DNA of 20,901 nt from Chlamydiota bacterium (lineage in GTDB: Bacteria > Chlamydiota > Chlamydiia > Chlamydiales > SM23-39). The stretch lies in assembly GCA_048498835.1 (NCBI GenBank), contig JBEHXF010000036.1, positions 1 through 20,901 of the forward strand. Reading direction: 5' to 3'. The notes beneath the pieces are model-generated. The model saw only the letters and a program-made list of their open reading frames with translations. It was not told the DNA's origin and ran no database searches. The position numbers were made by a program, and so were the translations under genes. This document shows, piece after piece, positions 1 through 20,901 of this stretch; the stretch's first letter is position 1, and each line of letters begins with the position of its first letter.

Positions 1-370
1 TAGCGGAGGGATGCCCTCCGCACCACCCAGAGCCCCCTTGTTTTTGCAGCGCAAAAACCCACCACGACTCAAATTTTTTTATCTAAGCGATATCCGTTTG
101 CTAGAATCTGCAGTTCCGACTTGGCCGAAGGGCAAGGCGCAGGCGAAATTTGTTTCCTCAAGCCCTAGCGAGAATCTCGAATCCTTTGAACGGCTTGAAG
201 GAAACTAATTTGGCTGAAAGCTTTTTGCGCAGCAAAAAGGAACTGCCTCTTATTGAGGTGCGGGGCTTCCCCGCCTCTGTGGTGGTCTATCTCTGTGGTG
301 AATTTTTATCCTGTCGCCGTTTCGGCGATCCTGCCCGCACGCTTCGTGCGGATCCTTGTTATTTCTTTTC
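1..370. repeat. Modular palindromic repeat (chain of short hairpins), inverted copy of part of the 12862-13217 element plus an extra ~170-bp segment; probably truncated by the window edge
   Basis: 1-47 and ~221-370 match the reverse complement of ~12885-13076 with few mismatches. Perfect stems with 3-nt loops at 3-21 (GCGGAGGG-ATG-CCCTCCGC), 40-58, 221-239, 260-274, 314-328 and 335-351. Confidence 0.85.
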
Positions 371-409
371 TTTTTAGGGCTTTACTGGCTTTTTTTCTTC
401 TTTGCGGCC

Positions 410-1951
410 TTATTTGTGTTGGATGAGGTGGTCGCCCACACGGAGAGAATTGGCTATGATGGTCAGAGCGGGGTTGACGGCTCCAGCAGAGGGGAAAAAG
501 CTCCCATCGACAACGTAGAGATTCTCGACATCGTGGGTGCGGCAGTTGAGATCGAGGACAGAAGTGCGGGGATCGGTGCCGAAGCGAGCTGTGCCCACTT
601 GGTGCGCAACGCCGGCGACCGGAATTTCTTTCTGCAGGTAGCCAGTTGTGTCGTGGTGATGAACGTTGTATCCTGTGACGCGGAGAATTTGCTTGAGCTT
701 TTTGTAGAGGCGTCTGTGCGCTTCTTGATTGCGTTGTGTACAAATGAGGTGAAGTCGATCTTGATCGTCTATTAGGACGCGATTATTGGGGTCTGGAAGA
801 TCCTCAGAAGTGATCCACCAGCCGATGGCATGTCTGGCCATCCAATTGAGGAAAAAGTTTGGGACAAAGAAAGGGGCGTCGCCGCGCAGCATGGCACCTT
901 TCACTTTGCCGAGGAGCTGGATGTGTCCGAGAGGATATTCAGAGTCAGGCGCATCGAAATAAAAGTCATTGATACCGATCGTTTTTTGAAAGATGACCGG
1001 ATTTCTATGTGTTGAAAGGGCGACAATCGCTGAATTGAGGTGACACATGTAATTGCGACCCACTTGGTCTGAACTATTGGCGAGACCGTTTGGGTGCTGA
1101 GGCGATTTGGAGCGAAGTAATAGCGCTGCTGAATTGATCGCTCCACAAGAGACGATGATCCGATTGGCTTTTATGTGGACAATTTTTCCTTCGTGTTCTA
1201 CGACAACTTCTGTTGCTCGTTTGCCTGAGGAGTCGGTGAGAATGCGAAGCGCTTTTGCGTGGGTGAGTAGGTGGACGTTGCTGTATTGCTTAAGAGTGGG
1301 AGCGATGCAGATGCGATGGGCGTCCGATTTGGCATTGACGAGGCATGGATAGCCATCGCAAGTATCGCAGCGAATGCAGAGACTATTTTCTGGATGCTTT
1401 TCATTGAGTCGGATGCCGAGCGGAAGGTGAAAGGGTTTGAGGCCTTCAGCTCTGAGCTGTCCGGCAATTTGCGCCATGTGAGGTTCGTGGCTAACCGGAG
1501 GAAAGGGATACGGTTTTTCTTCGGGCGGCTCGGTGGGATCTTCTCCGCGCTGGCCGTGGACTTCATAGAGCTCTTCGGCCTGCTGATAATACGGTTTAAA
1601 GTCAGAATATTTCAGGGGCCAGGCAGGTGAAAGACCGCCGTAATGCTGGATTTCGCCGAAATCGCGTTCTCGAAGACGGAGAAGCGCGGCTCCATAGAAT
1701 TTAGTGTTGCCGCCTACATAATAATGGGTGCCTGGTTCAAAAGGCTGTCCTTTTTTATCGATCCAGGTTTCGCCGCAATTGTAGCGCCCTGCAGCAAAGA
1801 CGGAGGTGGGATCCCAATTTTCTTTTTCTCGCGGAAGAAAACCACCTCGCTCGATGATGAGAATTTGTTCGCGGGTGGATGCTAGTTTATGAGCAAGCGT
1901 TCCGCCACCGGCGCCAGAACCGATGATGATCGTGTCGAATTGTCTATGCAT
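410..1951 (-). CDS. GMC family FAD-dependent oxidoreductase (choline/gluconate-2-dehydrogenase-like flavoprotein)
   Basis: N-terminal GSGAGG FAD motif, VGGNTKFYGA, CIRCDTCDGYPC, GAINSAALLLRS, HQVGTARFG and DGSFFPSAGAVNP. ATG at 1951 (MHRQFD) overlaps the upstream gene's stop (1944-1946) and is preferred to the ORF-track start at 1978. Confidence 0.9.
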   Translation of the reverse strand: MHRQFDTIIIGSGAGGGTLAHKLASTREQILIIERGGFLPREKENWDPTSVFAAGRYNCGETWIDKKGQPFEPGTHYYVGGNTKFYGAALLRLRERDFGEIQHYGGLSPAWPLKYSDFKPYYQQAEELYEVHGQRGEDPTEPPEEKPYPFPPVSHEPHMAQIAGQLRAEGLKPFHLPLGIRLNEKHPENSLCIRCDTCDGYPCLVNAKSDAHRICIAPTLKQYSNVHLLTHAKALRILTDSSGKRATEVVVEHEGKIVHIKANRIIVSCGAINSAALLLRSKSPQHPNGLANSSDQVGRNYMCHLNSAIVALSTHRNPVIFQKTIGINDFYFDAPDSEYPLGHIQLLGKVKGAMLRGDAPFFVPNFFLNWMARHAIGWWITSEDLPDPNNRVLIDDQDRLHLICTQRNQEAHRRLYKKLKQILRVTGYNVHHHDTTGYLQKEIPVAGVAHQVGTARFGTDPRTSVLDLNCRTHDVENLYVVDGSFFPSAGAVNPALTIIANSLRVGDHLIQHK

Positions 1952-3050
1952 GCCAGACCAACACAGCTTTGATTTCATCAGCAGGCTTTTTTCCTAAAAC
2001 ATGGGCAAAATCTTCATGAGCAATTTTTGCGGTGATGAATTGTTCGATCACCCCTTTCCATTCATTTTGGGCAGCTTCTAGATCGACAACTGCTTGTTTA
2101 AAATGCTCTTTGCTGGCGTTGACGCTGCCAAAAATCACCTGATTTTTTAGGACGATTTGCCGCATCATCGCACTTCCATTAACGTTAAGGGGGTGATCGC
2201 CGCCCGGAACGCCTGTCATCGCATAAATCCCATCATTGCCCAGTTTTTCAATGAGATCGAAATCGAGTTTTGCCACTCCAGCTGCTTCCACGATCATGTG
2301 GATTTGTCCGTAGGTCGTCTCGATCTGTTTCCAGCCTTTATCGCTGCTCTGAATGTATTTTCCTCCCATCGCTTCTAAAATTTTAGGACGCGGTGTGTGG
2401 GGATCGACAATATCGAGTCCAATGACGCGAGCCCCTCTGAGGCGGAGCACCATTGCAGCAAGGAGGCCGATGGGGCCGAGGCCTGCAACGAGAACCGTTT
2501 TATTTTGCAGCCATTCTTTTGCATTTGATTCAAAGGGGAGTCTTGCCGCTTGGAGTCGGCAGGCATGATCGATCGCCTTTTCTACCACGGTTGTGGGTTC
2601 TGTAAGAACGCCGATGAGTCGCAGAGCGGGCGGAACTTTGATGCAGTATTTTTCTTCATCGACGATGTACTCTGCCTGGTAGCCATGCAGCCCTTTAATG
2701 CCTCTTTCGGTGTAATCACCGGTTCGGCACATGTCGGGATAGCCTTTTTTGCACGGATCGCATTGATTGCAACCTCGTCGCACCATGATGACGACAAGAT
2801 CTTTTGGCTTGAGCGTTTTTACCTCAGCGCCCACTTCCATCACCTCGGCGAGCACTTCATGGCCGATGATGAGGATTTTATCGCCCGGCGGCGCGTCTGC
2901 CCGTCCACCGTCAGCCTCTTCTCGATCCGTTCCGCAGATCCCGACTAATAGCGTTCGCACCTTCACTTGTGTCGGCGATTGAATGTTCGGCTCTGGCCAA
3001 TCGACGATGGTTATTTTTGTTGTTCCGGGAGTGAGTGCTAGCGCTTTCAT
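1944..3050 (-). CDS. Zn-dependent medium-chain dehydrogenase, glucose 1-dehydrogenase-like
   Basis: GICGTD and GHE catalytic Zn ligands, structural Zn cluster RRGCNQCDPC..C, YTERGIKGLHG, GLGPIG Rossmann motif and GSVNA near the C-terminus, all typical of the glucose-DH subfamily of MDRs. Confidence 0.85.
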   Translation of the reverse strand: MKALALTPGTTKITIVDWPEPNIQSPTQVKVRTLLVGICGTDREEADGGRADAPPGDKILIIGHEVLAEVMEVGAEVKTLKPKDLVVIMVRRGCNQCDPCKKGYPDMCRTGDYTERGIKGLHGYQAEYIVDEEKYCIKVPPALRLIGVLTEPTTVVEKAIDHACRLQAARLPFESNAKEWLQNKTVLVAGLGPIGLLAAMVLRLRGARVIGLDIVDPHTPRPKILEAMGGKYIQSSDKGWKQIETTYGQIHMIVEAAGVAKLDFDLIEKLGNDGIYAMTGVPGGDHPLNVNGSAMMRQIVLKNQVIFGSVNASKEHFKQAVVDLEAAQNEWKGVIEQFITAKIAHEDFAHVLGKKPADEIKAVLVWHA

Positions 3051-3175
3051 GAGAACCTTTTTAGGATCTCTTGTATCCCAACTAAAAAAGACTTTTCAAT
3101 AAATTTCTGCCTTGTGGACATAAAAATAATTTGGCTGCTACTGTTTTTAGAAGGTGTTCTGTAGTGAAAGATATT

Positions 3176-3274
3176 AATCACAGAGTGCACAGAGATGAAA
3201 GAGAGTCACACAGAGAAAAAATTCTCAATTTCTGCTCGGTGAAGCTTCTTTTTCTCTCTGTGAACTCTGTGATT
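3176..3274. repeat. Short inverted-repeat element (CACAGAG family, MITE-like), copy 1
   Basis: 20-bp terminal inverted repeat AATCACAGAGTGCACAGAGA / TCTCTGTGAACTCTGTGATT (1 mismatch). Its left ~55 bp is near-identical to 18783-18840. Confidence 0.85.
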
Positions 3275-3344
3275 GTATTTCTTCAGAACTACACAAAAAT
3301 TTGTCACAGAACATGCTCTAAGATCTGTAACCAGGGGTAAATAA

Positions 3345-3881
3345 ATGGTTCTATCAACTGATACCACAAAAGTTTGGGCAAAGGTTGTCGCGAAATGTTG
3401 GCAAGATGAGACATTTAAACGACAGGTGATAACAAACCCAAATCGGGCGTTAGAAGAACAGGGATTAAAGATTCCAACAGGCGTTCGATACAAGGTTATT
3501 GAAGAGAAAGGACAAGAGCGCCACACCTATATCGCTTTGCCTAAAAAGCCTCGATCCGCCGATTTGAATCGCCATTTGAAAGAACTGAATGTGGACTCTG
3601 GTTCTTCATTTGGGAAAATCTGGTCCAAAGTGATCGCCAAAAGTTGGCAGGAAGAGGGATTTAGAGCTAGGGTTATCGCTGAACCCGCGAAGGTACTCGC
3701 TGAGGCTGGATATACATTTGATCCAGCGACAAAATTTAAAGTGATTGAAGAAGAGAGCATCGAAGAGCATGCTATTCATCTCTCTTTGCCTGCGAAACCG
3801 CAGAAGAGTGATTTACGAGAAGAAGAATTAAGGCATCTATCGGGAGCCCTTTGTGCATCTTGCGGCGGTTGTGCCTGTTAA
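3345..3881 (+). CDS. RiPP precursor with two tandem NHLP (nitrile hydratase-like leader peptide) domains and a C-terminal Cys-rich core
   Basis: Two ~82-aa repeats (KVVAKCWQDETFKRQVITNP..L.E.G..KVIEE..LPKKP and KVIAKSWQEEGFRARVIAEP..L.E.G..KVIEE..LPAKP), then the leader end DLREEELRHLSG(A) and core LCASCGGCAC. Lies directly upstream of a YcaO cyclodehydratase. Confidence 0.9.
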   Translation: MVLSTDTTKVWAKVVAKCWQDETFKRQVITNPNRALEEQGLKIPTGVRYKVIEEKGQERHTYIALPKKPRSADLNRHLKELNVDSGSSFGKIWSKVIAKSWQEEGFRARVIAEPAKVLAEAGYTFDPATKFKVIEEESIEEHAIHLSLPAKPQKSDLREEELRHLSGALCASCGGCAC

Positions 3882-6039
3882 CTTGATCCGATTTAAGTCT
3901 TGTTATCACGTCGAAGACTTTGTCGATGAAGTGTTTCTTTTTTCCGAGAAGCAGACGCATCGTTTGCAGGGGAAACTATATGGTTTAGTTTCCCCCTTAT
4001 TAAAACAGGCAACGCTTTCGGAACAGGAGATCGTTGATCGATTAGCCGATCAAGCATTGCCTGAAGAGATTCACTATGCTTTACAAAGATTGGAAGCAGG
4101 CGGGTATCTTGAGCGGGTAGAAGAAGATCTCCCCCCTGGTTTTACCTCTTTTTGTCATTTGCTAGGAGTAGAGCCGGCACTTGCCCGAAAACGGCTACAG
4201 GCTTGCCATCTTTCTGTCCTAGGAATTGGCTCTGTAAACCTTCAACCTATTCTTTCCGCTCTTGAAGCTATAGGTCTTACTTTATCTTCAGAAAAAGGCG
4301 ACTTAACTTTGGTGGTAACAGATGATTATAGCCACCCTCAAATAGAAGCGCACCATCAGCAGCTCAAAGATAATCCGTGGATTTTGCTCAAGCCCAAAGG
4401 ATGTGAAATTTGGCTAGGACCTCTTTTTCAACCGGGGCAAGCTGGGTGTTGGGTCTGCCTCGATCATCACATCAAGCGGAATGATTTAGAACGCTCCTAT
4501 GTAAGAAAGAAAGGTGGGGCCCCTTTTTCTACTGCTATCTCCTCTTTTTCTGCGACCGAAGGGTTAGCCGCTCATTTTGCTGCGAGCGAGCTACTTAAAT
4601 GGATTGTGAAACCAGAAGCTTCCCTTCTAAATAAAAACCTCCTTTCTTTTGATGCTCTGCAAACCAAATTCCAAGAGCATCGCTTGCTTCCGCTCAGTAG
4701 CTGTAAACACTGTGGGAAAGAGAGCATGAGATCATTCCATCCTCCGGTTTTCAGCGGAAAGAAAAGGGGAATAAGTGATGGGGGATATCGAAGCCGCTCT
4801 GCGGAACAAACGTTGAAAAGCCTTTCGCCCTACATCAGCCCGATTTTAGGGGTTGTGAGTTCTCTACACGATTCGGCTTTAGACTCTTCTCTTCATGTGT
4901 ATTATGCAGGCAATAATTTTGCCGTGGCCAATTCTTTGGAAGGATTGGAGCCCGACGCTCTCCGCAGTCGCTGTAGCGGAAAAGGTCAGACAGAGGCGCA
5001 GGCTAAGGCGAGTTGTCTTTGCGAAGGGATTGAGCGGTATTCTGGAATCTTTCAGGGAGATGAGCCGAGAATCCGGGGAAGTTACCGAGAACTGAAGGGC
5101 AATGCGATTCAACCGAATGACATACAGCTCTTCAGCTCTCGGCAATTTAAAATCCGCGAAGAGTGGAATAGGGTTCATAAGAGATCTCATCGAGTTCCCA
5201 GGCTTTTTTCTGAATGCGAAGAAATAGAATGGTCGCCCGTCTGGTCTCTCACTGGCAAAGTTGTGAAATATCTTCCCACAGCTTTGTGTTACTATTCTTA
5301 TCCCGATCCCTCGCCACCTTGCTATGCCGATTCCAATGGAAATGCCGCGGGCAATTGTTTAGAAGAGGCGATCTTGCAAGGATTTTATGAGCTTGTCGAG
5401 AGAGATAGCGTAGCCATTTGGTGGTACAATAGAATCTTGAGAAATCGTGTCGATGTTCGAAGTTTTGCCGATCCCTATTTAGATCTGTTACTTGAAGAGT
5501 ATGCGGCGATTGGGAGAGACGTTTGGGTACTGGATATCACGAGCGATTTGCCCATTCCTACTTTCGTCGCACTTTCAAAAAGCGCTAAAGGGGAGATTCT
5601 CTTTGGTTTTGGGGCTCATCTCAATGCTTCGATCGCCCTTTCTCGCGCACTGACTGAAATGAATCAGTTCCTTCCTCTTCTAACAAAATTAAAACTCTCT
5701 GAAAACGATTGGCTTAAAATGGCAACCATAGAAAATCAGCCCTACCTTCGAGGCCATGAGAGGGAGCCAATGAAGGTGAAAGAGGACTATCCCAAGGTTG
5801 ATTGCGACGATCTTTTGAGATGCCAATCACTCGTTGAAGAGCGGGGAATGGAGATGTTGATCCTAGATCAAAGTCGCGATCCGATCGATTTGAAAGTAGT
5901 CAAGGTCATAGTTCCGGGACTCAGACATTTTTGGCCCCGTTTTGCACCCGGTCGCCTCTATGATGTGCCGGTAGCGATGGGATGGCTTAAAAAGCCGCTC
6001 CAAGAATCTGAACTCAACCCTATACCCATGTTTATTTAG
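3871..6039 (+). CDS. Fused TOMM/LAP cyclodehydratase (RRE + E1-like C domain + YcaO D domain)
   Basis: E1-like GPLFQPGQAGCWVC and CKHC; YcaO motifs SGKG..EAQAKASCLCEGIERY and DSNGNAAGNCLEEAILQGFYELVERD; Pro-rich C-terminus LNPIPMFI. Start is uncertain (TTG 3853 frame; GTG 3871 or TTG 3883 more plausible). Confidence 0.93.
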   Translation: MPVNLIRFKSCYHVEDFVDEVFLFSEKQTHRLQGKLYGLVSPLLKQATLSEQEIVDRLADQALPEEIHYALQRLEAGGYLERVEEDLPPGFTSFCHLLGVEPALARKRLQACHLSVLGIGSVNLQPILSALEAIGLTLSSEKGDLTLVVTDDYSHPQIEAHHQQLKDNPWILLKPKGCEIWLGPLFQPGQAGCWVCLDHHIKRNDLERSYVRKKGGAPFSTAISSFSATEGLAAHFAASELLKWIVKPEASLLNKNLLSFDALQTKFQEHRLLPLSSCKHCGKESMRSFHPPVFSGKKRGISDGGYRSRSAEQTLKSLSPYISPILGVVSSLHDSALDSSLHVYYAGNNFAVANSLEGLEPDALRSRCSGKGQTEAQAKASCLCEGIERYSGIFQGDEPRIRGSYRELKGNAIQPNDIQLFSSRQFKIREEWNRVHKRSHRVPRLFSECEEIEWSPVWSLTGKVVKYLPTALCYYSYPDPSPPCYADSNGNAAGNCLEEAILQGFYELVERDSVAIWWYNRILRNRVDVRSFADPYLDLLLEEYAAIGRDVWVLDITSDLPIPTFVALSKSAKGEILFGFGAHLNASIALSRALTEMNQFLPLLTKLKLSENDWLKMATIENQPYLRGHEREPMKVKEDYPKVDCDDLLRCQSLVEERGMEMLILDQSRDPIDLKVVKVIVPGLRHFWPRFAPGRLYDVPVAMGWLKKPLQESELNPIPMFI

Positions 6040-6041
6040 CT

Positions 6042-7256
6042 GTGCTTTTACAACTCAAACCAAATGCGCCTTTCGAAGCTTTAACCGATCATTGGTTTCA
6101 TAAGCTGATTGAGGTGGGTGAAGATCGGCTCATCTCGTTTTTTTATGGCTTAGAAAAATTAAAGACCTCTGGGTGGATCGATTACACCATTCCAGCTTAT
6201 TTAACGTTCATTCCCTTTTCTCCGTTTGAGAAAAAGCCACTGAACGAGACGAGCGCTTATCGCCTCTCTCGCTTTTGTTATACCCGTTTAGAGGGAGATA
6301 AAATCGTCTTAGAGTCTCCTCTTTTTTCTGGAAGGATTGAACTCATCGGGCCGATGGGAATATCTCTTTATTTCCGTCTTGCAAAACCTTGCTCCCTACT
6401 CGAATTAGTGGCCGAATTTCCAATGGCAAAAAGCTACATGGAATTATTGGTGTGGGGCCAGATGTTGGTGGAAGAAGAGGAGCTTTCTCAATGGGCTTTT
6501 CACGATCTTCTTTTCCACAGCAAGACTCGACTGGAAAGAGCGCCACCCGATTTTATGAAGCTCTATCCTTTTCAACAAGCTCCTCTACCTGTCGTTAAAT
6601 CGATCTCTAATCCGATCGAGATCATCTCTCTATTTAGACCTGATATCGAAGCATTAAAACGGAGTGACGTTTCCTTTACACAAGTTTTAGAGACCAGATC
6701 GTCTCAAAGAAAACAGGGCAAGACTCCTCTCACCATGGAGCAACTGGGAGAGTTTCTGTTTCGGACGGCGCGAATTCAAGCGCTCAAAGTCAATCAGTGT
6801 GAGCTTTCGGAGCGCCCTTATCCAAATGCAGGTGCGCTCTATGAACTGGAAATTTATCCTCTTATTCATAGTTGCGAGGGACTTTCTGCTGGCCTTTATC
6901 ATTACGATCCTCTCAACCATCGTTTGCTAAAACTAAGAGAGGGTGACTGGAGAACAGAGAGTTTGTTGAAACAAGCCCAGCTTTCAACTCAAAGCGACTC
7001 CTTTTCTCAAGTCCTTTTGATCATCGCTGCCCGTTTTCAGCGGGTGAGTTGGAAGTATCCAGTCTATTCCTATTCTCTCACGTTGAAAAATGTGGGCGTC
7101 TTGCTTCAGACGATGTACCTTGTCGCTACAGCAATGGGGCTCGCTCCTTGTGCGATTGGAAGGGGAGATGGTCGTCTGTTTTCTGAGCTAATCGGATCAA
7201 AAGATGGGGAAGAAACGAGTGTGGGAGAATTTATGTTAGGCTCGAGTGGCGAATGA
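6042..7256 (+). CDS. SagB/ThcOx-family FMN-dependent azoline dehydrogenase (nitroreductase fold) with N-terminal extension
   Basis: W.FHDLLFHS..R, VLETRSSQR, RPYPNAGALYELEIY, GLYHYDPLNHRL, RFQRVSWKY (Lys-Tyr pair) and LLQTMYLVATAMGLAPCAIG. GTG start 2 nt after the YcaO stop. Confidence 0.92.
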   Translation: MLLQLKPNAPFEALTDHWFHKLIEVGEDRLISFFYGLEKLKTSGWIDYTIPAYLTFIPFSPFEKKPLNETSAYRLSRFCYTRLEGDKIVLESPLFSGRIELIGPMGISLYFRLAKPCSLLELVAEFPMAKSYMELLVWGQMLVEEEELSQWAFHDLLFHSKTRLERAPPDFMKLYPFQQAPLPVVKSISNPIEIISLFRPDIEALKRSDVSFTQVLETRSSQRKQGKTPLTMEQLGEFLFRTARIQALKVNQCELSERPYPNAGALYELEIYPLIHSCEGLSAGLYHYDPLNHRLLKLREGDWRTESLLKQAQLSTQSDSFSQVLLIIAARFQRVSWKYPVYSYSLTLKNVGVLLQTMYLVATAMGLAPCAIGRGDGRLFSELIGSKDGEETSVGEFMLGSSGE

Positions 7257-8080
7257 GAAATTTAGGCATTGGCGTTGGATTGAGATCTGCGCATTACCGA
7301 GAAATTTTAGCGGAAAAGCCGCCGGTGGATTGGTTTGAGATCATCAGTGAAGATTACTTGAGTTTAGAGGGACAAAATTTTGATTTTCTTGAGAAAATAT
7401 TAGATCTTTATCCAGTGGTGCAACATGGAGTTTCTCTCCATATCGGGAGCGCTGATCCCCTCGATTTTGACTATTTAAGAAGATTGAAAAAATTAAGCCG
7501 AGTTACCAAAACGCCTTGGATTTCAGATCATCTCTCGTGGGGCAAAGTCGCAGGGGCTCATTACCACGATCTTCTTCCTCTGCCGTTTACAAAAGAGGTT
7601 GTTGCCTACGTCGCTGAGCGAGCGAGGATTGTGCAGGATTTTTTGGAACTTCCCTTTGCTCTTGAAAATGTCTCCTCGTACACCTCCTTTAAAGTGGATG
7701 AAATGGCCGAGTGGGAGTTTTATGGAGCTATTGTGGAGCGGGCAAACATTCATATGATGCTGGATGTCAATAACTTATATGTTTCATCGAAAAATCACGA
7801 CTTTTCCCCACAAGAGTACTATGAAAAGCTACCATTGGATCGAGTGATCCAGATCCATTTAGCGGGTCATAGAGACATGGGACTTTATCTTCTCGATACC
7901 CACGATGCTTTTGTCTCTGACCCTGTTTGGGAACTCTACGGTGAGATTTATCCAAAAACGAAAGGGGTATCGACGCTGTTGGAATGGGATGACCAATTTC
8001 TCAGTTTCGAGCGAACGTGGAAAGAGGCTCTGAAAGCAAAGCGATTTCAACAGCAGGTGGTGCATGAGACCGCCTCCTGA
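7253..8080 (+). CDS. DUF692 multinuclear non-heme iron-dependent oxidative enzyme (MNIO; MbnB/TglH/ChrH/BufB/HvfB family)
   Basis: GIGVGLR, WFEIISED, HGVSL, SDHLSW, LLPLP, LENVSSY, LDVNNLYV, QIHLAGH, LDTH and LLEWD motifs in order; 275 aa; ATGA overlap with the dehydrogenase stop. Confidence 0.95.
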   Translation: MRNLGIGVGLRSAHYREILAEKPPVDWFEIISEDYLSLEGQNFDFLEKILDLYPVVQHGVSLHIGSADPLDFDYLRRLKKLSRVTKTPWISDHLSWGKVAGAHYHDLLPLPFTKEVVAYVAERARIVQDFLELPFALENVSSYTSFKVDEMAEWEFYGAIVERANIHMMLDVNNLYVSSKNHDFSPQEYYEKLPLDRVIQIHLAGHRDMGLYLLDTHDAFVSDPVWELYGEIYPKTKGVSTLLEWDDQFLSFERTWKEALKAKRFQQQVVHETAS

Positions 8081-8828
8081 ACTTCTCTCATTGCAGAGCC
8101 AGTTTACGAAAGCTCTTTTAAGAGAGGACGAGACGGCGGATCTATGGCTCTGTGGAAGCCCTGGTTTGCCAGCCAAAAAGAGAATGGGGATTTATCGCGA
8201 GAGTTATCAAACGCGAATCATCCAATTTCTCTTGGCTCATTTTCCCCTTGCGTGCCGATTTTTGGGGCGAGAGCGGTTTTGCCAAGAGATTACGCTCCCA
8301 TATTTAAGCGATTGCTATTCTACCGACTGGCGCCTTGAGCAGTTTGCTTTTCATCTCGTTCTTTGGTTTGAAAAACGTGATCCCTTTCTTTTAAGTCTAT
8401 TGCAGGCTGATTTGCGTTGGCTGATGTGTTCGCTTGCAAAGCACGTGGTTTCTCCCATTCCCGATCTTTTTTCTACTCCACTCGCTTTGCAGCCTCACGC
8501 CTCTTTGATCCAGTTAGAGGGAGATCTGTTTCATCTCCGACTGGAAAGCGAGTGGAGGCCGCCTCGCGAGGGGATTTTTCAGTATCTCTTATTTAGGTCG
8601 AAAACGATGGCTGTCGTAGCGGCTCCCATCAGTGAAGTTTTTTATCACCTCCTGAATGAAAAGGGATGTTCTTGCAATGAGGCAATCACAAGATTAGAAG
8701 AGATCTATCCCTCTCTCGACTATGCTCTGCTCTATTATTCCATGGAGCGATTTAAAGACGCTTTTTTAGTGAGCACGAGTAGTGCAGCGATCCCAAAACA
8801 GATCGAGCCTACAATCAAAGAAATTTGA
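8064..8828 (+). CDS. DUF2063-type MNIO partner protein (putative precursor-recognition subunit, BufC/HvfC-like)
   Basis: L.SLQSQFTKAL..RMGIYRESY..R....L..HFP.....LG.ERF....PYL N-terminal pattern and LALQPH mid-region. Overlaps the DUF692 stop by 17 nt, the usual position for this partner. Confidence 0.82.
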   Translation: MRPPPELLSLQSQFTKALLREDETADLWLCGSPGLPAKKRMGIYRESYQTRIIQFLLAHFPLACRFLGRERFCQEITLPYLSDCYSTDWRLEQFAFHLVLWFEKRDPFLLSLLQADLRWLMCSLAKHVVSPIPDLFSTPLALQPHASLIQLEGDLFHLRLESEWRPPREGIFQYLLFRSKTMAVVAAPISEVFYHLLNEKGCSCNEAITRLEEIYPSLDYALLYYSMERFKDAFLVSTSSAAIPKQIEPTIKEI

Positions 8829-9952
8829 TTGGTCAATCCAAGCCACGGAGAGGTGATGACAATCGCAATCAAAAAGCCCAATGCTTGCAGCGATTGCATG
8901 ATTCCCATGACTTCTCCCTGGAGTTCTTTTTTCACGCTATTGGACGCAAAAGCGAGTGCTGTTGAGATAAATAGGGCGTAGAAAAATTCTTGAAAGGGGA
9001 TGACATACCAATTCAGTTTAGGGTTTTGAGTAAAGAGCAGTAAAAGAAGGGTTGTAGCGATGGCGAGTGAGCAAATTCCAAAGATCCATCCTACATGAAA
9101 GCGCCCGAGGAAGGGCTGAATCAAGATGCTGCTCGATAGGACAAACCAAATCGCCGCATAAGAATAAAAATCACCTACTTGATTAGGGTGAAGTCCGTAA
9201 CGTTCCAGCCAGTTCACCGGGATGAATTGCCAATAAGCCGACCACCCGATCAAAACGCTTAAAAAGATGATGAAAAAAATAAGCAGGTGAGCCCATTTAA
9301 ACAGAAGATCGATGCTTCGAAACATCGACGTGGGATTAAATTCCGTCTTCATTTCTACAGGGACTGGATCTTTAAAAAAGAGGGCGAGAAGAGCCATGTT
9401 GATGAGAACGAGGCAAAGCGCTAAGAGAAAAGGTTCGATGTATTTGCCATTTGCCGAGAGTTTTCCGCCAATAACGGGCCCGAGAGCAGCTCCGAGGCCG
9501 GCGGCTGTTGTGATCCAAGCGAAATTTCTCGCCTTTTTTTCAGGGGGGCTAATATCGCCGATTACAGCGTTTGCGATCGCTGCGCCAGTTGCTCCAACAC
9601 CACCGATCAGTCGCCCAGTGAGCAGGAGAAAGGGGTGGTCGAACCAGATCCCTGCAATAGCCAATCCATGACTGAGACAAATCACCGACAAAACAATGAG
9701 GAGCATCTCTTTGCGTCCCCAAAGGTCGGAAAAAAAACCGGCAAAGGGAGCTGAGAGAAAGGCGGTTATCGGAGCTGCAGCTAACAAAATGCCGAGCCAA
9801 AGCCCCCGCTTTTCAGCAGAGGCTGAGCCTGAGAGAAATTCTACACCTTGCTGAAAGGTGATGGAGGAAAAGATCGGAAAAACAATCCCGATGCTAAAGG
9901 TTGCAGTAGCTGCAATCAGAAAGAAAATAAAGAAAGTATGTTTGTGGTGCAT
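8735..9952 (-). CDS. MFS transporter, DHA1/TetA-like efflux family
   Basis: About 12 hydrophobic segments; motif A variant GFFSDLWGRK; GRLIGGVG; antiporter motif C-like GLGAALGPVIGG; ELQGEVMG near the C-terminus. Confidence 0.9.
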   Translation of the reverse strand: MHHKHTFFIFFLIAATATFSIGIVFPIFSSITFQQGVEFLSGSASAEKRGLWLGILLAAAPITAFLSAPFAGFFSDLWGRKEMLLIVLSVICLSHGLAIAGIWFDHPFLLLTGRLIGGVGATGAAIANAVIGDISPPEKKARNFAWITTAAGLGAALGPVIGGKLSANGKYIEPFLLALCLVLINMALLALFFKDPVPVEMKTEFNPTSMFRSIDLLFKWAHLLIFFIIFLSVLIGWSAYWQFIPVNWLERYGLHPNQVGDFYSYAAIWFVLSSSILIQPFLGRFHVGWIFGICSLAIATTLLLLLFTQNPKLNWYVIPFQEFFYALFISTALAFASNSVKKELQGEVMGIMQSLQALGFLIAIVITSPWLGLTNQISLIVGSICFGIAALLVLTKKASLNRSME

Positions 9953-9971
9953 ACTTTCGAAGAATCAGAGA

Positions 9972-10205
9972 TTACCTGTTTTTCAACAAGAAAAAATCTT
10001 TCGTATGAAGGCGCCCTTTTTGATTTGATAAATGGGTAAGAGCGCGACTTGCTGCCTTTTTTATATTTCTGGAACCCTTGCCGGCATTGTCGACAAGAGC
10101 CTCAATGCGCTCTTCTATAATCGGATGGTATTTTCTGATCGGTTCTTCTGTGATGGGATCAATTTTAGGTTGTTGTTTATAGGATGCGTTTGCGCTTATT
10201 TTCAT
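9972..10205 (-). CDS. Small hypothetical protein (77 aa)
   Basis: ATG start, fills the gap between the neighbouring minus-strand genes without overlap; no recognisable family. Confidence 0.5.
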   Translation of the reverse strand: MKISANASYKQQPKIDPITEEPIRKYHPIIEERIEALVDNAGKGSRNIKKAASRALTHLSNQKGRLHTKDFFLLKNR

Positions 10206-10273
10206 AAATTCCCAAAGTTAAATTTAAAGGAATAAATGATACGAAACTTAACCTAAAAAATACAGAAAATTTC

Positions 10274-10690
10274 TCAATTCTTTAAAAATGGCTTCATCGT
10301 ATCCGCAAAGTCGGCTAACTCTAAGTTTGTCCATTCGCGAGTCAGCTCTAAGTGTCGAGTCTCTTTTTCTCCTCTGCTTTGAGCTTTTTTAAAGGCCAAA
10401 CGGTGAAGTCTCTTTAATTCGACTGTAGCTTTTTTTATCTGGTGTTTAGAAACTCCAGATGAAATGCGTTCTCGCCAATTTTGAATGATCTGCTCAATTC
10501 GATTGGTGCTTGCGTGCTTTTTTTTCAAGATTGATGCGGTGGATAGTGGATGATCTTTTGGAGTGCGAATCGGATTGCAGAAATAATAGGGGGTAGTAAC
10601 TGTAGATTCCGGCGTAGGAGGCATCTCCAGAAGTTCTGATGTTGGTGAAGAGGGAATGGAATTTCCTGAAGAGATAGATTTAACTGACAT
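10274..10690 (-). CDS. Hypothetical protein with Ser/Pro/Thr-rich N-terminus and basic helical C-terminus
   Basis: ATG preceded by AAGGTG; fills the intergenic space; starts MSVKSISSGNSIPSSPTS; no known domain recognised. Confidence 0.65.
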   Translation of the reverse strand: MSVKSISSGNSIPSSPTSELLEMPPTPESTVTTPYYFCNPIRTPKDHPLSTASILKKKHASTNRIEQIIQNWRERISSGVSKHQIKKATVELKRLHRLAFKKAQSRGEKETRHLELTREWTNLELADFADTMKPFLKN

Positions 10691-10732
10691 GGAACACCTT
10701 GTGTAAAGAAATTATTATAATAAAGTTAAGAT

Positions 10733-12808
10733 TTATTTTCGAACAAGGGAAATCCCAGCGGTGACTCGATCATCGAGATCGAGGTGGCTGTAAGAGAGGC
10801 GGAGTTTGAGAACAGAGCTGAGCCAAGTGTAAAGATCTACTTTGATCTCATTATAGGGCCTCTCTCCTGCTCGCGCAAAGCCATGGTGAGAGCGGATGTG
10901 ACATTCCCAAAAGGGAGTAGGGCGTATGAAAATATGGGCTAAAAGAGTGACTCGACGATCGGATAGAGGGGAGAGCAGGAGTTCCGATTGAGAGCGAGTT
11001 ACATCGAGGATAAAACTTTCATGATCGGCTTTGCGCCAATCGTATTGCGAGCGGTAGCGCCCCTCTAGAGCAAAAGCGGCGTTTTCATTTAGAGTCCATT
11101 GAATACGTGTATTGGAATAGTCGACAACTTGATTGCGAAAGTTCCAACAATTGCGTAAAGAGAAGTTGAGTGTTGCGATGTTCCAGTAAAGATCTAAGTA
11201 GGCGCGCGGCACGACTTGTGGAATCGTAAAATCGGCAAAAAAAGCGTTGGCATACACATCGGCCACTAAAGAGGGGCCTTGGAATTTTCTTTTCTTTGAA
11301 AAGAGAATGTTTCTCACCCCTCCTTGCAATTGTGTGATTTGGTGATAGCCGTCTTGGATTGTGAAGATATAATGGCTGTCTGGGCCGACCGTTGGTTTGC
11401 TAAGACCCGTCAATTCGAGATAAGGTTCGATCTGGTGTTGGTAGCGCAAGTAATTTCGCGATGCCCTTGCATCGAGACGTGCGCCATAGGTCAAAAGACC
11501 CATTGTTTTCACATCAGAGGAGGGGGAGTTGCCATAAAAAATGCCGATGAAGCCTAGATTGGGCGTAAAGGTAGTGGGTCCTAAGTAAAATGGGCGATAG
11601 AGCCTTTCTCTCGCCTCAATGCGAGGAGAGTGATAGCTCGATAAATTTTCAATGAGATGATCCGAGTAAACGAAGTCGAGATAAGAAGCTTTGATCACGC
11701 TGGTCGAATAGATACCCGTTCTTCCTAATTCGAGCGGATGCGTGGAGAGATAAACTGAGGGGAGGTCTTGTTTAATCGATTCGAATCCATTGACTCGCGG
11801 GCGAAATTTAAAAGAGCTAATGAGACTATTTTCTTGATGGCGGAGATAAAAGAGAGTTCGCTTAGCGGTATTCACTTCGAAATCTTCGCTTCGAAAATCT
11901 CCCGGCATTCGGACATCGCTATATTTATCCCAGCTCAAGGTCGTGCACGTCTTGCCGCTTTCGCTCTCCATGTTGAAAGCGCCTTGTAACCTATATCGAC
12001 GCATTTTATCGGGCGCTGTTTCTAACCGATCTGTGGCTAAATAGCTCCTAGTGACAAAACTCGTTTTGTAATCGCTCGGAAGATATTCGGTTTCAAAGGC
12101 GCCGCCCCATCCCGTTCGCCAGCGATACTCGACTCTTCCGTACATCGCAAAGTCTTTCCAAGAGTAAAACTGATAGCGAATCATCGCTCTTGGCCCCTGT
12201 CCTTTATCCCAGTTCACGCTATAGCGGAAGATCGGCTCTTTAAATTTCCTCAAATTTACCTTAAAAGAGGGGAGCCACATCGCAGGAATTTGAAAGATGC
12301 GAAAGCGAACTCGATTTGCTTCAACCAAGTCTCCTTTTTTGACATTGACCCGATAGGCGTGGATGTCCCAGGTGCTTTCGGCATTTTCGCAGGTCGTGAT
12401 AAAGGCATTGGTGACTTTGTAATTTCCGTCGGGTTGAAGTTCAATCTCGTCGCCGCCGACGTACCAAATTGAGGAGAAGGTTTTTCCCTCATAAATCACA
12501 CCCGATCTTGTTTCGAAATCGTATTCGAGTTTTCGTCCGACATAAATCCTTCCCTTATATTGGATGAGGAGATCTCCTTCCGCATCAATTTTGTGGACGC
12601 CCTCTTTTCTTATATACTCGATCTTGCGGGCTTGAATGCGGATGTCTTGATTGCGGATGATTCCGCCCTGTGTCGTATACAATACGCCATTTTTATACGT
12701 TGGATTTCTCAGATCGACCATCATCTCTGGCGTTGGCATGGGAGTGCAGACAGGCTTTAATTCTGCAGCCAGGAGCGAGAGTGGGAGTAGGCAAAGTAGA
12801 AATCGCAT
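10733..12808 (-). CDS. lptD: LptD/OstA-like outer-membrane LPS-assembly protein (chlamydial type)
   Basis: Signal-peptide-like start; OstA-like region with AFITTCE....W; aromatic-rich beta-strand C-terminal half. Adjacent to HEAT-repeat and maf genes, as in the Chlamydia CT349-CT351 block. Confidence 0.7.
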   Translation of the reverse strand: MRFLLCLLPLSLLAAELKPVCTPMPTPEMMVDLRNPTYKNGVLYTTQGGIIRNQDIRIQARKIEYIRKEGVHKIDAEGDLLIQYKGRIYVGRKLEYDFETRSGVIYEGKTFSSIWYVGGDEIELQPDGNYKVTNAFITTCENAESTWDIHAYRVNVKKGDLVEANRVRFRIFQIPAMWLPSFKVNLRKFKEPIFRYSVNWDKGQGPRAMIRYQFYSWKDFAMYGRVEYRWRTGWGGAFETEYLPSDYKTSFVTRSYLATDRLETAPDKMRRYRLQGAFNMESESGKTCTTLSWDKYSDVRMPGDFRSEDFEVNTAKRTLFYLRHQENSLISSFKFRPRVNGFESIKQDLPSVYLSTHPLELGRTGIYSTSVIKASYLDFVYSDHLIENLSSYHSPRIEARERLYRPFYLGPTTFTPNLGFIGIFYGNSPSSDVKTMGLLTYGARLDARASRNYLRYQHQIEPYLELTGLSKPTVGPDSHYIFTIQDGYHQITQLQGGVRNILFSKKRKFQGPSLVADVYANAFFADFTIPQVVPRAYLDLYWNIATLNFSLRNCWNFRNQVVDYSNTRIQWTLNENAAFALEGRYRSQYDWRKADHESFILDVTRSQSELLLSPLSDRRVTLLAHIFIRPTPFWECHIRSHHGFARAGERPYNEIKVDLYTWLSSVLKLRLSYSHLDLDDRVTAGISLVRK

Positions 12809-12861
12809 GGTGCGATTGTAAAAGAGCGGCGCGTAATAGAAAAGAGGAGTCTCGTGTGCAA

Positions 12862-13217
12862 TTCACCACAGAGGAGACAAAGAAGAAAAGAGAAATAACA
12901 AGGATCCGCACGAAACGCGCGGGCAGGATCGCCGCAAAGCGGCGACAGGATAAAAATTCACCACAGAGATAGACAACCACAGAGGCGGGGAGACCCCGCA
13001 CCCCAAAGAGAAGTAGTTCCTTTTGCTGCGCAAAAACAAGGAGGCTCTGAGTGGTGCGGAGTGCATCCCTCCACTATCCTGTCGCCGTTTCGGCGATCCT
13101 GCCCGGCGCTTCGCCGGATCTTTGTTCCTTCTCTTTTTTTGGGGTGCGGGGCTTCCCCGCCTCTGTGGTGGTCTATCTCTGTGGTGAAATTCTCTTCTTT
13201 GTGTCCTCTGTGATGAA
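12862..13217. repeat. 356-bp composite palindromic element with terminal inverted repeats
   Basis: TIR TTCACCACAGAGGAGACAAAGAAGA vs reverse complement of the end, TTCATCACAGAGGACACAAAGAAGA (2 mismatches in 25). Internal inverted modules ~12902-12952/13075-13120 and ~12955-13005/13138-13190. Shares sequence with 1-370. Confidence 0.88.
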
Positions 13218-13234
13218 CCGCCCACGATCGCTTG

Positions 13235-14905
13235 TTATTCGGTGGCTTTCATGAGAAGGCCCATGAGTGCGTAGCGATTGAGGGGATTGCCGTATTGGAT
13301 CGCTTCGAGGAGGAAGGCGATGCTCTTTTCATCACGGCGGGACGCGATGGAGACGAATGAATCGATGAGGAGTTTGGATGTTTCCTCGGGAGAGAGTGAG
13401 TAGTCGGCTTGGTCCATCCGGAATTTCCACGGGAGAAGGGGGCGGAGGCGGATGAGTTCAGCTTCTTTTTGGTGCATGACCCATCGGGCGACGTGTTCTT
13501 CGTGCGGACCTTCTTCTTTGAGGCGATAGAGCGAGAGGTGGCAGTAGTCGCGGATGAGGGGGGAGTTCATTTTGGTGGAACCTTCTCGGAGGACCTGTTT
13601 GGCTTTATCGGTCTGGAGGTTTTCGAGGAGGGAGATGAGAGATGGGACGAGATCGTTTTGTTGGCGGTGGAAGAGGAGGCGGGAGAGGTGGATGAAGTCG
13701 TCTTCCGGTAGGTGGATCGACTCGCGGAGGAGATGTTCGCGAATGGCGAGGGAATAGGAGAGGTCGATGGTGGGATCTTTTGCGCGGAGTTCGGCGGAGG
13801 GAACTGCTTTGAGCGCGGTGAGAGAGCGGCCGATCGAACCATAGGGCTGGAAGGCGAGATTGCGGGCGTCGTCGAAGAGGATGTCCATGAGGATGGGCAG
13901 ACAGCGTGGGTCGCGGTGTTGAAGGAGGGCAGCGGCGGCGTTTGTGCGGATTTGAAGGTCGGTTGACTGGACCAGTTCGGCAAGGAGCGGCTCAGTACCA
14001 GAGATAAAGCCGAGAGCGGCGATGGCGAAGACGTTTTTCTTGCGCGCGAGCTCTTCGATATTGGGGATGTAAGAGCGATCGCCGAGTTGAAGCATGCAGA
14101 GACACGCTGCGAGGCGAACGGTGTCGGTAGAAGAAGTTGTGTGGCGTTTGATTTTCGGAATCATGGAGGTGTCTTTGAGCGCGCCAATGGCAAAAAGGGT
14201 TGCTTCGAGTTCCGCGATGTGGGAATGAGAAAGGCGTTTTCTGAGGAGGGGAAGGAAATCATCACGGCCGAGGCGGGCGACTTGGAGAATGGATTCGATG
14301 CGGACATTGAGATCGGGATCTTCAATCAGGCGGCGAAGTGTTTGGGTTGCGTCATGTGTGCCGATGAGTGCGAAAAGGGATGGGAAGAAGGGTTTGTAGA
14401 CAGGAGGGAGGCGAAACATGAGGCCCTCAATTTGGCCTACAGCGTGAGGGTGTTTGCGAGCGGAGAGATAGTAGGCGGCTTCCATGCGGGTGGAGAGAAA
14501 GTCGGAGCTCATAGCGATGTTGAGGAGGTCGTCGGTTCGGTCATCATCGATTTTGGAGATAAAGTGGAGAGAAAGGAGTTGGGTTTGAGGATCGGGGTGG
14601 GTGATCCCTTTTTCGAGAATTTCCAGCGAATTGCTTGAGCCAGAGAGCCCTGCGCCGAAGAGGGTGATCATAAAGGTTTGGTGATCTTCACTCTGAATCC
14701 CTTTCTGGAGGAGGGTTAGGCCCATTTGTTGGAGCATCTCAAAGTCATGCCGCCCTGTGAGAGAAGCGTATTGGCGATAGCGCTCAATCGATTCTTCAAT
14801 CTTATTTTGCTGCATGAGAAACAGCGCTTGGAGTTTTGTCTCGGAAGGAGAGACGGCCGCTAGGAGCGGAATTGGAAGAGCTAGACAGACTTGAAGAAAT
14901 CCCAT
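13235..14905 (-). CDS. HEAT-repeat protein conserved in chlamydiae (CT350-like), probable N-terminal signal peptide
   Basis: Repeated helical units (D.D..VR..A...L, e.g. DPDLNVRIESILQV, STDTVRLAACLCM, TDLQIRTNAAAALL). ATG at 14905 (MGFLQVCLALPIPLLAA) overlaps the maf end and is preferred to the ORF-track start at 14977. Confidence 0.8.
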   Translation of the reverse strand: MGFLQVCLALPIPLLAAVSPSETKLQALFLMQQNKIEESIERYRQYASLTGRHDFEMLQQMGLTLLQKGIQSEDHQTFMITLFGAGLSGSSNSLEILEKGITHPDPQTQLLSLHFISKIDDDRTDDLLNIAMSSDFLSTRMEAAYYLSARKHPHAVGQIEGLMFRLPPVYKPFFPSLFALIGTHDATQTLRRLIEDPDLNVRIESILQVARLGRDDFLPLLRKRLSHSHIAELEATLFAIGALKDTSMIPKIKRHTTSSTDTVRLAACLCMLQLGDRSYIPNIEELARKKNVFAIAALGFISGTEPLLAELVQSTDLQIRTNAAAALLQHRDPRCLPILMDILFDDARNLAFQPYGSIGRSLTALKAVPSAELRAKDPTIDLSYSLAIREHLLRESIHLPEDDFIHLSRLLFHRQQNDLVPSLISLLENLQTDKAKQVLREGSTKMNSPLIRDYCHLSLYRLKEEGPHEEHVARWVMHQKEAELIRLRPLLPWKFRMDQADYSLSPEETSKLLIDSFVSIASRRDEKSIAFLLEAIQYGNPLNRYALMGLLMKATE

Positions 14906-15468
14906 AGATCGATCCCCGCTTTGAGCAACAGGCGCCGCAGTGTTTGAAGAGGCAGCCCCATAACGTTGTAATAGCACCCCTCGATTCTTTTGACAATCAA
15001 ACTACCAGCTTGTTGGATCGCATACCCACCTGCCTTATCAAGCGGATGGAATACTTTTGCGTAGGCACGAATCTCAGGCTCAGTGAGTTCGCAAAAATGA
15101 ACGCGGGCAAGTTCAGCCTCAGAAAAAAGTTTTCCGGAGGTTGCAACGCAGACGCCGGTATAGACCTGATGCTCCTTTCCCGACAGCTCGCGGAGCATGG
15201 CGTAGGCCTCTTCCATCGTTTCGGGTTTTAGAAAAAGTCGCCCTTGTCGGTGGACGACCGTGTCAGCGGTGAGGATGATCTCTTTTGGGTATTTTTCCAC
15301 CAGAGCCATCGCTTTGCGCTTAGCGATCTCGCGGGCATACTCAGCTGGATCTCCTTCGAAAAGGACGAGAGATTCATCGAAATCGGAACTAACTTGTCGG
15401 AAAGGGAGCGAAAAGAAGTTTAAAATTTCACGACGGCGAGGAGAAGCTGAACCGAGTAATATTTCCAT
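14881..15468 (-). CDS. maf: Maf family nucleoside triphosphate pyrophosphatase (YhdE-type)
   Basis: LLGSASPRR, ADTVV, KP, LSGKEH, DKAGGYAIQ and NVMGLP motifs. Confidence 0.95.
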   Translation of the reverse strand: MEILLGSASPRRREILNFFSLPFRQVSSDFDESLVLFEGDPAEYAREIAKRKAMALVEKYPKEIILTADTVVHRQGRLFLKPETMEEAYAMLRELSGKEHQVYTGVCVATSGKLFSEAELARVHFCELTEPEIRAYAKVFHPLDKAGGYAIQQAGSLIVKRIEGCYYNVMGLPLQTLRRLLLKAGIDLWDFFKSV

Positions 15469-15539
15469 CGCGATCTAGCATGCCATAGATGGGAATTTAC
15501 GAGAAATGGTAGACTCTTCCCCTTTTTTAGGAGAATGAG

Positions 15540-16034
15540 ATGTCTACCCCACCTATTTCTGCACCCGCGCCACTACCGCCACCCGTTCCACAACCTGCAG
15601 CGCCTCCTGCTCCTGGCTATTTTGAAACGGCAGCCAAGGCAGTTTGGGCTTACGTTAGATCTATTTTTGAGGCGATTGCCAAGTTTTTTGGTTGCGCGAG
15701 CGAACCTGTAGAAAAACCTGAAAAGGCGATCTTGGCCAGGCTAAATGAGGGTCTGTATTCAGGTCCAAGCCTTCTCTTTCTCTTCAAACAATACTTTCAA
15801 GAAGAAGAGCAGGTTGTGGTCTATCGATTTGAGGGGCAACAGCTCAATCAACGAGAACCATTGCAAAACGAGCCGCGTGGGTGGTTTAGCTCAGCTCCTG
15901 CTGAAAAGACATTGCAACAACAGCTTGAAGAAACTGTTCAAAGGGGAGAACACGCCGTCTTCAATGATCCAAAAATTTTAATCCCTTATCTTTCTGATCG
16001 ACTCAGCCAATTATTAATGAAAGGAACGGCATGA
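15540..16034 (+). CDS. Hypothetical protein with proline-rich N-terminus
   Basis: AGGAG upstream; starts MSTPPISAPAPLPPPVPQPAAPP followed by an amphipathic helix; ATGA overlap with the next ORF. Confidence 0.7.
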   Translation: MSTPPISAPAPLPPPVPQPAAPPAPGYFETAAKAVWAYVRSIFEAIAKFFGCASEPVEKPEKAILARLNEGLYSGPSLLFLFKQYFQEEEQVVVYRFEGQQLNQREPLQNEPRGWFSSAPAEKTLQQQLEETVQRGEHAVFNDPKILIPYLSDRLSQLLMKGTA

Positions 16035-16645
16035 ATCGAGTTCCAAATTTATTTCCACCATCTATACAGGTCCCGAATTTTGCATTTCCACCCAATGGAT
16101 CACCTCCTCTAGTTCAAAGAGTTGAATCTGTACGAGATGGTTTATTTCCTAGCTTTGCATATGGAGTACCTCTTCAATTAGATCGATCTCCCGAATTAGA
16201 TCGATCTAAACTGAGAAATCTCGAGTATCTCTCCTCCCATCCATCACATCGCCCTGAGGATCAAAATTTTTCTGCTCTATTTGAACTTTATTCACAGGCA
16301 GTGATGGAAAATCCAACTTTACTTGCACTGAGAGGAGATGAGCTGTCCAGAAGAAATGAAAATATTCCAGCTATCCTCAATTATGATTTAGCTTTAAAAT
16401 TGGATAGGAATTGCCTAAGAGCTCTCATGGGGAAAGCAGTTGCTTTGCTCTTATTAAACGACAAGTTCGAAGATTTGCTGGAGGCTCAAAAGCTAATGAA
16501 TTCGTATGAAGTCATTGCAGTGGAATATCGATGCCAGGGAAGTGCTGCGGTACGAGAAATTAATCAATTAATTGAGCAAAAAATAATGGAAAGAATTCAG
16601 GCTCATACAGGTGTGAACTCGCAGAGCGAAATGAGTATACCGTGA
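16031..16645 (+). CDS. Hypothetical protein with a TPR-like region
   Basis: LALRGDELSRRNENIPAILNYDLALKLDRNCLRALMGKAVAL fits a TPR consensus; translationally coupled to the upstream ORF; its stop codon lies inside the downstream MITE. Confidence 0.65.
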   Translation: MNRVPNLFPPSIQVPNFAFPPNGSPPLVQRVESVRDGLFPSFAYGVPLQLDRSPELDRSKLRNLEYLSSHPSHRPEDQNFSALFELYSQAVMENPTLLALRGDELSRRNENIPAILNYDLALKLDRNCLRALMGKAVALLLLNDKFEDLLEAQKLMNSYEVIAVEYRCQGSAAVREINQLIEQKIMERIQAHTGVNSQSEMSIP

Positions 16646-16733
16646 ATGATTGAAGAATCGGGAGATGGCAAGGAGGCGCCCTAAATTTGAGCCAGGCGCC
16701 GCCAGAACCGATTCTTCAATCACGAGCGGTATA
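16636..16733. mobile_element. 98-bp TA-flanked MITE-like (ERIC/IRU-style) palindromic element
   Basis: Ends TATACCG...CGGTATA. Perfect 15-bp inverted repeat TGATTGAAGAATCGG (16647-16661) / CCGATTCTTCAATCA (16708-16722), with further internal pairing (TGGC/GCCA, GGCGCC/GGCGCC). Confidence 0.75.
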
Positions 16734-16745
16734 ACGGCTAGGCCG

Positions 16746-18668
16746 TTACTCAATGTCTTTCATTTTCTTTTTGCCCCGTTTTCCTGAGGGACCCGCTGTT
16801 TTTGCGTTGAGGTCGACCCAGATTGGCGAGCTCCAGGCGATGTGGCCATCAGCTTGTGTCACGCGAAGATAATAGTAGACGAACGGAGGTCGGTCTTCTT
16901 TTGGCTCGAGGGCGATGGAACCGAGAAGATCGGTGTCATCGATTTGGAAGTCGATCTCCATGTTCTTTGTCTCGAAAGTGCGGAACACTTTCCCATTGCG
17001 GATGAGGGCGGCCTCAATGATGGGCTGTGTTCCAATTGCGTAACCGACGAGGTGTCGGTTGAATTCAAGGCCGGGGCGGCTCTTCGTATCGATTTCAGCG
17101 CCCATGCCAAATCCAGCAATGTGGAGACCGAGGATCATCCGCTCGCCAGTTGTGGCGTAGCAAGAGCGGGCCTGAAGCGCTTCCATGAGGGAGCTTCGGT
17201 TGTGCTCTTTAGCGAGGATCGCAGTGAGTCCAGGAGTGTATTGCGTTTGATTTGCTTCATAGAGCTCGCTGTAAGGACCGCGATCGTCGTAGCCGCCGGC
17301 GACAAAACCAAAGCGACATCCGTTATTGAGGGCTTTGACGAGAGAGCCTTCAGCTGACTCGGAAATCCCTTGTTTTCCGCCGCCCGATATTGGGCGTGGA
17401 TTTTTTTCTTTCGCTGTGCACTCAGAAGATCCCCAAGCATTGTAAATTTCGGCGACTCGTTCAAACTCAGAGTTGAAGTCGGCAAAATTATAACAGGTCG
17501 TTTTGCCCATTGAGAAAGAGGGCATCGCGATCATTTCTTTCGGGTTATTTGTCTTGTAGATTTTCTTGAGGGAGTTGTTCTTGGTGTCTTTGCGTCGAAG
17601 GATCGGCTTCGAATCTTTCGAATAGAGGAATTGGCGCAGGCCCTCTTCATTCGATTCGCCGAGCCACTGGAAGCCGAGCATAGCGACAAAGCGGTCGTCT
17701 TCGTTGAATTCAGCCACTTGCTGAACAATTGCTTTCCAAACGTCGTTTGAGGTCTCTTCTTCGCTATCGAAGCAAGAAGTTGCCACGAATTGAAGAGCTC
17801 GATCATCGCGCATGTGACGGAGGTAGGCCTCAATTCCGGTCGAAGAATCAAATCGCTCTGATTCACCGTGTAACATCCCCCAGAAAAGACTGACGGCGCC
17901 CTCTGGAAGGCATTTAATCGGTGGAGAAAGATAGCTTTCTTTTGTCTTGAGATTGCGCAGTTGGATTTTATAGATGCCCGGTTCGTTGAAGTAGAGATTG
18001 GGCAGAGCGATAAAACCAGTTTCTGGAACGAATAGTTTCCAGTTGAGGTTCTCGCGCAGGTGCTCATAGCTGAGGTCGATGAGCGTCCCTTCTGGCGCAT
18101 TGGAAGTGAGATTGCCATAGACGTCTTCGAAGCGGACGATCACGTCAAATCGCTTATTGCGAGCGACGAGGGACGGAGCTACGATTCGGAGGGTTTTGAG
18201 TTGATTGCCCCGCACGTCGAGGTGGAATACTTCGTGTTCTTTGTAGTCGCCTTTTCCTTTTGGATCGATGAAGAGATTGAAGGGTCTTCGGCGTTGAACG
18301 ATTTTTTGTGAGATATTCCCTTTTTGGGGGTCTTTATCGGGAGAGCCCATAAAGATGGTGAGTTGGTCGCCCGATTTTAGTTCGATAGGGAGAGTGAATT
18401 CAAAAGAAGCAGTTCCTACAACCGGATGGTTGACTTCAGAGGCATTGAGGATTTTCCCACCGGGAAGTTCAGCCCAAATGACGTTGGCTTTTTCTTTGAG
18501 ATTCGTGGAGGGAATTTGCCAGTCGATTGGGCGCCCGCCGCTTTCTAAATCGAAGCGTAGCTTGGTCCCTTTCGGAAGTTGGTTGGCAGTTGTATAAATA
18601 AATTTCCAGGTGGCGGAATCGCCAGCCAAAGCGTGATTTGGTTCGCAATAACAGATCGAACGGCGCAT
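16746..18668 (-). CDS. DUF3604-domain (PHP-like fold) protein conserved in chlamydiae (CT425-like)
   Basis: MRRSICYCEP start, LFWGMLHGES, EIYNAWGSSE, GFVAGG, GLTAILA..R.S..EAL..RSCYATTGER and YYYLRVTQ.DGHIAWSSPIWV. Confidence 0.8.
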   Translation of the reverse strand: MRRSICYCEPNHALAGDSATWKFIYTTANQLPKGTKLRFDLESGGRPIDWQIPSTNLKEKANVIWAELPGGKILNASEVNHPVVGTASFEFTLPIELKSGDQLTIFMGSPDKDPQKGNISQKIVQRRRPFNLFIDPKGKGDYKEHEVFHLDVRGNQLKTLRIVAPSLVARNKRFDVIVRFEDVYGNLTSNAPEGTLIDLSYEHLRENLNWKLFVPETGFIALPNLYFNEPGIYKIQLRNLKTKESYLSPPIKCLPEGAVSLFWGMLHGESERFDSSTGIEAYLRHMRDDRALQFVATSCFDSEEETSNDVWKAIVQQVAEFNEDDRFVAMLGFQWLGESNEEGLRQFLYSKDSKPILRRKDTKNNSLKKIYKTNNPKEMIAMPSFSMGKTTCYNFADFNSEFERVAEIYNAWGSSECTAKEKNPRPISGGGKQGISESAEGSLVKALNNGCRFGFVAGGYDDRGPYSELYEANQTQYTPGLTAILAKEHNRSSLMEALQARSCYATTGERMILGLHIAGFGMGAEIDTKSRPGLEFNRHLVGYAIGTQPIIEAALIRNGKVFRTFETKNMEIDFQIDDTDLLGSIALEPKEDRPPFVYYYLRVTQADGHIAWSSPIWVDLNAKTAGPSGKRGKKKMKDIE

Positions 18669-18695
18669 CGAACAGACTCCTGAGGTAAACCACTA

Positions 18696-18724
18696 ATTTT
18701 GCCTAAACGGAACATGAAGGTCAA
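18696..18724 (-). promoter_or_regulatory. Possible sigma66/sigma70-type promoter for the DUF3604 gene
   Basis: Minus strand reads TTGACC-N17-CAAAAT, followed by AGGAG 8 nt before the ATG at 18668. Confidence 0.35.
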
Positions 18725-18782
18725 GATTAGCGTGGAACTCTCTTTCAAATAAAGTATTTGATAGGGGGAGACTGGTTCTTTT

Positions 18783-18902
18783 AATCACAGAGTTCACAGA
18801 GACGGAAGAGAGAGTCACACAGAGAAAAAATTCTCAATTTTGATTAATTTCCCATTTCTTCTCCGTGGAGCTCCTTTTCTCTCTCTGTGTAACTCTGTGA
18901 TT
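18783..18902. repeat. Short inverted-repeat element (CACAGAG family, MITE-like), copy 2
   Basis: AATCACAGAGTTCACAGAGA ... TCTCTGTGTAACTCTGTGATT. Shares GAGAGTCACACAGAGAAAAAATTCTCAATTT with 3176-3274. Confidence 0.85.
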
Positions 18903-18922
18903 GATTTTTGCTCAGGAGGCTT

Positions 18923-20260
18923 TTAGAGCTCGTCGTGAGGTCTTTGTCGCGGAGTTATTTTAATTTTTTTGAGCGAGCGCTCATTGGAGGAGAGGACTTC
19001 GAGATCGAAGTCGTCATGGGAGAGGCGCCAGCCTTTGGAGGGGATGGTGCCTGCGCAGTGGAAAACATAGCCGCCGATCGTTTCATATTCAGGGTTGGGA
19101 GGGATTCGAACGCCGAGCCTTTCTTCGATGTCGATGATGCTCATTTTTGCATCGACCACCCATCCGCCAGTGGGCAATTCCCAAAATTCTTCCGCATCGC
19201 CAATGTCGTACTCATCTTCAATTTCTCCGACGAGCTCTTCTAAAATATCTTCAATGGTCACAATCCCTTCGGTACCGCCGTATTCATCGACGATGATGGC
19301 CATGTGGATTTGTTTATTGCGGAATTCTTGGAGAAGTTGAGCAATTTTTTTATTTTCGGGGGAGTAGAGAACTGGTTTTGCAATCGTGTCGAGTGTCAGA
19401 TCGAGATTTTGGCCGGGCAGGGCGTAGGTTTTCAGCAGATCTTTGTAGAGAATAACGCCGACGACATGGTCTAAACTTTCGCGATAGATGGGGATTCGGC
19501 TATAGCCTTCTGAGGCGAAGAGCTTGGTCGCTTCACGGATGGTTGTGTCTGCGGAAAGGGCGAAGAGATCGACGCGGGGCACCATGATCTCTTTTGCGAC
19601 TCGTTCCTTAAAATTGAGGAAGGAGCTAATCAGCTTTTGATCCGATGGGTCGAGGTGTTGTTGTAGCTCCGATTCACGGATGATTTCTCGAAGTTTGGTT
19701 TTATCGGTCAACATCTCGGCCGATTCTTCGTCGATATGGAGTTTGCGGACGAGTCCGCGGGTGAGTTGAAGGAGAATGCCGACGAAAGGGAATAGAATGA
19801 TGAGGTAGAGGGAAGCGAAGGGAGAGGCGAGAAGGAGGATAAAGCGGCTCCAGAGGCTTGCGGCTAGGCGGACGAGATAGTCGAGCAGGACCGATAGAGC
19901 GATGATGGCGCCACCTGCTGCGAGGAGCGGCGGCCAGTCTTGTGACGAGAGAGAATTGTGGAGCGCGTTATGGAGCGAGGGAAGAGTGGAGATGAGGTAG
20001 AAAAAGCTCGAAGTGCCGTAGGCAAGCATAAAGATCTGCTTGCTGATTGAGATGGAAAAGTAGAGGTTTTCCCAATCATGTTTTCGGAAGATGTGTTTTA
20101 AAAAAGGGCGGAAAAAGAGCAAGGGAGCGTGGGCAGATCGAAGGAGCTCTTTGGATTTAAACTTGCCGAGGCGCAAGATAGCGGTGCTACAAGCGGTTAA
20201 AACGAGCGAGCCAAACAGAAAGAGGATGGGGAAGATGGGGGATTCTAAAAGAAACGTCAT
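18923..20260 (-). CDS. Hemolysin/CNNM family protein (TM domain + 2 CBS + CorC/HlyC), putative Mg2+/Co2+ transporter
   Basis: AKEIMVPRVD, GYSRIPIY, HMAIIVDEYGGTEGIVTIEDILEELVGEIEDEYD and YETIGGY. ATG at 20260 gives an ATGA overlap with ybeY and is preferred to 20302. Confidence 0.92.
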   Translation of the reverse strand: MTFLLESPIFPILFLFGSLVLTACSTAILRLGKFKSKELLRSAHAPLLFFRPFLKHIFRKHDWENLYFSISISKQIFMLAYGTSSFFYLISTLPSLHNALHNSLSSQDWPPLLAAGGAIIALSVLLDYLVRLAASLWSRFILLLASPFASLYLIILFPFVGILLQLTRGLVRKLHIDEESAEMLTDKTKLREIIRESELQQHLDPSDQKLISSFLNFKERVAKEIMVPRVDLFALSADTTIREATKLFASEGYSRIPIYRESLDHVVGVILYKDLLKTYALPGQNLDLTLDTIAKPVLYSPENKKIAQLLQEFRNKQIHMAIIVDEYGGTEGIVTIEDILEELVGEIEDEYDIGDAEEFWELPTGGWVVDAKMSIIDIEERLGVRIPPNPEYETIGGYVFHCAGTIPSKGWRLSHDDFDLEVLSSNERSLKKIKITPRQRPHDEL

Positions 20261-20688
20261 GGCCTTAAAGTTAAATTTAGCTTCTTGATGTGAGCCATAC
20301 ACCGTTTTTCCATTTTACGCATTGTTTTCTTCGATACCGGGTCTAAGTCGTCGAATCCGAGACAATGGAGAAGGCCGTGAATGATGTAGAGAGTGGTCTC
20401 TTCATACGGATCGCCCCCTTTTTTATCGGTGTATTCAATCGCGGTTTGTGGACATACGAATACTTCACCGAGATGCTCGTCATCCAGGGGAAAGGAAATA
20501 CAGTCTGTGGTCGTTGGGTCATCAAAGTATTCTGCGTGGAGCGCAGAAATCTTTTTTGTCGTTACAAAATAAAGCGAGACTTCGGTGTGCTTGTTGCCAA
20601 ATTCAGAGAGAACGGCTTGGACGATCTTTCGAGCGGAGGCTTTAGAGAGGGGGAGATTTTTTTGTGTATTGGAAAGATGAATTTTCAC
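20257..20688 (-). CDS. ybeY: rRNA maturation endoribonuclease YbeY
   Basis: TDCISFP, LGEVFVCP and IIHGLLHCLGFDD..MRKME; GTG start; upstream of the CBS/CorC gene as is usual for ybeY. Confidence 0.93.
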   Translation of the reverse strand: MKIHLSNTQKNLPLSKASARKIVQAVLSEFGNKHTEVSLYFVTTKKISALHAEYFDDPTTTDCISFPLDDEHLGEVFVCPQTAIEYTDKKGGDPYEETTLYIIHGLLHCLGFDDLDPVSKKTMRKMEKRCMAHIKKLNLTLRP

Positions 20689-20695
20689 TGAGGGG

Positions 20696-20718
20696 AGAGC
20701 CGAGGTTCGCTCGGCTCT
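20696..20718. other. GC-rich hairpin between the small basic protein gene and ybeY
   Basis: AGAGCCGAG-GTTCG-CTCGGCTCT, a perfect 9-bp stem; no U-tract on the minus strand. Confidence 0.5.
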
Positions 20719-20725
20719 GAATCCT

Positions 20726-20901
20726 TTATACTACAGGTGTTTTGGGGAGGCCAGTCACTTTCGTGTTCTTGCCGTCAACCCAGCGGCCCAATTTGCGGAG
20801 AGCATCAACGCGCTCGAAGCGCTTCAAGACGTTCCGTTTTTTTGCGCCTTTTTCGATCAGCTCCTCTCTCAGATCCTTGAGCTGCCCGTTGGCCAAGCTC
20901 A
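20726..20901 (-). CDS. Small basic protein of the Chlamydiae/Verrucomicrobia/Planctomycetes family (5'-partial; missed by the ORF track)
   Basis: Manual translation from 20899: SLANGQLKDLREELIEKGAKKRNVLKRFERVDALRKLGRWVDGKNTKVTGLPKTPVV*. KRNVLKRFER..LRKLGRW..GLPK is the family signature. Confidence 0.85.
   Translation of the reverse strand, partial: SLANGQLKDLREELIEKGAKKRNVLKRFERVDALRKLGRWVDGKNTKVTGLPKTPVV

Follow-up and report, generated by a model that had tools for sequence, protein, structure and literature searches.

Organization of the locus

The window, that is, the whole stretch of DNA analyzed, covers positions 1-20,901 of contig JBEHXF010000036.1 of a Chlamydiota MAG, here called G000, which is 97% complete in 88 contigs. 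Its relevant features are as follows.

1944..3050, minus strand: glucose-dehydrogenase-like gene (left flank)
3176..3274, no strand: imperfect inverted repeat upstream of the precursor, with 48-nt arms that are 75% complementary
3345..3881, plus strand: RiPP precursor of 178 aa with tandem nitrile-hydratase-like leaders (NHLP) and a short core (TIGR03793)
3849..3878, plus strand: predicted core LCASCGGCAC (4 Cys, 1 Ser) after a G-A double-Gly-type site, the presumed cleavage site
3883..6039, plus strand: fused RRE/E1-like/YcaO cyclodehydratase, LynD/MusD/TruD-like, 718 aa (PF02624, TIGR03604, TIGR03882)
6042..7256, plus strand: ThcOx/SagB-type azoline oxidase, 404 aa (PF22767, PF00881, TIGR03605)
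7253..8080, plus strand: MNIO (DUF692) of the common bufferin-type chlamydial clade, 275 aa (PF05114, 326 bits)
8064..8828, plus strand: DUF2063 + RRE-like MNIO partner (PME type 1), 254 aa (PF09836, 44.9 bits; cut-off 27.2)
8735..9952, minus strand: convergent MFS transporter (PF07690), doubtful as a cluster member
10733..12808, minus strand: CT351-family outer-membrane protein (right flank; NF052235 match below the cut-off)

A sequence-only reading of this DNA had described five abutting or overlapping genes on one strand, and all five ORFs and their junctions were verified and are uninterrupted. The precursor stops at 3881 and the YcaO gene starts with a TTG at 3883 (alternative GTG at 3871), a 2-bp gap precedes the oxidase gene (6039/6042), the oxidase and MNIO genes meet in an ATGA (7253-7256), and the MNIO and partner genes overlap by 17 bp (8064-8080). 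The families named in that reading (NHLP, YcaO, SagB, DUF692, and DUF2063) were upheld by profile matches. The MFS gene that it placed behind the operon is present and shares 94 bp with the partner gene (8735-8828), but it is unlikely to be a constant member of the cluster, because no counterpart was found within the related G458 locus described below and its codon usage is host-like. Its best match among five congeners does not exceed 32%.

The five operon genes lie at codon-usage percentiles 16-32, versus 77-99 for four further genes in the window. The CT351-family gene is a core chlamydial gene found in all five congeners, and in one of them (G004) a glucose-dehydrogenase-like gene lies about 0.9 kb from it; thus, the cluster is an insertion between these two genes. 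Repeats flanking the insertion were looked for and none was found. The inverted repeat upstream of the precursor is a dispersed genomic repeat (42 blastn segments genome-wide) and is not specific to the cluster. Promoter and terminator scans gave chance-level results (8 versus 9.8 expected and 10 versus 9.3 expected). Misassembly is unlikely, as the in-frame ATGA junction and the match to G458 argue against it.

A predicted NHLP azole module

The precursor scored 102.5 bits against TIGR03793 (cut-off 50.9) in two stretches, which correspond to two tandem NHLP domains (matches at 3369-3572 and 3618-3845); an internal repeat alignment agrees. A core of 10 or 11 residues had been proposed, and alignment of the G-A site with the GG/AG site of 35 chlamydial NHLPs gives 10. 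A word-index homologue search with the precursor by itself gave nothing beyond the query, and one that used three aligned tandem precursors gave five proteins. Comparable Cys-rich cores were also found in YcaO clusters without an MNIO. The idea that the two leaders serve two enzyme systems was unsupported, since a tandem leader in G008 accompanies YcaO/SagB only.

The cyclodehydratase scored 247.2 bits against TIGR03604 (cut-off 219.25) and matched PDB entries 7U58, 4V1T, and 4BS9 with E values down to 1e-168. It grouped with chlamydial family f7 and not with its own family (FastTree), on a branch of ordinary length (0.65 versus a median of 0.57), and no YcaO was found in any of the five congeners examined. 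The oxidase scored 166.4 bits against TIGR03605 (cut-off 78.4) and aligned with CyaGox (5LQ4, E 3e-76) from residue 64 of that structure onward. A Lys-Tyr motif that we take to be catalytic is present. The protein is about 60 aa shorter than its G458 counterpart (463 aa, with a PF18679 match below the cut-off), and an N-terminal helix-turn-helix domain is missing.

Thus, the locus contains an NHLP precursor with a Cys/Ser/Thr-type core after a double-Gly-type site, an E1-like/YcaO protein with intact motifs and a Pro-rich C-terminus, and a SagB/ThcOx dehydrogenase. A C39 peptidase-ABC transporter, the remaining component of an NHLP azole system, was not found: neither PF03412 (C39 peptidase) nor TldD was detected in the 97%-complete genome. 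A cyanobactin pathway with a PatE-type precursor carrying recognition cassettes and PatA/PatG subtilisin proteases does not fit, as the precursor is an NHLP and there is no protease gene within the block.

A bufferin-type MNIO with a remodelled partner

The best NCBIfam match of the MNIO was BufB (NF050167), at 298.8 bits against a cut-off of 310, and the protein nests among bufferin-type chlamydial MNIOs with 64-70% identity. Scores against MbnB (32 bits), ChrH (55 bits), and ApyH (84.5 bits) were all far under their cut-offs, and E values were 6e-26 against TglH and 1e-43 against the structure 3BWW, which we take to be a Haemophilus-type DUF692 protein; the MNIO does not belong to the methanobactin, TglHI pearlin, or ChrHI subfamilies. 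It retains 125 of 127 conserved columns, that is, two departures compared with a median of four. The invariant residues H58, H93, E138, D171, N174, H202, D215, H217, and E244 are kept; from MbnB and TglH, we presume that these His, Glu, Asp, and Asn residues are iron ligands. Residues 34-42 form a derived loop common only to the window and G458. The FEIISE pattern was matched in 63 of 73 MNIOs; no others of the 63 have Asp34 following it, and 57 have Asn.

As in bufferin systems, a DUF2063-RRE partner directly follows the MNIO. This partner is strongly diverged: a word-index homologue search returned only the query, a PDB sequence search gave no match, and the best identity was 31%, to the G458 partner. 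It carries two deletions, its branch is the longest of 44, and the window and G458 partners alike have lost the YxxQY(W/F)xR motif, which is present in 130 of 150 relatives. Nevertheless, it folds confidently (AlphaFold2 pLDDT 89.7), and Foldseek matched the model to TglI (8HCI) and NGO1945 (3DEE). The gene directly before the MNIO is the oxidase gene and not a Sec-signal Cys precursor, whereas the MNIO adjoins its own secreted Cys precursor in 57 of 61 chlamydial loci. DUF2063-type partners are reported to correlate with Sec precursors (PMC12452194).

The same arrangement in a second chlamydial family

In G458, a genome of chlamydial family f7, the gene order is that of the window: tandem NHLP, YcaO, SagB, MNIO, and partner, with identities of 46%, 52%, 47%, 69%, and 31%, respectively (the precursors are compared over 172 aa). 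In a pair alignment, the window core and the G458 core WCYSCNGI share x-C-x-S-C-x-G. The G458 cluster additionally holds a methyltransferase, a divergent 210-aa gene, and an NHLP peptidase-transporter of the C39-ABC type (TIGR03796, 851.1 bits, slightly under the cut-off of 853.3), and no Sec-type precursor was detected within its 19-kb locus. Because the arrangement recurs in this second family, both the YcaO/SagB and the MNIO chemistries, as predicted from sequence, probably act on one short Cys-rich peptide.

Conservation of the MNIO pair next to YcaO genes was thus found once, and it is rare otherwise. MNIO linkage was seen in 1 of 21 further chlamydial loci with a fused YcaO that were retrieved (0/16 and 1/5), several of which were clipped by contig ends, in none of 6 stand-alone-YcaO chlamydial loci, and in none of 73 metagenomic YcaO loci, 41 of them with at least 2.5 kb downstream. 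Conversely, none of the 79 closest MNIO loci was linked to a YcaO. NHLPs near the MNIOs of L013 and L135 were judged unrelated neighbours, as those MNIOs have their own precursors. A looser parallel exists in G030, where a precursor-less, long-branch MNIO pair adjoins an NHLP and a prenyltransferase-like gene.

The window and G458 MNIO-partner pairs came out as sisters in a concatenated tree of 25 rows (SH-aLRT 93), and the MNIOs were also sisters in the MNIO tree (FastTree 95). For the MNIO as for the partner, G458 was the sequence with the largest number of rare residues in common with the window (13/53 and 20/97 columns). The tests did not reject a clade of G000 and G030, but G030 fell outside the G000+G458 pair in the concatenated tree. 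Long branches can attract one another.

Origin of the pair from the native copy was rejected by concatenated approximately unbiased (AU) tests (p-AU 0.005 and 0.001) and not by single-gene tests (p 0.37 and 0.76). A move of the native pair from contig C15 to C36 was dropped on these grounds; it is also undercut by G002, G008, G158, G150, G297, and G428, which show the same orphan arrangement.

A second candidate substrate

The statement that only one precursor is present holds for the window and for the NHLPs of the genome, but not for secreted peptides. Positions 10513-10791 of contig C15 encode an intact, orphaned 92-aa secreted Cys-rich precursor of the kind that precedes the MNIO in relatives, the only match to the precursor HMM in the genome (E 1e-13). 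Thus, a different peptide elsewhere in the genome, which had been named as one case against a hybrid pathway, exists as a candidate substrate. The MNIO pair could then be a passenger behind an ordinary chlamydial NHLP TOMM and modify the C15 precursor in trans to give a bufferin-like copper peptide. Congener G003 carries precursor, MNIO, and partner at the site of the orphan, and the available passages on bufferins describe stand-alone precursors as common and suggest trans modification (PMC12452194). G006 combines a precursor-less MNIO with an orphan precursor-like gene, and stand-alone secreted proteins with 4-5 Cys occur in G458 and G030 too. Precursor-less MNIO pairs also lie behind unrelated genes in L011, L019, and L283, tightly behind an NqrA-like gene in L011; therefore, coupling alone proves little.

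However, the partner branches of these three docked pairs are ordinary (0.64, 0.59, and 0.26), compared with 2.4-3.1 for the window, and the window gene order is kept across families at about 50% protein divergence together with the derived loop and the remodelled partner. The concatenated AU tests also set the pair apart from the native C15 pair. Moreover, C15-type precursors are kept in 7 of 21 relatives in which no MNIO was found (5 of the 7 at least 90% complete), so their survival needs no such MNIO. On balance, we consider the passenger explanation rather unlikely.

Decay or altered chemistry

Alternatively, the hybrid pathway could be real in a G458-like donor and the window copy trimmed, decaying, or intracellular-only, with no exported product. 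The absence of the three additional G458 genes, of C39 and TldD genome-wide, of the oxidase helix-turn-helix domain, and of YcaO in the congeners would fit, as would the deletions and long branch of the partner. In opposition to this are the uninterrupted ORFs with tight junctions, the few departures in the MNIO, the confident fold of the partner, and the ordinary YcaO branch; in addition, an 88-contig MAG might miss a transporter. This reading has little probability in our judgment.

It is very unlikely that the co-opted MNIO acts on the core by non-bufferin chemistry, for example, hydroxylation, C-terminal Cys excision, or backbone cleavage after azole formation. The derived loop and remodelled partner do suggest altered specificity, and the relevant passages report that StdDE required a pre-modified peptide (PMC13174530) and that PflD hydroxylates Asp of an NHLP precursor (PMC12636437), but the MNIO falls in the bufferin-type clade with BufB as its top score, and the G458 core lacks the C-terminal Cys required by TglH-type chemistry.

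Proposed pathway

We favor as reasonably likely that a bufferin-type MNIO has been recruited to act on an azole RiPP core. A linear azole (TOMM/proteusin-type) module with a tandem-NHLP precursor, a LynD-like E1-YcaO, and a ThcOx oxidase would have acquired the MNIO/DUF2063 pair, and this composite pathway would recur in two chlamydial families. The pair would have lost its secreted precursor, with the NHLP core as its most likely present substrate. The YcaO would bind the NHLP and perform ATP-driven cyclodehydration of Cys/Ser to azolines (-18 Da), which the FMN oxidase would convert to azoles (-2 Da), both steps being established chemistry of these families. The remodelled partner may position the MNIO for oxidation of Cys left free by YcaO, most likely to 5-thiooxazoles (-4 Da each) as in bufferins, with the shared x-C-x-S-C-x-G motif as the putative target. 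The product would be a short peptide with azole and thio-oxazole rings, plausibly a copper or metal ligand; in G458, the peptidase-ABC transporter would remove the leader and export it.

More specifically, the pair, originally of copper defence, may have exchanged a folded secreted substrate for a core of 8-10 residues carried on a leader, in which YcaO/oxidase and MNIO would share the Cys/Ser of the motif. The result would be an undescribed peptide with both azole and 5-thiooxazole rings, which might serve as a metallophore within protist hosts. Co-option of a comparable kind perhaps occurred beside the G030 NHLP and prenyltransferase-like gene. We regard this extended proposal as evenly poised. 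Several points speak against co-option: YcaO and MNIO vie for the same thiols, there are only two examples, no leader protease was found in the genome, and the oxidase is shortened. The earlier hybrid-pathway reading is thus partly supported, by the layout of G458, and is tempered by the rarity of the linkage and the C15 candidate.

Relation to known systems

Compared with the bufferins BufABC of Caulobacter vibrioides, as far as the passages describe them (10.1101/2024.03.18.585515; PMC12452194), the window shares a bufferin-type MNIO followed by a DUF2063-RRE partner, and its chlamydial MNIO relatives likewise sit behind secreted Cys-rich precursors. It differs in that its operon has, ahead of the MNIO, genes for an NHLP precursor, a cyclodehydratase, and an oxidase and none for a secreted precursor, in the loss of the partner motif, and in the BufB score below the cut-off. 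The NHLP azole RiPPs nostatin A (PMC11583998) and dehydrazoles (PMC10676384) have in common with the window, in the portions describing them, the NHLP precursor, fused E1-YcaO, SagB-type oxidase, and Cys/Ser core, and recognition of NHLP by an azoline-forming YcaO is described in part of another report (PMC12455567). Unlike these systems, the window has a core of 10 residues behind a tandem leader, a chlamydial host, an MNIO pair and not LanM-like or rSAM tailoring, and no peptidase-transporter found in its genome. Its enzymes are closest to cyanobactin LynD/MusD/TruD and ThcOx/CyaGox (PDB 4V1T, 7U58, 4BS9, and 5LQ4).

In the std cluster of Streptomyces thermodiastaticus (PMC13174530), which includes an MFS permease, YcaO and then MNIO/partner act on one precursor; in the described passages, however, the YcaO is a TfuA-dependent thioamidase on Asn, the MNIO hydroxylates homocitrulline, azoles are unmentioned, and no Cys or NHLP feature appears. 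The pfl/pos clusters of Pseudomonas (PMC12636437) place an MNIO and a nitroreductase-family domain on an NHLP-type precursor, but, according to the corresponding passages, as an MNIO-nitroreductase fusion without YcaO that gives Asp hydroxylation and dehydroPhe and no Cys chemistry. Our literature search found these YcaO-TfuA+MNIO (std) and NHLP+MNIO (pfl) pathways and no azole-YcaO+MNIO pathway. Within this search, the suggestion that no characterized pathway has this combination holds for azole-forming YcaO, but YcaO and MNIO on one peptide have a precedent in std, so the novelty is narrower: what is new is the joining of azole-forming YcaO and bufferin-derived MNIO on an NHLP.

The native bufferin-type MNIO/partner of relatives and the co-opted pair with its defined derived loop form a natural before/after pair, which makes testable how an MNIO partner changes substrate and which of the two enzymes, YcaO or MNIO, captures a given Cys. 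In addition, one genome encodes both candidate substrates, the NHLP precursor and the C15 precursor.

An intact hybrid cluster and its predicted core

The five open reading frames of the cluster and their junctions were as the sequence-only reading had described them. By Pfam and NCBIfam, the first gene encodes an NHLP precursor that carries two leader domains; the next three encode a fused RRE/E1/YcaO protein, a ThcOx/SagB oxidase, and an MNIO; and the last encodes a DUF2063 partner. The YcaO was nearest to the cyanobactin heterocyclases MusD, LynD, and TruD, and the oxidase to CyaGox/ThcOx. The host (G000, whose contig C36 is the window), a MAG of 1.97 Mb and 97% completeness, was assigned to the environmental chlamydiae, because the nearest relatives of the MNIO were found in Chlamydiota records and a CT351-family gene (NCBIfam search) flanks the cluster. 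Alignment of the precursor with 35 chlamydial NHLPs set the predicted cleavage site at G-A, which would leave LCASCGGCAC as the core peptide.

Rare linkage of YcaO and MNIO in chlamydiae

Among evenly sampled genomes of the phylum, G000 included, NHLP leaders were matched in 52 of 400 genomes, YcaO in 35 of 401, and MNIO in 139 of 401. The azole half and the MNIO half are both common in chlamydiae, but apart: among the matches listed, which take in all but 4 weak MNIO matches, no YcaO lay near an MNIO besides that of the window. Neither YcaO nor SagB was found in the 79 closest MNIO loci, and no MNIO was found in 73 metagenomic YcaO loci (41 with at least 2.5 kb downstream) or in 16 fused and 6 stand-alone chlamydial YcaO loci. 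Linkage was detected in 1 of the 21 other fused-YcaO chlamydial loci fetched, that of G458, a genome of family f7. The combination of azole and MNIO enzymes put forward in the sequence-only reading recurs with the same layout, but its linkage is rare. The hybrid architecture is real, intact, and seen twice.

NHLP RiPP precursors themselves are widespread in Chlamydiota, with up to 13 leader matches per genome, and many occur with YcaO/SagB and C39-type transporters. Tandem leaders are also present in G008, G033, and G274. No description of chlamydial NHLP RiPP precursors was found in the literature searched.

A second copy in family f7

Among the 129 genomes of family f7, all of them searched, G458 ranked first with the YcaO domain (63%) as well as with the MNIO (69%); the two matches share a strand and are separated by 1.4 kb. 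Its gene order is tandem-NHLP precursor, SAM methyltransferase, YcaO, SagB, MNIO, and partner, and the locus also holds a divergent 210-aa gene and an NHLP C39-ABC transporter. The coordinates of the methyltransferase and of one further gene are:

L304:12426-13352 (G458:C1), SAM methyltransferase in the hybrid cluster
L304:2320-3513 (G458:C1), JmjC-domain protein, about 3.5 kb downstream of the hybrid cluster

Identity to the window was 52% for YcaO, 47% for SagB, 31% for the partner, and 46% for the 176-aa precursor, whose core is WCYSCNGI. An identical 176-aa protein (P0153) is labeled at its source as a nitrile hydratase alpha subunit of Simkania sp., and a third relative, P0155, on a 1-kb contig, has the core SCGCDGCGHCV.

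The MNIO/partner pairs of the window and G458 were sisters (SH-aLRT 93; FastTree 95), and for the MNIO as for the partner, no other row had as many rare residues in common with the window as G458. Of the 63 MNIOs matched, these two alone have Asp34 in the loop E-D-x-x-S-L-x-G-Q-N, and the motif YxxQY(W/F)xR, present in 130 of 150 relatives, was lost from both partners. The fetched 19 kb of the G458 locus yielded no Sec-type precursor, nor did a mixed precursor model find one genome-wide (85% completeness); with a second model, a stand-alone secreted 4-Cys protein was weakly matched. Another MNIO of G458, separate and distant, has a precursor of its own.

Arrival of the window cluster

The window cluster arrived as one block. 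The dehydrogenase-CT351 spacing is about 0.9 kb in the congener G004 versus 7.7 kb in the window, and YcaO was absent from all five congeners. In a FastTree phylogeny, the window YcaO clustered with family f7, apart from its own family's five YcaOs. Codon-usage percentiles were 16 to 32 for the five cluster genes, 80 for the MFS gene, and 77 to 99 for the four other genes scored.

Elsewhere in the window, GMC oxidoreductase and glucose-dehydrogenase-like genes (410-3050) are patchy in congeners, with a close match to the dehydrogenase in two of five. Dispersed intergenic repeats of two families, palindromic in part (290-380, 12870-13191, 3176-3274, and 18781-18907), gave 41 to 103 blastn segments in the genome and are a source of spurious window ORFs. 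Three ORFs without family matches (138, 164, and 204 aa; 10274-10690 and 15540-16645) have Pro/Ser-rich N termini.

Ancestry of the MNIO

The count started from 70 chlamydial MNIO loci with at least 50% identity, and removal of 3 duplicates and 6 with less than 600 bp upstream left 61. A secreted Cys precursor lay within 1.5 kb in 56 of these by an HMM built from many of the same loci, and in one more by eye. Since most chlamydial relatives adjoin such a precursor, the window MNIO is taken to descend from a bufferin-type system. In Antoine et al. (PMC12452194), DUF2063-type partners are associated with Sec precursors; in its main text, YcaO appears in a reference only and NHLP is absent. In three exceptions (L011, L019, and L283), the MNIO/partner pair is docked directly behind unrelated genes without an adjacent precursor; in the last (L134, of G030), the MNIO lies beside an NHLP. 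The genes ahead of the three docked pairs were labeled by eye as NqrA-like, amino-acid symporter-like, and a 96-aa protein. Another genome, G040, has five divergent MNIO loci (L241-L245) with short 2-3-Cys secreted precursors.

Candidate mechanism and substrate of the MNIO

YcaO forms azolines and the oxidase azoles, as described in PMC11583998, and NHLPs are bound in the form of folded domains, on surfaces that differ from enzyme to enzyme (PMC12455567). BufBC makes 5-thiooxazoles, with the signal peptide dispensable (10.1101/2024.03.18.585515). In the window, the co-opted MNIO/partner pair would act on the x-C-x-S-C-x-G core common to G458; YcaO would take some Cys/Ser of the core and the MNIO the remaining Cys, and the product may be a small heterocycle-rich metal ligand. 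On balance, we favor a functional pathway in which the MNIO acts by Cys chemistry on the NHLP core. The weak points in G000 are that no C39 or TldD protease was found in the 97% complete genome, that the oxidase is without the N-terminal HTH domain, and that similar cores are also present in clusters without MNIO.

Alternatively, the MNIO could act in trans on a secreted precursor encoded elsewhere in G000, which we regard as rather unlikely. The candidate is an orphan gene without Pfam or NCBIfam match, about 60 bp from EamA:

C15:10513-10791 of G000 (locus L229), minus strand, intact secreted Cys-rich protein of 92 aa, between EamA and speD

The same EamA-speD site in the congener G003 holds precursor-MNIO-partner, a pattern suggestive of a native pair relocated to the window contig and acting in trans. 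Counting G000, the precursor has homologues in 22 of the family's 103 genomes. However, of the 21 relatives with the precursor, 7 gave no MNIO match (5 of the 7 at least 90% complete). The orphan arrangement is also seen in G002, G008, G158, G150, G297, and G428. Moreover, grouping of the window pair with the native G001 and G003 copies was rejected for concatenated MNIO and partner (24 rows) under LG+F+G4 (p-AU 0.005) and a mixture model (p-AU 0.001). Relocation is thus weakened. The rejection is support, not proof, because single-gene tests let the native grouping stand (p 0.37, 51 rows; p 0.76, 44 rows) and the window branch is long.

It is more doubtful still that the window cluster is a decayed copy. 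The MNIO keeps H58, H93, E138, D171, N174, H202, D215, H217, and E244, which do not vary among 52 aligned relatives. Of 127 conserved columns, it departs from only 2, against a median of 4 for the 48 rows. The partner has a confidently predicted fold (pLDDT 89.7) with structural matches to TglI and NGO1945. Action of the MNIO on the core by another chemistry is very improbable.

Comparison with known pathways

The sequence-only reading knew of no characterized pathway joining an azole-forming YcaO to an MNIO, and our full-text search, which covered mainly open-access main texts and does not establish absence from print, likewise found none. The std pathway (PMC13174530) combines a YcaO and an MNIO on one peptide, but the std YcaO is of the TfuA-linked thioamide type. 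The pfl/pos systems (PMC12636437) share NHLP and MNIO with the window, but their MNIO is fused to a nitroreductase. For chlamydiae, the search gave only a brief reference to RiPP-like clusters (PMC9666466), and PMC9426513 left DUF692 clusters out of its analysis.

A looser parallel in G030

The exceptional locus of G030 is another undescribed NHLP/MNIO cluster:

L134:4622-9290 (G030:C6), one strand: NHLP (core end CSSSCRGTS), HIT-like gene, viperin-like radical SAM
L134:4622-9290, other strand: prenyltransferase-like gene, MNIO, partner; no secreted precursor

The precursor-less MNIO pair has the second-longest branch of 24 and lies opposite the NHLP, which has Cys in its core. The 341-aa gene ahead of the pair is labeled prenyltransferase-like from an Atlas lead, and an NHLP/YcaO cluster of G436 holds a 44% homologue. 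Because an orphan secreted Cys protein is encoded in G030 as well, its case is no less ambiguous than that of G000 and offers only a hint of a parallel for co-option. Separately, a two-gene module recurs at L013:6521-7185, L115, and L117, in which an NHLP with a CC-containing short core is followed by a DEAWH-motif protein of 130 to 155 aa.

Follow-up and report, generated by a model that had tools for sequence, protein, structure and literature searches.

Two NHLP modules, one leader tail: a duplicated precursor in a chlamydial YcaO/MNIO cluster that may act as a single interlocked leader

Why does a precursor with a core peptide of ten residues carry two leader modules? The question is raised by a gene at 3345..3881 (+ strand) of the window, by which we mean the whole 20,901-nucleotide stretch of chlamydial DNA analyzed here. 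Its 178-residue product consists of two NHLP modules, one leader tail and a 10-residue core. The protein matches the NHLP profile and carries the leader tail, but it has two modules where one of about 80 residues is the norm. A preliminary description of the locus suggested that each leader recruits a different enzyme set, or that the pair mimics an NHLP dimer in cis. We favor a form of the second idea, and consider it reasonably likely that the two modules are interlocked and act as a single leader.

Module 1 (3354..3551, + strand; residues 4-69) contains helices 1-3, strands 1-2 and an LPxxP motif, and module 2 (3603..3800, + strand; residues 87-152) has its LPxxP at 148-152. The two halves of the precursor share 32 of 79 aligned residues (41%, E 3e-21), with a local alignment score of 163 against 24.6 +/- 4.6 (maximum 53) in 2000 shuffles. 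The whole protein scores 102.5 bits in two stretches against TIGR03793 (cut-off 50.9); half 1 alone scores 60.4, and half 2 alone, at 46.3, falls below the cut-off. Its two modules are the only TIGR03793 matches in the source genome, G000. These alignments, shuffles and paired profile matches bear out the proposal of a tandem-duplicated NHLP leader, including the two matches expected from an HMM scan, and the estimate that leader makes up some 94% of the protein also holds, as 168 of 178 residues lie ahead of the core. The gene contains no module-level exact DNA repeat. A purine-rich, Shine-Dalgarno-like element (AGGGG) lies about 8 nt upstream of it, no sigma-70-like promoter was found at 3000-4000 of the window, and a 48-nt imperfect inverted repeat occupies 3176-3274, just 5' of the gene.

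The precursor gene heads a tightly coupled run of genes for modifying enzymes. A fused RRE/E1-like/YcaO cyclodehydratase (3883..6039, + strand; probable TTG start at 3883, longest frame from 3853) has its motifs present and matches PF02624, PF21084, TIGR03604 (247 > 219 bits) and TIGR03882 (109 > 37 bits). It is followed by a SagB/ThcOx-type azoline dehydrogenase (6042..7256, + strand; TIGR03605, 166 > 78 bits; PF22767 and PF00881), so that an RRE-fused YcaO and a SagB stand beside the precursor as in TOMM/azole clusters. Next come an MNIO (DUF692) protein (7253..8080, + strand; PF05114, 326 bits) with intact metal-ligand motifs, which resembles bufferin BufB (298.8 against the NF050167 cut-off of 310), and a DUF2063 MNIO partner protein (8064..8828, + strand; PF09836, above cut-off). 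A convergent MFS transporter gene (8735..9952, - strand; PF07690) overlaps the last by 94 nt and is missing from the orthologous cluster described below. Horizontal acquisition of the cluster is suggested by the GC content of 3345-9952, 45-47% against 49-51% in the flanks, and by the YcaO, whose nearest grouping is with YcaO proteins from another family. Elsewhere in the window, three ORFs at 15540-16645 and 10274-10690 have no significant Pfam match, two of them with Pro-rich N-termini that could be secreted, and similar intergenic sequence at 1-430 and 12810-13230 is perhaps a dispersed repeat element.

We found one orthologous cluster, L099/L100 in a Simkania MAG. It encodes a double precursor, a methyltransferase, YcaO, SagB, MNIO, DUF2063, a divergent C39 export trio and a JmjC gene, and its enzymes are 52% (YcaO), 47% (SagB), 69% (MNIO) and 31% (DUF2063) identical to those of the window. 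Precursor module 1 matches its ortholog at 31 of 62 residues, as does module 2 (31/62); the linker at residues 70-89 retains 6 of 20, and third codon positions agree at 37-44%. Both modules are conserved at a level near that of YcaO and SagB while the linker is not, and both are thus under selection.

The two halves differ in their ends. The L(X)4L element of NHLP leaders is placed at -12 to -7 in PMC10858898. In the second tail (3801..3848, + strand; residues 153-168), Leu157 is at -12, Leu162 at -7 and Leu165 at -4, and G167-A168 complete an S-G-A cleavage-type site; this is the only canonical leader tail. The first (3552..3602, + strand; residues 70-86) has Arg76 at -12 and Asp84 at -4, is without L(X)4L at -12/-7, and fails both the strict and the loose tail pattern. 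Both copies had been described as ending in ELxxxSG. The strings are indeed there (E80-G86 and E161-G167), but only the second is a canonical leader end, and the precursor does not contain the two complete recognition sequences expected of a hybrid leader. AlphaFold2 (AF2) models the first tail as a well-ordered linker helix (residues 71-81) and the second as less ordered. A read-through fusion carrying a second core was rejected, as no core follows the first tail.

The same asymmetry extends across relatives. Searching 1.84 billion representatives with the two-module query gave 1636 matches, and the best 150 were classified as 89 two-module, 2 three-module and 4 four-module (95 multi-module) and 55 single-module proteins; because they are ranked by likeness to a two-module query, these counts show abundance, not frequency. 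The NHase metal motif occurs in none of the best 150. With the query itself, the 89 make up a set of 90 two-module proteins, likewise ranked by likeness to the query. Of the 90 two-module proteins, 2 show the strict tail pattern in the first module and 56 in the second; among the 55 single-module proteins in the best 150 of 1636, 38 have it.

Other elements imply that the modules depend on one another structurally. The helix-1 Trp is kept in 77 of 90 first modules against 53 of 90 second modules (discordant 33 vs 9, p 3e-4), and hPxxP after strand 2 in 42 of 90 first against 69 of 90 second modules. Across the 90 proteins, Trp in module 1 goes with PxxP in module 2 (67/10 vs 2/11, p 5e-7) and Trp in module 2 with PxxP in module 1 (34/19 vs 8/29, p 9e-5), while pairs within a module show no association (p 0.13 and 0.8). 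Thinning to below 40% identity (39 proteins) leaves the cross-module pairs associated (p 8e-4 and 3e-3) and the same-module pairs not (p 0.65 and 0.48). Shared ancestry alone is an unlikely cause, because in the 90 proteins Trp is not associated with Trp across modules, nor Pro with Pro. The strongest covariation between strand blocks is also cross-module (z 4.7 and 4.9); it was reached in 0 of 200 permutations, and 2 of 56 other blocks are as high.

The predicted fold is consistent with this coupling. In nitrile hydratase (NHase) alpha, strands pair across the repeats. The AF2 model of the precursor (pLDDT 88, pTM 0.78) has NHase alpha chains as its best fold matches (131 residues, Z 7.5, rmsd 4.7-6.5); this Z lies below 8, within the range of common arrangements, and the VIA ranges (1..151, 3..171) are ambiguous. 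Single-module MprE7 superposes on the model over only 50 columns (rmsd 1.6), about the helix 1-strand 1 extent that PMC10858898 gives for the part shared by MprE7 and NHase. A single-sequence model of residues 46-152 is weak (pLDDT 62), and its strand assignment, which fits cross pairing, is not counted as proof. Judged by covariation and fold matches rather than by model coordinates, the most likely arrangement of the modules is an interlocked pseudo-dimer that has a single tail. The suggested NHLP dimer in cis thus gains support from the cross-module covariation and from a model that superposes on both NHase alpha halves.

We propose the following sequence of events. Tandem duplication of a single NHLP leader would have given rise to the gene, and the first tail would then have decayed to a helix that links the modules. 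In each module, helix 1 and strand 1 are predicted to pack on strand 2 and PxxP of its partner, an arrangement that would rebuild the two-repeat body of NHase alpha, minus its metal loop, and make the protein a single larger leader whose one tail is of the L(X)4L/Gly-Ala type. YcaO needs NHLP helix 1 and L(X)4L (PMC12455567), exactly the pair that the outer half of the precursor supplies. This outer half (module-1 helix 1, module-2 strand 2 and the tail) is intact in 67 of the 90 two-module proteins, the inner half in 34, and both in 24, the window precursor among them; since both composite halves are intact, a second docking face exists here. The YcaO RRE would dock on the tail and on one helix-1 face, across the family mostly that of module 1. 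Module 1 is unlikely to be the docking helix in every case, because the ortholog has Met in module 1 at the position of MprE7 Ala14, where a bulky residue lowered YcaO turnover (PMC12455567). YcaO and SagB may then convert some core Cys/Ser to azoles, and MNIO/DUF2063 may oxidize one more Cys, probably that of the S-C-x-G motif, on the same leader in turn. The duplication, the decay of the first tail, the selection on both modules, the covariation pattern, the distribution and the gene content are the observed parts of this best explanation.

One could extend the idea further. NHLP leaders would have a second, strand-exchanged state, and repeated tandem duplication would rebuild the NHase-alpha body as a rigid scaffold that bears a single tail and a pair of docking helices; in the window precursor, where both faces are kept, YcaO and the newly recruited MNIO/DUF2063 might sit on opposite faces and yield a product with both azoles and thiooxazoles. 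We regard this extension as unlikely as a whole.

The core (3849..3878, + strand; residues 169-178) has 4 Cys and 1 Ser, with S-C-x-G at S172-G175. This motif occurs in the NHLP cores of the window, L100 and L129, and 7 of 7 precursors from stand-alone MNIO operons have it as well, although it was spotted post hoc and those precursors were chosen by hand. Among 95 chlamydial NHLP cores that were scored, 1 has it, that of the window itself (L100 and L129 are outside the 95), and it is missing from small ORFs beside MNIO in L054, L061 and L064. S-C-x-G in the core may be what targets the MNIO. Chlamydial MNIOs that accompany Cys/Gly precursors with signal peptides share 60-70% identity with the window MNIO. 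There is no Sec-signal precursor ORF beside it, and seven chlamydial bufferin-like precursors gave no tblastn match below E 0.2 in G000. We infer that the MNIO/DUF2063 pair came from a bufferin-like operon whose precursor was left behind. Stand-alone operons of MNIO, DUF2063 and a Cys/Gly-rich precursor with a signal peptide are present in many chlamydial genomes (L052-L066, L130); these precursors are bufferin-like and score below the curated precursor cut-off. By analogy, the product is likely a short, heterocycle-rich, metal-binding peptide, metal binding being the best guess because bufferin chemistry turns Cys into thiooxazole and goes along with copper binding (10.1101/2024.03.18.585515).

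Alternatively, the product could be the whole modified protein, in which the interlocked pair of modules would be a stable carrier and its uncut oxidized Cys tail would bind copper or another metal in the cell like a cytoplasmic bufferin. No C39 peptidase was matched in G000 (97% complete) and no NHLM exporter lies in the window; the MNIO is BufB-like, and bufferins are described as folded protein metallophores (10.1101/2024.03.18.585515). A full-length NHLP-type precursor has also been seen in cells for Os1348 (PMC12636437). However, G000 is an assembly of 88 contigs, the orthologous cluster carries a C39 exporter trio, and the window tail is still canonical, and we think a whole-protein product improbable. 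It is compatible with the interlocked fold and concerns the product only.

Could each module instead serve its own enzymes? Engineered chimeric leaders exist, and one of the two ideas in the preliminary description was a natural hybrid leader. On this reading, module 2 and the tail would serve the YcaO RRE and module 1 would be a handle for MNIO/DUF2063. That the window MNIO has no precursor of its own agrees with this reading, and so does the window DUF2063, which by alignment has diverged from chlamydial stand-alone partners and has changed an otherwise conserved N-terminal motif. Both helix-1 faces are intact as well. Mapped through the 8TB1 alignment they are K9/A12/K13/A16/W19 and K91/S94/K95/A98/W101, but their residue types match each other and those of chlamydial single leaders, with no specialization seen. 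Module 1 also has no recognition tail, and the modules appear interlocked.

The link between doubling and a second enzyme set was assessed in 18 RRE-YcaO clusters from chlamydiae that have an NHLP gene alongside; L050 (truncated YcaO), L113 and L117-L122 (no NHLP seen beside) and short-YcaO loci were left out, and L049, L109 and L114 in the comparison end near a contig edge. Double precursors occur in 2 of 2 clusters with MNIO vs 1 of 16 without (Fisher p 0.02). However, the two MNIO clusters, window and L100, are orthologs (tree support 99 for YcaO, 94 for MNIO), and with the orthologs counted once p is 0.12. The MNIO nearest to this pair (support 88), that of L129, adjoins a single-module NHLP. 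An MNIO domain is also reported to act on a single NHLP-type precursor (PMC12636437). L112 combines YcaO and LanM with three single leaders, and L040 has a double precursor with YcaO/SagB only. G010 and G244 have doubles with no modifying enzyme nearby; G010, like G282, has no MNIO match, and in G244 the MNIO operon includes a separate precursor. In all, 14 of 16 chlamydial double genes are without an MNIO operon of their own cluster. Given the counter-examples L112, L129, L040, G010 and G244, a cluster with two enzyme sets does not require two modules, and two modules do not require two enzyme sets. Doubles in single-system clusters had been named in advance as what would speak against a hybrid leader, and in a qualitative sense they exist (L040, and the enzyme-less G010 and G244). 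With the first tail not intact, the helix-1 faces alike and doubles present where there is no second system, separate recruitment by each leader is quite unlikely.

Doubling is not confined to this cluster. Of 30 proteins looked up, multi-module NHLPs were named in Simkania, Syntrophomonas, Verrucomicrobiae, Trichodesmium and Usitatibacter, across five named phyla. Proteins with three or four modules include P0006, P0007, P0009, P0015, P0026 and P0035; P0015, from a Trichodesmium cluster, and P0035 terminate in cores rich in Arg and Trp. The locus of protein P0004 was looked for and not found. Within the order, 46 of 400 genomes carry an NHLP match, and the loci examined among them, selected for long open frames and near relationship, gave doubles in G000, G282 (1), G010 (5, in tandem by an exporter) and G244 (8, dispersed). 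None of the five two-stretch or long-frame matches followed up in 301 genomes from an unrelated phylum was a double: four were NHases and one a single NHLP. Six of the eight loci from the genome scan were true NHase alpha or single NHLPs. A word-indexed homolog search returned the precursor itself only, tblastn against plasmids gave 4 records, of which the one with 84% cover is an array of single genes, and the ESM Atlas gave NHLP clusters below 0.9 only.

Several chlamydial loci are worth describing in their own right. The five tandem two-module genes of G010 (L032, 8654-11973; G010:C46) have long Ser/Gly/Thr-rich tails, are divergent from a C39 ABC/HlyD/TolC exporter and adjoin a GNAT gene. 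The eight dispersed two-module genes of G244:C1 (L033-L039) mostly have Cys-free, hydrophobic or polar tails, have lost the helix-1 Trp, and for the most part have no modifying enzyme nearby. In L129 (6622-12088; G007:C6), a Cys-core single-module NHLP is divergent from a 341-residue orphan, MNIO, DUF2063 and SDR genes and is followed by genes for a 207-residue orphan and a radical SAM enzyme. This makes a second type of NHLP+MNIO cluster. Proteins of about 340 residues (L129, 8580-9605; homologs in L157, L159, L161, L163, L168 and L170) adjoin chlamydial NHLP genes, have no Pfam or NCBIfam match and are probably an uncatalogued modifying enzyme. The closest single-module relatives, in L152, lack Cys in their cores, and the contig ends before any enzyme gene.

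By the YcaO and module trees, doubling arose repeatedly. In the module tree, built on 62 columns and with many forks open, a single clade (support 97) unites both modules of the window and of L100 with single-module relatives, apart from other chlamydial doubles; the YcaO of L040 falls in a different clade from that of the window, and the first module is closest to its own second module in 19 of the 90 two-module proteins. Such recurrence would also fit an extra module that is a tolerated passenger of repeated fusion or slippage, perhaps stabilizing, with no role in enzyme binding: NHLP genes are often in tandem arrays, 15 of the 18 related YcaO clusters function on single leaders, and fused pairs have been reported (PMC2887384). 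We rate this reading as very unlikely, for module 1 is conserved like module 2 and the enzymes whereas the linker is not, the docking Trp is best kept in module 1 across the family, and the cross-module covariation implies structural dependence.

An interlocked leader would have consequences beyond this locus. It offers a testable structural rule for RiPP precursors with two to four NHLP modules and one tail, and connects NHLP leaders with the repeat inside nitrile hydratase alpha. If the first and the last module each supply part of the recognition elements, leader-deletion and leader-swap experiments would be misread. Multi-module NHLPs also risk annotation as NHase, which is the annotation that the ortholog precursor carries. 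Fused NHLP-Burk pairs in Delftia and Acidovorax were reported in 2010 by Haft, Basu and Mitchell (PMC2887384), yet the multi-module class, though widespread, is barely described: literature searches for double or tandem NHLP leaders retrieved no paper, and the portion of PMC12537861 covered does not mention tandem leaders. A gene cluster pairing a ring-forming YcaO enzyme with an MNIO iron oxidase is apparently undescribed. In the literature listings and papers covered we found no description of a YcaO+MNIO NHLP cluster, and the main text of an MNIO survey (PMC12452194) has neither NHLP nor YcaO clusters, although its supplements could list them. The cluster provides a compact test of how two chemistries that modify Cys, that of YcaO/SagB and that of a bufferin-type MNIO, compete for the four Cys of one 10-residue core.

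Known systems each share part of this architecture. The NHLP-Burk pairs (TIGR03795), as presented in PMC2887384, likewise put two NHLP-clan units in one polypeptide with a cyclodehydratase neighbor and C-terminal Cys. They differ in an insert of about 15 residues before PxxP, the lack of a double-Gly motif and a kinase neighbor, whereas the window precursor has a loop insert of 2-3 residues, a canonical tail and no kinase among the flanking genes scanned; they were interpreted there as giving a two-peptide product, not an interlocked fold. The precursor reaches 43.6 against TIGR03795 (cut-off 41) only as the sum of two stretches (halves 22.1 and 25.4), and on the insert, double-Gly and kinase features we rejected membership. 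NHase alpha (TIGR01323; PDB 4OB1, 2DPP, 1V29) has two repeats of the same module, is the best match of the predicted fold and aligns in two sequence stretches. It has a CxxCSC metal loop and a beta subunit, neither of which is seen here, and only the precursor has a leader tail and core. At 46.9 bits against a cut-off of 249.85 and with the metal site missing, a degenerate NHase was rejected, and because the modules group with single chlamydial NHLPs, the doubling is a re-duplication.

Os1348/PflA/PosA (PMC7726476, PMC12636437; PDB 6LK7) resemble the window system in that an NHLP-clan precursor is modified by an MNIO-containing enzyme. Unlike it, as far as these sources were covered, they have a single module, an all-helical dimer, no double-Gly site, an HEXXH partner, no YcaO, and an MNIO fused to a nitroreductase that acts on Asp. 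The crystallized Os1348 homodimer (PMC7726476) is a precedent for a dimer, though the monomer seen by SAXS for MprE7 speaks otherwise. BufABC bufferins (10.1101/2024.03.18.585515; NF050167) share the MNIO, the DUF2063 partner and a Cys-rich substrate. Their precursor has a Sec signal, whereas here the substrate is an NHLP precursor common to YcaO/SagB, and the MNIO falls just under the BufB cut-off. The MprE/MprC/MprD proteusin system (PMC12455567, PMC10858898; PDB 8TB1) differs in that MprE7 is described with one module and an antiparallel strand 1-strand 2 hairpin, against two modules predicted to interlock here, and in that the text covered reports no MNIO, against the MNIO/DUF2063 pair of the window. 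Like the window cluster, it joins an NHLP leader to an RRE-fused YcaO, a flavin dehydrogenase and a Cys core, and the helix-1 residues and L(X)4L of MprE map across to the window precursor.
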